64,000 nucleotides of DNA from assembly GCA_037308085.1 (NCBI GenBank), contig CP147779.1, forward strand, positions 2,592,001-2,656,000, in the 5' to 3' direction. Both the position numbers and the translations under genes were made by a program. The DNA is from Promethearchaeati archaeon SRVP18_Atabeyarchaeia-1. GTDB lineage: Archaea; Asgardarchaeota; Atabeyarchaeia; Atabeyarchaeales; Atabeyarchaeaceae. The stretch's first letter is position 1. Each line of letters starts with the position of its first letter. Below the pieces are notes generated by a model. The model searched no databases and had not been told where the DNA came from. It saw nothing but the letters and a program-made list of their open reading frames with translations. Shown here in pieces: positions 1 to 64,000 of the stretch.

Positions 1-888
1 TTCGTAGGCATGACCTAACTCATAACCGATCTGATATTCGATTGCGTCAATCCATTGCGCTACCGAGGGTTGAGAGATCCCCAGATCATGAGCGATTATC
101 TTTTGCTTATCACGCTCAAAGTAATAGCGACGATAGGCAATCAATTTTAGACCCAATGCTGTTGGCTTCCCAGTAGCTCCATATACTTCCTTGAGTTCAT
201 GTTCTTTGACCCAATCCTCAACATTGAAGTCAAAGGTAGGCGAGATATGTTCTGCGAGCTTTCCTTCTCTGAAGATAAAGCTATGACCACAAACATTGAC
301 CTGCGTGTCCTTGGTGCTTATCGCTGCCTTCTTGAATCTCAGTTCTGCTAAGAAGCTGATAGATTCCCTAAGCGTCCATTTAAGTGTAGGCAAACGAGCT
401 ATGTCAAGTATTCGCACTTTGTCATCTTTGAGAGCTTGTCGGAATGGGTTATCTTTGCTGATGGCTTCTCGGGGATCGCAAAGAGCGACATAGAATTCCT
501 CTACTTCTTTGAAGACCTTTTCCATGATCAGATCAAAGTCACTATCACCTTGCTCAGCAATGTGTTTGATAAAATCATTCTTGGCTTGCTTGAAGAACTT
601 GTTCAAGAAAAATACAGAGTACGAGAAGGAGCCGAACAGCTTACCCCATTTAAGTTGGGTATCAGTTAGATCGGCGGCTTTCGGGTTGGCGCGAATCTCG
701 CCCAAGTCAGCAACACTCAGAAGCTTATCCGCTAGATCCTCGGTGATCCTATCCTTGCCCCATACAGCGAGCCACTCCGCTATTTCTTTATCAGTCTCTA
801 GGCAAGCGATATCTTCCCTTTCAGCTTGCGTCAATTCGGGAATATCACTAACTTTGTTCATATCAATATTGACTTGCGATTCATTCAC
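1..888 (-). CDS. Hypothetical element protein with HTH (partial, runs off left edge; absent from ORF track)
   Basis: Manual translation from GTG 888 (GTGA overlap with upstream stop) is open for 296 codons to position 1: MNESQVNIDMNKV...YRRYYFERDKQKIIAHDLGISQPSVAQWI...GHAYE. The late segment resembles a sigma70-r4-like HTH. Confidence 0.75.
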   Translation of the reverse strand, partial: MNESQVNIDMNKVSDIPELTQAEREDIACLETDKEIAEWLAVWGKDRITEDLADKLLSVADLGEIRANPKAADLTDTQLKWGKLFGSFSYSVFFLNKFFKQAKNDFIKHIAEQGDSDFDLIMEKVFKEVEEFYVALCDPREAISKDNPFRQALKDDKVRILDIARLPTLKWTLRESISFLAELRFKKAAISTKDTQVNVCGHSFIFREGKLAEHISPTFDFNVEDWVKEHELKEVYGATGKPTALGLKLIAYRRYYFERDKQKIIAHDLGISQPSVAQWIDAIEYQIGYELGHAYE

Positions 889-1310
889 CAACCAAGTTCC
901 AACCCTTTCCTTTTGATTAGGGAGACATACGATTCTGGAATGCCGAACTTTCGACCTATCGCAGTTAGCGTCGTGCCTTTCTTCTTGTTCTTGATAGCGG
1001 CGTAAACTTCTTTCTGATCGATCCTTCCTCTATGTTTGATCGCTCTCTGTTTTCCCGTTCTAGCAGTGCTCTTACTCACGTTATATGCACTAAATTTACT
1101 TGGTTTCAATGGCTTCTTATTCAATGGGGCGAAATACCTTGGCACGAAATACTTGATTGAGCAGTTATCTTTCATGGGATCAGGACAATAGGTTACTTTT
1201 AGACGGCCATCCGGCAATTTCTTAACTTGCGTCTTGACCTTTTGCTTGCGGAGATTCTGAAGGAACTCTTCAATGGCAATTTCCTCATTTGAGAATGCGT
1301 AATCTCTCAT
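885..1310 (-). CDS. Basic protein with C-terminal HTH
   Basis: TTLTAIGRKFGIPESYVSLIKRK HTH pattern; GGAGG RBS upstream. Confidence 0.7.
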   Translation of the reverse strand: MRDYAFSNEEIAIEEFLQNLRKQKVKTQVKKLPDGRLKVTYCPDPMKDNCSIKYFVPRYFAPLNKKPLKPSKFSAYNVSKSTARTGKQRAIKHRGRIDQKEVYAAIKNKKKGTTLTAIGRKFGIPESYVSLIKRKGLELGW

Positions 1311-1342
1311 GATAACGCCTCCTTCATTACCAATTCAATATC

Positions 1343-1399
1343 AAAGAAAAGGGGAAATTAGGAAAGAGAGGGAACGAGATTGGGGAACCGCTCCCTCTC
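1343..1399 (-). terminator. Hairpin plus U/pyrimidine tract downstream of 147-aa membrane gene
   Basis: Arms 1366-1376 (GAGAGGGAACG) and 1389-1399 (CGCTCCCTCTC), followed on the minus strand by TTTCCTAATTTCCCCTTTTCTTT. Confidence 0.6.
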
Positions 1400-1441
1400 C
1401 GAACGTGCTTGTCTTAGATCGCGGAGGAACATGAGCTTGAT

Positions 1442-1885
1442 CTATTGCTTCGCGGATTGTCCCGCAACATAAATTCCGCAAGCGTATGCAACGATACCTA
1501 TGATCTCGAACAACGTATATACCCAAGTGGTTGTCAGAGAGAAATCCTCAGTTATGGTAATGATCCCTTGCATTTGCTGCCACATCCAATAGACACCAAG
1601 AAGCGCAAGCCCTGTTATCGCACCGAATACAGCACCCCAACCTTTGCTGTTAGTTCCAAGATATCCGAAGCCCACTGCACCAAAGATCGCTCCCGCAATG
1701 ATGGCACCGAAAATCTCAGCAAGAACAATGAGATCGCCTCCCACTATGTTGGCATAGATTACGTTCCAATCACCGAAGAACGTGATCTGAAGGACGGGAT
1801 ACAGGAATAGTAATGCCGCTACTATCGCACTAAGGAATCCACCAAGCTTCCCGACACTGAAACGATCCTCACAAGCCATTTTCAC
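1442..1885 (-). CDS. Gly-rich integral membrane protein, about 4 TM helices
   Basis: Four hydrophobic segments with GxxxG/AxxxG patterns; GGAGG RBS. Confidence 0.75.
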   Translation of the reverse strand: MKMACEDRFSVGKLGGFLSAIVAALLFLYPVLQITFFGDWNVIYANIVGGDLIVLAEIFGAIIAGAIFGAVGFGYLGTNSKGWGAVFGAITGLALLGVYWMWQQMQGIITITEDFSLTTTWVYTLFEIIGIVAYACGIYVAGQSAKQ

Positions 1886-1948
1886 TTATCGCCTCCTAAG
1901 GTCCTCAACCTCATGTGGCTCATTCCTCGCAGATAGATAACGGAATGA

Positions 1949-2125
1949 TTATGCAATAGCCCTCTCGACCAGACGAACCATATTCCCGCAACTTCGGCAT
2001 CGGTGCCAGTGAATAGTATAGGACATTCTTACGTCCTCTCGGATTGGCTCAACTATCGTGTTGAGTTGCCAATCATATCGATTGCCACAAGGACAGACGA
2101 GACCTCGATCAACTTTGTTGCTCAA
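1949..2125 (-). CDS. Small Zn-ribbon protein (58 aa; below ORF-track cutoff)
   Basis: TTG start after GGAGG; MSNKVDRGLVCPCGNRYDWQ...HRCRSCGNMVRLVERAIA. Confidence 0.65.
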   Translation of the reverse strand: MSNKVDRGLVCPCGNRYDWQLNTIVEPIREDVRMSYTIHWHRCRSCGNMVRLVERAIA

Positions 2126-2285
2126 GTTTATCGTCTCCTCCTATGGTTCGCTCAAGGTCAGCCTTCAATCTAAGCAATGCTTCTCTATTTGTCTTCAAAT
2201 TGTTACATCGTTCCGTGTTCCCACATTTGCTAAGCTTCTCGTCTATCTTAGTCAGCTCTTTCTTGATCTGATCCAAGTTCTTCAT
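2109..2285 (-). CDS. Small coiled-coil protein (58 aa)
   Basis: ATG 2285 after GGTGA RBS with ATGA overlap; MKNLDQIKKELTKIDEKLSK... Confidence 0.6.
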   Translation of the reverse strand: MKNLDQIKKELTKIDEKLSKCGNTERCNNLKTNREALLRLKADLERTIGGDDKLEQQS

Positions 2286-2398
2286 TTGCTCACCTTCTTT
2301 CTTGGTCTGCGCCAATGTTGTGTTGCGAGGAACACTAAGACAGCGATAGCGGGGATCACGAGCAAAGCGAGAGGCTCCGTGGTAAGAACGATGCTCAT
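2282..2398 (-). CDS. 38-aa single-TM peptide
   Basis: MSIVLTTEPLALLVIPAIAVLVFLATQHWRRPRKKVSK; ATGA overlaps at both ends. Confidence 0.6.
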   Translation of the reverse strand: MSIVLTTEPLALLVIPAIAVLVFLATQHWRRPRKKVSK

Positions 2399-2571
2399 TT
2401 CTTCCTTCGTTCCTCCTTCTCCTTGATCGGCTTGATGACGATTGATCTACCTCTGATCTCAACAGAGACGCACCGAACATTTCTGAGGGGATAGTGTTTG
2501 TCATTCTGCAAGAAAGCGGGAATATGGATGTTCTGTCCACCAACTTCACAAACCTTGGATCTGCCCCTCAA
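2395..2571 (-). CDS. AbrB/SpoVT-like swapped-hairpin DNA-binding protein (58 aa)
   Basis: TTG start; MRGRSKVCEVGGQNIHIPAFLQNDKHYPLRNVRCVSVEIRGRSIVIKPIKE... fits the IP...D..yP....V.vei.g..ivikp pattern. Confidence 0.55.
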   Translation of the reverse strand: MRGRSKVCEVGGQNIHIPAFLQNDKHYPLRNVRCVSVEIRGRSIVIKPIKEKEERRKK

Positions 2572-2584
2572 GTTCTTAGCACTC

Positions 2585-2602
2585 TCGATAGAATTCTATC
2601 GA
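2585..2602. promoter_or_regulatory. Perfect 18-bp palindrome, candidate operator
   Basis: TCGATAGAATTCTATCGA in the divergent intergenic region, just upstream of the leftward operon. Confidence 0.5.
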
Positions 2603-2825
2603 AACTAACTCCGGCTTCTGCGCTCTTAAGCTGGAGCGGAATCCATAGATCGAGAGAAAAGAGCGACGTAACTATCAAGGATATCCGAATGACCCGAGTG
2701 ATAGGCGGATAGCTCTGCTATCGATCTACCAGCTTGTTGGGGATCTAGCGAATTTTGACGGAACACCGCAGAGGTTATATGAGAGTTTTATCTTAATAAA
2801 GAATCGGAATCAGGAGGCTCGATGA

Positions 2826-3146
2826 ATGACAAAGATGATTGGCTTTGCAGTAACAGAGACGGCACATAGAAAACTAAAGACTTACTGCGCTCAGATCGGC
2901 AAATCGATGAGCAGAGTTCTAACCGAGTATTTTCAAGGGCTGCCCGCAACGGCGCCAAGAACGACCAATAACGAAACCCGGCTATCGAATATAGATCCTA
3001 TTAGATTGATAGCCCACGTAGATGAAAGCCTGGCAATCAAGTTTAACAAACATTGCAAGAAAGTTGGCAAGAGTAGGGACAAAGTTCTCGACGAGTTCAT
3101 TCAATCTCTGCCGAAGCGCCCGATCATAGAGGTTAGAGAGAGATGA
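2826..3146 (+). CDS. Tandem ribbon-helix-helix (CopG/ParG-like) repressor
   Basis: Two RHH units: MIGFAVTETAHRKLKTYCAQIGKSMSRVLTEYF and LIAHVDESLAIKFNKHCKKVGKSRDKVLDEFI. Confidence 0.75.
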   Translation: MTKMIGFAVTETAHRKLKTYCAQIGKSMSRVLTEYFQGLPATAPRTTNNETRLSNIDPIRLIAHVDESLAIKFNKHCKKVGKSRDKVLDEFIQSLPKRPIIEVRER

Positions 3147-3367
3147 GCAAGACAGATCCTTCTGATTTGCTGCCTGAAGAAATCATGTTGGTAATAGACA
3201 AAATGCTCGCTGCAATCAAGCAAAGGATGGTCGAAGAGTTCAACGTAATACTTCAAGACCCCTACGTCCGAAAAGATGAGCAATTCAAGAACGATGCCAT
3301 GCGCCAACGATATACAGTGCTTGTGCTTCGGAATCGGCTGAAATGGTTGATAGGTGATAATGAATGA
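3143..3367 (+). CDS. Hypothetical helical protein
   Basis: ATGA overlaps with both neighbours in the rep operon. Confidence 0.65.
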   Translation: MSKTDPSDLLPEEIMLVIDKMLAAIKQRMVEEFNVILQDPYVRKDEQFKNDAMRQRYTVLVLRNRLKWLIGDNE

Positions 3368-5064
3368 GCGATAAAGTCAAGTCTGATCCAGCGGAGGTCA
3401 AAGGCAAGAAGACTGAGATGGATACCTGCGGGGTCATAGGTTGTGCTGAGGTTGCCACCAGAGCCGTCTTCAAGAAGAGGATCGCTAAGCTAACCGAAGC
3501 AGGTCTGCAAGTAAAGACGGAAGGAAAGCACGTTAATCTCTGCGAGAAGCACTACGAGCTTACGAAAGAAGAGGCTGAGAAGGAGAAGCCCAAAGACTGC
3601 AAACCTTGTGGGGTGCTAGATAACGGAACTGTTTTCGAGTCGATTTACCTTGATAAGAAGCCATGCTTCCTTTGTTATGATGGGAAGAAGTTCTATACTG
3701 AGAACTCTGTTTTCGTTGAGGATGTGGAATATTCACCGACGACCAGAGATCAAGTGCCATATAGACCCTACCAGTTCTCACAGGCTGAGATAGATTACTA
3801 TAATGCGAATTCGGCCATCTCTGGTTTTGCGCTATATGAGAAAGTCAAGACGGAATTTGACACATTCATTTGCGCTGAGGATCCAATAATACTATCAAAC
3901 ACGATTAGGACGATAGAAAGCTATGTGCAACATTTGGAGAGCAGCGTAGGTTATGGTGATGTTCTTGGAGCCAAAGGATCAGGAAAGACTAGACTTCTTG
4001 AACTATACAATTACTTGGGTTACAGACCCATGTTCTGCACCAATGCGCCTAGCGCGGATATCTTTCGCTATTTAGGTTTTCATGGCGCAGGTAACGGCAT
4101 GATCCTAGAGGACGAGTGCGATAAGATGGAAGAAGACGTCGAAAAAATGAAGATATACCGATCTGGTTATAGGAAAGGTGCCAAAGTTCCGAGAATGGAA
4201 CAGAGTTTTCGGGGTGGCTTCGACCAAGTATTCTTTCCAACTTATTGCATTAAGGTCTTTGCCGGCATTGATGGGGTTAAGGACACGACTCTTAGGGATA
4301 GATGCGATGATACTCAAATGATTAGGGCTGATCCTTTGAAGGACGAGATCGTAGATGAAGAATCAGCAGAGGAGGGAACGCCTCTGACCCCTGAGTATAT
4401 TGACACGATGCGGTTTGACCTGATAAAGAAGGAGCTACTGGTCTGGAGAATGCAAAACTACCATACTCATTTGCCTGCCGCTCCGAATTTGATCTTCAAA
4501 GGTCGTTTCAAGGAAATATGGAAAGGGAAACTTAGGATCGCCCTTCTAATCGATCCGAATGATCACAAGGTCTATGACCAATTATATGATCACGCATTGG
4601 CTCTATGGAAGGAAGAGGAGGAGAATATTCAAACCAGCATGAACGCTGACCTAGCCAAAGCTTGCATGATCGCTTATTTCAGAGCAGGTCGGAAGGACTT
4701 GTTATTCAAAATTCCCTGGGGGGTTTTTCAGTGGATCGTGGGTGTTGCTCCCATAAATGAGAGTGCTAGAGCAATCGATACGGAGAACTACGGAACTATC
4801 TCATCGAGATGGATTGCCAAAATACTTAGGAATGAATTCGGCTTCAAGACCAAGAGGATATCACTTGGTCTATTAATTCAGGTCCGAGAAGCAGAGGGGA
4901 AGTTTGTGAAGATCCTAAAGAAGTATCACATCAAGACAGACGAAGTCGAGGCGCTCAATAAGAGATTTGAAGAGGAAACACTTGCACCTGCCAAAGACTC
5001 TGCCAAGAGCCTAGAAGATACTTTTGGGAATGCGCCAGATAATGCCGCTGACCAAGCAAAGTAG
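3364..5064 (+). CDS. P-loop NTPase, putative replication initiator/helicase of the element (resembles DUF3631-associated ATPases)
   Basis: Walker A GAKGSGKT, Walker B MILEDECD, GYRKGAKVPR, Arg-finger-like LRDRC; N-terminal Cys/His cluster CGVIGC...CEKH. Confidence 0.7.
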   Translation: MSDKVKSDPAEVKGKKTEMDTCGVIGCAEVATRAVFKKRIAKLTEAGLQVKTEGKHVNLCEKHYELTKEEAEKEKPKDCKPCGVLDNGTVFESIYLDKKPCFLCYDGKKFYTENSVFVEDVEYSPTTRDQVPYRPYQFSQAEIDYYNANSAISGFALYEKVKTEFDTFICAEDPIILSNTIRTIESYVQHLESSVGYGDVLGAKGSGKTRLLELYNYLGYRPMFCTNAPSADIFRYLGFHGAGNGMILEDECDKMEEDVEKMKIYRSGYRKGAKVPRMEQSFRGGFDQVFFPTYCIKVFAGIDGVKDTTLRDRCDDTQMIRADPLKDEIVDEESAEEGTPLTPEYIDTMRFDLIKKELLVWRMQNYHTHLPAAPNLIFKGRFKEIWKGKLRIALLIDPNDHKVYDQLYDHALALWKEEEENIQTSMNADLAKACMIAYFRAGRKDLLFKIPWGVFQWIVGVAPINESARAIDTENYGTISSRWIAKILRNEFGFKTKRISLGLLIQVREAEGKFVKILKKYHIKTDEVEALNKRFEEETLAPAKDSAKSLEDTFGNAPDNAADQAK

Positions 5065-5095
5065 CGCTCTATAATTAGCACTTTTGAGGATCTAG

Positions 5096-5329
5096 AGAGA
5101 ACTGAGTCATCTGGATCATTTGAGTCATTTGGATCATTTGGATCCTCTGAGTCATTCTAGCTAATTGGGCGCTCGGAGACGCGCTCTAGAAGAGGTTCTT
5201 CAAGCTCTAGAAATATGATAGCTCAAGAACCTCATCCCATAAGCGTCTTGGCGGTGCATATTATCGATAATGACTCAAATGACTGAAATGACTCAAATGA
5301 CTCAAATGATCCAGATGACTCAGTTCTCT
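5096..5329. repeat. 234-bp imperfect palindrome with 2x6 inverted 9-bp iterons; candidate replication origin
   Basis: Arms 5096-5156 and 5269-5329 match at 54/61 positions; unit TGAGTCATT or TGGATCATT; lies immediately after the rep-like stop. Confidence 0.9.
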
Positions 5330-5383
5330 GTTTTCTAGCTTGATCTGAAGCCATTAGCTATCATGACCCAGAACACGAGCGCC

Positions 5384-5722
5384 TCAACCAAATACGTCCA
5401 TCAGATTCTTATCAGATTCCACTGGCTTCGTTTGCGGTCTCTTCCTAGGCATGTGTCCTCTCCTCGATCTCCGAGGCATATAATATTCCCGCTCAGCTAC
5501 TTCCTTCCACGCCGCTGCGCGCTCCTCGTCAGTAAATAAATCAGGCGTTTTCTCTTCCCTCCTTTCTGGTTTATTTCTTCTACAGAGAATGTATTCCCAT
5601 GACTTTAAAACGCTTGTGTGGGAACTCCGAGAGCGCCCGGCATCTAACCATCTTGCTGGTTGATCCAGAACCCTGCGCGCAGTCATATATGTCTCATAGT
5701 ATATCGAGGGGAGGGAAGGCAC
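5384..5722 (-). CDS. Hypothetical basic protein
   Basis: 112-aa ORF convergent with rep; no recognisable motif. Confidence 0.35.
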   Translation of the reverse strand: MPSLPSIYYETYMTARRVLDQPARWLDAGRSRSSHTSVLKSWEYILCRRNKPERREEKTPDLFTDEERAAAWKEVAEREYYMPRRSRRGHMPRKRPQTKPVESDKNLMDVFG

Positions 5723-6042
5723 GAAAGAAATAGAGGGAATGGCTTCGATCCAATAGCCAACCTCAAGGTCATAGGCGATCTATTGCGCCCCCTTGATATT
5801 GTTCTTCTTGGTTGCCTGGAGAGGTTGAGTATCATTACGCACTTATTAGTATTGGAAGCTCGTCTATAAGAGAGCTTCAGAACCTAATGGGATCCCGGCA
5901 TCTGCTCAGAACTCCCGATCGAGGTTATATTGACAGTCGGTAGATGCGATCGCATAGTTAATATATGACCTCCCCTGCCATTGTCAAAAGAACATAAAAT
6001 GGAAAATTAAAGAGGATCTGTAGAGGAACGGGGGGTAGCCAT

Positions 6043-9000
6043 ATGGTAACCAAGGACCAGGCAAAAGAGCATATCAAGAAACTAGTTGAGACTTTCAAGA
6101 GCAACATTGATCAGTATCAACAAGCGAGTTACAAAGAAGCTCACGTCAGAAAAGAGTTCATCGATAAGTTCTTTGTTGCGTTAGGATGGGATGTCTACAA
6201 TGATGAAGGGAGGTCTGAGCGATACAAGGAGGTCATAAATGAGGACGCAATAAAGATTGGTGGAAAGACCAAAGCACCTGACTACGCCTTCAGAATTGGC
6301 GGAACAAGGATATTCTTTGTCGAGGCAAAGAAACCATCTATCAACATCAAGGAAGACGCTGAACCTGCTTTTCAACTTAGAAGATATGCATGGAACTCAA
6401 AAATCCCTCTTTCCATACTAACAGATTTTGAGGAATTCATAGCCTATGATTGCAGAGTCAAGCCTTCTCCGAAGGATGGCCCTGCTGTTGCACGGCTATT
6501 TAATCTGAACTTCGAAGAATATATGGACAAATTCGATACTATCTGGGATATCTTCTCAAAAGAGGCAGTTCTGAAAGGAAACTTTGATAGATATGTGGAA
6601 ACAAGTCAGGGGAAGAAAGGAACTTCTGAGGTAGATAGCGAATTCCTAAGTGAAATAGAGGCATGGAGAGATACATTAGCAAGGAATATTGCACTCAGGA
6701 ATCCCAAATTATCGATTTCTGAGTTGAATTATGCGTTACAGAAAACTATCGACAGAATCTTGTTCTTAAGAATCTGCGAGGATAGAAACATAGAAGACTA
6801 TGAAAAACTGAAAACCATAGTTCAAAACCCTGGCACATATGTATCATTATTGGGTTACTTCAGATTAGCAGACGAGAAGTATAACAGTGGAATCTTCGGT
6901 TTCGCTGATGACAGGATAACCGAGAAAATGGATATTGATGACAAACCTCTCAAAGATATCATAACCAGTCTTTACTACCCTTACTCCCCTTATGACTTCT
7001 CAGTTCTCAACGTTGAGATCTTGGGTAGCGTTTATGAAAGATTTCTTGGAAAGACTGTCAGGCTGACGAGCTCACATCAGGCGAAAGTTGAAGAAAAACC
7101 AGAGGTCAAAATAGCTGGTGGCGTCTACTACACCCCCGAATTCGTTGTCGATTACATAGTAAAAGAGACTGTCGGCAGGCTGATCGAAGGAAAATCACCT
7201 GAAGAGATCGAGAAAATAAGGATCCTCGATCCTGCGTGTGGCTCTGGAACTTTTTTGGTCAGAGCATATTCTTGCCTATTGGATTATCATCTCAACTATT
7301 ACTTGGGGAATCCGACAAAGTACTCAAAGGAGATCGTTCAACTGAAGGAAAACCAGTGGTTTTTGACTACTAGTACGAGGAAGAAGATACTGCTGAACAA
7401 CATCTTCGGCGTGGATATTGATCCTCAAGCTGTTGAGTTGACAAAACTGAGCCTCCTGCTCAAGGTCTTAGAGAATGAAACCAAAGAAACCGTCAACCAC
7501 CAAATGAAACTATCTCGGGAAAGAGCTTTACCAGACTTGGATAATAACGTTCGATGTGGCAACTCTTTGGTCGATTCCTCGTACTTAAAGCAGACTACTC
7601 TGGTCCCTAACGCAGAAGAACTAGCTAAGGTCAATCCATTCGATTGGGAAGACAAACAGAGTGGCTTTGGCAAAGCCATGAAAGATGTACGATTTGATGT
7701 AATCATAGGAAATCCGCCTTATGTCAAAGAAGATGTCAGAAAGGAGATTTTTGATGCAGTCAAACGCACAAACCTAAAGAAATACTACCAAGGAAAAATG
7801 GATTACTGGTATTTCTTTACATGCAAAGCAATAGACCTGATGAAAGAAGGTGGGTTACATAGTTTCATTGCTCAAAACAACTGGATAACCAGCGATGGAG
7901 CCTCAATCCTCAGAGACAAGATATTATCGGAAACAAGAATGGTAAAATTCTTTGATTTTAATGAATTCAAGGTCTTCAAGAAAGCAAGCATTCAGACAAT
8001 GGTTTTTGTCTTAGAAAGAAGAGAGACCACCGAGCCCTACCTCGTAGACTACTATAAGATTCTTGGTAGAGATGTTACAAAAGAAGAACTAAGGAATTAC
8101 CTCATGGCAGGCGGAGACGGCAAAAACTTGGAACACTCCGAAGTGACGATTTCACCCAAAGAGCTGATTGGTAAGACTATAACATTCACGGATCCAAAAA
8201 TCAACCGCATCATAGACAAGATCTATTCTAAAGGTAACATGTTCTTGAAGAGTGAAGATATAGGTAACGGGATAGATGTGTTGCAGGACTTTGTGTCGAG
8301 TGAACACCTAGAGATTCTAAAAGACTCGAGTATCAGCAAAGGAGACGGTATATTTGTTTTGAATAAGGAAGAAGTGAGAAAGCTAGGCTTCAACAAGACC
8401 GAGCTAGAGAAGATCAAGCCCTATTACACCTCCCGGGAGCTATTGAAATACTTCGGGGACGTTAGGAATAGGCACTGGATCATATACGCCGATAAAGATG
8501 TTAGAAGCAACATCAGTAGTTATCCAAATATCAAGAACCATTTAGATCGGTTTAGGAAGGTGCTGACTTCCGTATTCAAACCTTATGGACTGCACAGACC
8601 ACGGGAGCGGAAATTCTTCGAAGGAGAGAAAATACTTTCTCTGAGAAAAACGAAGGAGGTTTCGTTCACATATACCGACTTCCCGTGTTACGTTTCGAGA
8701 GCTTTCCTAATAATAAAGTCTCCAGACATAGATCTAAAGTATTTGACGGGATTACTGAACTCGAAGCTCGTGAATTTCTGGTTGTATCACAAGGGTAAGA
8801 AACAAGGAGAACAGCTCCAAGTCGATAAGAATCCATTAATGAAACTTCCAATTTATAAGCCAAATAACAAAGTCAGAGACGAGCTCAACACACAAGATGA
8901 GATATCGAGAACGGTCGATATGATAATTGAAACCAGCAAGAAGCTACTAGGCACAAAACTGGCTTCTGAGGAGACCATCCTGAGAAAACAAATTTCAACT

Positions 9001-9093
9001 CTAGAGGGAAAGATTGACGAAATGGTCTACGGGCTCTATGAGATTGCTGAATCTGAAAAGAGGGAGATCGAAAAGAGGATAGGCAAGAATTAG
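6043..9093 (+). CDS. Type IIG restriction-modification enzyme (Eco57I/TaqI-like fused endonuclease, N6-adenine MTase and TRD)
   Basis: PD-(D/E)xK motif PDY...FVEAKK, GGVYYTP, motif I ILDPACGSGTFL, motif IV IIGNPPY, TaqI-C-like YLTGLLNSKL. Confidence 0.93.
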   Translation: MVTKDQAKEHIKKLVETFKSNIDQYQQASYKEAHVRKEFIDKFFVALGWDVYNDEGRSERYKEVINEDAIKIGGKTKAPDYAFRIGGTRIFFVEAKKPSINIKEDAEPAFQLRRYAWNSKIPLSILTDFEEFIAYDCRVKPSPKDGPAVARLFNLNFEEYMDKFDTIWDIFSKEAVLKGNFDRYVETSQGKKGTSEVDSEFLSEIEAWRDTLARNIALRNPKLSISELNYALQKTIDRILFLRICEDRNIEDYEKLKTIVQNPGTYVSLLGYFRLADEKYNSGIFGFADDRITEKMDIDDKPLKDIITSLYYPYSPYDFSVLNVEILGSVYERFLGKTVRLTSSHQAKVEEKPEVKIAGGVYYTPEFVVDYIVKETVGRLIEGKSPEEIEKIRILDPACGSGTFLVRAYSCLLDYHLNYYLGNPTKYSKEIVQLKENQWFLTTSTRKKILLNNIFGVDIDPQAVELTKLSLLLKVLENETKETVNHQMKLSRERALPDLDNNVRCGNSLVDSSYLKQTTLVPNAEELAKVNPFDWEDKQSGFGKAMKDVRFDVIIGNPPYVKEDVRKEIFDAVKRTNLKKYYQGKMDYWYFFTCKAIDLMKEGGLHSFIAQNNWITSDGASILRDKILSETRMVKFFDFNEFKVFKKASIQTMVFVLERRETTEPYLVDYYKILGRDVTKEELRNYLMAGGDGKNLEHSEVTISPKELIGKTITFTDPKINRIIDKIYSKGNMFLKSEDIGNGIDVLQDFVSSEHLEILKDSSISKGDGIFVLNKEEVRKLGFNKTELEKIKPYYTSRELLKYFGDVRNRHWIIYADKDVRSNISSYPNIKNHLDRFRKVLTSVFKPYGLHRPRERKFFEGEKILSLRKTKEVSFTYTDFPCYVSRAFLIIKSPDIDLKYLTGLLNSKLVNFWLYHKGKKQGEQLQVDKNPLMKLPIYKPNNKVRDELNTQDEISRTVDMIIETSKKLLGTKLASEETILRKQISTLEGKIDEMVYGLYEIAESEKREIEKRIGKN

Positions 9094-9115
9094 TACACAA
9101 ACCAAACAGAGTATA

Positions 9116-9128
9116 GGAGACGGCGCCA
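9116..9128 (+). other. Putative att site: duplicated tRNA 3' end
   Basis: GG-AGACGGC-G-CCA reads as T-stem end, acceptor strand, G discriminator and CCA; no upstream tRNA body; followed by a pyrimidine tract at about 9134-9177. Confidence 0.6.
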
Positions 9129-9359
9129 TCAAGTTCTTTTCTCCCCCTTTCTTTTCCCTTCGCTCTGTTTTTCTCTGATTGCGCAACAAACATATTAACA
9201 GGAATGTCATTATTACATGGTAATTTCGGTCATCCTTTTAGTTTTCCAGCTACTGAGAATATTATGAGACATTTTGTTAGTTGAATTAACTTATTATAGG
9301 TCTTCAAGACTATTAAGCTATATGTGTGCGCCAAGGTCGTTCTGGAGGGTTAAAGTCTA

Positions 9360-9809
9360 GTGGGAGGTAAGTCCGAATCCTCGTCTTCTGCCAGTAGTGA
9401 GACCAACCCAATTCTAGCGCGTCTTGACAAGATCGCAGCGACTTTGGAGAGGCTGCTTGAGGTCTCTCTTGAATTGACAGAGCGGCTTCATGAGATCAGC
9501 GCAGTAAAGACACCGACTGTCAGAGCGGTGGAAGAAAGAGCACTAGTTGACTCACTACCTAAGGGGATAGACGTCTCGACGCTCCTAGACTTGCCCGATC
9601 ATCTGCGCAGACCGCTGATGACGATTTTCAAGCTCGGTGGCAGAGGAACGGCCGCGCAAGTCAGTGACAAACTCGGAGTAAGCAGACCCCAAGCAAGCGC
9701 AACCCTGAACAGTCTAGTACGCCTCAATCTGCTTATCAAGAAACGTGAGGGAAAGGAAGGACGACGCGGAGCCGATGCTATCTTCATGATCCCTGAGGAA
9801 AAACAATGA
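9360..9809 (+). CDS. Winged-HTH transcriptional regulator with N-terminal coiled coil
   Basis: GTAAQVSDKLGVSRPQASATLNSLVRLNLLIKKREG. Confidence 0.8.
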   Translation: MGGKSESSSSASSETNPILARLDKIAATLERLLEVSLELTERLHEISAVKTPTVRAVEERALVDSLPKGIDVSTLLDLPDHLRRPLMTIFKLGGRGTAAQVSDKLGVSRPQASATLNSLVRLNLLIKKREGKEGRRGADAIFMIPEEKQ

Positions 9810-9895
9810 GTGGAAGCGGAGAAATGGGTGCGCGGAGGGCTCCCGCGAAACCGCCTGGCACGTCACGAGAAATGTGTTCAGGCATCAGTTGAATT

Positions 9896-10267
9896 CTATT
9901 CTTCAGTTTTGTCTGGTTTCCATTTTCTAAGAAATCCTGCCACCTTTCTGGCCACAATGCTCCTCGACATATCGATTACGGGTATGTCTATGGTTCCCAC
10001 ACTTATTTTCTCTTTGAATTCAGGCATTAACGCGAAACTGATGCTCAGCCAGTAACTACGACCCTGAATCATCTCCTTGAATATTGTCGCCGATGTTGGA
10101 GCCAGAGGTACTCCTGTGAAAACGACTCCCTCGGCCCAGCTTAGTAGACTGGGTTGCCCTATTCTGAATAGAACCGCTGCTATGCTTGCCAGCTCCTCCT
10201 TGCTCTCGAATTGGACGACTTCCATTATGTGGATCTGCCGAATTGGACTGTAAAGGATCTCAGTCAT
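9896..10267 (-). CDS. Hypothetical protein
   Basis: 123-aa ORF with protein-like composition; no catalytic motif recognised. Confidence 0.65.
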   Translation of the reverse strand: MTEILYSPIRQIHIMEVVQFESKEELASIAAVLFRIGQPSLLSWAEGVVFTGVPLAPTSATIFKEMIQGRSYWLSISFALMPEFKEKISVGTIDIPVIDMSRSIVARKVAGFLRKWKPDKTEE

Positions 10268-10390
10268 GGGATCTCAAGAGGCCCCCTTGCATTGCTCTTA
10301 TCCAAATAAGATGAGATAATATGACGTGTTAGCTTCTAGAGATGACTATTATTTAAGTGCATCTGGGACTGATTCCTTGCGGAGATGCTC

Positions 10391-12025
10391 TCACGTTTCG
10401 AGCTTCATTGCCGGTTGCGCTTCCTCTTTAGGCCTGCTCTTTCTCTGCCAGAAGACCGCCACCATGCCACTTGCCAAACCTATGAAAATGATCGACAGGG
10501 CTAGAACTGTGATCGTCTCTTCGACCCTGCCATACGCGTAGTAATTACCGCTGTTATTGGCGATGGCGAGATTGCCCGCGTAGTCGTATGCCTCGACGTA
10601 GTAGTAGACTTGCGAAGAGTTCTGCCGGGGTATCACGGCAGAGTATAGATCACCTGACCCTGCGCTCATTTGGATCCGATTCCAAGTACGTAGTTCATCG
10701 GATGAGTAGAGAAGCGTTGCGTTTCTTACGCTACTTGAGTCGGTTCCGGTATCGGTTATTACTGCTCTTACGGTAGCAGGTTGCGTACTTGGCCAGGTTC
10801 CAGGAACAGGATATCTGAGATCAATATTGGGTGGGGTATTGTCTGGGTTAATCAGACCCACAGAGACCCTGTAGGATTGTGAATATGCTGAGAGAACTGT
10901 AATGTTGATGTTCCTCCCACCATCGGTGTAAATGTTGTTGCCCGGCGCAGTTGTGTATGTGGCCATCGTCAGCGACTGAGAGTACTTCACTGTGACTATT
11001 CCTTCCCCTGATGCTCGAGTCTCATCGCAGTAGAGTATTAGCACACCAGTCGCCGGGAGATATGAGTCATAGTGAATCTTTTGTCTGACTTCAACTAGGT
11101 AGCATGTGTCCGTGGTCACGGGGATCTTCATTACAGTAAAATTGTTACCATTGGTCTCCAGTGGGTCAATTACGCCCTGATCTATTCTGCCGACCAGACT
11201 TGCGTTTGCGGAAATCCAACCCATCTGGATTTTGCACCATGATGTCAAGTGTGATGGGGAGGTTCCTTGTGGAGTTCCTAGCCAAGCCCCCTCCGCCATG
11301 AGGTCCCACTTTCCCACGTATTCACCTCCTCCATCAGTATTGTAGAGGTCTGGGAGGCCAAGCGAGTGCCCGAACTCGTGGGCGAATATTCCCATTGGGT
11401 CTTGTTCGGAGACGACAATTCCATTTGTGATAGTCACTCCATCATTTGTAGGGATATCTAGACCACTCCAGTATGCTGACCAGATATCATTTGAAATGCT
11501 GCTCGCGGCCTGATCTCCTCCTGAGTGAACAACTATGACTACATCGTAGTTGGCGAAGTTGGTCGAATTGTCAGTCATCTCTATAATGTCTCGTATCAGC
11601 CACCAGCTGTCTGGGTCAACAACACCCATATCATGGCCATATTGTACTGTGTCGTTGGGCATAGGAATCCAATTAGTCGTGTTCCCTGTGAGAGCCATCT
11701 CGTGGTATGAGACCTCATCATAATAGGACGCCATGATCTGGAATACTGTCGAGTTAATCGCACTGACTGACGTGGAGTTCGATACGTCGGCGAGTTCTGC
11801 AAGTATCACGATTATTCTTTCCTTCTGCGGAGCTGGGGCACCCTCTATCAGCGCGGGGATCTGAGCAATACTACTGGGGGAGGAGGGTTCCTGTGACGTT
11901 TTCCGTGATGCGAGCGTATATGCAGATGTGACGCTGTAGAAGTTAGGCAGAATAAGCACAGTAATTAGGATGCTAATCATCAGCATATTTGTCCCGCAGG
12001 ATCGCGCGCTTCGTTCAGAGGACAA
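10391..12025 (-). CDS. M6 family (immune inhibitor A-like) metalloprotease, membrane anchored
   Basis: HEFGHSLGLPDLY, WDLMAEG, N-terminal signal peptide and C-terminal TM helix. Confidence 0.9.
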   Translation of the reverse strand: MSSERSARSCGTNMLMISILITVLILPNFYSVTSAYTLASRKTSQEPSSPSSIAQIPALIEGAPAPQKERIIVILAELADVSNSTSVSAINSTVFQIMASYYDEVSYHEMALTGNTTNWIPMPNDTVQYGHDMGVVDPDSWWLIRDIIEMTDNSTNFANYDVVIVVHSGGDQAASSISNDIWSAYWSGLDIPTNDGVTITNGIVVSEQDPMGIFAHEFGHSLGLPDLYNTDGGGEYVGKWDLMAEGAWLGTPQGTSPSHLTSWCKIQMGWISANASLVGRIDQGVIDPLETNGNNFTVMKIPVTTDTCYLVEVRQKIHYDSYLPATGVLILYCDETRASGEGIVTVKYSQSLTMATYTTAPGNNIYTDGGRNINITVLSAYSQSYRVSVGLINPDNTPPNIDLRYPVPGTWPSTQPATVRAVITDTGTDSSSVRNATLLYSSDELRTWNRIQMSAGSGDLYSAVIPRQNSSQVYYYVEAYDYAGNLAIANNSGNYYAYGRVEETITVLALSIIFIGLASGMVAVFWQRKSRPKEEAQPAMKLET

Positions 12026-12033
12026 TTACTCTC

Positions 12034-12288
12034 TCAACCCCCCGCCACTGGTAGAATCAAGGACACCTCTTGTCCGTCTTTGAGTATCGGTTCCCGCAAC
12101 TCTGCATTCTTCACCATTCTGCCATCGACAAAAACGCCTGCCTGCTTCAACCGGTCCTTTGCCTCTGGATGGAGCTTGAAGATACCGTCAAGGAGCTCCC
12201 TGACTGTCCCCCTCTCCAAGTCTACTGTGCGCTGTTGTTCCCCGATAACCAGCCTGGTAGCCCCAACGAATTTCACGGTTATTCTCAA
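12034..12288 (-). CDS. MoaD/ThiS/SAMP ubiquitin-like sulfur carrier
   Basis: 84-aa beta-grasp pattern ending LPVAGG. Confidence 0.9.
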   Translation of the reverse strand: MRITVKFVGATRLVIGEQQRTVDLERGTVRELLDGIFKLHPEAKDRLKQAGVFVDGRMVKNAELREPILKDGQEVSLILPVAGG

Positions 12289-12399
12289 TGAGCTTCGGCA
12301 CCTCGCAAGTCGTCACTGCGATCCGTAATGAAGTGTGCGTTTTCGGGAAGCCACCCTCTGCCATCAACTGGAATTCTACAGAATGCGCTTAATCGACGA

Positions 12400-13035
12400 T
12401 CACACAAGCTTCAGCTCAACGGACATAAGAGTCCTTCTGATCATCTCATCGGCGTCAAGTTTCTGCTCCTCTCCTGACACTCGAGATGGATTTGCGCACG
12501 TTGCGGGTTTACTTGGTACCGCTGTGCAGCAAAGCCCCGGGGAGATCGACGTGTCGTACGTCCCGATCATCTTTGCCATGTCCATTATCTCTTGCTTATC
12601 TAGACCGATTAGGGGTCTCAGGATTGGCGTCTTCACTGCTGAGCTGATTGCATGCAGGTTCTTTAGTGTTTGACTCGCAACTTGGCCAATAGATTCGCCC
12701 GTTACTATTGCCTGGCATTCATCCTTGATAGCTATTTGCTCAGCTGCTCTGTACATGAACCTTCGGCAGAGGACGCAGGTAAGATGCCTATCGCAGTTTC
12801 TCATTATGTCGGTCTGGTTTGGACCGTGGGCTACTGTGTAGAGTTTCAATGGTTCCCCGTAATAACCCCTCAGTATTTTTGCGATAGCATCAACCTTGGA
12901 TAGACTCTTCTTGTCTGAAAATGGCCAGTTGCTGAGGTGCAGTAGTGATATGCCGAATCCTCTCTTGATCATCATGTAGGTGGCGACTGCCGAGTCTATG
13001 CCGCCCGAAAGCAAGGAAACCAATTTAACTTTCAT
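12400..13035 (-). CDS. thiI: ThiI-type PP-loop sulfurtransferase, catalytic domain only (no NFLD/THUMP)
   Basis: SGGIDS, CVLCRRFM, GESIGQVASQTL, RPLIGLDKQEI; only 211 aa. Confidence 0.8.
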   Translation of the reverse strand: MKVKLVSLLSGGIDSAVATYMMIKRGFGISLLHLSNWPFSDKKSLSKVDAIAKILRGYYGEPLKLYTVAHGPNQTDIMRNCDRHLTCVLCRRFMYRAAEQIAIKDECQAIVTGESIGQVASQTLKNLHAISSAVKTPILRPLIGLDKQEIMDMAKMIGTYDTSISPGLCCTAVPSKPATCANPSRVSGEEQKLDADEMIRRTLMSVELKLV

Positions 13036-13300
13036 GTGAACCGAGATCCTGGTGTAGTTTTTCTATTGTCTTCTTCGCCAAGTCCATGCTTTCCACGTCT
13101 TTTGCTAGGACCCTTCCTGAAGGAAACAATGTGAGCTCATATTCTTTCTTGACTACCATCACGTAGTCTGTCAGGGCTATTATTTCATAGCCCTTTGCAC
13201 GAAGCGTTTTTGAACACTCATTAAGGTCTAGCCTGACCTGGCGAGTTAGTATTCCTTCATAAGCTGCCTTTGTTGAGCAGGGCCTTACCACGAGCATCAA
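13025..13300 (-). CDS. Small protein resembling the C-terminal domain of Firmicute-type MoeB/ThiF
   Basis: PC...LDL...L...GY...YVMVV...ELTLFPSGRVL...AKK; overlaps the thiI start. Confidence 0.5.
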   Translation of the reverse strand: MMLVVRPCSTKAAYEGILTRQVRLDLNECSKTLRAKGYEIIALTDYVMVVKKEYELTLFPSGRVLAKDVESMDLAKKTIEKLHQDLGSHES

Positions 13301-13488
13301 AATCGCACCCTACCGCAGGTGTGTCTCCAGAAGACCTATCCTAGGACCAGATCTTTGACAGGTTTGGCACGCTTATCAAGGTCTAGGGTGACACTGAATC
13401 GCCTGAGAATCTTCGACGAATCAGTTATTGATTGGTTCAATATGGTTAATCAAAGATGTTGAGCTGGAGTGTTCCTAAAAGCTATTCT

Positions 13489-14093
13489 GTCAGTTACCCA
13501 CCGCTTGAGCTTGTGGGCTTGCAACTCGGGGTTGTTTGACGCTGTCGTTTCAAACCCTTCACCTTGCCAAACGCGCCTACTGACGGAGGCGCTGGTATGC
13601 TCCGTCCCTGCTTATGGGCAGGCCGATCCTCTTGTTGCTGGCTCGCAGGGTCAGCACGGGGTTCCCCCTCTTTGTCTTCTTGAAGCTGAAGAGGCGCGCG
13701 TCGAAGCGGACGACGCACTTCTCCACGCGACCAGCGCGGCGGATGGTCTTCCTTTCGCTCCACGCGTAGCTTGTGGCCTCGACCACGAGCTGGGATGCCA
13801 CTTGGTGCCTGCCTCTTAGCGCCTTGTAGGTCTTGTTGTGGAGTTGGCCTCTGCTCTTGGCGCCGCCAAGGCAGTCGAGGGCCTCCTTCACGATGCTGAG
13901 GATTGTGGTGTAGGTCTGCTTGAGCATTCTCCTCTTTGCTTCTGTGGGTTCAAGGAGGTTGAGAGGCAGGCACTTTCTCATGGTATCTCCCAGAGGATGT
14001 TAGGAGGCGCGGTATTTAAGGCTCCCAACTGCAGTCTCGCTGCGATCTCTCCCACCCCTAAAAGGATGTGGGCTTCCTCGCAGCGCCTCTGTG
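13489..14093 (-). mobile_element. Non-autonomous IS200/IS605-family element, internally deleted
   Basis: Related subterminal hairpins at both ends (GAAGCCCACATCCTTTTAGGGGTGGGA at about 14050-14076 and AAGCCCACAAGCTCAAGCGGTGGGTAACTGAC at 13489-13520); GC-richer than flanks; left boundary approximate. Confidence 0.8.
13577..13981 (-). pseudogene. tnpB: Truncated TnpB (N-terminal 134 aa; RuvC and Zn finger absent)
   Basis: LNLLEPTEAKRRML...LHNKTYKALR...SQLV..A N-terminal TnpB pattern, with a stop just before the right-end sequence. Confidence 0.75.
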
Positions 14094-14208
14094 ATCATAT
14101 TCTTTGGGCATTGTTCCTGGCTGGTGCCGTCTAGAGAATCCATATATGTCGCATCGGAAGAATGCCTATTTCGAGCATCTGTTGAAACGGCGTTAGCTGG
14201 TAGAAACG

Positions 14209-15321
14209 ATGGCACCACGGAATCTGCGATTCCTTGATCTCGGAGGCATAGAACCAATTGCCTCGCAGGCGATATATGAAGCGGTAGCAGTGGCTAGGCA
14301 ACGAGGTATTGTCGCTGACACGTTGATTATATGTTGGCCCAACTCTCCCCTTGTTTGCGTTGGCTACTTTCAGGAAGTGGAGAAAGAGCTGGATGTGAAG
14401 TACTGTGAGAGTAGGAACGTGCCGATAGTCAGAAGGATACTGGGTGGTGGCGCAGTCTACCTAGATTCAAATCAAGTGTTTTACCAGATCATAGGTGAGA
14501 GAGGTGGCAATATAATACCGGTCGATATCGAAGCCGTCTTTCGCAAGATGTTGGAGGCCCCAATTAGGGCATACAAGGAGATGGGGATCCCTGTGGTCTA
14601 CAGACCAGTGAACGACATCGAAGTTGAAGGAAGAAAGATCTCAGGTAACGGCGCGGGGGAGATTGATGGAATAGCTATTCTTACAGGTAACATTATTCTT
14701 GATTTCAACTATAATGAGATGACTAGGATTTTGAAGGTCCCAGATGAGAAGTTCAGGGACAAGCTCACCAAGTCCCTGAGAGAACGAGTAACCACGGTGA
14801 AGCGTGAACTGGGATCCGCTCCAAATCGCAAAGACGTCAAGGATTCTTTAGTGAAGCACTTTCAGGAGGTGCTTGGAGTGGAATTGACTCTGGGATCTTT
14901 ATCCACAGAAGAAAACAGTCTGTTGAGGAAACTGGTGAAAGAGAAGTATCTATCTAAGAAATGGACCTACGGAAACAGCGGCAGGCGTACAGCACTGTCG
15001 CAGCCTAGGATCGTCAAGGTGAGCGGTCAAACCATAGTCGGACAGGGAACGTACAAGTCTGTGGGTGGATTGATAAGGGTGACAGCCGAGTTTAGGGAAA
15101 ACAGGATCAACGAGATACTGATAAGCGGAGACTTCACTTTTCTTCCACCCAAGATCCCCGAGCTCGAAGAGGAGCTCCTCAAGGTGGATCTTGATGAGCA
15201 GATCTTGGTTGGCGTGATTAAGAAGTTCTATGATCGCAACAAGATTGCGTCTCCTGGAACAACCCCTGGTGATTTTGCAGAGGCCATTATGATCGCAAGC
15301 GGGACTCGTGATCTGCAATAA
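14209..15321 (+). CDS. lplA: Lipoate-protein ligase A with C-terminal domain
   Basis: RRILGGGAVYLD, NDIEVEGRKISGNG, C-terminal ISGDF. Confidence 0.9.
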   Translation: MAPRNLRFLDLGGIEPIASQAIYEAVAVARQRGIVADTLIICWPNSPLVCVGYFQEVEKELDVKYCESRNVPIVRRILGGGAVYLDSNQVFYQIIGERGGNIIPVDIEAVFRKMLEAPIRAYKEMGIPVVYRPVNDIEVEGRKISGNGAGEIDGIAILTGNIILDFNYNEMTRILKVPDEKFRDKLTKSLRERVTTVKRELGSAPNRKDVKDSLVKHFQEVLGVELTLGSLSTEENSLLRKLVKEKYLSKKWTYGNSGRRTALSQPRIVKVSGQTIVGQGTYKSVGGLIRVTAEFRENRINEILISGDFTFLPPKIPELEEELLKVDLDEQILVGVIKKFYDRNKIASPGTTPGDFAEAIMIASGTRDLQ

Positions 15322-15361
15322 GTCAGTTACGCAGGCAAAAAGTGAGGTGATTTCCTTGGCG

Positions 15362-16501
15362 CTATTTCGGCGTGGCACCAGTGAGTATTTCGGCCAGATC
15401 CACGACGGTAATTCTCCTTGGGTCTTCCATTCTAGCATTCTGGACTTCGATAAGGTGGTCTTTGCAGAACGGGCATGCAGTGGCGATCATTTCGGCTCCA
15501 GTGGCATAGGCTTCGTCTAATCGTCTTGTTCCCAATTTCTCTGCTATGCTGGGGTACGACACTCTCAAGCCGCCCCCGCTTCCACAGCAGTTGCTGTTCT
15601 TTCTGTTCCATTCCATTTCAATTAATCTAACGCCTTTAATCTGTTGAATGATGTTTCTGGGCTGATCAATTATGTTGCTGTGTCTTCCGAGGTGGCATGG
15701 GTCGTGGTACGTCAATCTCTTTGAGAGCTCAACTTTCGGAGTTCCTTTTCCGCTTGAATCAAGGTACTCGGTGAAGTGCATTACTTCGGCATCTAGCTTG
15801 TATCCTAGCCGGGGGTAGTCTTCCTTCAAGGTTCTGTGGCAACCGGGGCAACCAGTGACCACCATCTTGCAGTTCAAGTTGTTGATTGCTTCGGAGTTGT
15901 GGGCCAGGAGTTCCTTGGATGCGTCTTCAAGTCCCAGCCTTATCAGGGGTGAGCCGCAACACTTTTCGGAGTCAGCCAAAACTGTGAAGTCTTCGCCCAT
16001 TATTGTGAGTACTTTCATAATTGCATCGGCGATCTCGGGGTGTCTGTAAGCTGTTGTGCAACCTACGAAGTAGAGGATTTCACTCTTGCCGTCCTTCTTG
16101 TTGGCACCGTTCCTGATCTTTGAGAACCTCTTGCTATTTGGCTCTCCATAGGGGTTGGAGTTCTTCTGGGTGATTTCAAGGAGCCGGGTTATGTTCTTTG
16201 GCGCCAGCCCTTCTCCCACGATGTCCTTCCTGGCTCTCTCGACTATGTTCGCCACATCTACCTCCGGCTTGCACCAAGTTTTGCATAGCCCACAGGTGGC
16301 GCATTGGTAGATTGACTCGACCGCCTTGGGCGAGTATTTGATCTTGTTTATTGATGCTAGGTGGTAGGCGCTGCTGCGCCCGTAGGGCGTGATTGATTCG
16401 TTTTTTGTGGCGATTGCTGTGGGGCACACGAATCGGCACATTTTGAAGCAGCCAGTGCACATCTTGGCGTCAAATGGAATATCTCTCTGAAGTGTTGCCA
16501 A
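15362..16501 (-). CDS. (Fe-S)-binding CCG-domain protein (GlpC/HdrD-like)
   Basis: CTGCFKMCRFVCP, CATCGLCKTWC, CCGSP, YHDPCHLGR, CCGSGGG. Confidence 0.9.
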   Translation of the reverse strand: MATLQRDIPFDAKMCTGCFKMCRFVCPTAIATKNESITPYGRSSAYHLASINKIKYSPKAVESIYQCATCGLCKTWCKPEVDVANIVERARKDIVGEGLAPKNITRLLEITQKNSNPYGEPNSKRFSKIRNGANKKDGKSEILYFVGCTTAYRHPEIADAIMKVLTIMGEDFTVLADSEKCCGSPLIRLGLEDASKELLAHNSEAINNLNCKMVVTGCPGCHRTLKEDYPRLGYKLDAEVMHFTEYLDSSGKGTPKVELSKRLTYHDPCHLGRHSNIIDQPRNIIQQIKGVRLIEMEWNRKNSNCCGSGGGLRVSYPSIAEKLGTRRLDEAYATGAEMIATACPFCKDHLIEVQNARMEDPRRITVVDLAEILTGATPK

Positions 16502-16526
16502 CTGTGATAACCTCCTTGGTCTAGCT

Positions 16527-17954
16527 CTATAAACTGAGTTTTCCCGGATTCATGATGTTGTTGGGATCCAGAGCTTTCTTTAGCGTCTTCAGAAGCGCGT
16601 AGGACGACCCCAGTTCGGCTTCAAGCCATTTGCCTTTTAGCAGTCCTATGCTGTGGTGGTGGCTCATCGTTCCTCCTGATTCTATCGCAGCTTTCATTCC
16701 TTCATCCCAGCACCTCTTGTAGATCTCCTCTGCACGGATATCGTCAGGCTCGGTGAGTACAAAGATCATGTATATGGAGCCTCCTTCAGGGTAGAAGTGG
16801 GAGAAGTGAGCCATGGCTTGAACTCGTCCGCTTTTCTCCACAGTTTTCTTGACATTGTAGTAGAGCTCTTCGAGCTTGTCGTAGGTCGCTCCGACGTCTA
16901 TGGTGTCCGCTAGCATGTGCATTTTCGCGTAGACGGGGTTAGGGTAGTACATGTTAAATCTCTTTGTCCACCATTTCTCTGCTTCATCTCGCCCAAGATC
17001 TTTTCCGCCTTCTTCCTCACATATCTTTGTGGCGAGTTTCTCCTCTACCTCGACAAGCTCCTTGGGTCCCTCGAAACCGACTATGAGGAAACAGTTCTTC
17101 CTCGGGATCTTTACCATACCGAGTACCAGCATCGCGTCCGTTTCGTCGTAAAGTCTGATCAAGCAGGGGATGACGCCTCTTCTGTAGAGTTTTCGAACTG
17201 CTTCTAGCCCACTGTGTAAGGTCGGAAGTAGGAACCCCCTGAACCTTCTTTCCTCTGGTATCGGCATTATTTTGAGTGTGAGTTCCGTTATGATTCCAAG
17301 TGTCCCCTCTGAGCCTACGAGAATCTGATTTAGGTTTGGACCTACTGATGACTTTGGGACTTTCCTGGTCCTAATGATTTCTCCTGTCGGCAGGATCGCC
17401 TCAAGGCTGACAACCATATCTTCCACTCGACCGTACTTGGATGAGAAGGTTCCTGCTGAGCGACATGCAACGAATCCCCCGACGGATGAGCAGTACATTG
17501 AAGCTGGTTGGTGCGGGAACGTGTAGCCTCGCTTGTTCAGTTCATTCTCAAGGTCCTGTCCGATTATTCCTGGCTGAACGGTGACTGTTGCAGACTTCTC
17601 GTCTATCTCGAGAATCTTGTCAAGCTTCTTCAGATCAATAGTGATTCCTCCATGGATAGGTACGGTTCCACCGGTAACCCCTGCTCCCCCACCATATGGA
17701 ATTACTGGGATCTTCTTGTCGTTGGCGAGTTTGACTATCTTCACGATCTGGTCTATGGACTCAGGCCAAACTATGAAGTCGGGGTAGGGTTGAGTGACAC
17801 CTCTCTTGACCTCCATCAATCTCAGGGGCCAAGTGTCTTTGCTGTACGAAATCTTATCGAACTCAGCATCAGAGAGGTTACCTTCTCCTACGATGCCGAT
17901 CAAGTACTTCTTAACTGTTTCAAGCCTGCTGGCAGATGATTTATCGCTGCTCAT
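16527..17954 (-). CDS. FAD-linked oxidase, alkyl-DHAP synthase (AGPS)-like subgroup
   Basis: PYGGGAGVTGG, GSEGTLGIITE, SHHHSIG triad (not the EHG of GlcD), NPGK. Confidence 0.8.
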   Translation of the reverse strand: MSSDKSSASRLETVKKYLIGIVGEGNLSDAEFDKISYSKDTWPLRLMEVKRGVTQPYPDFIVWPESIDQIVKIVKLANDKKIPVIPYGGGAGVTGGTVPIHGGITIDLKKLDKILEIDEKSATVTVQPGIIGQDLENELNKRGYTFPHQPASMYCSSVGGFVACRSAGTFSSKYGRVEDMVVSLEAILPTGEIIRTRKVPKSSVGPNLNQILVGSEGTLGIITELTLKIMPIPEERRFRGFLLPTLHSGLEAVRKLYRRGVIPCLIRLYDETDAMLVLGMVKIPRKNCFLIVGFEGPKELVEVEEKLATKICEEEGGKDLGRDEAEKWWTKRFNMYYPNPVYAKMHMLADTIDVGATYDKLEELYYNVKKTVEKSGRVQAMAHFSHFYPEGGSIYMIFVLTEPDDIRAEEIYKRCWDEGMKAAIESGGTMSHHHSIGLLKGKWLEAELGSSYALLKTLKKALDPNNIMNPGKLSL

Positions 17955-17993
17955 CTTTTGGTGCTCACCTTGGGTGCTTTGTTGGTCGTCTGG

Positions 17994-19277
17994 CTAAGCA
18001 ATCTTCTTTGCTAGGAGAACTGTTAGGTCTTCAACTTTCACAGCTGGTGACGAGTTGGAGGCTGCTTGACCTAGCTGGATCACGCATGTGGGGCATGGCG
18101 CCACGATTTTCGTGGGTGCTTCTCCTTGTTTGAGGATCTCCTCCAATCTGGCGTTCGTGATTTCATTTGATACGTCTGCTCTGTACGTGCTTAGTAAGCC
18201 ACCTGCGCCGCAGCACTTCTGTCGAGTGTTCGTTGTTGTTATTTCGACTCCAGGTAGCACTCTCGTAAGTTCGATGATGTAATCTTGTGTGCGTCTGCTT
18301 AGATGCCTGCTCAGGTGACATGCTGAGTGAATAGCGATTCTTTCACTTTCCTTCTTCTTGCCTCCTTTGGACCTTGCGAGATCTGAGATCTTCTTCGTGC
18401 CTACGTCTTCCACCAAGTACTCGACTAGATGTTTTACTCGTATTCCAGAGCTTGGCGCGATTCGGGCGACGGCCTCCTGTATCGTGTTGGCACATCCTGA
18501 GCATGTAGCGATGATCGTCTCAGCCCCAAGCTGTTTTACTTTGTCGATAGTTGTAGCGGCGAGTTTGTTTGCAAGGTCTGTATCTCCTATTAGAGAGGCC
18601 GGCAGACCGCAACACGTCTCATTCTTCAGGAGAGTGAAGTCCAAGCCGAGCTTTTCCAGGATGAGTTTTCCGGATTCTCTGATCTCCAGAGCTCTATGCG
18701 TTGATAGGCAGCCTGCGAAGTAGGCGACCTTGGCTGACGCCTTGTAGATGTCTTTCTTGTATGGTAGGTCGAGATCATTCATTGCGGATTCTGCGAGATC
18801 AGTGCGGAGCCCTTCGTCTTCAGGGGGCAGGCTCGTTCCGTATTCGTGGAGGTTTTTGAGCATCTGTTTGTGTGACTCCGGGATCAAGTCTGGTCGCAGC
18901 CTGAATACCTTAGCTCTCAGCCAGCTGATGATAGCCGGCACTGGGACTTTCTCAGGACATATCTCCTGACAGCTCCCGCATTCGGTGCATGTGTAGATTA
19001 GATCCTTTATGTTCCAAAAGCCCGGATTCACTCTGGACAGAGTTGTGGCCATGGCCCTTGGTCCAGGGAATACATCGAATGATGTTGCTTCTAGAACTGG
19101 GCAGCTTGAGAGACATATTCCACAGTTTAGGCACTTCCCTAGTTCTGCAAGCAGCTTTTCTTCGCCTGGCTCGCCCTTCAAAAGGTTCAAGGATCTTATC
19201 TTCTGCTCTATGAACTCTATTCCACTAGCCACGTTGGTTGCAGATTCTTTTCCCGCAATCGACATGTTTTTCGTCAC
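17994..19277 (-). CDS. glpC: Anaerobic glycerol-3-phosphate dehydrogenase subunit C-like
   Basis: Two CxxCxxCxxxCP motifs plus two CCG domains; directly follows glpB. Confidence 0.75.
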   Translation of the reverse strand: MTKNMSIAGKESATNVASGIEFIEQKIRSLNLLKGEPGEEKLLAELGKCLNCGICLSSCPVLEATSFDVFPGPRAMATTLSRVNPGFWNIKDLIYTCTECGSCQEICPEKVPVPAIISWLRAKVFRLRPDLIPESHKQMLKNLHEYGTSLPPEDEGLRTDLAESAMNDLDLPYKKDIYKASAKVAYFAGCLSTHRALEIRESGKLILEKLGLDFTLLKNETCCGLPASLIGDTDLANKLAATTIDKVKQLGAETIIATCSGCANTIQEAVARIAPSSGIRVKHLVEYLVEDVGTKKISDLARSKGGKKKESERIAIHSACHLSRHLSRRTQDYIIELTRVLPGVEITTTNTRQKCCGAGGLLSTYRADVSNEITNARLEEILKQGEAPTKIVAPCPTCVIQLGQAASNSSPAVKVEDLTVLLAKKIA

Positions 19278-19328
19278 GCCTCTCTCGTTACCTTCCTTCG
19301 ATAGGTTCTTCCGTTTGGCATCCGTCTC

Positions 19329-20726
19329 TTACTTTGAAGCTTCTTCGCCCGCTGCGTAGCCTGTGGCGATTGCAGCGCCATACCTGCATCCGCCACTTGT
19401 GTGGTTGAATCCTGAGAGGATATTTCCACAGGCGAAGAGGTTATCATAGACGACTTCTCCATCAGCTGAAATAGGCTGCAGGTTTTCATTTACCTTGACG
19501 CCGACTGAGAATATCGGGTGTCCGTTGATCGGCAAGGCCTCGTTTGAGAGCATCGTTCTGATGAATACGTCGTTTACTTGTGCATCGTTCTCGTCGAAGA
19601 GCGGTAGATCTAAGAGTGGCTCTTTGACGGTCTCTTCGCTCTCGATTACTCCTCCGCCGATGAAGCTACCCGTCGCAAGCACGAATCTCTCGGCCTCCAC
19701 TTGGAAGTCTCTTTGACCTGATACTACGGACATCGTCTTGAGGGTTCTCTTCTCGGATCCAAAACGAGTTGCTTCGTATGGAAGCATGATCGTTACTCCA
19801 GACTTGTCGGCTGAGTCATCCAGCGCTAGTTGCAGCCTGTAGCCAATGACTGAAGGCGGGGTCAATGTCACGCATTCGAAGGGCGTGAGACCAGATTCCT
19901 CGCCAATAATCTTCATCTTCTCCTCGACGTTCCTTATCCCGATACATGGAGGCAGGCACACGTGTGTTGCCTTGTTGCCATTGGTGAGACCTGCTATCAT
20001 GGCTCCAATCTTCCCAGCGACTTCTTCTTCGCGGTCAATCTGCTTTGCCACCTCTATGCTTTGGATCGTACTCCTAGTTTCAAAGCCTGGTAGTTCGATT
20101 ACCTCGCTTCGGTCCCCGCTGACTTCAATCGGAAGCCCCACTATTCTTGCCGTGTCGGCGAAGTTCTTCGCGCAGAGACGAGGATCATAGTCAGAGTGCC
20201 CCTTGAATCCTACAAACATTATCTTGCCGTTATCGATCTTGGTGAGGTCCCCCTTCGCGACGCTTGAAGGGGCTAGGCAAGTGGATCTTACTGAACCGAT
20301 GGAGTTAATTAGAAGCATGTTATGCTTCAGTGAACCTTCAACTGGAAAACCGACTTCGTTCATGTCGTGAACATAGTCTGCGACAGATTTGGAAATCGTT
20401 TCGCCACAACCACCATCCCGCTCTTCACTGTCCTGGATTCCGCTCCATCCTTCGCGTTGAAGAATCAGGCTATAGGGGTGGTTCTTCTTGACTGCATACT
20501 TCTTTCGAACTAGTATGTCTGGTGGCTCTAATGGAATCTTAATCACAGTGGGGTTGGCAACATCAGCTACGCCCGTGGACATAGCTGTCGCTCCGTACGC
20601 CTTGGAGAAGACAGTGACTTTCTTGCCTTTGCGAGCGGCCTGCTTCGCAGCAGTTAGCCCGGCGATCCCGCAGCCAATGACAGCAACATCAGTCCGTAGT
20701 TTCTCCAAACCTAATTCCACTCCCAC
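19329..20726 (-). CDS. glpB: Anaerobic glycerol-3-phosphate dehydrogenase subunit B
   Basis: GCGIAG, PPSVIGYRL, LATGSFIGGG, NLFACG. Confidence 0.88.
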   Translation of the reverse strand: MGVELGLEKLRTDVAVIGCGIAGLTAAKQAARKGKKVTVFSKAYGATAMSTGVADVANPTVIKIPLEPPDILVRKKYAVKKNHPYSLILQREGWSGIQDSEERDGGCGETISKSVADYVHDMNEVGFPVEGSLKHNMLLINSIGSVRSTCLAPSSVAKGDLTKIDNGKIMFVGFKGHSDYDPRLCAKNFADTARIVGLPIEVSGDRSEVIELPGFETRSTIQSIEVAKQIDREEEVAGKIGAMIAGLTNGNKATHVCLPPCIGIRNVEEKMKIIGEESGLTPFECVTLTPPSVIGYRLQLALDDSADKSGVTIMLPYEATRFGSEKRTLKTMSVVSGQRDFQVEAERFVLATGSFIGGGVIESEETVKEPLLDLPLFDENDAQVNDVFIRTMLSNEALPINGHPIFSVGVKVNENLQPISADGEVVYDNLFACGNILSGFNHTSGGCRYGAAIATGYAAGEEASK

Positions 20727-20737
20727 AGCTTCGCTTG

Positions 20738-22423
20738 CTAAGCGGCCTCCTCACCCTCTGGGCTGTTGTTGTGTTGATTCATCTTTCTCCACATCTCGCC
20801 GAGGTGGCAGTAACTTGATTGGAGGACTTCCTCTTGCGCGAGCTGCCTACCTAGGAGTAAGGGCCTTTTGCCTCTCCACCTTTCTTCAAGCAGATTCTTC
20901 ATGTCTCCCATTAGAACCTCTGGAGAAAGTTTCAGCTCGTCGCCAAGTATCGCTGCGACTTTGTGGATGCATGAGCAACCTTGGCAAGGGCCCATCGCAA
21001 CCCTCGTTCTTCTTCGAACATCATTCATTGTTCTGGCCCATTCATTCCTTATCGAGTAGCGAATCGCAGCTTCAGGTATCGACTCGCAGTTGCATACTTC
21101 CATCTTGTACTGCGGGTTCTCCTCGGTAAGCATTAGAACACCGCTCGCCCTTGTCCCGTAAAGGTATGCAAGCTTTGCTGCCACGTGAGGATAGATACCG
21201 AACTTGCTCGCAAGTTGATCCACGTCTACTTCTTTTTCAGCGCCGATCAGCGGGTCTGTGTGGGTCCGGCACTCAGCGCTCCTGCCTAGTTTCTTGCATA
21301 TAAGGTCAGTCATTTTCTCTGCCATGATTCGGTAGAGAACCAATTTTCCGCCCCCGAAAGAGAGAAATCCTGAAACGCCTTTCTTCTCTCCGAAGTCGAT
21401 GATTTCGAAGTTTCTAGTAACTTTGTCTTCTGGGATTCCGTATTGGTTGATCATCGGTCTCACGCCAGTCATTGTCCTTATTATCCTCGCCTCGCGTATG
21501 CTTGGAATCGCTCGCTCCATTGCTGACATCAGGTACTCAACGTCGTCGTATGTTGTCTCGACTTCGTCGGGATCGCAGAAGATATCGGTGGCCGTCGTAC
21601 CGAGAATCGTAGTGTTCTCATGTGGAAAGAGGTAAGCTGTTCTGCCATCTATGCACTTGGCTATTATTCCTATGTCAGATACTCTTCTATCGAAGATCAC
21701 GTGACTTCCTTTATTGAGCCGAAGCGGATGTTCCAGCTCAGCCATCTCTGCAATCTCGGAACCCCATGGCCCCGCAGCATTTACGACCATCTTTCCTTTT
21801 ATCTCCCTAGTTTCTCCAGATGGGTTGTCTCTGACTCTGACGCCTGTGACAGTATTGCCGTCTCTCAGCACATCGGTCACTTCTGTATGCGTTACGATTT
21901 TGGCTCCGTGGACTTCCGCATCGAGGGCGTTCATTAGGACGAGACGGAACGGATCGATGAAGTATTCCCTGAAGTAAACTGCGCTCAGAACATCCGAACT
22001 AAGCTTTGGTTCCACTCTGAGCGTTTCTTCTTTTGTTAGCGTTACGACGGGGTCACCCTTACGAAGCTCACTATACCCAGCATATCCAGCCACGAAGAGC
22101 CTGCCTTGGTTTGCATCGGCCTTGTCAAGAAAAGGAATCAGTATAGGAGTACTGAAGATCACGTTTCTAGCGATCTTGGCAATTATCGCTGATTCAACTG
22201 AGCAGAGCTTTACCATGGGTGGCTCCATTAGGTACTTGGGTCCGCCAGATATCATTCCTGCACAGGTGGCAACGGCGCCTGAAGCAAGGTCATTTCTCTC
22301 GACAAGAATTGTCTTCAGTCCACGCTTGGCGCAGTCTCTTGCAGTCCCGACTCCAGCGCTCCCACCGCCAATGATCACAACGTCAAAAAGCTCATCACTA
22401 TCATAGCGAACGGTTATCGTCAC
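20738..22423 (-). CDS. glpA: Anaerobic glycerol-3-phosphate dehydrogenase subunit A
   Basis: IGGGSAG..ARDCAKRG, GVRP, GGKL, BFD-like CNCE...RTRVAMGPCQGCSC. Confidence 0.9.
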   Translation of the reverse strand: MTITVRYDSDELFDVVIIGGGSAGVGTARDCAKRGLKTILVERNDLASGAVATCAGMISGGPKYLMEPPMVKLCSVESAIIAKIARNVIFSTPILIPFLDKADANQGRLFVAGYAGYSELRKGDPVVTLTKEETLRVEPKLSSDVLSAVYFREYFIDPFRLVLMNALDAEVHGAKIVTHTEVTDVLRDGNTVTGVRVRDNPSGETREIKGKMVVNAAGPWGSEIAEMAELEHPLRLNKGSHVIFDRRVSDIGIIAKCIDGRTAYLFPHENTTILGTTATDIFCDPDEVETTYDDVEYLMSAMERAIPSIREARIIRTMTGVRPMINQYGIPEDKVTRNFEIIDFGEKKGVSGFLSFGGGKLVLYRIMAEKMTDLICKKLGRSAECRTHTDPLIGAEKEVDVDQLASKFGIYPHVAAKLAYLYGTRASGVLMLTEENPQYKMEVCNCESIPEAAIRYSIRNEWARTMNDVRRRTRVAMGPCQGCSCIHKVAAILGDELKLSPEVLMGDMKNLLEERWRGKRPLLLGRQLAQEEVLQSSYCHLGEMWRKMNQHNNSPEGEEAA

Positions 22424-22582
22424 TCACCTCGATATTCAGGGACACTACTTAGTGGGAATCCACGCTTGATATAAGGCATACGGTGTCTCACGTCCTTATC
22501 TCATGACGAGGGAGAAACGGGAGTCGGGTCGCGTCCTCTTCTACGAGAACTGATTTCAGTACTGGAAGCGGTTACGTAGAGG

Positions 22583-22972
22583 CTACAAGCTTAGTAGGAT
22601 TCTGATTTCTGGTTTCACCTTGAGCGTGTTGTGGACAGTGCATTCTTCAACCATTCTCAGAAGCCCAGCCCTCTCCTTTTGCGCGAGTTTAGCTGGTAGA
22701 GTGATTCGAGCCTCAATTGATCCTATTCTATGAGGGTTCTCTGACCAACCCCAGCTTAGGTCAACTTTAAGCCCTCCCGCGGCTATCTTGCGTCGCCGAC
22801 AAAAAACGCTGGCAAAGTAGCCGATGCAGGATCCTAGGGAAGCGACAAACAACTCGATAGGTGACATGCCAGCATCTGAACCACCGTCCTCTTCTGGCTG
22901 ATCTATTATCACCTTGTGTCCTCTGCATTCTGCTTCAAACTTCACATTTTCAACTAGGGACACACTCATCAT
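22583..22972 (-). CDS. OsmC family protein
   Basis: DQPEEDGGSDAGMSPIELFVASLGSC...ECTVHNTL. Confidence 0.9.
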   Translation of the reverse strand: MMSVSLVENVKFEAECRGHKVIIDQPEEDGGSDAGMSPIELFVASLGSCIGYFASVFCRRRKIAAGGLKVDLSWGWSENPHRIGSIEARITLPAKLAQKERAGLLRMVEECTVHNTLKVKPEIRILLSL

Positions 22973-23256
22973 TGGTAGCAGTCATCTCTCATTCTACTCT
23001 TGGTACACATCTTATCGAGAAACAGCCATCCATGATAAGCTATATCAAGCTTCCCTAAGTACATTCATGGACTGGCTTGTATCACGCGCCACTGCGAGTA
23101 ATCCTCTCGTCTGAAGCGAATTGTAGCCATTTTGCGTCGGGCGACTGCTGTTCATGGACGCCGAGGATCAAGGTTTCTGAGGACATGTATGTTATATCTG
23201 GAGCTATCCTTCCTCTTTGACTGTGATACTGACTGATTGAGTGGAGGTCCTTCGAC

Positions 23257-23874
23257 ATGGAGAAGATAGAAGAACTGATCCAGCGGGTGCGGAAGATTGA
23301 ACATGGATTCAAGGGAATAGAGGAGGAGGCGAGGGATATTACGGAAAAGAATCCCGTCGAAGGTTGCCTGGTTATCTCAAGAAAGTTGTTTTCCTCCGAT
23401 GTCTATCAAGCAAGATCTCTGGCAACTTTTGTTCTTGGAGCGATTGCCCAAATATCACAGGAGGCTCTCCGTTTCTTGAGGGAAAAAGTGAGTAAGGATC
23501 AGAGCTGGCAGGTTCAAGAGATCTTGGCGAAGGCGTTTGATCGATATTGCACAGACACTGGTTATGAACAAGCTTTGCCAGTCATAGAAGAATGGATGAA
23601 AGACGAAAACCCGAATGTCAGAAGAGCAGTCACTGAGGGATTAAGGATATGGACGAACAGAGAGTACTTCAAGGAAAATCCCGGAGCTGCGATCAGGTTG
23701 CTGAGCCAGCTAAAAGATGATGAGAGCGAGTATGTTAGAAAATCTGTTGGAAACGCTCTCCGGGATATTAGCAGGAAACACGGAGACTTGGTTGAGTCTG
23801 AGCTGAGAAAGTGGGATACTTCCGATAAAAGAGTAAAGCAGACTTACGGGCTTGCTAGCAGATTCCTGGCCTGA
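23257..23874 (+). CDS. HEAT-repeat DNA alkylation repair protein (AlkC/AlkD superfamily)
   Basis: WQVQEILAKAFD, NVRRAVTEGLRIWT, SEYVRKSVGNALRDISR. Confidence 0.85.
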   Translation: MEKIEELIQRVRKIEHGFKGIEEEARDITEKNPVEGCLVISRKLFSSDVYQARSLATFVLGAIAQISQEALRFLREKVSKDQSWQVQEILAKAFDRYCTDTGYEQALPVIEEWMKDENPNVRRAVTEGLRIWTNREYFKENPGAAIRLLSQLKDDESEYVRKSVGNALRDISRKHGDLVESELRKWDTSDKRVKQTYGLASRFLA

Positions 23875-23971
23875 GGAATCTATGTATAATGAGGGACTAT
23901 GGCGATTTCTCTTTTGGTATTTGCATTCTGGACGGAGAGTGGCAATTCTAGGGCGCGACTTCATGTCGGGG

Positions 23972-25465
23972 CTATAAGGTTATCTCTCCAGTGACTCTCT
24001 TGCCTAAGTATGTTGTCATGAGTAGGTTCTGGAATGTAGTGTACATCTTGTTGTAAGCCTTAAGGCATTCCCTGTCGGGTTCCTTCTTGTCAACGAAGTG
24101 AACCATGTTCTTAATTGCCTCGTCAACAGACTTGTAGATTGATGCTCCAGTGGCGGCCAGAATTGCAGCTCCCAGGGATGAGCCCTCGGTTACCTTTGGT
24201 ACTACAACTGTTTTTCCGTTCACGTCACATATGATTTGGTTCCATAGGTTCGACTTTGAGCCGCCTCCATCTACTCTGATCTCACTGCTTTTCATCTTCA
24301 TGGTTTCCATTAGTGTGAGATAGAATCTTATTGCGAAAGCATTACATTCGAGTATTGCTCTTGCTATGTGTTTTCGCGTGTGTCCAAATGATAGCCCATG
24401 GATCGCGCCTTTGGCAAAAGTGAACAAAGGTACTATCAGCAGCCCGCCTGCGCATGCATCAATGCTCTTAGCCTCCTCCACTAGAAAGTCATATGGATCG
24501 ATCTTGCTTTCCTTGGCTTTGTTGACTTCGTACGTGCTAAACTGATCCTTGAACCATTTCAGGAGTAATCCTGTGCCCGGAAGAGCACCCTCAAGAATCC
24601 ACTTGTCCTTGATGACATATGGGTTGGTGAACAAGTTTCCTCCTGGGTCGAAGATTGGTTTTCCTTCAAGTACAGTGACCACAAACGTGCCCGTGCCCGT
24701 CGTTGCTTTCGCGGGTCCAGGACCAGTCATTCCAAGTCCAAGGGCAGAGCATTGTACGTCAGCTCCACCCATGATCACGGGCAAACCGGCAATGAGCCCA
24801 GTTTCCTCCGCGGCCCTGCTAGTTACCTCTCCCAGCGGCGTTCCTGGAGCATGTATATCGGGCCACTTGTCAATTGGAACGCCTGCTGCATCAGCAAGCT
24901 CCTGAGACCAAGACATTGTGTTAGTATCTATGATGCCGTAGATTGCATTTGAGTAATCGGTTACGATTTTTCCGGTTAGCTTGTGGTAGAGATAAGCGTC
25001 AACTTGAATGAACTTGTATGTCTTCTCAAAGATTCCAGGGTGATTTTCCTTTATCCATAGTATCTTTGACAGAGAGGAATTGGTCCACCACCCGGTTGGT
25101 CTCGTGATCTTCTTCTTCAGCGGTTCAATGAGAGGTGATGTCCTGGAGTCCATCCACGTTATCCCAGGCAGAAGGTGATTTCCATCTTTGTCTACTGCGA
25201 TCGTTGTTGCCCGCTGGGTGCTTACAGATAGTGCTGCAATCTCTTTCGGAGATATACTTGCCTTCTTCAAGACCTCCTTCATTGTTGAAGCAGAGCTGCT
25301 CCACCACATGGGCGGATCCTGCTCGGAGACGCCCGGTGGTTGTCGCTTCTCCGGATATTCCTTGTAGGACATTGCTTTGAGGTTTCCCTGCGGATCGAAT
25401 ATCACAGAGCGCGCCCCAGTTGTTCCTGCATCAATTATGGCCAAGTAGTGACCTTTTTCAGGCAT
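23972..25465 (-). CDS. FGGY family carbohydrate kinase
   Basis: IDAGTTGAR, STQRAT, WMDSR, DGGGSKS. Confidence 0.9.
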   Translation of the reverse strand: MPEKGHYLAIIDAGTTGARSVIFDPQGNLKAMSYKEYPEKRQPPGVSEQDPPMWWSSSASTMKEVLKKASISPKEIAALSVSTQRATTIAVDKDGNHLLPGITWMDSRTSPLIEPLKKKITRPTGWWTNSSLSKILWIKENHPGIFEKTYKFIQVDAYLYHKLTGKIVTDYSNAIYGIIDTNTMSWSQELADAAGVPIDKWPDIHAPGTPLGEVTSRAAEETGLIAGLPVIMGGADVQCSALGLGMTGPGPAKATTGTGTFVVTVLEGKPIFDPGGNLFTNPYVIKDKWILEGALPGTGLLLKWFKDQFSTYEVNKAKESKIDPYDFLVEEAKSIDACAGGLLIVPLFTFAKGAIHGLSFGHTRKHIARAILECNAFAIRFYLTLMETMKMKSSEIRVDGGGSKSNLWNQIICDVNGKTVVVPKVTEGSSLGAAILAATGASIYKSVDEAIKNMVHFVDKKEPDRECLKAYNKMYTTFQNLLMTTYLGKRVTGEITL

Positions 25466-25686
25466 GCTAAACCCTTCCTATCATTCACGCTAATGAGGAG
25501 AGATAAAATACGGGCACTTCCAATCCGGTTAGACATTACGTCGACGTCCTTTATATAGCACGTAGTATTCCTGATGACCGAAGAATGTATAATGACGGAG
25601 TTGGATAAGTTCACCGCCAGCTTCTGCGCTCTCCCGATCGAAAGCAAGGGATTGACAATAGTTATTGGCTAGCACTCAATTATTCA

Positions 25687-26643
25687 ATGAATCCTGAGGT
25701 GATTCCGATGAGGTTTGGAGCGACGATCTACACGCTGTCGGCCAAGGGCAAGTTCAAGGAGTTTGTCCAAGAACTCTACGACCTTAAGTTCAGAATCTTC
25801 GAGCTGTATCTGCCCTTCTACAATGTCATAAGCCCTGATTCATCCATAAACGAAAAGCCCGTGAAGGAACTCAAGGATGCGCTTAGCACTTTCGAGATTG
25901 AAGAGCTCTCCGCCCACGGATACTACGATGACGAGGTTGGCGTGATAAGCAACATAGCGTCGGTCGACGAGACTACGAGGAAGATGGCTGAGAGAACCTT
26001 GCTGTCAACAATAGATCTCTGCGCCAAGCTGAATGTACGCGTCCTGAACGAGCACCCTGGGACAATCTTCCCAGAGCTGAAGAGAAGTGGCAGGATCAAC
26101 ATCTCATTCATGGCAAATGATTTCGAGAAACTTGGGAAGGCGAAGGCTACTGAGATGGCTGAACGAACGCTCAGAGACTGCGCTAAAGTCGCGGAGGACA
26201 ATGACATAATGATTTGTGTTGAGAACGAAGTCCCCCGCCTCGACACGCTACCCATCGCCGACAATCCCATCGTGATTCCTACCTTAGTCGAAAATCTTGA
26301 CAATGATCACATTAGAGCGACCTGCGATGTGGGGCATCTGGCCCTATCGGCTTCATTCTTTGGTTTCGACATGATCTTTGCAGTGAAGATGCTGAAGCCC
26401 TACTTGAGACACCTTCATTTGCATGACAACAAGCTAGTCCCCTTTCCGGTCGGTGGAACGGACAAGCAGAAAGGGTTTGGGGATCTACATCTCCCACCTG
26501 GTCAAGGGCTCATCGATTTTGACGATGTGATGAAGGCGCTGACTGGAGTTGACGCAGTCTACAATCTTGAGGTCTTGGAATACAAGACTCTTTCCGATTT
26601 CAGAGTTGCTGCCGACTTCTTGGCGAAGAAAGAGAACGGGTAG
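25687..26643 (+). CDS. Sugar phosphate isomerase/epimerase (AP endonuclease 2 TIM barrel)
   Basis: HPG, VENE, DVGH, HLHDN, DLHLPPGQG. Confidence 0.85.
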   Translation: MNPEVIPMRFGATIYTLSAKGKFKEFVQELYDLKFRIFELYLPFYNVISPDSSINEKPVKELKDALSTFEIEELSAHGYYDDEVGVISNIASVDETTRKMAERTLLSTIDLCAKLNVRVLNEHPGTIFPELKRSGRINISFMANDFEKLGKAKATEMAERTLRDCAKVAEDNDIMICVENEVPRLDTLPIADNPIVIPTLVENLDNDHIRATCDVGHLALSASFFGFDMIFAVKMLKPYLRHLHLHDNKLVPFPVGGTDKQKGFGDLHLPPGQGLIDFDDVMKALTGVDAVYNLEVLEYKTLSDFRVAADFLAKKENG

Positions 26644-26664
26644 GGAATTAGACCGAGCTGACCC

Positions 26665-27198
26665 TTAGGCGTGCTTCACGAGTTTTTCGATCAGCATCCT
26701 AGCAACTTCCTTGAAGGCTTCGGGGACATTCTCTCCGGTCTTGGCGGAAGTCTCCATGAACTTTGCCCCTATCTTGCCTGCGAATTGTTCGCCTTCGTCC
26801 TTGCTTATTTTCCTTTCAAGGTCTATCTTGTTCCCGACTACGATGATTGGAAGGTCTCCGCTGACAAACTTTTTCACGTCGTTGACCCACACCTTGGCGC
26901 CCTTCAGGGTCTCCGCTCTAGTTACGTCGTAGACTACGAATGCCGCCTTGGCTCCCCCATAATACTTCTCTCTAACTCTGCTGAAAATCTCCTGCCCAGC
27001 AATATCCCATATCAACAAAGTGACGGCGTAGTCGTCGATTAGGTAGTCGTTTGACGTGATGTTCGCACCAAGGCTCGGGATATAGTTCTCCCTGAAAGAC
27101 GAACTTGTGTGCCTTGCGACTATGCTTGTCTTGCCAACGGCAGGATCACCTATAAACACAACCTTGAAGACGTGTTTAGCCCTGAGAATAGTTTCCAC
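26665..27198 (-). CDS. Rab-like small GTPase
   Basis: GDPAVGKTS, WDIAGQE, YYGGA, VYDVT, GNKID, ETSAKTG. Confidence 0.92.
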   Translation of the reverse strand: METILRAKHVFKVVFIGDPAVGKTSIVARHTSSSFRENYIPSLGANITSNDYLIDDYAVTLLIWDIAGQEIFSRVREKYYGGAKAAFVVYDVTRAETLKGAKVWVNDVKKFVSGDLPIIVVGNKIDLERKISKDEGEQFAGKIGAKFMETSAKTGENVPEAFKEVARMLIEKLVKHA

Positions 27199-27385
27199 CC
27201 TCTACTGCATTAGCTGTAACTGGAATAAGTTAGAGACCTTTCGATATATAGGTTTTTATGCTTTTTGAGTGGATCCCAGGAGGCTAGATCACACGCTGTT
27301 AAGACAACGAGAACAGCTACTCCAGTAACCCAGGGATCTGACCCAAAGAGGTATTCGGACCGGGGCGCTTCAACTGTAGGTCCAA

Positions 27386-27877
27386 TCACTCCACGTTGGC
27401 GCCGCAATTCACACAGAACCTTGCTCCTGGGTGGAGGCTCGCGCCGCACAAGTGACAAAAGCTCGCTTGCCTTCTAGTAGGCGTGTCAGGTGCCTTACCG
27501 AGCTCCGTGCCAAAAGATATACGTCCACTCTTGGGATCAAAGTAGGCGTCTGTCGATCTCTTTGTCCTGAGATCCGTTATTACTCGTCTTACACTTCTCT
27601 CCGTCATCTCTACTTCCTCAGCGAGGTCTTGGACTTCGACCGCATTTTTCTTGTGCCCCTCAAGTGCAACCCCTACAATTCTCTGTGCATCGAATCTTTC
27701 CTTGATAATTATCAATGCAATTATCATCATAAATCCCCCAAACCCGAACAAAGAACCCATTATCGGATTGAGGTTGAAAGGCGTTGAGACAATACTATCG
27801 TACGTTCCAGCAAGAAGCGATATTGCAAAGAGAAATATCAGGAACCACGGGAATTGAGGATAAGTGCGTCCAGTCAA
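27386..27877 (-). CDS. 2-TM membrane protein with wHTH and C-terminal Zn ribbon
   Basis: Two TM helices, VQDLAEEVEMTERSVRRVI, CHLCG...CVNCG. Confidence 0.75.
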   Translation of the reverse strand: MTGRTYPQFPWFLIFLFAISLLAGTYDSIVSTPFNLNPIMGSLFGFGGFMMIIALIIIKERFDAQRIVGVALEGHKKNAVEVQDLAEEVEMTERSVRRVITDLRTKRSTDAYFDPKSGRISFGTELGKAPDTPTRRQASFCHLCGASLHPGARFCVNCGANVE

Positions 27878-28280
27878 GGCTTATACTCTCCTTCACGCAG
27901 GGATACCGCGCGCCAAAGTGTAACCTATTCTGCAGGCTTATTAAGCGCTTGGCGGACCTTTAAGTTAATGATTCGAGAAGGCTAGAATAAACTTCGGACT
28001 CTGTCTGGTTTCACGCTTGGACGCTGCCTTTCTTGGTGTTAGCATTAGGCGTTAGGCACTTGGAACTAGTGATGATTGCTCTAAACCTTTATATTTGGGG
28101 TGTACTCACCGTTCATCTGTTACTGATAGGAAGACACGCAGAGGAGAATGGTCTCTGGATGAAGTCAATTGCCATTGCGTGGCTTCGGCTGTGAAGAGAT
28201 GATTGGTTCTTGCGGAAACGTCTATTCGCCGATCTTGTTTCACGGCTAATCCACAGGTAGGTCAGTTTTGAGGGGCGTGT

Positions 28281-29927
28281 TTGGTTTTGGGCTACAACAA
28301 AGGAGAGGAATTCGTCAGCCTCTTCAACGCCATCAAGAGACTGCGATCAAATAAGAATGTCCTGCAGCCAACCGTCGAAGAACTCCGGGAGGGCGCCGAG
28401 AAGATTGGAACCCTTACCGAATTCGGTAACTACCATTTCTCCTCGAACGTCAAAAACAGAAGCGCCGGCCTTACAGTCTACGTTGGCAGTGAAGAGATAC
28501 CGCAGAAGAACTTGAATAAGCAGCAGACAGAGATAGTCAAGAACATGCCTAGAACCCTTCAACTGGTCAACAAGTACATTCAGCGCGCTCCACTCTTCTA
28601 CATACCTTTGACCATGGGGCAGAATGACGTGTTCACTCCCCATTGCGACTTCATCCTATCCCGCTACAAGTCTGATTATGTGCGTCTTGCTTACATGGTC
28701 TACCAGACGCTCTTTCCTCGCGCAAGTACTCCAGGACCTCAAATGTATCTGGTAGATTTGCCAGAGTGGCAGGAGCAGGACAGGCAGATCTTGGTTTTCC
28801 CCGACGAAGGGCTTACTCTAGTCCTGGGAAGTGACTACTATGGCGAGGTCAAGAAGGGTTTTCTCAGGATGGCTATGTGGTTCACAAAGAAGAAGGGGGG
28901 GCTTGGGCTTCACGCTGGTGCGAAATCTATTAAGGCTCGAGACAGGTCAGGTAAGCTAAGAGATATTGGCATGATAATCTTTGGTCTCACTGCAACGGGT
29001 AAGACGACCCATACTGTCCATAACCATGGTCTGACTGGTCCGGGGGAAGGTGTGAAAGTAATCCAGGATGACGTCATATTCCTGCACCCAGATGGCTCTG
29101 CGTACGGATCTGAAAGAGGCTTCTACATCAAGACCGAGGGGTTGAAACCTGAGACACAGCCCCTCCTCTATAAGGCTGCAACCTCCAAGGACGGCATCCT
29201 AGAGAACATCATGGTCGACTACAAGGGAAAAATGTATTTTGAGGACGAGACCCTTACAGGCAATGGAAGGGGAATCATTCAGCGCACCGACCTCGGGGAA
29301 TTCATGTGTGAATCGCTAAATCTTCTACCCGTAGCCAGACTCGACAGACTCATCCTTGCTTTCATAACACGGAGAAATACCGTTCTACCGATAGTTTCGA
29401 AGCTGTCGACTGAGCAGGCTGCTTCAGCATTCATGCTGGGAGAATCAATTGAGAGCACTGGCGGAGATCCGAAGCGAGCTGGCGAGTCAGTGCGAGTAGT
29501 TGGCACCAATCCCTTCATAATAGGTGATGAGGCGAAAGAGGGAAACTGGATTTACGACTTCATAGAGAGGAATGAAGAAAAGATCGAGTCCTATTCACTG
29601 AACACCGGTGGAGTCGGCGAGATTCTTGAGAAGGCTCCTGACGGCACGAAAGTCATCAAGCAGAAGGTCCTCCGAGTCCAGATACCGGAAATGAGTGCAA
29701 TTATAGGGGAAATCTGCAGGGGCACGATTGAATGGGTTGACGACCCCCACTTCAATACGAAAATACCGAAAAAAGTTCCAGGCGTGGACATGAACAAGTT
29801 CGACCTCAAGAACTTCTACTCCTCGCAACAGGTAGATGAATACGTGAAAGCATTAAGGGCCGAGAGACTACAATACATCAAGCAGTTTAAGGGACTGAAC
29901 CCGGCTATTGTCAAGGCGTTGGAGTAG
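28281..29927 (+). CDS. pckA: Phosphoenolpyruvate carboxykinase (ATP)
   Basis: YYGEVKKG, LHAG, FGLTATGKTT, QDD, NGR, LNTG. Confidence 0.9.
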   Translation: MVLGYNKGEEFVSLFNAIKRLRSNKNVLQPTVEELREGAEKIGTLTEFGNYHFSSNVKNRSAGLTVYVGSEEIPQKNLNKQQTEIVKNMPRTLQLVNKYIQRAPLFYIPLTMGQNDVFTPHCDFILSRYKSDYVRLAYMVYQTLFPRASTPGPQMYLVDLPEWQEQDRQILVFPDEGLTLVLGSDYYGEVKKGFLRMAMWFTKKKGGLGLHAGAKSIKARDRSGKLRDIGMIIFGLTATGKTTHTVHNHGLTGPGEGVKVIQDDVIFLHPDGSAYGSERGFYIKTEGLKPETQPLLYKAATSKDGILENIMVDYKGKMYFEDETLTGNGRGIIQRTDLGEFMCESLNLLPVARLDRLILAFITRRNTVLPIVSKLSTEQAASAFMLGESIESTGGDPKRAGESVRVVGTNPFIIGDEAKEGNWIYDFIERNEEKIESYSLNTGGVGEILEKAPDGTKVIKQKVLRVQIPEMSAIIGEICRGTIEWVDDPHFNTKIPKKVPGVDMNKFDLKNFYSSQQVDEYVKALRAERLQYIKQFKGLNPAIVKALE

Positions 29928-29959
29928 TGAGGACAACTGATAATTCTGGGTGACTTGGC

Positions 29960-31018
29960 TTGAGAGCTCTCGTGAAGTATGCAAGGGGAGAGGGAAATAT
30001 CGAGCTGCGTGACATTAGTGAGCCTGAGTGCAGGGCTGGGGAAGTCCTGGTAGAAGTCGAGGCAGCTGGGATCTGCGGAACGGATGTCCACATTCTCCAC
30101 GACCAGACCTTCTACGCGCCTCCTGTAGTAATCGGACACGAATATTGCGGCAGAGTCATAAACGTGGGCGAAGACGTTCACGGCATAGAGGTTGGAGACA
30201 GAGTAACGAGCCCAGCAACTGTCCCGTGTGGCGAGTGCTATCTATGCAGGACAAACCACCAGAACCGCTGTACGGGATCCAATAAGAAGATTCTTGGTGT
30301 TTCCGGGGCTAATGGTGCATTCGCACAACTGATGGTTGTTCCGACAAAGATTATCCATAAGGTTCCCGACAGGGTTTCTTCAGAATCTGCGGCCCTAGCT
30401 GAGCCGATAGCGTGCGTCGTTCACGCCGCGATTGAGCGAGTAGAGATCAAACCTGGTGAGAGCATCGTCATCCAGGGTCCGGGTGCAATTGGTTTAATAG
30501 CGACCCAAATCGCGGCTATACAAGGTGCAGGGCAGATAATAGTAACTGGCACGAGCGCCGACAAGGAGCGCCTGGAAATAGCAGTGAAACTTGGAGCAGA
30601 CATAGCAGTCAACGTCGAGGAAGAAGACCCCGTCAAAGTAGTCAGTGACTTAACCACAGGCCTGGGTGCGGATGTCGTGCTGGAAGCATCTGGTTCTCCC
30701 GCCGCTCGCAGGCAGGCATTCGAACTAGTGAGAAGGTGTGGAAAAATCGGGTACATCGGTCTGACGGGGAGAACCAAAGAAGAGGCCAACTTGGACAATG
30801 TTGTTGAAAAGGAGCTGAGCATCACAGGTTCTTGGGGAACTGTCTGGACAAGTTGGAGGACGACTCTGGCACTTATGGCATCGGGGAAGATTAGAACTGA
30901 CCTCCTTATTTCTCACAGGTTGCCTCTCGAGGACTGGAAGAAGGGTTTCGATCTGATGGATAGCAAAGAAGGGTTGAAGATCCTACTGAAACCACAAGAA
31001 AGAATAGGAGAAAACTGA
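29960..31018 (+). CDS. Zn-dependent polyol/alcohol dehydrogenase
   Basis: GICGTD, GHE, CGECYLC...C, GPGAIG. Confidence 0.92.
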   Translation: MRALVKYARGEGNIELRDISEPECRAGEVLVEVEAAGICGTDVHILHDQTFYAPPVVIGHEYCGRVINVGEDVHGIEVGDRVTSPATVPCGECYLCRTNHQNRCTGSNKKILGVSGANGAFAQLMVVPTKIIHKVPDRVSSESAALAEPIACVVHAAIERVEIKPGESIVIQGPGAIGLIATQIAAIQGAGQIIVTGTSADKERLEIAVKLGADIAVNVEEEDPVKVVSDLTTGLGADVVLEASGSPAARRQAFELVRRCGKIGYIGLTGRTKEEANLDNVVEKELSITGSWGTVWTSWRTTLALMASGKIRTDLLISHRLPLEDWKKGFDLMDSKEGLKILLKPQERIGEN

Positions 31019-31081
31019 TCAATCCCTATTCACCCCTGAATCATTCCTCTCAATATTGGATGTCGCCGCAGGTGGTTTCTG

Positions 31082-32608
31082 TTGTCCGAGTGCATGTTCC
31101 TTGGAGTCGATGTCGGAACGGAAGGTACGAGGGCCTCGATCTATGACTCCGAAGGAAAGCTGTGCGCCAAGGCGGATCACCCTTTGACAACCTATAGGCC
31201 AAGGTATAACTGGATTGAACACGACGCAAGGGAATGGTGGCTCGCAGCATGCCACGCCATAAAGGAATGCATCAGCAAGGCCCCTTCGCCAGGATTCGTT
31301 AAGGCCGTTTCTGTCTGTGGCACTTCGGGTACGATCGTGCCAATAGGTGACCACGGGGAACCCCTCAGACCCGCTATACTCTACTCTGACACCCGGGCTA
31401 CCCAACAGGCTGAAGACTTATCTCGTGACTCTGAAATCAAGGAGCTGGGAAGAAGCCAGAGCTCCAAGATGGACGCATCAGGTGGGCTTGCCAAGATCCT
31501 TTGGATCTGCCAGAATGAGCCTGAAGTGTTTGGAAAGACGTTCAAGTTTCTTTCGACTACTGATTACATTGTGCTCAGATTAAGCGGTCGGGTTTGCTGT
31601 GACTACTTCAACGCCGCAAAGACCAGCCTTAATCTCCTGACGAAGCAGTGGGCTAGGGGCACCCTTGAACGATTTGGCATACCTATTCGACTGTTGCCCG
31701 ATCTCAAGGAGCCGGGCACAGCTATAGGTGAAGTGACTGAGCTGGCGGCAAAGCAGACAGGGCTGAAGGAAGGAACTATGGTTGTCGCTGGGGCAACTGA
31801 TGGAATTGCCGGGTTCATTGCATCGGGGGCCGTTGAGCCAGGACAAGCTTGCGAAGTCACCGGTACGACTCAGGTCTTCCATGTAACCTCCGATAAGTTG
31901 ACACCTGATCCCATGGGAAGGATCTATTACCACGTTCATCCGAAACCAAGTTGCTGGATAGCTGGAGGAGCTTCGTCTGGAGGAGGAATCATTCTGAGAT
32001 GGTTCCATGACAACGTGTCTCCTCACATATCCTTTGAGAAACTAGATGAGGAAGCTGAGAACATTGAGCCTTTGTCCGGAGGACTTATCTGCGAGGCTGC
32101 GATGACAGGCGAGCGAGCGCCCAGATGGGATCCATATGTTTCAGGGATGCTGATCGGGCTTACGCCCAAAACGACTAGCGCTCACATATATCGAGGCATG
32201 ATGGAGGGCGTGGCTTTTCTGCTCAAGGCGATCATCGATGTCTGCCACGAACTCAAGATTCCGGTGAACGAACTTAGATCTGCAGGCGGTGGTGCGAAAA
32301 GCAGGATCTGGCGGCAGATCAAGGCTGACGTTCTGGGCAGGGAAATAGTTGTCCCAGAAGATCCTTCGTCCACGCTGGGCGTTGCCATGCTTGCGTCCAT
32401 TGGAGCTGGCGTTCATAGAGACATATTTGAAGCTGCGAGGAACATGGTGAAGATATCCGAAGTGACGAAGCCCGATCTTTCGAAGACTAGGATCTATGAG
32501 GAGGGCTTCGATATCTGCAAGTCGTGCTACTCGGCCCTAAGGAATTCAAAGATCTATGAGAGGTTGGCTGAACTTCGAATGAGAGCACAGGATCAGCCTA
32601 TCCAATAG
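31082..32608 (+). CDS. FGGY kinase (xylulokinase-like)
   Basis: GVDVGT, YSDTRA, GERAP, GGGAKS. Confidence 0.88.
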   Translation: MSECMFLGVDVGTEGTRASIYDSEGKLCAKADHPLTTYRPRYNWIEHDAREWWLAACHAIKECISKAPSPGFVKAVSVCGTSGTIVPIGDHGEPLRPAILYSDTRATQQAEDLSRDSEIKELGRSQSSKMDASGGLAKILWICQNEPEVFGKTFKFLSTTDYIVLRLSGRVCCDYFNAAKTSLNLLTKQWARGTLERFGIPIRLLPDLKEPGTAIGEVTELAAKQTGLKEGTMVVAGATDGIAGFIASGAVEPGQACEVTGTTQVFHVTSDKLTPDPMGRIYYHVHPKPSCWIAGGASSGGGIILRWFHDNVSPHISFEKLDEEAENIEPLSGGLICEAAMTGERAPRWDPYVSGMLIGLTPKTTSAHIYRGMMEGVAFLLKAIIDVCHELKIPVNELRSAGGGAKSRIWRQIKADVLGREIVVPEDPSSTLGVAMLASIGAGVHRDIFEAARNMVKISEVTKPDLSKTRIYEEGFDICKSCYSALRNSKIYERLAELRMRAQDQPIQ

Positions 32609-32722
32609 GATGGATCGAAGTAGTCTGCACCCGATTATCGGAGAGTCCTTTTCAGTACGGTGAAACTCTGCCTAGGATTTCTTGCTAAGCCCATGCGCAC
32701 ATCTTTGTCGAGGCTGAAAAGT

Positions 32723-33067
32723 CTACTTCGTTCCCCACTTCTCAATTGACTTCATTACGATGGGAACTTGCGTTGCAGCTGGTCCCCCGCCCATTACGAT
32801 CGCCGCAGCACATGCCTCCATTATTTCCGGCCTCGTTGCGCCCGCCTCAATTGCCTGTCTGGTGTGGTGAACCATGCATGCCTCGCAGTGGGCGTAAACC
32901 GATATCGCTACGCATATAAGCTCCTTGTGCTTGGCCGAGAGAGCGCCGTCCTTATGCACGGTTCCCAAGAGATTAGTGAAGGCTTCTCGTGTTTCGGGTA
33001 TCTCTTTTCTCATTTTCGCAAAGTAGGTTTCAAATTCTCTGAGGATTTCTTCAACCTGCTCGGGCAT
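32723..33067 (-). CDS. Carboxymuconolactone decarboxylase/AhpD family protein
   Basis: GALSAKHKELI, HCEACMVHH; start moved to MPEQ. Confidence 0.88.
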   Translation of the reverse strand: MPEQVEEILREFETYFAKMRKEIPETREAFTNLLGTVHKDGALSAKHKELICVAISVYAHCEACMVHHTRQAIEAGATRPEIMEACAAAIVMGGGPAATQVPIVMKSIEKWGTK

Positions 33068-33167
33068 CTGTCGAACACACCCCTTGGTTCTTAAGCCCAA
33101 CATGAGGGCAACAATCGTGTTTTCATCTTGAAACGAACAACTATAATAAACTGCTTCTTCTCGAACC

Positions 33168-34031
33168 TCACTGTTCGCGCTGACTGGGGGAGATCATGAT
33201 TTCACTATGCTTCCTTTCAGCGATTTCCTTCGAGAGGAGAAGCTCAGACCCAAGCATCCTGCCGGTCCGGAGTTCTATGCCAAGGTTTTTGGCGAAGCCA
33301 ACCTTGATTGCATCCTTGACCTCCTCGAATGTAACGCTCCTGCCGAGCTCGGCTTCTATGCTGGTCACCTCTCTCCGATTACTCTTCACAAACCTTCTCT
33401 GCTGGGACAGGGAAGTGTAGGGCGGAACATCAAGGACCTCCCTAAGCCTTGACAAGTCAGAACTTATGAGAAGAGTGCCGTGGACAAACACTAGGGTCCG
33501 CTTGACGATTCCCGCAGTTCCTGAGATCTTCTTACCATTGATGTGTATGTAAGCGCCTTCCTGCTCGAACTCAGCATTCAGCCCAAGTGTTCTTAGTCCT
33601 TCAACCACCCCTCTGCACAAAGTCGGCGTGATTTGCGCTATTATCCCAGGGATGATGGGATTATCGCGCCTTACGGCGATTGAATAGTTTAGGTTGCCAC
33701 CGTCATTGTATACTGTTCCGCCGCCGGTAAATCGTCTCACGACTGTGAGAGAGTATTTTCTGCATGCCTCCTTGTTCACCTCTAACTCGGGGATCTGGAA
33801 CCTGCCAATTACAGCAACAGTGCCTGTGTTCCTCCAAAACCGGACGGTGTTGGGCGCTTCGCCAGTGCTGACCTTCTCGACTATGGCCTCCTCGATTCCC
33901 AAGTTGAGCACAGGATCGTCGCACTCGGTCTCCAGCAGTCGCCAAACCTGCCTCTTCCCAACCTCTTCACGCTTGTCCCCTCGAACAATTTGACTTCCTT
34001 TCTCTCCATGAAGTTTCAGCATGGCTACCAA
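33168..34031 (-). CDS. Lipoate-protein ligase family protein (catalytic domain only)
   Basis: RRFTGGGTVYND, GKKISG, HGTLL; next to E2. Confidence 0.88.
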   Translation of the reverse strand: MVAMLKLHGEKGSQIVRGDKREEVGKRQVWRLLETECDDPVLNLGIEEAIVEKVSTGEAPNTVRFWRNTGTVAVIGRFQIPELEVNKEACRKYSLTVVRRFTGGGTVYNDGGNLNYSIAVRRDNPIIPGIIAQITPTLCRGVVEGLRTLGLNAEFEQEGAYIHINGKKISGTAGIVKRTLVFVHGTLLISSDLSRLREVLDVPPYTSLSQQRRFVKSNRREVTSIEAELGRSVTFEEVKDAIKVGFAKNLGIELRTGRMLGSELLLSKEIAERKHSEIMISPSQREQ

Positions 34032-34086
34032 TTCAGTTCGACCTGAGTCCTCTGAACACGTTAGTCTAGATGCAGCATACCCACTA

Positions 34087-35397
34087 CTAGTATCTTAGCG
34101 CGAAGGGATCCTCGAGTATTTCCTTTACCCTCTGGAGAAACTCGGCTGCTGGCGCTCCGTCGATAACTCTGTGGTCAACTGCCAATGCCAAGAAGGCCAT
34201 GGGTTTGACCACGATCTGCCCTTTGTCGTCCACAACCGGTTTTTTGGTTATCTTGCCTACGGCGAGTATTCCGCTTTCAGGCGGGTTTATTATAGGTATG
34301 AATACGTCTACGCCATACATCCCTAAGCTTGTGACCGTGAATGTTCCACCAGACATCTGTTCGGGCGAGAGCTTTCCTTTCTGCGCGTTGTCTATCAGCA
34401 TGCTAAGTTCCGCGCTAATCTCGGCTATCGAGAGTTTGTTGGCGTTGTGGACAACTGGAACGATTAATCCGTCCTTTGCCGCAATTGCCACGCCCACATT
34501 GATCTCATCGAATGTCTTCAGTGTGCATTCGTCCAGAAGTGTCGAGTTCACGTTGGGGAATTCCTCGAGTGCCTTCGCCGTGACCTTCACAATTATGTCG
34601 GTGTACGACAACTTCGATCCAGTTCGCTTCTCGACTTCTGACATCAGTTTCTCTCTTAGCTTGACTATTTCAGACATGTCTGTTTCCATTATGATTGTTA
34701 TGTGAGGAGCGGTTCTTGCGCTATGGCACATTCTTTTGCCAATGACCCTCCTCGTGTGAGACAGAGTTGCAACGTTTTTTACTTTTCTTGAGTCGCTCGG
34801 GATGGCCGATGCTTCCGGCGAAGGTCTCACAACTGAAACTGCAGCACCTGATCCTGAGAACGAGAGTACATTTCGAGCAACTATTCTTCCATTTGGACCT
34901 GTTCCCGTTATCATTCGCAGGTCCAGATTACCCTCCCTAGCGATTCTTCTTGCAGCAGGCGAAGCTCTAACCCGCCCTGGGACCCCCCCGACATCGTGCA
35001 AGCCGCGAGGTGTATCAAGCCCTGTCGACATGGCACCTAGCGATGGTTGAGAAGGTGTCACCATTCTGGGCGGTTGACCCAGGGTTGCTGTAGCGGGCGC
35101 AATAGCGGCCACTTCTCTTCCAAGCTGGTTGAGGTAGCTTGAGATATCCTCTTTGGGCTCGCCAATCAACGCAATCACGGTGGATACGGGGACATCAGTA
35201 TTCTCGCCGTACATAACCTTAAGCAGAAGACCTGCTGCAGGGGAATCAAGATCCACTTCCATTTTCTCGCCAAACACTTTGACAACGACTTCCCCTTTCT
35301 CAACAGCATCTTTTTCCTTCTTATACCACTTGAGTATTGTTCCCTCCTTCATCCCGAGGCTGAAGGCCGGCAGAATGAGCGGTGTGACCATATGCAT
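34087..35397 (-). CDS. pdhC: 2-oxoacid dehydrogenase E2 (dihydrolipoamide acyltransferase)
   Basis: Lipoyl domain, ASPAARR..GTGPNGRI, PIINPP, DHRVIDG; substrate specificity not established. Confidence 0.9.
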   Translation of the reverse strand: MHMVTPLILPAFSLGMKEGTILKWYKKEKDAVEKGEVVVKVFGEKMEVDLDSPAAGLLLKVMYGENTDVPVSTVIALIGEPKEDISSYLNQLGREVAAIAPATATLGQPPRMVTPSQPSLGAMSTGLDTPRGLHDVGGVPGRVRASPAARRIAREGNLDLRMITGTGPNGRIVARNVLSFSGSGAAVSVVRPSPEASAIPSDSRKVKNVATLSHTRRVIGKRMCHSARTAPHITIIMETDMSEIVKLREKLMSEVEKRTGSKLSYTDIIVKVTAKALEEFPNVNSTLLDECTLKTFDEINVGVAIAAKDGLIVPVVHNANKLSIAEISAELSMLIDNAQKGKLSPEQMSGGTFTVTSLGMYGVDVFIPIINPPESGILAVGKITKKPVVDDKGQIVVKPMAFLALAVDHRVIDGAPAAEFLQRVKEILEDPFALRY

Positions 35398-35557
35398 CGG
35401 ATCTCCAGAGTCTCTTTCAGCTAAGCGAATACATTCACTTGCATTAAAAGATTAACTGTACGACTCGATGAGCAGAAGAACCGCTGCGTGATGATAGTTT
35501 CATTACGAGTTTGCTAAAGAGTTAAATTAACATTTCCCCTTATAGTTCAGAGAATTC

Positions 35558-36535
35558 ATGAAGGGTGTCGATATCCAAATGGGGAACGTCGTGGTGGCGC
35601 TTGGCGATGCAAATATAGATATCTGCATGATTGGCGGCGGACCTCCTCGGCCCGGGCATGAGACCCTGGTTCAAGACATGGTGATCTCGCCCGCAGGCTC
35701 CACTGGATACTTTTCAATGGCAATTTCAAAGCTTGGAGACGAGTGCCGATTCGTAGGCCGCCTTGGAGGGGACTACTTTGGCAGATATGTTCTCGACAAG
35801 ATGAAGTCATTCGGCATAACGACAAATTACGTCAGAATTGATCCCGACGTCCCGACCGGTGTCACCGTCTCGGTCGTCTCAGAGGGAGGCGAGAGAGCGC
35901 TTGTATCTTACTTAGGTCCCACTGAGCTCTTCAACATGGCTGACATTGATGAAAGGGCGTTAATGGGGGCGAGGCATCTTCATATTGGCGGCCTTCCGCT
36001 TCTAAAGGCTTTGCAGCCCTCTGTCCCAGTTCTCTTCATGAGGGCGCGGAAAGCAGGGATGACTACCTCGCTGGATACGGGATGGGATCCAAGTGGGCGT
36101 TGGGACATCAATGAGGCCCTTCAGTGGGTGGACATCTTCCTCCCAAACGAGGAAGAGGTAGAAGCCATCACGAATGAGAAAAACATCGGCCGAGCCGCAT
36201 CGAAGCTTCTTGCTAAGGGTCCGTCCACCATTGTCATTAAGCGAGGAGCTCTCGGATGTACCGTGGCCAATCGCGAGAGAAGCGTGGACGTTCCTGCCTT
36301 CAAGGTTAATCCTGTAGACACTACTGGTGCTGGAGACGCATTCGACGCGGGATTCATATTCGGCTTCCTCAGAGGGAAGCCTTTGCTGGAATGTGCAGAA
36401 TACGGGAACGCTGCAGGCGCGCTGAAAACGCTGAAGCCAGGTTGCGATGGCCTGCCAGATCTCAGATCCGTTGAGTCACTGATAGGCGGTGGCAAGATAC
36501 CAGAGCTTGGCGCAGTTAGAACGGCAAGTCGCTAG
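35558..36535 (+). CDS. PfkB family carbohydrate kinase
   Basis: PNEEE, DTTGAGDAF. Confidence 0.9.
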   Translation: MKGVDIQMGNVVVALGDANIDICMIGGGPPRPGHETLVQDMVISPAGSTGYFSMAISKLGDECRFVGRLGGDYFGRYVLDKMKSFGITTNYVRIDPDVPTGVTVSVVSEGGERALVSYLGPTELFNMADIDERALMGARHLHIGGLPLLKALQPSVPVLFMRARKAGMTTSLDTGWDPSGRWDINEALQWVDIFLPNEEEVEAITNEKNIGRAASKLLAKGPSTIVIKRGALGCTVANRERSVDVPAFKVNPVDTTGAGDAFDAGFIFGFLRGKPLLECAEYGNAAGALKTLKPGCDGLPDLRSVESLIGGGKIPELGAVRTASR

Positions 36536-36765
36536 TTACCAGTTAGTTTCTCCTGTCAAAGAGAGTAGCGCGCTCCATTTCAGAGGAGAGAATTGGTTCC
36601 AGAAGGTGTATAGGGAGCGCGATGCCTGCGTGGCAGCAATAATAACAAGGCTTTTTAGCAACAAAGCGCACATAGACTACGGTATTCGCCTAAGGGCTAT
36701 CGCGAAGTCTGTTTCCAGGCAGTGACCTGACTTGACTTTCAGATTAGTGTAGCTAGGGGAACACT

Positions 36766-37650
36766 ATGGCTAACGAGTGTCTCGCCGATTTCGTAAAGAA
36801 ACGGCGCAGGATTCGTGAAAAGAAAAAGGGAATCGAGGAAGAGATAGCCAATCAAATAAAGGGCAGCAAAGAATTTGAAGAGCTCAAGACAGCCCTCGGG
36901 GAAGGAAGCATGGAGAAGGCGAAATCGGTCCTTGCCCACTTTGCGAACTATGCTCCAAGTGACTACGTCACTAGGATATCGGTTCAGGATGTAGTATCCA
37001 AAAAAACACTGTGCAAAGTCGGGCAGGCGGTGTCCTCCTTGAAACCGGCGATAATGGAGCTTGCCCTTCCGTGCGATGGATCCTGCATACTCAAGGTTGA
37101 GGCGTCGCCGGCCGCCGATGTCGATTCCTCCTTCAGCGTTGTCTGGCTTGGCTTGGAGGCATCTGGGAAATCCAGTCTGATTGAGAGGATAAGGCAAGAC
37201 GAGTTCATCTCTCCCGCGCCCACAATAGGACTTAACGTCGCATCCTCTGTCCTCGAAGGAATCAAGATAGTGAACTGTGACCTCTCAGGACACAAATCAT
37301 TCAGAAGCATTTGGGATTCCTTGATTGTTGGCAATCCTGACATACTGGTCTATGTAATAGATGGCTCAGAACATTCCCAGCTAGATGAAGCCCAGAAATT
37401 GCTGACAGGCTATGTTCTGAATACCGAACTCTTAAAGGGCATTCCAATGCTAGTTGTACTGAGTAAGCAGGACGTCGAGGGAGCAATTAAGGGAGAACAA
37501 ATACTGGCTAATCTGAACTTGCCTCAGTTGATATGTGATCGAGAATGGAAGCTAGTTCAAGCTAGTGCGAAGACAGGCGAAGGCATTTCAGATATGTTGG
37601 GATGGATGTTTGAACAAATCAGACTGAAAAAGGGTGTGGGCTCCGCGTGA
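36766..37650 (+). CDS. Arf/Sar-like small GTPase with about 120-aa N-terminal extension
   Basis: GLEASGKSS, PTIG, DLSGH, SKQD, SAKTGEG, R.W..vqa. Confidence 0.88.
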   Translation: MANECLADFVKKRRRIREKKKGIEEEIANQIKGSKEFEELKTALGEGSMEKAKSVLAHFANYAPSDYVTRISVQDVVSKKTLCKVGQAVSSLKPAIMELALPCDGSCILKVEASPAADVDSSFSVVWLGLEASGKSSLIERIRQDEFISPAPTIGLNVASSVLEGIKIVNCDLSGHKSFRSIWDSLIVGNPDILVYVIDGSEHSQLDEAQKLLTGYVLNTELLKGIPMLVVLSKQDVEGAIKGEQILANLNLPQLICDREWKLVQASAKTGEGISDMLGWMFEQIRLKKGVGSA

Positions 37651-38081
37651 GCGTTGGAACCTTTATCGCCAAAGCAGTGGATCCAAGCAAGAAGTTATTT
37701 ACAGTTCCTTTCAATACACTTGATGAGCCAATGGAAACAGTCAAAGAGATGGCTGCAAAGGTTTTTGAGTTTACGACGTTCATATTGTCGAAGAGGTATC
37801 CGGGTCAGGATAAACCCACTTCGAATGAGGTAACGCTAGACCTACCCAAGGGTTACTATGGATACGCGATCTCATTCAGCAGCAAGTCTGGTCAGAACCT
37901 CATTCTCGGCATAGCAGTGAAGTCAGTCTCAATGGCTCTTTTCGCCTACGCAGTTGATGCATCTAGGGCCAGGATTATCGCTGTCGTTGATAGGCTCAAG
38001 GATGATCTTCCAGTTCGAGTTGGGCTCATAAGAGATCTCCATCTTACGCTGGAAAGAGAATTCGAGATATTCAAGCTCTAG
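37647..38081 (+). CDS. Hypothetical protein, possible longin/uDENN-like fold
   Basis: GTGA overlap with the GTPase stop; alternating strand/helix pattern judged by eye. Confidence 0.55.
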   Translation: MSVGTFIAKAVDPSKKLFTVPFNTLDEPMETVKEMAAKVFEFTTFILSKRYPGQDKPTSNEVTLDLPKGYYGYAISFSSKSGQNLILGIAVKSVSMALFAYAVDASRARIIAVVDRLKDDLPVRVGLIRDLHLTLEREFEIFKL

Positions 38082-38159
38082 ATCTCACGTACGAGAGGAT
38101 GGATCTTGGATGCAGTAGCGCGTAGTTTTCACCATTTGAATCCTAGAGAGCCCATCTAG

Positions 38160-39587
38160 CTACCAGAGATCGGCCGGGAATGTCATCACCGGTTTCTTAG
38201 GGAAGTATCTCTCAAATAGCTCAGAAATAGAACCAGCCTCCGAACCACGCAGTGAGAGCCTGACCTTCCCTCCGTTGACTGATTCCGTGAAGCCCTTTGC
38301 TCCGAAGAGCAACGACGCGAAAGACTCGTGATCTGAAAACACGACCGTGCTCCGACCCTCTTCGCCATCAGTAACGGATGCGACTCCTCCATCAACCTTC
38401 ACGGTCGCGCTTTGCCCTCCCATTATCCTTATCGTAATTGAATCTCGCGGACTTCCAAGATCCTGAGGAATCGTCTTCTTCGTCTGCGGTACGCTGGAAA
38501 AGGCAGATTCCATTACACCCTTGAGGCTAATAGTCTGGAACATGAATACTCCAGCTCCCGTTAATGGCGTGGAGCCCTTCTTGAAGAGCTTGTCATTCAG
38601 AGTATTCTCGGACGAGTAGATCATAATCGCCAACGGCTTCTGGCTGCTAATGTCTGATAACATGCGCCTTGCAAGAGGCACACCTGCCTCGCTTTCTCGA
38701 CCAGGCAGTGTTAGAACCTCGCATATATGACCAAAACCGTCACTCTTCGCTATGCAGGACATAGCGTACCCGATGATCCCGTCATCCCCTCGTTCAGCCA
38801 CCAATATGTTCCCTCGGGTGGATGCCTCTTCATAGAAGGGACACTCATAGACGAACCTCCTCCTGAATTTCGATTTCCATGTCTCCCAGTTTCTTACGAC
38901 CAGGCCATTGTATCCTCCATAATTCTTCTCATATATCCCGAGAAGCGTTCGATCATCCTTCTCATCAGACTCCCTGACCTCAACTGGCCGCTCCGACCTT
39001 TCTTCCTTAGCCTCATTACTGCCCAATATTGGCGGTGTCTTCCAGTCTCTAAATAGAAGCAAGGCAGAGTAAACATCAGTGAAACCAAGTCTGACATATA
39101 TCCTGTGCGCAGGAATCCTAGCACCCGTGAACAAAGCCGAAGAATTAAACCCCTTCTGTCTGGCGATGTCCAGAGCATGCGTTAGAAGTCTCGTCGATAT
39201 CCCTGATCCTCTATGATCTTTCAGGGTCGCGACATTAGCTATTCCAGCGACTCTCAGATCGACCCCTGCACCGACCTTCAGCCTCCTGTCGACCAGCTGG
39301 ACATGGGACACTATTCTTCCGTCTTTCTCAGCCACGAAAACAAGCTCTTTGCGGTATCCATGGTCGTACTCAAAGGTCTCCAGCCACTTGCTGCCTGAGA
39401 GACCGAAAGACTTGAAGGATCCGAAGCACTCGTTAAGAGCCGTGGCTATCTCATCCTCATCTCCCTCGCAATATGTTCTGATAACTGCGTCACTCAATTG
39501 TGTCAGTCTCCCTCCCTGCAAAACATGCAAGTAATGTTTTTGCAGGTCACTTAGCCCGCACTCAAGATGGCCACAGGAGCGGCTCAA
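38160..39587 (-). CDS. Eis-like GNAT acetyltransferase with C-terminal SCP2-like domain
   Basis: GIANVATLKDHRGSG, IYVRLGF, second GNAT domain, SCP2-like tail; true start probably downstream. Confidence 0.82.
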   Translation of the reverse strand: MSRSCGHLECGLSDLQKHYLHVLQGGRLTQLSDAVIRTYCEGDEDEIATALNECFGSFKSFGLSGSKWLETFEYDHGYRKELVFVAEKDGRIVSHVQLVDRRLKVGAGVDLRVAGIANVATLKDHRGSGISTRLLTHALDIARQKGFNSSALFTGARIPAHRIYVRLGFTDVYSALLLFRDWKTPPILGSNEAKEERSERPVEVRESDEKDDRTLLGIYEKNYGGYNGLVVRNWETWKSKFRRRFVYECPFYEEASTRGNILVAERGDDGIIGYAMSCIAKSDGFGHICEVLTLPGRESEAGVPLARRMLSDISSQKPLAIMIYSSENTLNDKLFKKGSTPLTGAGVFMFQTISLKGVMESAFSSVPQTKKTIPQDLGSPRDSITIRIMGGQSATVKVDGGVASVTDGEEGRSTVVFSDHESFASLLFGAKGFTESVNGGKVRLSLRGSEAGSISELFERYFPKKPVMTFPADLW

Positions 39588-39627
39588 CAGTAAATAGGAT
39601 AAGACTTAGCTCTGCACGACTAGGTCC

Positions 39628-40620
39628 TCAGGTTACAACTTCTTTCACTGCTTGAATGATCTTCTTCTCGTCGGGTATGAAGCTACTTTCGAGTACGGGA
39701 CTGAATGGGACTGGCGTATCAGGTGCCGTCACCCTCTTTAGGGGGGCGTCGAGGTAGTCGAACGCCTCTTCGAGCACAATAGCCGCGATCTCGGCGCTGA
39801 TACCCGCCGTCTTGCAGTCTTCGCTCACTATGACGGCGCGTCCTGTCTTCTTAACCGACTCCCCTATTGTCTTTCTATCGAAGGGAACGAGTGTTCTTGG
39901 GTCAATGACTTCAGCGTTTATGCCCTGACCCGTCAGTTCCTTCGCAGCGTTAAGGGCCTTTGGAACCATGTAGAGCACTGGTATTATCGTTACATCTTTT
40001 CCCTCCTTCTTGACATCCGCCTTGCCGAAGGGAATCGTGTAGTCCTCATCAGGCACGGCGCCTTTGACCCCGTAGACCAGTTTATGCTCGGCGAAAAGCA
40101 CGGGGCTATTTCCTCTTATGGCAGTCTTCATGAGACCCTTCGCATCAGCTGGCGTCGATGCAACAACAACCTTGAGCCCAGCTGCATGCATGAACCATGA
40201 TAGATAAGTTGATGAGTGATGAGCCGCAACCTGTGTGCCGGCGCCGAACGGGGTCCTGATAACCACTGGAACACTGACCTGGCTGCCAAACATGTAGTGA
40301 ATCTTGGCAGCCTGGTTTACGATCTGATCAACAGCTAGCGCTATAAGGTCGCCAAACATGATTTCGACGACGGGTCTCATCCCAGTCATGGCCGCACCCA
40401 CTGCGGCACCTATGAATGTGTTTTCCGAGATTGGCGTATCCCGCACCCTTTCGTCTCCGAATTCATCAGCTAAGCCTTGAGTCACCTTGAACGCACCTTG
40501 CCAGTACTTGCCGATGTCTTCGCCCATGAGAAAAACGCGATTATCTCTCTTCATTTCCTCGCGGAGGGCTTCCCTGATTGCGTCTCGGACGGTTATCTCT
40601 CTCATTTCCTTGTTCACCAC
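39628..40620 (-). CDS. pdhB: Pyruvate/acetoin-type dehydrogenase E1 beta
   Basis: MGEDIG, DTPISE, EIMFGD, IDPRTLVP. Confidence 0.9.
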   Translation of the reverse strand: MVNKEMREITVRDAIREALREEMKRDNRVFLMGEDIGKYWQGAFKVTQGLADEFGDERVRDTPISENTFIGAAVGAAMTGMRPVVEIMFGDLIALAVDQIVNQAAKIHYMFGSQVSVPVVIRTPFGAGTQVAAHHSSTYLSWFMHAAGLKVVVASTPADAKGLMKTAIRGNSPVLFAEHKLVYGVKGAVPDEDYTIPFGKADVKKEGKDVTIIPVLYMVPKALNAAKELTGQGINAEVIDPRTLVPFDRKTIGESVKKTGRAVIVSEDCKTAGISAEIAAIVLEEAFDYLDAPLKRVTAPDTPVPFSPVLESSFIPDEKKIIQAVKEVVT

Positions 40621-40626
40621 GAATTC

Positions 40627-41685
40627 TCAGTCCGCGTAGACGTCTTCGGTAACTGTGCTTGGATCTGGTTGTGGGGCATTCTTGGCAAAGTTGGCCGCTT
40701 CCTCAACCAGCGACTTCACTTCGTCCTCAATCTTCTTCAATTCATCTTCTTTCGCAATTCTTTCTTCCAGTAGCCGGTCCCGCATTCTCTTCACAGCGTC
40801 TCTCTTGATCCACTCATCAACCTCTTCCTTCGGTCTGTAGGTTGCCGCGTCGAATCTAGAGTGACCTTTTAGCCTGTAGGTCTTGCATTCAAGCAGTGTC
40901 GGGCCTTCGCCTTTCCTTGCTCGTTTGACGGCTTCTATTGCGCATCTGTAGACATCAAGAACGTCATTGCCATCAGCAACTGCCCCGGGGATACCGTATG
41001 CGCTCGCCCGATCTGCAACGTTGCTGACGACCATCGCAATGTTCTGGCGGGTTCCCATTGCGTAGAGGTTGTTCTCGCATACGAAGATAACTGGAAGTTT
41101 CCAGACTGATGCCAGGTTGAGCGCTTCGTGGAATGTGCCTTGGTTTGATGCTCCCTCCCCGAAGAATACTGCAACCACTTGATCAGTTTTTCTGAGCCTT
41201 ATCGAGAGCCCGGCCCCCACGGCCAGTGGCAGACCCGAGCCAACTACTCCGGTGGCGCCAAGGATGCCTTTGCTGAAGTCAGTTATGTGCATCGATCCGC
41301 CTTTACCCTTGCAGTACCCCGTTGCTTTTCCCATGAGTTCAGCCATCATTCGGTCGAGCTTTGCACCCTTTGCTACACAATGCCCGTGTCCTCGATGGGT
41401 GCTCTGAATCAAGTCGTCCTCCCGGAGAGCGGAGCATACGCCCACGGCGGTTGCCTCTTCGCCTAGGTATAGGTGGATTGTTCCTGGAATCAGGTTCTGC
41501 CCAAAAAGCTCGTAGACCTTCTCCTCGAAGAGGCGTGCTTCAACCAGTTTTCTATACATGTGCAGAAATGCGTCTTTTGTCAGCTTCATGTCTGTTCCAT
41601 GAACCTTCACAGTCGCAGTACTCACAAGCATCCCCTCGATTGGCGTAAGTAGCTTTGCCGTTGAAGATTTGTTGTGAACCTTCAC
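40627..41685 (-). CDS. pdhA: Pyruvate/acetoin-type dehydrogenase E1 alpha
   Basis: STHRGHGH, GKGGSMH, TPP motif GEGA...ENN, YRLKGHS; true start probably 20-30 codons downstream. Confidence 0.9.
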   Translation of the reverse strand: MKVHNKSSTAKLLTPIEGMLVSTATVKVHGTDMKLTKDAFLHMYRKLVEARLFEEKVYELFGQNLIPGTIHLYLGEEATAVGVCSALREDDLIQSTHRGHGHCVAKGAKLDRMMAELMGKATGYCKGKGGSMHITDFSKGILGATGVVGSGLPLAVGAGLSIRLRKTDQVVAVFFGEGASNQGTFHEALNLASVWKLPVIFVCENNLYAMGTRQNIAMVVSNVADRASAYGIPGAVADGNDVLDVYRCAIEAVKRARKGEGPTLLECKTYRLKGHSRFDAATYRPKEEVDEWIKRDAVKRMRDRLLEERIAKEDELKKIEDEVKSLVEEAANFAKNAPQPDPSTVTEDVYAD

Positions 41686-41760
41686 CGATAAAGCGTTCAG
41701 ACTTAAAAGTCCTTTGTTTGAGTTGGCAGATAATTCAACGATGGTTTTCGCATAGCCTAG

Positions 41761-42915
41761 TCAGGGATACAATTCCAGTAGATGTTGTACCGTGTAGGTT
41801 GTGTAGAGTCCCATTGCTTTGAGCGGATTCTGAGTTTGCTTCAGGAAGTCCACTTGAATGTCCAAGTGCTTTCCCAGTTCTGCCTTCCATCTCTTCTCAT
41901 ATAGGGAAAGTGAGCTGGCCGATGTATCGTTGGATATCGCTGCTTCAGATGCTACCTCGCCTGCAGCGATTCCTGACCTCACTGCAAAGTAGATGCCTTC
42001 GCCAGTGACCGCTCCGACCATCCCTGCGCTATCACCCGCCAAGAGTACGCCGCTACCATAAGATGGCACAAAGGTTCCTGAGAATGGGACATAAGCTCCT
42101 CTCACCTTGTCAATGAGCTCGGCACCTTTCAGAAGCTTCAGCGCGATCGCATTACCCTTCACAAAATCGTTGAAGTATGTAAGTGGCTTCTTCTTCATGC
42201 TTGTCGTGGCGCTTCCCGTGCCGACTGTGAGAATTCCCCTCTTGGGGAAAATCCAGTGGTAGCCCATGAGATCACGTTCATAGAAGAGGTATAACGTATT
42301 CCCGATTCGCTCGTCTATTTCCCCGTCAGGAAGTCTGTAGTGAGCCTCCGTGCAATAGGCGCATCTGTCACGCCACTTCTGATGCTCGACTTCGAACCAC
42401 TTGTTCCAGAAGCCCGCGGTTCTGGCAACGGTGCTAGAGATCCCGTCGCATCCGATTACAACATTGCCCAATATAACGCCTTTATCTCCCGTCCTGACTC
42501 CACGGACAATCTTTTCACTGTCGAGTACGACGGAGTTGACGGAGGTTGATTGCATCAGAGTTGCCCCAGCTTCAACCGCCATGTTGGCAAGGTGGTGGTC
42601 AAACTTCGATCTCATGACCATACGCCACGCAATGTTCTCTGGCCATGGAACTGGCGCCAGTTTCCTTTCTCCAGCGACGACCTGGGCTTTTTCTATGGTT
42701 CTCTCAATGATGCTACGGGGTATGCCGAGCTTCTTGATCACCCAAGCGTTGACTCCGCCGCCGCAGAGTTTTTCTCTAGGAAGTCTCGCCATGTCAATAA
42801 GGACTGTTCTCGCGCCTCCTTTGGCAGCGCTCCACGCTGCCATGCTTCCTGCGGGTCCGGCGCCAACCACGACTACGTCAAACTTCCTCTCCGGCATGGA
42901 GACCAAGACCTTCAA
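41761..42915 (-). CDS. Geranylgeranyl reductase family flavoprotein
   Basis: GAGPAG, REKLCGGG, GYHWIFP, GDSAG..GEGI. Confidence 0.88.
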   Translation of the reverse strand: MKVLVSMPERKFDVVVVGAGPAGSMAAWSAAKGGARTVLIDMARLPREKLCGGGVNAWVIKKLGIPRSIIERTIEKAQVVAGERKLAPVPWPENIAWRMVMRSKFDHHLANMAVEAGATLMQSTSVNSVVLDSEKIVRGVRTGDKGVILGNVVIGCDGISSTVARTAGFWNKWFEVEHQKWRDRCAYCTEAHYRLPDGEIDERIGNTLYLFYERDLMGYHWIFPKRGILTVGTGSATTSMKKKPLTYFNDFVKGNAIALKLLKGAELIDKVRGAYVPFSGTFVPSYGSGVLLAGDSAGMVGAVTGEGIYFAVRSGIAAGEVASEAAISNDTSASSLSLYEKRWKAELGKHLDIQVDFLKQTQNPLKAMGLYTTYTVQHLLELYP

Positions 42916-43592
42916 TCGGTCGGGACACTTTTCAGGTTGAGTCTCAGTAGTAGTGAGAGGGCGGCGTTGAAAGCGCCTCTCTGGGCATCAGCAGGAGTGT
43001 TTCCCACCCCCACGATCAGTATATCTCCTTCCTGAAGCTTGAACTCTGAGAGGAGTCCTTTCAGAGTCTTCTTGTCAACAACTTTGTCTGACACGGATGG
43101 AACTCTGAGTGCGCCCTCCTCAAAAATCAGCGTTGTGGCGCCGATCGCTCCTGCAAGGAGCGCCCTGTCACGTTGTTCTATTCCACTTTCTACGTGGGTA
43201 GCTGCGTTTCTTAGCTGCATCCCGTAGGCGGACTCTGCTAGCGAGATTCCAGGTGCGAGGACTTCCTTGTGGTCTACTATCTGTTCTCTAATTCTGTGAT
43301 TCCATTGCCTTCCTTTATCAGTGAGAATATGACCTTTGTTCCCTACGCGCACAACCAGCTTATTCTGCTCGAGGCGCCTCAGCAAGGTCTTTGTTGGGCC
43401 TTCCTTGAGACCAAGATCTCTCATCAGAGTAGTTCGGCTCAGTGTTCCAGTTTCTTCCCCCATGAAAACCAGTGCAGCTAGGACATCGCATCTTTCAAAG
43501 GAAGGGAGAACTGTGAGCGAAGTCATGACGGTGTCCAGCAGATTGGCTAGCGGTGACGAAGGAGCGACTGAAGCGCCTGTCAATGTGTACAC
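42912..43592 (-). CDS. wHTH plus DUF4443-like regulator
   Basis: SRTTLMRDLGLKEGPTKTLLRRL; GIEQRDRALLAGAIGATTL. Confidence 0.75.
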   Translation of the reverse strand: MYTLTGASVAPSSPLANLLDTVMTSLTVLPSFERCDVLAALVFMGEETGTLSRTTLMRDLGLKEGPTKTLLRRLEQNKLVVRVGNKGHILTDKGRQWNHRIREQIVDHKEVLAPGISLAESAYGMQLRNAATHVESGIEQRDRALLAGAIGATTLIFEEGALRVPSVSDKVVDKKTLKGLLSEFKLQEGDILIVGVGNTPADAQRGAFNAALSLLLRLNLKSVPTD

Positions 43593-43760
43593 CTTGACGA
43601 GAGATAATCGATCCTCCTTATTTATTATGCTGCCTTGCAGGACTGGAGCAGTAACCCTCGTCTCATTGAGTTGACGCTTGAATTCGATACCTTTTCGCGT
43701 TCAGAAAGGTTTTTATATAGGGTTGGATAAGTTATCCGACGCTTACCAAATTGGCCGAGT

Positions 43761-44402
43761 ATGCCTAAAACAGCGAAGAGAATCTGGGCGACGAGCTGGT
43801 TGAAAAGAACATCTGTGGGCAACGGGAACAAGACAAATGGAGCAAAGCCTAGACCCGCGCTGCCTGAGAGCGTCAGAGTGCCTATGGCAGCGATGCTGTC
43901 AGCAGCAGCGATATCTATCTCTTATGCAAGGTTCTGGGCTTCGAATATTGAGTTCACCAGCCTTATGATCTTTTTGTCGGGTTTTGCATTGGGATCAGCA
44001 ACCGGTGCCGTTGTGGGTCTCACCACCGAATCGGTTTTCAGCGCTCTCAATCCATATGGGGCTGCACCGCTTCCGATCTTTCTGGCGCAGATTGGCTGCA
44101 TGACGTTCATCGGAGCTATGGGAGGGCTGTACTCCAAGCTGGCTGGTCAGAGTGATACGAAGTTGAATTCGTCGCTGAAAATGGCGACCGCGGGGCTCTA
44201 TCTGACCGTCCTCTTTGATCTCTTAACTAATCTGGGCTTTGCTATTTCATTCTACGGTGGTGACTATGAACTTGCCCTGATTCTTGGTTCGCCGTTCATG
44301 GTTATACACGTAGTCAGCAACACACTTGTCTTTGGAGTGGTTGGTCCGAAGCTTTCCTACTACATGATGAAGCTAATCGAAAAAGGAGTAGTGTATAGGT
44401 AG
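43761..44402 (+). CDS. ECF transporter S component
   Basis: NIEFTS..F.SG...G, FDLLTN, HVVSNT; about 6 TM helices. Confidence 0.8.
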   Translation: MPKTAKRIWATSWLKRTSVGNGNKTNGAKPRPALPESVRVPMAAMLSAAAISISYARFWASNIEFTSLMIFLSGFALGSATGAVVGLTTESVFSALNPYGAAPLPIFLAQIGCMTFIGAMGGLYSKLAGQSDTKLNSSLKMATAGLYLTVLFDLLTNLGFAISFYGGDYELALILGSPFMVIHVVSNTLVFGVVGPKLSYYMMKLIEKGVVYR

Positions 44403-44852
44403 ATGAACCAGAAAACCAGAGCTACCTTCTTCTTCCTCGTTATCTTAGTTCCTTTAGTCGGCGTAGGGGCTACATATTCATATTACTCATACCTGGTCGG
44501 TGGAGGGGGTGGCTCCAGCATATTCGGTACTCCTGGACCTTGCTTCAACGTGACTATCATCATTGATTATGGGAAAAACTATGGCCGTGGAGTCAACCAG
44601 ACTTATCCTGGTCTCAACTTTCCAGAAGGAGCAACGGTCTTTGACGCGCTGCTTAACGTTTCATCTGTCGGTTACCAGTATACTGGATCCCTAGTTCTTG
44701 TCACGGCGATAAATGGTGTTTCCAACAATGTGGGCGCCAATCTCTTCTGGCAGTACTATGTCGACGGAGCTTTCGGCCTAGTCGCTTCTAATTCATATCA
44801 CTTGGGAAATGACAGTGTGGTAGAGTGGCGTTATCAACCGTCGCAGTTCTAG
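44403..44852 (+). CDS. DUF4430 (transcobalamin C-terminal-like) membrane-anchored protein
   Basis: GATVFDAL, VTAINGV, FWQYYVDG, L...VEWRY. Confidence 0.82.
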   Translation: MNQKTRATFFFLVILVPLVGVGATYSYYSYLVGGGGGSSIFGTPGPCFNVTIIIDYGKNYGRGVNQTYPGLNFPEGATVFDALLNVSSVGYQYTGSLVLVTAINGVSNNVGANLFWQYYVDGAFGLVASNSYHLGNDSVVEWRYQPSQF

Positions 44853-44890
44853 GTAAGCAAGAAGTTGTTGCAGTGGAGGTGATAACTCCA

Positions 44891-45619
44891 ATGAAAACTG
44901 GTACAAAGAGAGCCATTTTCTCAGTCGGGCTGCTAATAGTGTTGATAGCTGCTTCGTTTGCCCTGGCGTCGATCGAAGCGACGAGGCAATCGCCTTCGCC
45001 GATCAAGCGGGGTCAGACCATGCAGTGGCTAGTGACCTCCTCGAGCAATGTAACAACCATGTGGTACTCCGAGACATTCTCTCCCCGCGGCAATTTCACC
45101 GCCCCTCTGGGGTCGACGATCAATTTGACGATCACAAGTACAAGCGGCGGTAGGTTCAGGGGCGACCTTTCAGTCGGGCACCTCGCCTTGAATAACACCT
45201 CGATGCCTGAGATATCGTTCAATCTGCTCTTGGGTTGGTATCCTTTCCAGCCTGGGCTTATCTGTCCAACAAACTGGAACGTGCAGAAGCAGAATGCGAC
45301 CGGCAACGGGCTTACAGTGAGAGAGTCGAAAATAGGTGGTCTTAATGCAATAACCTTCACGCACTTGCTGGGAAACAATGGCACGATTCTGGTCTATGAC
45401 GAGGCGACAGGATTGCTTCTGAGTGGATATGGCGCTTTTGGCAGGTTCCTGATCGAGGTTACCTTGGTAAATACAAGCGCGGATCTAGGCTTAGTTCAAA
45501 GCAATTACAGTCTGCTACTCTTCATCAGCTCAGTCATAGTGATCGTGGCGGTCGCGTCAGCAGCCATAGGCGTTGTCGTTTTGAGGGAAAGATCCAAGGA
45601 ACGGAAGCCCAGGAAGTAG
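44891..45619 (+). CDS. Secreted protein with C-terminal TM anchor
   Basis: Signal peptide, many N-x-S/T sequons, YDEATGLL, TM helix plus basic tail. Confidence 0.75.
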   Translation: MKTGTKRAIFSVGLLIVLIAASFALASIEATRQSPSPIKRGQTMQWLVTSSSNVTTMWYSETFSPRGNFTAPLGSTINLTITSTSGGRFRGDLSVGHLALNNTSMPEISFNLLLGWYPFQPGLICPTNWNVQKQNATGNGLTVRESKIGGLNAITFTHLLGNNGTILVYDEATGLLLSGYGAFGRFLIEVTLVNTSADLGLVQSNYSLLLFISSVIVIVAVASAAIGVVVLRERSKERKPRK

Positions 45620-45749
45620 AGCAAAGGATGCTCTCCTTCGACCTTTTTTTCCAGTCTCGTTTTTGAAAGCTTATAAGGTTCCAGTCCTCAAGTGTGCTCA
45701 CCAAAACAATCGCGTAGAATGCTTTGCTCGTGATGTATGACTAACTGTT

Positions 45750-46175
45750 GTGGAGTGTGAGTTCAGAAAAATGGAGGATGAAGCGCTTAAGGAACGTATA
45801 GCTTCGCTCTATGGTGAGGATGTCGTTGAGGATGTTGCCGAGAACATGATGAAACGAGTCGAGCAAGAGTACGGAGAGATACCTTTCATCGTCAACTTCC
45901 TGAGGCGAAAACCCGAGCTTCTGGTTTCGCGAGCCATCAAGAATATGCAGGCCAAGAAGTACATGAAGACCATCCCGCAGAAAGTAGCAGAGTTGATGTC
46001 AGTCTCTGCCGCAGTTGCCTTGGGTTGCGAATATTGCACAGACCTGCACATAAGGGCGGCACTGCGTTCCGGCGCCAGTGAAGATGAGGTCTTCAGCGCA
46101 ATAGTTATTGCAAGCCAGATCGCTGAGTCATCAAGGCTAGCGTTGGGTTTGAGAAAACTCGAAAGAAACAGATGA
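45750..46175 (+). CDS. CMD/AhpD family protein
   Basis: AELMSVSAAVALGCEYCTDLH. Confidence 0.85.
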   Translation: MECEFRKMEDEALKERIASLYGEDVVEDVAENMMKRVEQEYGEIPFIVNFLRRKPELLVSRAIKNMQAKKYMKTIPQKVAELMSVSAAVALGCEYCTDLHIRAALRSGASEDEVFSAIVIASQIAESSRLALGLRKLERNR

Positions 46176-46215
46176 AAACAGAGAATAGAATGCGCATACG
46201 TTTGACACTCGGCTA

Positions 46216-47151
46216 CTATCTTTCCGCGTAGAGTCTGAGGGTATCCATGAAATCTACCATGAATTTTGGCTCATCTATGGATCGGCAGACTCGCATGTTG
46301 GCTCTTGGTGTTGCGAAGCGCCTCCTTTCGGCAACAGTCATTCCTTTTGTTATCTCTCCTTTGGTCTCGACGTCGACGTACATCTGCTCCATCTTGGCAA
46401 GAGTGTTGTCGATGGCTATTGCGACTGTTAGTGGATCATGGAGGTTTCCTCCTCCCAGTTTCAGGATCTGCTCCTGGAATTTCAGCCAGGGCTCGATCCA
46501 CCTGCAGATGTAGTCTAGCGCCTTTCCCCCTGCCAGCTTGAGCGTATCCAGGTGTCTGGATCTGATGAGGGTTTTTGTGGTGACGTCCAAGGGAACGAGA
46601 GTCATGGGCATCTTCGAGTTGAAGACTATCTTGGCTGCAATTGGGTCTGAGTATATGTTGAACTCTGAAGCGGGGGTGACATTACCCGGCTCCTCTATTG
46701 CCCCGCCCATGACATAAGCTTCCTCGACTTGGCTCGGAAAGTCTGGCTCCAGTAGTATTGCCGTGGCTATGTTTGTTAGAGGACCGATGCAGACCAACGT
46801 GGTCTGCCCTGGGTGCTCTTCTACTGATTCGATTATCAGTTTTCCTGCAACCTCGGCGCTAGGCTCCGTCTGCTGCATACCCTTTAGAGGTTTTAGTGCG
46901 CCTTTCTCGACTCGAGTGCCCTCCACGCCAAGAGCTTCCAGTAGGCTTGCTGCGTTCTTGTAAGCCTGATTTCCAACGACATTTCCGAAGACTGTAGTGA
47001 TCAGTTCGACGTGCGATTCCTTTGACTTACCGAAAGCATAGGTCAAGGCCAATCCATCATCGATCCCCGCGTTGGGTGTACCCAAGCCTATGTCGGTGTC
47101 TATTATCATCTTTCTCAAAGGGTTTGACGCCACCTTTTTACAATTCTTCAA
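46216..47151 (-). CDS. Inosine-uridine preferring nucleoside hydrolase family
   Basis: DTDIG..IDDG, GPLTN, MGG, SEFNIYSDP, LHDP. Confidence 0.92.
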   Translation of the reverse strand: MKNCKKVASNPLRKMIIDTDIGLGTPNAGIDDGLALTYAFGKSKESHVELITTVFGNVVGNQAYKNAASLLEALGVEGTRVEKGALKPLKGMQQTEPSAEVAGKLIIESVEEHPGQTTLVCIGPLTNIATAILLEPDFPSQVEEAYVMGGAIEEPGNVTPASEFNIYSDPIAAKIVFNSKMPMTLVPLDVTTKTLIRSRHLDTLKLAGGKALDYICRWIEPWLKFQEQILKLGGGNLHDPLTVAIAIDNTLAKMEQMYVDVETKGEITKGMTVAERRRFATPRANMRVCRSIDEPKFMVDFMDTLRLYAER

Positions 47152-47250
47152 TTCCGGTCTCGGCTATAAGCGCTTTTCCTGTTCTGGTAGAATCGAAGCT
47201 GAATTTCGATCCGAGGTGGACAAAGAATAGAGGATCTGGTTCTGCTTCAC

Positions 47251-48651
47251 CTAGTACTTTGCCTTGAGCTCTTTCACTCCCACAACTGCCACCAAGACTG
47301 CCCCGATGGTAATCGCAGCGTTGAGCAAAAAGAGGAGTTGCATTGCCAGGAATTCCCCTAATCCAATGCTGAGTTGCAGAAAGTCCAGCAACAAGCCAGC
47401 CATCAATGGGCCCAAGGCGAGTCCTGTGTCATTAAACGTTCCCAGTAGACCGAAGGTTCTTCCACGCTTATCAGGTGGAGTTAAATCAGCGACCATGGCC
47501 ATCACAGATGGACCTACTATACCGGACGCGAAGGAGAAAACAAACACTATCACTGCCAAATACAACAAGGATGTCGCAAAAATCATCAATATCCAATAGA
47601 CGGAGGCTGCAGCTGTCACGTATATGATTATCTTTCTTCTGTTGTATTTGTCAGCAAAGCTTCCACCGATGAGAGTTGACACGGCACTCAACACAGCAGT
47701 CACGCCCCAGATTATCGACAGATCGACGAGAGTCCCCCCAAGAATATCCCATATGAGAAGCGACAGGATGAACTCCATCATGGCGAATGCGGCATTAAGA
47801 AGTAGATTCATAACCCCGATTGAAAGTACTATCCTTCTTGCTCCTGGCCTGAAGGAGTGCTGTTGTCTGCTGGGAGAGTCTGCTTTTTCGGTTGCCGTCT
47901 GAGAGCGATCTTTCTTATCCTCCGATTGCTGTGGACTTTGTGGACTATTTTCTCCTGTGTGGATTTTTCGTCTAGGCTCTTTGAGAAATAGAAGGCTCAG
48001 GATAGCCCCCAGGAAGGCGAATAGAGCAGTGAAGTAGAATATCTCCATGAACCCCCACAGGTAAGCAACTATGGGACCCAGAGCCAAGCCTAGGACGTTA
48101 CCGACTTGATAGGTCGAGTAAACCGCGCCCATAGCCCTTCCCCTTTCTTCCGCTGGAACCGTGTCTGCAACTAATGCATCCGATGCGGGCCAGAGCGAGG
48201 ATGATGACACTCCTTGCGCCACTCGATACCCAACGAATTCGACTCCAGTTGTGGCTGTGGAGTAGAGATACCCAATCGCTGAGTATGCGAATAGGGCGGG
48301 CACGATTACTTTCTTTCTGCCGATCCTGTCAGACAATCTGCCCATTAGTGGTTGAAGTATCGCCCTCATTAGCGCGAAAGTTGTGGTGAACAAACCTAGT
48401 AGTAGCCAAGTCGCCTTGATATAGTCCTTCAGATATATAGACATCACAGGGCTAAACATGCTGTAGCCGAGCATTCCTACAAGGTTTGCTACTGCAAGGA
48501 CTATGACATTACGGTAGTGTCCTAAAGTCTTTAGCGCGCTCGCCATTTTCTCTAGTCCGTCCTCTTCTCTGGCTTCTTTGCTCGGTAATGCTTGTTCTTG
48601 GTTAGGTGCGGGTAGCTCAACTGCTTTTGTTTTCCTCTTTGAAGGTTTCAT
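47251..48651 (-). CDS. MFS transporter
   Basis: GRLSDRIGRK motif A; about 12 TM helices. Confidence 0.92.
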   Translation of the reverse strand: MKPSKRKTKAVELPAPNQEQALPSKEAREEDGLEKMASALKTLGHYRNVIVLAVANLVGMLGYSMFSPVMSIYLKDYIKATWLLLGLFTTTFALMRAILQPLMGRLSDRIGRKKVIVPALFAYSAIGYLYSTATTGVEFVGYRVAQGVSSSSLWPASDALVADTVPAEERGRAMGAVYSTYQVGNVLGLALGPIVAYLWGFMEIFYFTALFAFLGAILSLLFLKEPRRKIHTGENSPQSPQQSEDKKDRSQTATEKADSPSRQQHSFRPGARRIVLSIGVMNLLLNAAFAMMEFILSLLIWDILGGTLVDLSIIWGVTAVLSAVSTLIGGSFADKYNRRKIIIYVTAAASVYWILMIFATSLLYLAVIVFVFSFASGIVGPSVMAMVADLTPPDKRGRTFGLLGTFNDTGLALGPLMAGLLLDFLQLSIGLGEFLAMQLLFLLNAAITIGAVLVAVVGVKELKAKY

Positions 48652-50647
48652 CCATCTTTGAGAAGAACTCTGAAACCTCTTCCAACTCTCGTTTCTCTAA
48701 GACAGCCCTGCTCAGGTCATCTACCGTCTCATCCAACTGTTGAATCAACCGCAGTGCCAACTGTCTGTCTCTTGTCTTTATAACCTCGCCCGTTCTGCTT
48801 CTTAGATAGACTACGCCGTTTGCAAAGGCTTTGAATTTGAATGATCCGCTTCTTACCACAGCTTTGATCTTAGGTTTCACAAGTAGCCAGAGTCTCGGTG
48901 TGCGGATCTCTTTCAGCTTACGCGTCACTCGCACAGCGGAACCATCTTCCCTGAAGCTGATTTGGTCGCCGTCGACGTGGAGACTCATGGTTCCCTTGTG
49001 GAAGATGATCTCGTCTTTCAGAGTCGCGATGTCGATGTCGCTCCCACTCCGGTCCCAAATCGTGATAAGGATCTTGTTGGGCTTTGCGATCGCTTCTGGA
49101 ACACTTTCATCAACAGCTAGAAATGGGCCGAACTTCACGACCGACTTGCCGCCGCTATCCCATACTTTGAGGGGCCCTACCCTGACATAGTCTCCATCCC
49201 TGTCGCTCCTAACGTCTATGAATGGAAGGTGCACCTTTTCGTATCCTGGTCCTTCCTCGATATTTATCCCGGGTATGTGCACGCGGCCATATTTCATTGA
49301 ATCCCGTTCTCCTAGGGTTTGCACTCGCTCACCGAAGAATCTGAACTGGTTTAGCTTGCCTTCAGCCAACTTTCTGATGTCCTCCAGGTTGTCGAACCCA
49401 GCTCTCTTTATTTCCTCGGGATAGGCCTGGAGAAGCTTCTGCTCTGACTTGATTGCTTCCCATGTTTTCGGATTTGTGAATACTACCATATCTCCATCGA
49501 ATCGATCCGAAAACTGCTTCACGTTTGCGTTGAGCGAATATTCACCCGAACCGACATAGACTGCTCCAACCTCTTCGCCTGCCAAGGTCAGGGGGACAAC
49601 AATCGTGTCAGGTCTGCTCTCAACTGATACTCTTTCGGTCTTCACGAGCTGCCCGCCTAGAGGCAGAACATATGCCGCGTCGGATAGCCTGAGCCCTTTC
49701 AGCTCTTCACTCAGCCTTCTAGCGGATTCCCGGATCGGCTTCGAGAATCTCTCCCACCACCATTTCGCCTTGACCTCGTTCTCCTTAGCCTTCAGCTCCG
49801 CCGACTTCGTCGTCGAAACTACTACACTCACAACGAGCCACCCGACGAATAGTAGGAAGAGCATGCGCTCAATATCAGGCAGGCTGAAGTAGGGAAGGAA
49901 GCCAACCCAGCGGAACGCGATCGTGACGATGACAGAGCCAAGGCACCCCATAGCAACCGAATACGAAGCTCGCTCAAGGGCAACGCGGTGTAGAGGAAAG
50001 GACGCGCTCTTCGTGACACTTCCAAGTATGTACACAGCGAATCCAGCTAGTAGTAGGTAATCAGGGAAGAAGGAAACCGGCAAACCGATGAATGCTAGTC
50101 GCCCTTTCGAGCCGAAGAGCCAGAAGAGCACTAGTATGAATGCTATGCCGTGAAGAAACCCTCCGACTCTATCTGACACGCGCTCCCACTTGTCTGAGAT
50201 GCTTCCCCCTGCTGTAATAGAGGCAATGAATAGGAAGACAAACGCCGTGCCGAGGTAACTCAAGTATAGATCCCAAGGAGCACCGTTTGGCGCGAATACC
50301 CAGACTAGCAGTATGAATTCAAAGGAAGTTGTGGCGGTTCTGCTGAGAATTGATGTGATAACTTTCGCACCAACTATGCTGCCTGCATATCCAAATACGA
50401 CGCATAGAATGAAGAAGATCTGGATATAGTCTGCAAGGAAACCGAAAGGCCACTTCCAGACGCTGAACAGCCATAGAAGCACAAAGACTAGGCATAACGC
50501 GTCTAGGGCCTTCTCAATTCGCCTTTTTAGATCATCTGCTAGCTCGTTTTCCTTCCAGATGCTTCCTTTCTCTGAGAATGGCTCGCGAGATCCTGTTTCT
50601 GCACCAGGATAACCCTTGTCAAATCCGGCCATGATGACGTTCACCAC
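48617..50647 (-). CDS. Large hypothetical membrane protein (about 8 TM plus beta-rich soluble domain)
   Basis: 676-aa ORF overlapping both neighbours. Confidence 0.75.
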   Translation of the reverse strand: MVNVIMAGFDKGYPGAETGSREPFSEKGSIWKENELADDLKRRIEKALDALCLVFVLLWLFSVWKWPFGFLADYIQIFFILCVVFGYAGSIVGAKVITSILSRTATTSFEFILLVWVFAPNGAPWDLYLSYLGTAFVFLFIASITAGGSISDKWERVSDRVGGFLHGIAFILVLFWLFGSKGRLAFIGLPVSFFPDYLLLAGFAVYILGSVTKSASFPLHRVALERASYSVAMGCLGSVIVTIAFRWVGFLPYFSLPDIERMLFLLFVGWLVVSVVVSTTKSAELKAKENEVKAKWWWERFSKPIRESARRLSEELKGLRLSDAAYVLPLGGQLVKTERVSVESRPDTIVVPLTLAGEEVGAVYVGSGEYSLNANVKQFSDRFDGDMVVFTNPKTWEAIKSEQKLLQAYPEEIKRAGFDNLEDIRKLAEGKLNQFRFFGERVQTLGERDSMKYGRVHIPGINIEEGPGYEKVHLPFIDVRSDRDGDYVRVGPLKVWDSGGKSVVKFGPFLAVDESVPEAIAKPNKILITIWDRSGSDIDIATLKDEIIFHKGTMSLHVDGDQISFREDGSAVRVTRKLKEIRTPRLWLLVKPKIKAVVRSGSFKFKAFANGVVYLRSRTGEVIKTRDRQLALRLIQQLDETVDDLSRAVLEKRELEEVSEFFSKMDETFKEENKSS

Positions 50648-51165
50648 TCCTTCTCTGAGACCTTCCTAAGAAGATAGCCTAATAGGCTGAGGGTAACACG
50701 GCCCTTCAGTGTAGAAACGTACCTTCCCCTCAGTTGCTCCTGTTCTATCAGCCCAGCTTCCCTCAATTGAGTAAGATGAAAGTTAAGAGGGCTTGGACCC
50801 AATTCAGTAAGTTCCTGGAGTCGAGAAAAATACTTGCCTTCAAGGAAAAGTGACTTCATGATCTTGATCCTGTCAGCACTTGCCAGCACTTTCATGATCT
50901 TCTCTGCGCCCTCAGGCTCTATCACTTCAACAAGCCTTGACATTTCGAAGGTCTTCGCCCCGATCTCTATGAGCCTCTCGCCAACAATTCCTTTTACCTG
51001 ATCCATCAGCATCTGCTCAATGCTTGGAGGAGCTGGAGCGGGCTTGGGAGGAGCCGTTCCCTCCTCTGCTGGCGCGACTTGTTCAGCTTGAGGTTGCTCC
51101 AGCTTGTTTCTCAGGTCAGCAACCTCTTTACTCAGAGCTTCGAAGCGTTTCTTGAGTTCCTCCAA
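50641..51165 (-). CDS. ArsR/SmtB family regulator
   Basis: KVLASADRIKIM...LNFHLTQLREAGLI. Confidence 0.85.
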   Translation of the reverse strand: MEELKKRFEALSKEVADLRNKLEQPQAEQVAPAEEGTAPPKPAPAPPSIEQMLMDQVKGIVGERLIEIGAKTFEMSRLVEVIEPEGAEKIMKVLASADRIKIMKSLFLEGKYFSRLQELTELGPSPLNFHLTQLREAGLIEQEQLRGRYVSTLKGRVTLSLLGYLLRKVSEKEW

Positions 51166-51383
51166 AAGTCAAACCTCCTCTTTTCCGGCTGCGGGGTCTC
51201 CTTGAGCACGTTTGGATACTGCCTCATCATCTCGGTGTCAGGTTCAAGCTGCTCCAGCAGATCCATCGATCTGCATTAGCAAACCTCGGGTAATTCTCAT
51301 TAAAGTCGTCTGTTTCCTCCAGTTTTGATACCTTAGAGGTCATTTTTGTTCTACCTCCATTATCATACTACCCAGCTTCATTT

Positions 51384-51434
51384 TAGTGAACTACATTATA
51401 GTGTAGTGGAACTACATTCTTATAAAGCTTTCGA
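51384..51434 (-). promoter_or_regulatory. BRE/TATA promoter with adjacent repeated operator
   Basis: Minus strand CGAAAGCTTTATAAG; repeats TAGTG(G)AACTACATT at 51384 and 51404; near-palindrome at 51390-51407. Confidence 0.6.
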
Positions 51435-51458
51435 CCATCAAAATGGAGCTATTTTTGA

Positions 51459-51699
51459 GCTCATTCGGGGTCGGCAATCAGGTGCACCTTGGATGAGAGC
51501 CCTTCTCAGCCCCATTTGGCGCCCGCAATGGAGGTGCCCAGACTTCAAGACGCGAGTATCTGCAGGAAGTCTGGCGCGGGATCTATCCAGCCAGCGCCCA
51601 GACTCACTCCGATCCTAGACCTGAGAAGTAGCCGACCAATCCAATTGAAAGGAGAACTCCGGATTGGGGAATGGATCCTGACTGGCACCCGAAATGAGC
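51459..51699 (+). ncRNA. Candidate structured non-coding RNA, family not recognised
   Basis: Long bulged closing stem plus nested 8-, 9- and 7-bp stems within an intergenic gap. Confidence 0.35.
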
Positions 51700-51711
51700 G
51701 CGACCAATGAT

Positions 51712-52605
51712 CTACTTGCCGCTCAGCGCCTTGGGGTATTCCCTTTCTATGACTTTCAGTGATTCGAGTGCCTCTGCCATGGTTAGTTCGAAGATCAATG
51801 GATGTGAGTACTTGTTACGTTCCAGAAATTCGAGCATGCTAGCCACCGGCAACTTCCCCTTCCCCAGGGTCAAGTGATCTCTCACGATCCTGATGCCCTT
51901 CCCCTTCTCTTCTCGGTACCCATCGTGAAAATGTATATTCGCCATTCGATCGAAGTTCTCCTCCAAGAAGTCCATAAAGGGGTAGATGCCAGGATAGCCA
52001 GCGAGAAGATGGCCAGTGTCGAAGCACATCGACACATCAAGCTTGTCGATTATTCTCCTCATGAGCTTGAAGGGGAATTCAACGGTTTCGATGGCCAGTC
52101 TCTTGGGCTCCAAGCTTGTTCTTGAGAGTAGCTCCTGCATACTTTTTTCTGCAATGCTTGCCATCTGGTTGCCTATGAATTCGCGATAGAAATCGCCAAC
52201 CTCTAGCCGAGAGAACTCTGCTGCCAAAGCTCCTGTGGCGTGGACGACATAGACTTCTGGTTCTAGTGGCTCGCAAAGCTTAACAGCGTCGGCCAAGACT
52301 TCGACGGAGGCTTTACGTATAAACTCGTTTGGTGACGCCGGCTCCACTGACCAGAGTGGTAGGTGGACAGTATAGGATATCTTCTCTGCATCTCTGATCG
52401 TGATCAATTCTTCAATACTCGCCTTATTAATAGAGCCAGGTATAACGTAGCCCAAATCTAGACCGAGCTCGATTACTCTGAATCCCTTCTCAATGCACCT
52501 CCTGACTATTGAGGGGGCACTGAGCCGATCCAAGTTGAGCGATCCACCCTCAGTGACCATACTGACTATCCCGGAAAACTCGAAAGGCTGTATCCCAAAT
52601 CTCAA
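51712..52605 (-). CDS. AP endonuclease 2/TIM-barrel metalloenzyme (possibly CbiR-like)
   Basis: TVHLPL, VVHATG, IET, FDTGH, HFHDG, DHLTLG. Confidence 0.75.
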   Translation of the reverse strand: MRFGIQPFEFSGIVSMVTEGGSLNLDRLSAPSIVRRCIEKGFRVIELGLDLGYVIPGSINKASIEELITIRDAEKISYTVHLPLWSVEPASPNEFIRKASVEVLADAVKLCEPLEPEVYVVHATGALAAEFSRLEVGDFYREFIGNQMASIAEKSMQELLSRTSLEPKRLAIETVEFPFKLMRRIIDKLDVSMCFDTGHLLAGYPGIYPFMDFLEENFDRMANIHFHDGYREEKGKGIRIVRDHLTLGKGKLPVASMLEFLERNKYSHPLIFELTMAEALESLKVIEREYPKALSGK

Positions 52606-52848
52606 CTTAATCCACTTCTTTGCCTAAGACTGTTGCACATAAGGGAGATGAACTCAGCAGGGCGGCACCTCTAATCTTATGAAGGTTTGTCTCTTGAATA
52701 GCTGACCACCGATTCCACGAATGCTTTTTCCTTGCATTATCTCGTGAACTGCCGACCCCGAGCGCGACAAATCTGATCCAGTAAACCAATTTCGCGTTTA
52801 ACCTTTTAAAGGATAGCATCTTTTCGCTGGCTCATTTCTGGATCTATT

Positions 52849-53574
52849 CTATGCAATGTTGAGAATGAATGCCACTGCCATTATTAGAAGGGTAATTGCG
52901 CTGATCTTAGGAACATACTTCGCATACATCTGGATCCTAGGTAAGAGGAACTGGAATGCCTTGATGCACAAGAGAGTTACACCTATGAGCGAAGCAGATA
53001 CTGCAAGACCATAGACTATCATCAACAACCAAGGATCAATGCCACCAACCGCCAGCGCGAGCAGGGCAAACTCTTCCTCATGAGCAAAGCCCAGTATGAA
53101 GGCATACAAAGCGATGCCAGTAAGACTCAATTTCATACTCTTTGCGTGCCGATGGACATGGATGTGCCGTTCTCCGCTGGGATGCTCATGTTCATGTTCG
53201 TGCTCAATCTCTCTGGGATTGCCGTGAAGGTGTCCGTGTTGAGCCTCAAACTCATCCTCAACCTTCTCCCGCCAGAAAGTGATTGCAAGCACACCCAGAA
53301 TCCCAGCGGCAACATATTTCAAAATGATAGTAGGAACGTAGAGGAAAGAAGATATGACTACGAATACTGCTGCCGCCGCGATAGATGAGAGGAAATGAAA
53401 GAAAGCAAGGATGCCCGAAGTCATCAAACCATAGAGCATCGGCCTACCTGTCTTGATGGAATACAAGAAAGCCACAGGCCATCCATGGCCTGGCTCCAAT
53501 CCATGCAGAGATCCAATCACCAGAACTCCGAAATAGGTGGATCCAATCAAGCCCCATGCCCCGCTCTCAACCAA
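52849..53574 (-). CDS. Ni/Co transporter (NiCoT/RcnA-like), His-rich loop
   Basis: LHGLEPGHGW; HEHEHEH...HIHVHRH. Confidence 0.82.
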   Translation of the reverse strand: MVESGAWGLIGSTYFGVLVIGSLHGLEPGHGWPVAFLYSIKTGRPMLYGLMTSGILAFFHFLSSIAAAAVFVVISSFLYVPTIILKYVAAGILGVLAITFWREKVEDEFEAQHGHLHGNPREIEHEHEHEHPSGERHIHVHRHAKSMKLSLTGIALYAFILGFAHEEEFALLALAVGGIDPWLLMIVYGLAVSASLIGVTLLCIKAFQFLLPRIQMYAKYVPKISAITLLIMAVAFILNIA

Positions 53575-53590
53575 ATGCTCCGGTAACCCT

Positions 53591-55351
53591 CTAACGTAGC
53601 CTAGCCAAGGATTTGCCCGTTGCAGTCTTCCTACCGTCTTGGGCGCGCAATCTTCGTGTCAGATCCCAGTCTATTCTCCTGTTCTTAATATCTATTATGA
53701 CTCCGTACTCGTTCTGCGCAGCTTCCACTGATACGAGTCCGTCCAGTACGTCCTTCAGAACCAAGTGCGGATCCCTGTCGATCGCGTTCCCATACCCACC
53801 TCCCCCTGGGGTCCTGATTATGAGCAGGTCTCCTTTGTTCATCTGAAAACTGCTTTTCGAGCCGAGTCGCCTTTCGGCGCCATCTCGACTCTTCAGCAGG
53901 TATTCTCCCAGTCCTCCTGGTTTTCCTTCATATAGTCCCCATGGGTGGATCTTGTTCCTCTCAGCTAGAATGGATACTGATGCGCCGTTCGATAGTAGCA
54001 TCCAAGTCCGCTCGATTCCTGCTCCACCCCGCCATTTGCCTGGTCCACCCGAGTCTTCCCTAAGTTCGTATTTTATGAGTCTGATAGGATAGGACGCTTC
54101 GATGGTTTCTATCGGTGTGTTCATCGTGTTGGTCATGTGAACCTGAACCCCGTCAGCACCGTCGACGCCCGAGGCTCCACCCATTCCCCCACCTATAGTT
54201 TCGTAGAAGGACCAATGTCCACTTTCATGTTCTTCTCCTCCAACTGTCACGTTGTTCATCGTACCTTGGCCTGCAGCACATATTCTGAGCGGTACCATTC
54301 CTGCGAATGCCTTGAGCAAGGTGTCAACATTTCTCTGTGACGTCTCCACGTTTCCTGCAGCGACAGGAGCAGGAAAAATCGGGTTGAGCAGCGTCCCCGC
54401 CGGTGCATAGATCTCTATTGGCCTGCTGAACCCGTCATTGGTTGGAATAGTCGGATCGGTTACGCACTTGATCGTGTAGTACACTCCCGCCACGGTGACT
54501 CCAAATGGCGCATTCACTGGTCCTCTAACCTGTCCGTCTGTGCCGGTATAGTCTATTCTGATTCTGTCGGTTTTCTTGGTCACCTTGACTCTGATTTTCA
54601 CTGGTTTTTCGTCTGTACCTGTGTCCTCCAAGTAGTCTTCTGCCTCAAATTCCCCGTCGGGCATTTCCATTATTCTTCTTCTCAGTCTTCGCTCTGAGAT
54701 GGACATTGCTTCGTCCACAGCTTCTTTAAACAGATCTGCTCCATACCTACTTACTACCTCGACTACTCGGCGTTCGCCCATATTATTGGCGGCCACCTGC
54801 GCCCTCAAGTCACCCATAGTCGTCTTTGGAGTCCTCACGTTACTCGTTATCCATCTGAGCACCTCGTCGACGATTTTTCCAGACTCCAGTAGTTTTATAG
54901 GCTCTATTATCAGACCTTCTTCTCGAAGTTCCTTAGAGTCGCTAGGCATGCTGCCTGGCGATTTTCCTCCGATGTCAGAGTGATGTGCCTTGTTCGCCAC
55001 GTAACTCACTATTTCTCCACCAAAGAAGACTGCCTGGATTAGTGTCAAATCTGGAAGGTGGGTTCCCGCTATTGCGGGATCATTAACAAGAATCATGTCC
55101 CCTCGCTCAAGTGGATCTTTATAGACCTCAAGGGTCCTTCGGACAGCCAGGGGCATTGAGCCGAGGTGAACTGGTATATGCTCCGCTTGAGCAATCAGCC
55201 TCTTCTTCGAATCGAAAATGGAGCACGAATGATCCATCCTCTCCCTGATATTTGGCGAGTATGCACTGTTTCTCAGAGCGACCCCCATCTCTTCACTTGC
55301 GTAGGTCAGAGCGCCTCTGATCAGCTCAGTTGTGATTAGATCCGCAACCAT
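53591..55351 (-). CDS. hyuB: Hydantoinase B/oxoprolinase family
   Basis: SPNIRERMD, IPVHLG, THLPD, HHSDIGG, TPGGGGYG. Confidence 0.92.
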   Translation of the reverse strand: MVADLITTELIRGALTYASEEMGVALRNSAYSPNIRERMDHSCSIFDSKKRLIAQAEHIPVHLGSMPLAVRRTLEVYKDPLERGDMILVNDPAIAGTHLPDLTLIQAVFFGGEIVSYVANKAHHSDIGGKSPGSMPSDSKELREEGLIIEPIKLLESGKIVDEVLRWITSNVRTPKTTMGDLRAQVAANNMGERRVVEVVSRYGADLFKEAVDEAMSISERRLRRRIMEMPDGEFEAEDYLEDTGTDEKPVKIRVKVTKKTDRIRIDYTGTDGQVRGPVNAPFGVTVAGVYYTIKCVTDPTIPTNDGFSRPIEIYAPAGTLLNPIFPAPVAAGNVETSQRNVDTLLKAFAGMVPLRICAAGQGTMNNVTVGGEEHESGHWSFYETIGGGMGGASGVDGADGVQVHMTNTMNTPIETIEASYPIRLIKYELREDSGGPGKWRGGAGIERTWMLLSNGASVSILAERNKIHPWGLYEGKPGGLGEYLLKSRDGAERRLGSKSSFQMNKGDLLIIRTPGGGGYGNAIDRDPHLVLKDVLDGLVSVEAAQNEYGVIIDIKNRRIDWDLTRRLRAQDGRKTATGKSLARLR

Positions 55352-55398
55352 TCAAGTCTGCACCGCCTGATTGACCAAGTGGAATTTGCTCCTTAGCT

Positions 55399-57507
55399 CT
55401 ATGGGGTCCCCCCAAGCCGGAGTCTGAGATTGCCAAATTCGTCAACTTCGCATTCCCACTTATGAAATACCACTGTTGTCGAATCGTACTGTTCAACTAT
55501 CGCGGGTCCGTGCAGCACATCTCCTGAAACTAGCTTTTCTCTTTCGTAGATCGGGCACTCTTCCCCATTTCCCTCCTCGTCTAGGTGAACGAGTCTCAGA
55601 GACGTAATGGCCTCCCTCGGGTTCTCCCGGTGTCCCTTCGTCTTCTTTGGGAATACGGGTTTACCTGTGATTCCTCTTCCCGACACTCTGAGATTCACTA
55701 ATTCAACTTCTTCGTCTTCCGGCGAGTATCCATATAGCGATTGGTGTGTTAAGTGAAATCCTCTATCAACCTCGCGTAACGCGTCTCCATTGAAGGGGCT
55801 GACTGTGTTGACTTGCAGTTCGTATGCCTGGCCAGAGTATCTCGCGTCCACCCGTCTCTCGAAAACGATGTGCTCGGTATCAACTCCCTCCTCAACCAGA
55901 ATTTTTCTGATTCCCTGCTCCATCTCAGTGAATAGTGTCTCCACCATCTCTGGCTTAGCGTCTGTGACCTTCTTCAGTAGGGGTCTCGAATCGTGGTGAA
56001 CGTAGTCAGCAGTCACCAATCCAAGGGCAGAGAACAGCCCTGGGTTAAGAGGTATTACCACTTGGCTCACAGAGAGCTCTTCTGCGAGCAGGCAGGCGTG
56101 CATAGGTCCCGCACCTCCAAAAGCTATGAGCGTGAATGAACGTGGATCTATTCCCCTCTCGATCGAGACGATTCTCATTATTTTGTTGATCTCCGACACT
56201 GCGATCCTGATTATTCCTGAGGAGGCCTTAATTAGATCCAGTCTGGCTTTCTCGCATATCCACTTGCGAACCGACTTTTCCGCGAGATCTCTATGGATCT
56301 CTAGCTGACCCCCTAGAAGGTACTTTGGATTTAGCCGTCCAAGGACAACGTTAGCATCCGTTACGGTCGGCTTCTCCCCCCCGCGCCCGTAGCATGCTGG
56401 ACCGGGGTCAGCGCCGGCACTCATGGGACCGAGCTGTAGTCCCCCACCTTCATCAACCCAAGCAAGGGTTCCTCCTCCAGCGCCACACTCAACTAGGTCG
56501 ATGAATGGAAATCTAACTGGGTATCCTGAACCTTTTGTGATCCTTCCGCTGTGAATCTTGCCTCCGACCTCGTATTCTGACGTTATCCCAGGTGTGCCGT
56601 CTCTTATGATTCCAGCCTTGGCCGTCGTCCCGCCCATATCGAAGCTGAGAATATTCTTTATGCCTAGCAACCGGCTGTAGAATGATGCTGCGATAACGCC
56701 TGCGGCTGGACCTGATTCTATTATCGTGACGGGCTTCTCCATGATCGCTTTACCAGAAGCGATTCCTCCATTGCTCTGCATTATCATGAATGGTGATTCG
56801 ACCTTAGCCTCAGTTCGCAGTCTAGAAGTGAGTTCTTGTATGTAGCTCGAAATGATCGGCATCAGACATGCGTTTACGACAGCGGTGCTTATTCTCTCAT
56901 ACTCTCTGTATTCTCTTATGACCACGTGCGAGAGTGTTACGCGAAGATCAGGATCTATCTTCTCCAGGCACTTCCCAGCTTCCAGCTCGTGACTCGGCTG
57001 TATGTACGAATTGATGAAGCCTACTGCAACCGACTTTATGTCCTCTCGTCTCAGGGCTTCGCCTATCGCAGCGACTTCATTTTCGTCAATCTGCTCCAGC
57101 TCCTCGCCTTCCGCGCCTATCCTTTCCGATACTTCGTATCTATACATTCGAGGAATGAGAGGCCTGGGTTTCCTAAATGACAGACTGTAAAGCTCAGGTC
57201 TCCTCTGTCTACCTATCTCGATGATATCTCTGAAGCCTCTTGTAGTGAGGAGAGCGGTCTTTGGCAACTCGAATCCAATTTGACCGAGCAGCGCGTTTAC
57301 CGCAACTGTCGTCGCATGGGTTACCGAGACAACTTCACGAGGTTTTGCTCGGCTGAGGAATTCACGTAATGTTCTCAGCACGGCATCAGAAGGCTGCCTT
57401 GGAGTCGAGGAGATCTTGATGTTTGAAAGCTCCCCCGTCTCCTCATTTAGCGCTAGCAGATCAGTGAATGTTCCGCCGATGTCGATGCTGACTCTGTAAC
57501 TCGGCAA
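55399..57507 (-). CDS. hyuA: Hydantoinase A/oxoprolinase family
   Basis: DIGGTFTD, SGPAAG, DMGGTT, SAGADPGP; start placed at TTG 57507. Confidence 0.92.
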   Translation of the reverse strand: MPSYRVSIDIGGTFTDLLALNEETGELSNIKISSTPRQPSDAVLRTLREFLSRAKPREVVSVTHATTVAVNALLGQIGFELPKTALLTTRGFRDIIEIGRQRRPELYSLSFRKPRPLIPRMYRYEVSERIGAEGEELEQIDENEVAAIGEALRREDIKSVAVGFINSYIQPSHELEAGKCLEKIDPDLRVTLSHVVIREYREYERISTAVVNACLMPIISSYIQELTSRLRTEAKVESPFMIMQSNGGIASGKAIMEKPVTIIESGPAAGVIAASFYSRLLGIKNILSFDMGGTTAKAGIIRDGTPGITSEYEVGGKIHSGRITKGSGYPVRFPFIDLVECGAGGGTLAWVDEGGGLQLGPMSAGADPGPACYGRGGEKPTVTDANVVLGRLNPKYLLGGQLEIHRDLAEKSVRKWICEKARLDLIKASSGIIRIAVSEINKIMRIVSIERGIDPRSFTLIAFGGAGPMHACLLAEELSVSQVVIPLNPGLFSALGLVTADYVHHDSRPLLKKVTDAKPEMVETLFTEMEQGIRKILVEEGVDTEHIVFERRVDARYSGQAYELQVNTVSPFNGDALREVDRGFHLTHQSLYGYSPEDEEVELVNLRVSGRGITGKPVFPKKTKGHRENPREAITSLRLVHLDEEGNGEECPIYEREKLVSGDVLHGPAIVEQYDSTTVVFHKWECEVDEFGNLRLRLGGTP

Positions 57508-57692
57508 ACTTGTGCACCCACGATGAAAGCCTGTTGGGGTTGTGTTGCATATTGTGAAGGTAGTTCTTACCCTAATAAGCAAGTTGAAGCTGGCTACATC
57601 TGCAATCTTGTAAGAGGAGGAGCAAATACTGTCTTTGACTAGGGCTACTTTTCTCGTCTCGCAAATCCTTATAATCAACAAGAGAACAAGAG

Positions 57693-58565
57693 ATGCGAAA
57701 GGAAGTCAGCCCGGAGGATCTCGTTTTGTGCAAATTCTGTGTCAAGCATGGTGCGGGGAAGAAATGGTATGAGAACGTGCGAAACTACTCCAAAGAGCTG
57801 TACGAGGAGATTAATGCCCATCAATGGACTGTGGATCACTGGCGAGTCAACGACAAGACGTTCGCGGATGGCGTCACTGGATTATATGATCTGGTGAAAG
57901 ATCCTGTGAGAGGTGCCCCAATTAGGAAAACGTGGAATGACATACTTCACAAGGACACCCCTCCCCAGAAGTGGCCTGAGGGACACATGTGCCAAGTAGT
58001 GACTCTGGAAGAAGCAAAACAGATGGTGAAGATAGCTGGACCTGTGGTCAAGTTCCAGTGCATCTGCAGGAAATTTATAAGGAATACGACGGAAAAAGTC
58101 TGTATAGCTTTCCTGAAGCATGCAGAAGTCGCAGAGATGTTTCCTGACCACGTCTACAAGGGCGTCGAGAGAATGTCCCCAGAGGAAGCTGGAGCCTTCT
58201 TGGAGGAGACGAATGAACGCGGTTTTGTCCACACTGCATCTGCGGTTCCAATGCCATACGTGGGTGCGGTCTGCAACTGCCACTACCCAGAGTGCGGCAT
58301 ACTGAGACCGAAGATGGATCTTGGGATTGACTCCTGCTTGAAGGGACATTATGTCGCCTCCGTGAACATCGACAAGTGCACAGGTTGCAAGACTTGTCTC
58401 AGTCGTTGCCAGTTTGGTGCGATGCAATTCTCAGAGATCTTGGGACGTGCTCAAGCTTTCCAGTTCCGCTGCTTTGGGTGCGGACACTGTGCCACGGCGT
58501 GCCCAGAACACGCTATTGACATGATACCTAAGGAGAAAATACTGGCGCTCAAGGATGTGTGGTGA
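57693..58565 (+). CDS. 4Fe-4S dicluster-containing protein
   Basis: CICR, CNCH..C, CTGCKTCLSRC, CFGCGHCATACP. Confidence 0.85.
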   Translation: MRKEVSPEDLVLCKFCVKHGAGKKWYENVRNYSKELYEEINAHQWTVDHWRVNDKTFADGVTGLYDLVKDPVRGAPIRKTWNDILHKDTPPQKWPEGHMCQVVTLEEAKQMVKIAGPVVKFQCICRKFIRNTTEKVCIAFLKHAEVAEMFPDHVYKGVERMSPEEAGAFLEETNERGFVHTASAVPMPYVGAVCNCHYPECGILRPKMDLGIDSCLKGHYVASVNIDKCTGCKTCLSRCQFGAMQFSEILGRAQAFQFRCFGCGHCATACPEHAIDMIPKEKILALKDVW

Positions 58566-58569
58566 GAAT

Positions 58570-58803
58570 ATGCCAAGAGTCAAAATCAGTTGGCTTAGGG
58601 AAAAGTGTGGCAAGCCGCAGGACTGCGGCAAATGTCTGCAAGTCTGCCCACATGCCGTATTCACGATGATTGCAGTAGATCGGCAACCGGGGAAATTAAC
58701 TGAGAAATATGACCTGCTTCCTTCCCTCGAGAGTTTCTGCACGATGTGTAATCTGTGCGTCGAGAACTGCCCTAAAGATGCTTTGACAATCAACGTCAAG
58801 TAG
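58570..58803 (+). CDS. 2[4Fe-4S] ferredoxin
   Basis: C....DCGKCLQVCP, CTMCNLCVENCP. Confidence 0.85.
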   Translation: MPRVKISWLREKCGKPQDCGKCLQVCPHAVFTMIAVDRQPGKLTEKYDLLPSLESFCTMCNLCVENCPKDALTINVK

Positions 58804-58869
58804 TCTGGGCAGACAACCTTTCTTTCTTCTCTTGGTAGAACGATTTCCAGTGGTAGCCCAGAATCGCTT

Positions 58870-60069
58870 CTATTCCTCAGCTTCGGCTTTGACTGGCAAT
58901 CCCATGGACTTGGCGACTAAGCTCACGAGATCGTGGACTGGAAAGGCACCTTCTTCTAGTCGCGCAGCGGCGTATCGCAGATTTGTCTCGCAAAGCGGGC
59001 ATGCTGAAACGACTGATTCTGCTCCAGTCTGGCGAGCTTCCTTGATTCTTTTTAGTGCTATGTTTACAGCCTCCTCTGGATAGACGGTGAAGAACCCGCC
59101 ACCGCCCCCGCAGCAATTAGAGTTCTTTCTATTGTACTGCATCTCTACCAGCGAGACTCCGGGAATCCTAGATAGGACTCGTCTTGGTGGCTCGTATACC
59201 TCCCCGTGTCTGCCCAGATGGCAGGGATCATGGTAAGTTGTCTTCATGGGGAGGTTCTTGACGAACTTGAGTTTTCCGTCGTTGAGGAGTTTATCCAAGA
59301 CTTCGGTTATGTGTTGGACTTCGATGCTGAATCCTGGTATTGTCTGCGGGTAGGTGTTTTTCAGCATTGTGTAACAGCCAGCGCACCCTGTGATCACTTT
59401 CTTCACTCCGCTATCCTTAAGGAGTTCTGCGTTGTGTCTGGCAAATTCCTCGTAGGTTGATTGGTTTCCATCCCAGTATGGGTGGTTCCCGCAACACCAT
59501 TCGTCTCTAAGTACTGCGAAGTCGAAACCTGATTTGTTCAGCACTCGGACAGTGGCTTCGGCAACGCTTGGATAGCGGTATGATGACACACAGCCTGCAA
59601 AATAGGCGTTTTCGCCTTTGCCCTTGATCGGGAACTCCTTTGGTAGCCAACCAAATCGTTCTGACTGAGGCTTGCCATAGGGATTCCTTGATTGCTGCAG
59701 AACTGAATCCATCTTCCTGTGTTCAGGTAGAGGGGCCTTGCCTGCTTTCACAAGTTCGGATCGAGCAACGCGAATTATCTCTGGCGGATCGATGAATCCG
59801 GTGGGGCAGATCTCCGAGCAGAGTTTGCACGAAGTGCATGCGTAGAGCCTCTTGATGGCGCCCTCCGTCATCGGGTGCCACTCCTTGAGTTGGCCCTTGA
59901 GCATTAGCAGTTTTCCTCTTGGCGTTACCGATTCCCATCCCTCCTCAGCGTACACTGGGCATCTAGCAACACAGTCTGCGCACCAGTTACACAGCATTAT
60001 AGTGGGCCTATACTCTGCGACAGACTTGCGGATAATCTTGGAAGGTTTAATGATTGCATTGCTCACCAT
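58870..60069 (-). CDS. (Fe-S)-binding CCG protein (GlcF/HdrD-like)
   Basis: Two ferredoxin motifs, CCGN, YHDPCHLGR, CCGGGGG. Confidence 0.9.
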   Translation of the reverse strand: MVSNAIIKPSKIIRKSVAEYRPTIMLCNWCADCVARCPVYAEEGWESVTPRGKLLMLKGQLKEWHPMTEGAIKRLYACTSCKLCSEICPTGFIDPPEIIRVARSELVKAGKAPLPEHRKMDSVLQQSRNPYGKPQSERFGWLPKEFPIKGKGENAYFAGCVSSYRYPSVAEATVRVLNKSGFDFAVLRDEWCCGNHPYWDGNQSTYEEFARHNAELLKDSGVKKVITGCAGCYTMLKNTYPQTIPGFSIEVQHITEVLDKLLNDGKLKFVKNLPMKTTYHDPCHLGRHGEVYEPPRRVLSRIPGVSLVEMQYNRKNSNCCGGGGGFFTVYPEEAVNIALKRIKEARQTGAESVVSACPLCETNLRYAAARLEEGAFPVHDLVSLVAKSMGLPVKAEAEE

Positions 60070-60072
60070 AAT

Positions 60073-61527
60073 TCAATGGCCTCCCGCCTTCTTCGGTAAC
60101 TGAGTGGAAGTCGATTTGGGAATGCCGTCCAGTCCCATCACTCCAGGGTTCATTATGCCTCTGGGATCAAAGACCTTCTTGATCTTCGTCATGTATTCGA
60201 GCGCTAGACCGTGCTCCATTGGCAAAAACATGGCTTTTGTCAGCCCAGCGCCATGCTCAGCGGTTATCGTTCCCTTGTATTTGTTGAGCACTATTTCGGC
60301 GATCGCTCGTGCGATCCTGTCACCCTTCTCTATCTCCTTCGATTGATCAATCGAAAGTCCAATATGGACGTTACCATCACCGATGTGCCCAAACATGACC
60401 ATTAGCGGTGCCCCAGCCTTCTTCGCGACTTCTTTCAGCTCCCTGAGAGCCTCTGGAACTCTTGATATTGGAACGCCAGTGTCTGACACGGCGTGGATTA
60501 CTAGGTTTTCACCACGTAGCTGCGTAACCCGAGTGTACACGCTATCCCGAGCTCTCCACATAAGTAGCCTTTCTTCAGGGTCCCGGGAAGCCATTATCTC
60601 AACCGCCCCATTCTCTTGGCAGATCTTCCTCACCTTCTCAATCTCCGCATTGACTACGCTTTCGATTGACCCGTCCGTCTCAATCATCAGGTTCGCCTCC
60701 CCGAGAGGAAGAGGCTTCTTTAGCGCAGGATTCATGGCAGCCGCACAGAACTGATCGACGAATTCCATGGCCGAGGGTGTGATTCCTGAGTTAATTATCT
60801 GAGAAGCGACCTTGCCCGCATCCACAACGGATTTGAATACAGCTATCAAGACTTGGGCATACTTCGGCATTGGGAGAATCTTCAAGGCAATTTCGGTGAA
60901 AACTCCAAGTGTTCCTTCCGAGCCCACAAACAGTCTGGTCAGGTCGTATCCCGAAGAGGTCTTGATTGATCTTGAACCTGTCTTGATCACATCACCATTT
61001 GGAAGAACGACTTCAAGCCCCAAGACGAAGTCTCTGGTTACTCCATACTTAACTGCTCGGATGCCACTGGCATTATTCCCTACCATGCCACCCACAGTGC
61101 AAGACATCGCGCTTCCAGGCTCCGGAGGGAAGCAGTATCCGAATTTTGAGAGCTCCTCGTTTAGCTTGGAGTATAACACGCCAGGTTCGACAACAACCGT
61201 TCTGTCCCCGATGGCGATCTCCTTGATCTTATTCATCTTTCTCATGTCTAAAATGATTCCGCCCTTCAGGGTCAGAGCCTGTCCCGCTAAGCTGGTGCCA
61301 GCTCCGCGTGGGTTTACCGGTATCCCACCTTCGTTGCAGTACTTCAGAATCTGAACAAGCTCGTCCTTGCTTTCTGGGCGAACGATAGCCCAGGGTTCGC
61401 CTTGATGATTTGATGCATCAAGACTGTAGGCGAACAGCTCAGTCTCATCGATAGAGACGTCGTTCTCGCCAACTATCTTTGAAATGCTATCGAATAGCAA
61501 CTTCTGGTCAGGAATTGTCGAAGTCAT
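60073..61527 (-). CDS. FAD-linked oxidase, GlcD/D-lactate dehydrogenase type
   Basis: RGAGTSLAG, GSEGTLG, GHIGDGNVH, AEHG. Confidence 0.9.
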   Translation of the reverse strand: MTSTIPDQKLLFDSISKIVGENDVSIDETELFAYSLDASNHQGEPWAIVRPESKDELVQILKYCNEGGIPVNPRGAGTSLAGQALTLKGGIILDMRKMNKIKEIAIGDRTVVVEPGVLYSKLNEELSKFGYCFPPEPGSAMSCTVGGMVGNNASGIRAVKYGVTRDFVLGLEVVLPNGDVIKTGSRSIKTSSGYDLTRLFVGSEGTLGVFTEIALKILPMPKYAQVLIAVFKSVVDAGKVASQIINSGITPSAMEFVDQFCAAAMNPALKKPLPLGEANLMIETDGSIESVVNAEIEKVRKICQENGAVEIMASRDPEERLLMWRARDSVYTRVTQLRGENLVIHAVSDTGVPISRVPEALRELKEVAKKAGAPLMVMFGHIGDGNVHIGLSIDQSKEIEKGDRIARAIAEIVLNKYKGTITAEHGAGLTKAMFLPMEHGLALEYMTKIKKVFDPRGIMNPGVMGLDGIPKSTSTQLPKKAGGH

Positions 61528-61639
61528 GTATGGTCTTCTCCTTCTGCTGGGAAAACGAGAAAGGAACACATAGATAAGCCTTTATCTGCGCGGATGGTGA
61601 AGTGGTCGCGCCATCAAGATTGCTTCAGGTTCCTAATCT

Positions 61640-62416
61640 CTAGAACAGTGCCTGAGGATTTATCTTTAACCCACCGTTTGTGATTACATATGGTATGAGC
61701 TTCGTCGTATGATATGTCTCTCTCAAATGTTCTATTCTGAGATATGTCCTTGATTCATCCTTCTCTATTCTTCTTATCATCTCAATGCTGTTACCAGTTA
61801 GTTGTTTCAGTGCTGTCTCGATTAGCGGTCCGTGCATACCCAAGTGAGCTACAAAGAGAGCTACGGCGTTTTCGACGAGGTTTGTTCGAACTACAAGGCG
61901 CCTGAATAGCCTGTAGACTTTCGAGAGATCAGGTACTGTACTCAGAATAGGAGAAACCGAGTCTATGACGATTCGAATAGTTGAAGTCTCAGACGCCATC
62001 CGACTCAGGCTCGTCATTAGACTGTCGAAAACCGCGAACACCTCATCGAGGTTGCCAGGGTTCTTGACATATGTCTCTTCGAGGAATTTCTGCTGCGGAA
62101 TATCTGTGGCGCCACTGAACGCGTCGGCGATGAAGAGCCGCCTCTTAGGTGAGTCTACTGAGAAATAGGGGGAAATGTCCCAATTGAACCGAGCCATTCT
62201 TCGCACGAGCTCTGAGGGAGGAAAGTCCAACACGAAGTAGAGAACGTAGTCATTTCGCTTAAGTCCCTCCCAAATGAAGTGTTCACAGAAAATACTCTTG
62301 CCTGCGCCTGGAGGTCCGATCAAAAGGATTGTTGATGGCTTCGGGAAACCGCCTTCTATCAGAGGGTCAAATCCCTCTATCCCTACAGGGATTCTCTCAC
62401 GTTCTTTTGGTGTCAT
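61640..62416 (-). CDS. KaiC-like/RAD55 family ATPase
   Basis: GIEGFDPLIEGG, GPPGAGKS, IVIDS. Confidence 0.88.
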   Translation of the reverse strand: MTPKERERIPVGIEGFDPLIEGGFPKPSTILLIGPPGAGKSIFCEHFIWEGLKRNDYVLYFVLDFPPSELVRRMARFNWDISPYFSVDSPKRRLFIADAFSGATDIPQQKFLEETYVKNPGNLDEVFAVFDSLMTSLSRMASETSTIRIVIDSVSPILSTVPDLSKVYRLFRRLVVRTNLVENAVALFVAHLGMHGPLIETALKQLTGNSIEMIRRIEKDESRTYLRIEHLRETYHTTKLIPYVITNGGLKINPQALF

Positions 62417-63012
62417 CTTTTCCTCATCCGCTCAAGCGCTATTTTCGTGATGTCTTCCGGCGCGGCGACAATGAACTCGCAGTGATCATCGCCCTTTGAC
62501 CTGCAGAGCACTTCGACGCACTCCCTTCTCTCTCCTGAGAAGAACTCGGCGAATCCTGCAATGAGTCCCCTAATCTGGTGGCAGACGGCTCGGTCACTTC
62601 TCCCGTAGCTTTCCGCAATAGGTGAATCTCTTACGACAAAAACTGCCTGCAGATTGTCAAATCCGACTAGTTCCCACCGTCCCCATGCAGTAGTCCTCAT
62701 GAATTCTAGTCCGGCCTCTACAATCTTTCGGCTCCGTTTCCCTCCAACTTCGACGCTCTTCCGGACGATTTGGCCACTTGAGCGCCCAGCTTCCCTATTC
62801 GCCTCGTAAAGCAACACTCCCGCCGCGTCGAAACCCACGAGGCTCTCGATGCGCTTTTGGACTGACACATAGGAATCTGAAGAGAATATTAGGAAGCGCA
62901 TATTCACAGCCTTGAGGATCCCTTTGCCGTAGTCGTATGAGACATTTTGCAGCAGTTTCGCCACTGCTTCTGCGAATTCGTTAATTCCACTCAACTTCAC
63001 TATTTCCCCCAT
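62413..63012 (-). CDS. V4R (4-vinyl reductase) domain protein
   Basis: WGRW, CHQIRGLIAG, EVLCRSKGDDHCEF. Confidence 0.9.
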   Translation of the reverse strand: MGEIVKLSGINEFAEAVAKLLQNVSYDYGKGILKAVNMRFLIFSSDSYVSVQKRIESLVGFDAAGVLLYEANREAGRSSGQIVRKSVEVGGKRSRKIVEAGLEFMRTTAWGRWELVGFDNLQAVFVVRDSPIAESYGRSDRAVCHQIRGLIAGFAEFFSGERRECVEVLCRSKGDDHCEFIVAAPEDITKIALERMRKR

Positions 63013-63137
63013 TTTTCTGAGTCAATCACATAATCGGCAGCAGAGGATGACTCACGGTACCTATTCAAGTTCAATGGTAATTAAGATTAGCCTCGGAAGG
63101 CGACCAATCATCAGAAAAAGCATTGGGAAGAGAAGTC

Positions 63138-64000
63138 CTAGCTCTTCTCCACCCATGAGAATTTCCGCTGAAACGTTTTTGGATAGTATAGCTTCCAGTC
63201 GTAATCTACTTTCTTTCCCCAATTATAGTATATTCTTGGGTCTATGTAGCTCTTGAGGGATGTTCTGAGGTTATAGTTACAGGTCTTGGTCATCAAGTCT
63301 ATCTTAAGATCGAGTTCTCTGGCATGTTTCTTCGAACGCTCGTCGTCTTTCTGCCTGAGCGCGTTCAACGTTTCCTTCTTTTTCGCTAAGCTCTGATCCC
63401 AGTTCTTGGGCAGCTGCCTCTTGTGGTTAAGTTCTTCTGCCGCACGGAGGTTCGCGGTAGTCGCTTCATACTTTTTCTTTATCGGTGCGTCGTCTTTAGT
63501 AACCGCTGACTCGTCAAGGTATTTTCTGACAATTCTGGATCCATGGAAGGTCCTGAATACCTTGGCTGTCAGCCCTGGTAGCACATCGCTCAAGAAGCGC
63601 CTTACGTTGTCAGATTTGACACCCTCAAAAATGGGGGAGGTAGCCGCTGCGATGAATTCCCTGATATTACTCACTACTTGCTCCTTAAGCTCCACATTCC
63701 TGACCCATCGGACTGAGTCCTTCCCCAAGAAATCGAAATTCACGTGGGTGTTATCTATTATTTTCACGTGCTCCGGTCTCAGGGTAGTGGCTCCAACCGT
63801 GTCTGCCTCATCCTTGGCTTTCTCATCACCTACCCGAATCTTCAACTCATTTATCAGGTAGCAAACGGTTGCCACTTTCCTCCTCATCGCGTCTCCTGAG
63901 ACAAGGTTCTTCTCTATGTGATCCTTCAGCTTTCCGAATCTCGTTTCAAGCTTGTTTGCCAAGTCGAACTTCCTTTTTTCCCGCTCCTGCTTGACACTTA
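63138..64000 (-). CDS. DNA topoisomerase IB, eukaryote-like (C-terminal part; gene starts beyond window)
   Basis: Catalytic pentad IRVGDEK, GKDS, KVFRT, LNH, TSLKSYIDPR; frame open to the window edge. Confidence 0.93.
   Translation of the reverse strand, partial: SVKQEREKRKFDLANKLETRFGKLKDHIEKNLVSGDAMRRKVATVCYLINELKIRVGDEKAKDEADTVGATTLRPEHVKIIDNTHVNFDFLGKDSVRWVRNVELKEQVVSNIREFIAAATSPIFEGVKSDNVRRFLSDVLPGLTAKVFRTFHGSRIVRKYLDESAVTKDDAPIKKKYEATTANLRAAEELNHKRQLPKNWDQSLAKKKETLNALRQKDDERSKKHARELDLKIDLMTKTCNYNLRTSLKSYIDPRIYYNWGKKVDYDWKLYYPKTFQRKFSWVEKS

Follow-up and report, generated by a model that had tools for sequence, protein, structure and literature searches.

Opposed iteron arrays beside an MCM-like ATPase gene: a candidate replication origin in the Asgard integrative element Yucahu-i

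Introduction

Replication origins of the staphylococcal SaPIs are ∼300 bp in length and are situated directly downstream of rep (PMC9371898; bioRxiv 10.64898/2026.10.17.759575). Their iterons are opposed around a central region and are bound by the C-terminal winged helix of Rep, presumably with one hexamer per side, and Rep loads without a separate loader (PMC9371898; bioRxiv 10.64898/2026.10.17.759575). The minimal replicon of pRN1 from Sulfolobus consists of the ribbon-helix-helix (RHH) repressor gene orf56, orf904 and a downstream 100-nt stem-loop. ORF904 has a C-terminal winged helix, the stem-loop is required for replication, and the origin is described as having no iterons (PMC4234260). 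The alpha protein of phage P4 is a multifunctional initiator-helicase, and it binds short repeats via a C-terminal winged helix (PMC4234260).

Described here is a 234-bp palindrome that is found directly 3′ of an ATPase gene, termed rep, in the integrative element Yucahu-i of Atabeyarchaeum deiterrae-1. The stretch of DNA analysed, termed the window, is 64,000 nucleotides in length and represents bases 2,592,001–2,656,000 of the closed 2.8-Mb chromosome. We propose, with a probability of roughly 0.75, that the palindrome is the vegetative replication origin of Yucahu-i, and binding of its repeat units by Rep is predicted.

Yucahu-i resembles the SaPI/PICI elements in being an integrase-bearing island with a candidate origin directly 3′ of rep that has two opposed sets of short repeats. 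In SaPIs, Rep forms AAA+ helicase hexamers and binds DNA through its C-terminal domain, and the SaPIbov1-type Rep is MCM-like. The AAA+ fold of the Yucahu-i Rep is clear. On the other hand, there is no detectable sequence similarity between the two Rep proteins. The repeat units here are 8–9 bp long and in contiguous tandem, whereas those of SaPIs are penta- or hexanucleotides; the AT-rich region expected between the two iteron sets of a SaPI-type origin is absent at this locus; and there is no primase gene beside or fused to rep. The host is an archaeon, and no helper virus is known.

With pRN1, the element shares an archaeal host and the order RHH gene, replication ATPase gene and downstream palindromic stem-loop. 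The minimal replicon of pRN1 is 3.1 kb, compared with 2.6 kb for the small circle termed mini-Yucahu-i. ORF904 is an SF3 helicase with a Prim-Pol domain, whereas the Yucahu-i Rep folds more like MCM. The Prim-Pol fusion is also found in relatives of this Rep, but the domain is absent from Rep itself.

The ori of phage lambda lies inside the O gene, and many relatives of the Yucahu-i Rep likewise have repeats inside the rep reading frame. The lambda O and P4 alpha proteins belong to other protein families, however, and their hosts are bacteria. There is also a likeness to viral origins that have inverted initiator sites, such as those of SV40 large T antigen and papillomavirus E1, in that the symmetry would direct two opposed hexamers.

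The host element Yucahu-i

The palindrome lies in a 10,867-bp element already published as Yucahu-i from Atabeyarchaeum deiterrae-1, the borders of which were reproduced independently. Both motif and length agree exactly with those given for Yucahu-i in Atabeyarchaeum deiterrae group 1 (Valentin-Alvarado et al., 2024; PMC11529989). Features of the element are listed below; coordinates are those of the window except where locus L002, which extends upstream of the window, is named.

L002 6404–7669, just upstream of the window: tyrosine integrase gene
L002 6417–6427 (window position −1583, outside the window): attL copy of AATTAACTTAT, 10,867 bp upstream of attR
2826–3146, plus strand: RHH protein, 106 aa, first in the rep operon; weak matches only
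3143–3367, plus strand: 74-aa protein, from the ORF list; overlaps the RHH gene and rep at its ends
3364–5064, plus strand: Rep, MCM-like AAA+ ATPase, 566 aa, putative self-loading initiator-helicase, from motifs and predicted fold
5096–5329, no strand assigned: imperfect palindrome, 234 bp, candidate ori of Yucahu-i; position relative to rep kept in 31 of 37 loci
5103–5156, plus strand: left iteron array, six contiguous 9-bp units of TGAGTCATT and TGGATCATT types
5177–5248, no strand assigned: inner symmetric core around the axis at 5212.5, without AT-richness
5269–5322, minus strand: right iteron array, the inverted counterpart of the left one, likewise six contiguous 9-bp units
6043–9093, plus strand: Type IIG restriction-modification fusion, cargo (Pfam Eco57I, MmeI_Mtase, HSDR_N, TaqI_C)
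9284–9294, plus strand: attR core AATTAACTTAT, an 11-bp direct repeat; same motif and length in PMC11529989

The attR copy of AATTAACTTAT is at 17284 in L002 numbering. The genome G003, from the same genus, displays the empty site: genes for ParA-like and MarR-like proteins are ∼255 bp apart, with a single copy of the core between them. Because G003 reads through one core copy, Yucahu-i is an intergenic insertion without a counterpart in relatives. Integration into a tRNA gene was considered and rejected, as neither the window nor L002 contains one and the empty site is intergenic, between the ParA-like and MarR-like genes.

Read data reveal circular Yucahu-i at up to four times the integrated copy, a level seen in the 60-cm sample, as well as a 2,644-bp 'mini-Yucahu-i' circle that carries 'ParG, a hypothetical protein and RuvB' (PMC11529989). 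From this published gene content, the genes of the small circle can only be 2826–3146, 3143–3367 and 3364–5064. A segment of 2,644 bp that has the RHH, 74-aa and ATPase genes must have its end between 5064 and 5469. The 8-mer GTCATTCT, present at 2500 and 5151, was rejected as the bounds of the mini-circle, as its spacing of 2,651 bp does not agree with 2,644.

The ATPase of the element carries two annotations, SF3 helicase and RuvB, and it has been suggested that it may initiate replication (PMC11529989). The SF3-annotated ATPase is presumably the product of 3364–5064, since this is the sole large ATPase gene of the element. The terms 'origin of replication' and 'iteron' are absent from the main text of that paper (PMC11529989), and no origin is named in the accessible part of the Yucahu-i preprint. 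The Type IIG restriction-modification gene is expressed (PMC11529989). A scan of Yucahu-i ORFs, which took in some but not all of the short leftward ones, found no primase domain.

A palindrome with opposed arrays of 9-bp units

The stop codon of the ATPase ORF is at 5064 and the palindrome starts 32 bp further on, at 5096, as had been proposed in a first-pass annotation of the window. That annotation also described six 9-mers at 5103–5156 facing six inverted copies at 5269–5322, and a unit-by-unit reading agrees. The left units are, in order, TGAGTCATC, TGGATCATT, TGAGTCATT, TGGATCATT, TGGATCCTC and TGAGTCATT. The right units, reverse-complemented and listed from the outermost one, are TGAGTCATC, TGGATCATT, TGAGTCATT, TGAGTCATT, TCAGTCATT and TGAGTCATT. 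A recount of the 61-bp arms (5096–5156 and 5269–5329) gave the same figures as before: 54 of 61 positions agree and the outer 36 bp are identical. These 36 bp take in 7 bp (AGAGAAC) that lie beyond the arrays.

Further inwards, two inverted pairs lie on a common axis at 5212.5, again as first described. One is AGACGC (5177–5182) and GCGTCT (5243–5248); the other is GAGGTTCTT (5192–5200) and AAGAACCTC (5225–5233). Repeat finding returns the whole as a single imperfect palindrome with arms of 105 nt (5096–5200 and 5225–5329) that are 76% complementary. No ORF in the window ORF list extends over 5096–5329, and the arrays are therefore non-coding in the window.

One part of the original description did not hold. 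An AT-rich centre that would act as a central unwinding element had been claimed, but the spacer (5157–5268) is 52.7% AT, which is below the 56.4% of the whole element. Because the spacer shows no AT-richness, no obvious unwinding element is visible at the window locus. The 20-mers richest in AT are at 5258–5280, beside the right array, and at 5068–5087.

Arrays of this kind are rare in the genome. Over the entire 2,808,651 bp, TRF finds approximately eight arrays with a period of 6–12 and at least four copies, and two of these are the arms described here; of the others, four were checked and none has an inverted partner array. With up to one mismatch allowed, TGAGTCATT is found at eight sites within the structure and at 13 in the rest of the 64 kb, which is the background level. 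Single-strand folding of the region gives −67.7 kcal/mol, compared with −26.5 ± 3.6 for shuffled sequences (z = −11.5). The opposed arrays are thus far beyond chance.

The Rep ATPase and its predicted fold

Rep (P0001) displays a Walker A motif, GAKGSGKT, and a Walker B motif, ILEDE. Residues 1–75 form a Cys/His-rich extension that is missing from the closest relatives. Neither Pfam (E ≤ 0.01) nor NCBIfam (E ≤ 0.1) has a family for Rep, and the MCM model (Pfam PF00493, SF6) matches neither P0001 nor any of 59 aligned relatives. DUF3631 (PF12307) is not matched by P0001 in Pfam, and only two of the 59 relatives, together with some fused forms, do match; the relationship between Rep and DUF3631 is distant. 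Sequence searches of the PDB, with the single protein and with a profile, gave nothing meaningful, and no relatives were found in viral contigs. A profile of the four closest relatives collects 6,402 proteins at E ≤ 1e-3, of which 328 are at E ≤ 1e-30. The longer relatives have N-terminal Prim-Pol/AEP primase domains and a CHC2 zinc ribbon, with a weak DUF3631 match.

An AlphaFold model of residues 76–566, built with the 59-sequence alignment, has a pLDDT of 90; it supersedes an earlier model from five sequences (pLDDT 50), which was unusable. When the model was compared with the whole PDB by VIA, M. kandleri MCM aligned over 250 residues (Z 16.3; model residues 1–345). SCCmec Cch (PDB 5DGK, chain 5dgk_B) aligned over 328 residues (Z 14.2; model residues 3–455), SaPIbov1 Rep (PDB 8TCH, chain 8tch_B) over 308 residues (Z 10.4; residues 4–457), and PriRep1 gave a Z of 9.5. 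In a second look with VIA, the best 50 chains were all MCM, with Z 14.6–16.3 and ∼250 residues aligned. Foldseek placed the NrS-1 helicase region first (E 2.7e-06), followed by ORC/Cdc6, MCM, AAV Rep40 and papillomavirus E1. Proteins of SF3-type fold are therefore among the matches (E1, 2v9p, Z 9.5 with 169 residues aligned; Rep40, E1 and NrS-1 in Foldseek), but all are weaker than MCM. From these fold matches, Rep is, as modelled, a replicative AAA+ ATPase whose predicted fold is nearer to MCM, Cch and SaPIbov1-type Rep than to SF3. The gene had at first been called a Rep-like ATPase; by predicted fold its product is an MCM-like AAA+ helicase that can be aligned almost end to end with Cch and SaPIbov1 Rep, both of them MCM-like helicases that load themselves.

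Cellular MCM depends on ORC/Cdc6 loaders and reads no origin sequence itself. The AAA+ core of Rep is like that of archaeal and eukaryotic MCM, but Rep differs in having no Pfam MCM match and in its size, ∼490 residues without the N-terminal extension. SCCmec Cch is the best full-length structural match and also comes from an integrative element with a site-specific recombinase; there is no relationship at the sequence level. A helical or winged-helix-like domain is predicted at the C-terminus of Rep. This is based on the full-length alignments to SaPIbov1 Rep, Cch and PriRep1, which extend to model residues 453–457, and on a weak MCM_WH_arc match in one relative (E 0.0077).

Two small genes precede rep. 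The RHH protein has weak matches to an Arc-like repressor (PHROG), to the BfmA N-terminus (NCBIfam) and to ParG (PF09274, E 0.02), and it is named ParG in PMC11529989. It is likely a repressor. The 74-aa protein has no family match and no conserved counterpart in related loci, and the overlapping ends of its gene suggest translational coupling with the RHH gene and rep. Small genes 5′ of rep are non-homologous among loci: RHH is found in the window, AbrB/MazE in L003 and L010, and nothing recognizable in others. With no small upstream gene in common, Rep alone is conserved alongside the arrays.

Conservation of the gene and array arrangement

Homologous loci were collected from one Bathyarchaeota MAG, metagenome contigs, genomes of the window's phylum and Bathyarchaeia genomes. 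Homologues were present in five of 400 genomes of the window's phylum (its own included) and in 46 of 401 Bathyarchaeia genomes. In the first set, opposed tandem arrays are present in all nine informative loci, where the conserved part of rep reaches its 3′ end. Units recur every 9 bp, or every 8 bp in L010, and their sequence varies by locus. The left-array units are as follows.

L003: GTAAACGAT
L004: ATGTTCTAT
L005: GTAAATGAT
L007: ATAAATGAT
L008: TTACCGAGT
L010: ATCGTCAC
L011: units of TTAACTAAG type
L012: TTATCTAAC
L013: CACTAACCT

A uniform detector of opposed arrays (period 7–11, at least two units per side) was applied to 37 loci, which come from genomes of Asgard archaea and Bathyarchaeia, from metagenome contigs and from the window itself. 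Counts are given below.

3′ region (700 bp, from 100 before to 600 after the end of the conserved match): at least four units in 31 of 37 loci; at least six units in 20 of 37
Control, 700 bp upstream of the match: at least four units in 4 of 31; at least six units in 1 of 31
Control, first 700 bp of the match (inside the gene): at least four units in 7 of 37; at least six units in 0 of 37

Some of the loci are close kin, and for this reason the counts overstate independence. Relatives have two to eight units per side, compared with six and six in the window, and at least eight distinct types of unit sequence are found across loci. A second detector was run on 250 random 4-kb segments from the host genome; a score of at least 13 was never reached, and one of at least 10 only once. 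Of the first 10 rep loci, seven reached at least 13; in six of these the rep-proximal arrays were responsible, and in L003 the top score came from another repeat region.

By the uniform detector, six of the 37 loci have no opposed arrays (L039, L048, L049, L050, L052 and L053). Inspection by eye, which covered L039, L048, L049, L050 and L051, suggests that L039 and L050 carry degenerate opposed arrays; L049 has a direct array only, and L048 has only direct repeats of another kind. L051 has a detector score of 4 and is equivocal by eye. Homologous ATPases without downstream iteron palindromes would have spoken against the proposed linkage; as 31 of 37 have opposed arrays, the idea survived. No terminal overlaps that would indicate circularity were found in short contigs bearing a homologue.

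In many Bathyarchaeia loci, the arrays are within the rep reading frame, in a linker that joins the conserved body to a C-terminal Cys-rich domain, which is conserved as well. These intragenic arrays are translated as tripeptide repeats, e.g. VNDVNDV or LSNLSNL, and this translation may account for a period that stays close to a multiple of three. Clear AT-richness of the spacer is found in L003, L004, L005, L007 and L010; the window and L008 do not show it. In L004 and L007, too, the palindrome continues inwards past the arrays.

Co-variation between consensus units and domain-wise protein identities was assessed with 26 loci, which gave 276 usable pairs. Unit similarity rises only weakly with protein similarity, and the Spearman correlation is much the same whether the ATPase core (0.18) or the C-terminal domain (0.17) is compared. 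Pairs below 30% C-terminal identity have a mean unit similarity of 0.55 and those above 30% one of 0.62–0.65, with a random baseline of 0.53.

Alternative explanations

Arrays of short repeats, whether direct or inverted, are typical binding sites of RHH proteins, for example ParG, ParR, omega and CopG. This raises the question of whether the arrays are a centromere-like or operator site of the RHH protein, for partition or copy-number control. Placement of the RHH gene at the head of the operon would fit, as would the weak ParG match of its product (E 0.02) and the name given to it in PMC11529989; yet across related loci it is rep that the arrays are kept beside, and not the RHH gene. A centromere would also call for a partner ATPase, and no ParA/ParF or ParM is found within the att borders; the ParA-like gene beside attL belongs to the chromosome, and relatives with an empty site have it too. 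As for an operator, its expected place is the divergent promoter region at 2572–2825, from which the 9-mer is absent, whereas the repeats are 3′ of rep. Without a conserved RHH gene, and without a partition ATPase inside the att borders, a role of this type is unlikely.

A second alternative is that the palindrome functions as a structural or recombination element, i.e. a cruciform or hairpin terminator between convergent genes, or a junction or resolution site of the mini-circle. The hairpin is very stable (z = −11.5), but what is conserved between loci is more than a hairpin, namely the tandem 8–9-bp periodicity and the opposed orientation. Both rep and a minus-strand ORF at 5384–5722 do have their 3′ ends towards the palindrome, where a terminator might be placed; in many relatives, however, the arrays are within the rep frame and a conserved Cys-rich domain follows, and there a terminator would make no sense. 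That the mini-circle must end within 5064–5469 would be consistent with a junction at the palindrome, but no short direct repeats at a spacing of 2,644 bp were found that could bound it. With arrays intragenic in relatives and periodic opposed units conserved, a terminator or recombination hairpin is quite unlikely. In part, the hairpin explanation merges with that of an origin, as a stem-loop can itself be an origin, as in pRN1.

A third possibility, that the arrays have no function in cis and are either left over from coding tripeptide repeats or a product of faulty assembly, is hardly credible and is excluded at the window locus: nine is a multiple of three and arrays of relatives are translated, but no window ORF covers 5096–5329 and coding leaves the inverted second array unexplained, while the architecture is shared by dozens of independently assembled genomes and contigs, and the genome is curated and closed with element borders confirmed by reads (PMC11529989).

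Proposed mode of replication

The reading of the palindrome as a replication origin, which was put forward in the first-pass annotation, is now supported by the conserved linkage of gene and arrays, the MCM-like predicted fold of Rep and the published copy number of the circle. The accompanying idea of a minimal replicon fits the published 4-fold circle and the 2,644-bp sub-circle with the RHH, 74-aa and ATPase genes (PMC11529989).

How replication might proceed can be suggested by analogy with the staphylococcal SaPI Rep and SCCmec Cch, from which the entire mechanism is taken. After excision, Rep would recognize the 9-bp units via its winged-helix-like C-terminal domain. Each arm would take one Rep hexamer, the two in mirror orientation, and the hexamers would distort the DNA and melt it, either inside the arrays or in the stretch that separates them. 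They would then load themselves as two divergent helicases, without a separate loader. As no primase was found among the scanned ORFs of the element, host primase and polymerase would take over synthesis. The RHH protein, encoded at the head of the operon, probably represses rep, as does ORF56 in pRN1. Unit binding by Rep, the two mirrored hexamers, the melting of DNA and priming by the host are all inferred from this analogy. Perhaps the period of 8–9 bp, which is approximately five sixths of a helical turn, also has a meaning: six successive sites would therefore make roughly one circuit of the helix, a geometry suited to a six-fold ring, but this is speculation.

A broader and more tentative proposal, which we consider possible rather than probable, is that the rep-ori module represents a large unnamed class of archaeal replicons, in which an MCM-like helicase loads itself on opposed 8–9-bp iterons that are often intragenic, and that mini-Yucahu-i is a natural, self-sufficient minimal replicon composed of the RHH gene, the 74-aa gene, rep and the ori.

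Significance

Yucahu-i and its helicase are already published. The origin, the MCM-like classification and the module of rep plus opposed iterons in Asgard and Bathyarchaeia elements are undescribed in the literature searched. Yucahu-i is among the few Asgard elements with read evidence of excision and of a copy number above that of the chromosome. To our knowledge, there is no genetic system for Asgard archaea and no mobile-element replication origin has been defined in them so far. The candidate origin at 5096–5329, together with a structurally classed initiator, makes up a module of ∼2.6 kb that is a possible vector backbone. If the proposal is correct, mini-Yucahu-i would be smaller than any other Asgard plasmid known and would offer a ready-made backbone for vectors.

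About 11% of the sampled Bathyarchaeia genomes carry a relative of Rep, compared with about 1% of Asgard genomes. Recurrence of the rep-ori module in Bathyarchaeia provides dozens of natural unit variants with which to study how an MCM-like ring may read an origin without ORC/Cdc6. Islands made up of integrase, regulator, rep and ori, as known from the staphylococcal SaPIs, would extend to archaea, whether by convergence or by deep homology.

Yucahu-i: gene content and borders

In the published classification Yucahu-i is an integrative conjugative element (PMC11529989). Its genes comprise an integrase, regulators, the rep gene with its candidate origin, and restriction-modification (RM) cargo. 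Among the Yucahu-i ORFs scanned with Pfam, NCBIfam and PHROGs (window 1-9294, and 6417-8000 of L002, the host locus reaching upstream), no match to any conjugation protein, for example a relaxase, VirB4 or coupling protein, was found. By gene content Yucahu-i looks closer to an integrative plasmid or satellite-like island than to a conjugative element. Empty-site comparison places its boundary at window 9284-9294, and the insertion is intergenic. An att boundary at a tRNA 3'-end fragment (window 9116-9177) is rejected, as no tRNA is predicted there and the empty site puts the border elsewhere.

Repeat arrays

In the Bathyarchaeia loci L025, L028-L031, L039 and L042, which carry Rep homologues, iteron arrays are found within the rep reading frame of about 600 aa and are translated as tripeptide repeats. 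They lie about 0-300 bp past the conserved part of the gene. These intragenic arrays would be a candidate origin embedded in its own initiator gene. The lambda ori is located within the O gene, and it is in this respect that the Bathyarchaeia arrays resemble it.

The sub-motif TCATTT / AAATGA is common to the window, the L010-like loci, L003 (a Bathyarchaeota contig), L005 and L007. On the top strand, the window and the L010-like loci carry it in the left array, the other three in the right array. On this placement, the direction of the units may differ between elements, inward in some and outward in the rest; the shared motif is short and may have arisen by chance.

Other repeat fields are also present. 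L003 has a second, larger field at 5053-5541, downstream of the arrays next to rep at a distance of about 500 bp, with some 14 copies of a unit of roughly 21 bp (ATCTGGATATCTC...). Elsewhere in the host genome, positions C1:1352449-1352498 contain five contiguous 9-bp units (TCATACTAA), and an inverted partner was not found within 500 bp. Besides the window arrays, this is the only non-coding-looking 9-bp array of that size in the genome.

Rep proteins and host range

Residues 1-75 of the window's Rep (window 3364-3588) form a Cys/His-rich N-terminal extension (C22, C27 ... C60, H63), which is missing from its closest homologues. Many Bathyarchaeia Rep homologues have a conserved C-terminal Cys-rich domain (CVCCG...CGPCG) beyond the arrays. 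The Cys-rich parts may be one zinc module that shifted from one protein end to the other.

In L008 a related rep-ori module adjoins a tRNA-Met gene (2318-2395); in L012 the neighbour of such a module is a convergent tyrosine integrase that bears a zinc ribbon (2947-3816). Thus, the module is carried by different integrative backbones. The Rep family is found in 46 of 401 sampled Bathyarchaeia genomes, several with 2-4 copies, and in 5 of 400 from the window's own phylum, the host included; it is approximately 10 times commoner in Bathyarchaeia, with unequal E-value cut-offs between the two scans (1e-20 and 1e-10). This excess suggests that the Asgard Rep copy originates from a pool that is mainly bathyarchaeal, in agreement with the reported likeness of the integrases to those of Bathyarchaeia (PMC11529989).
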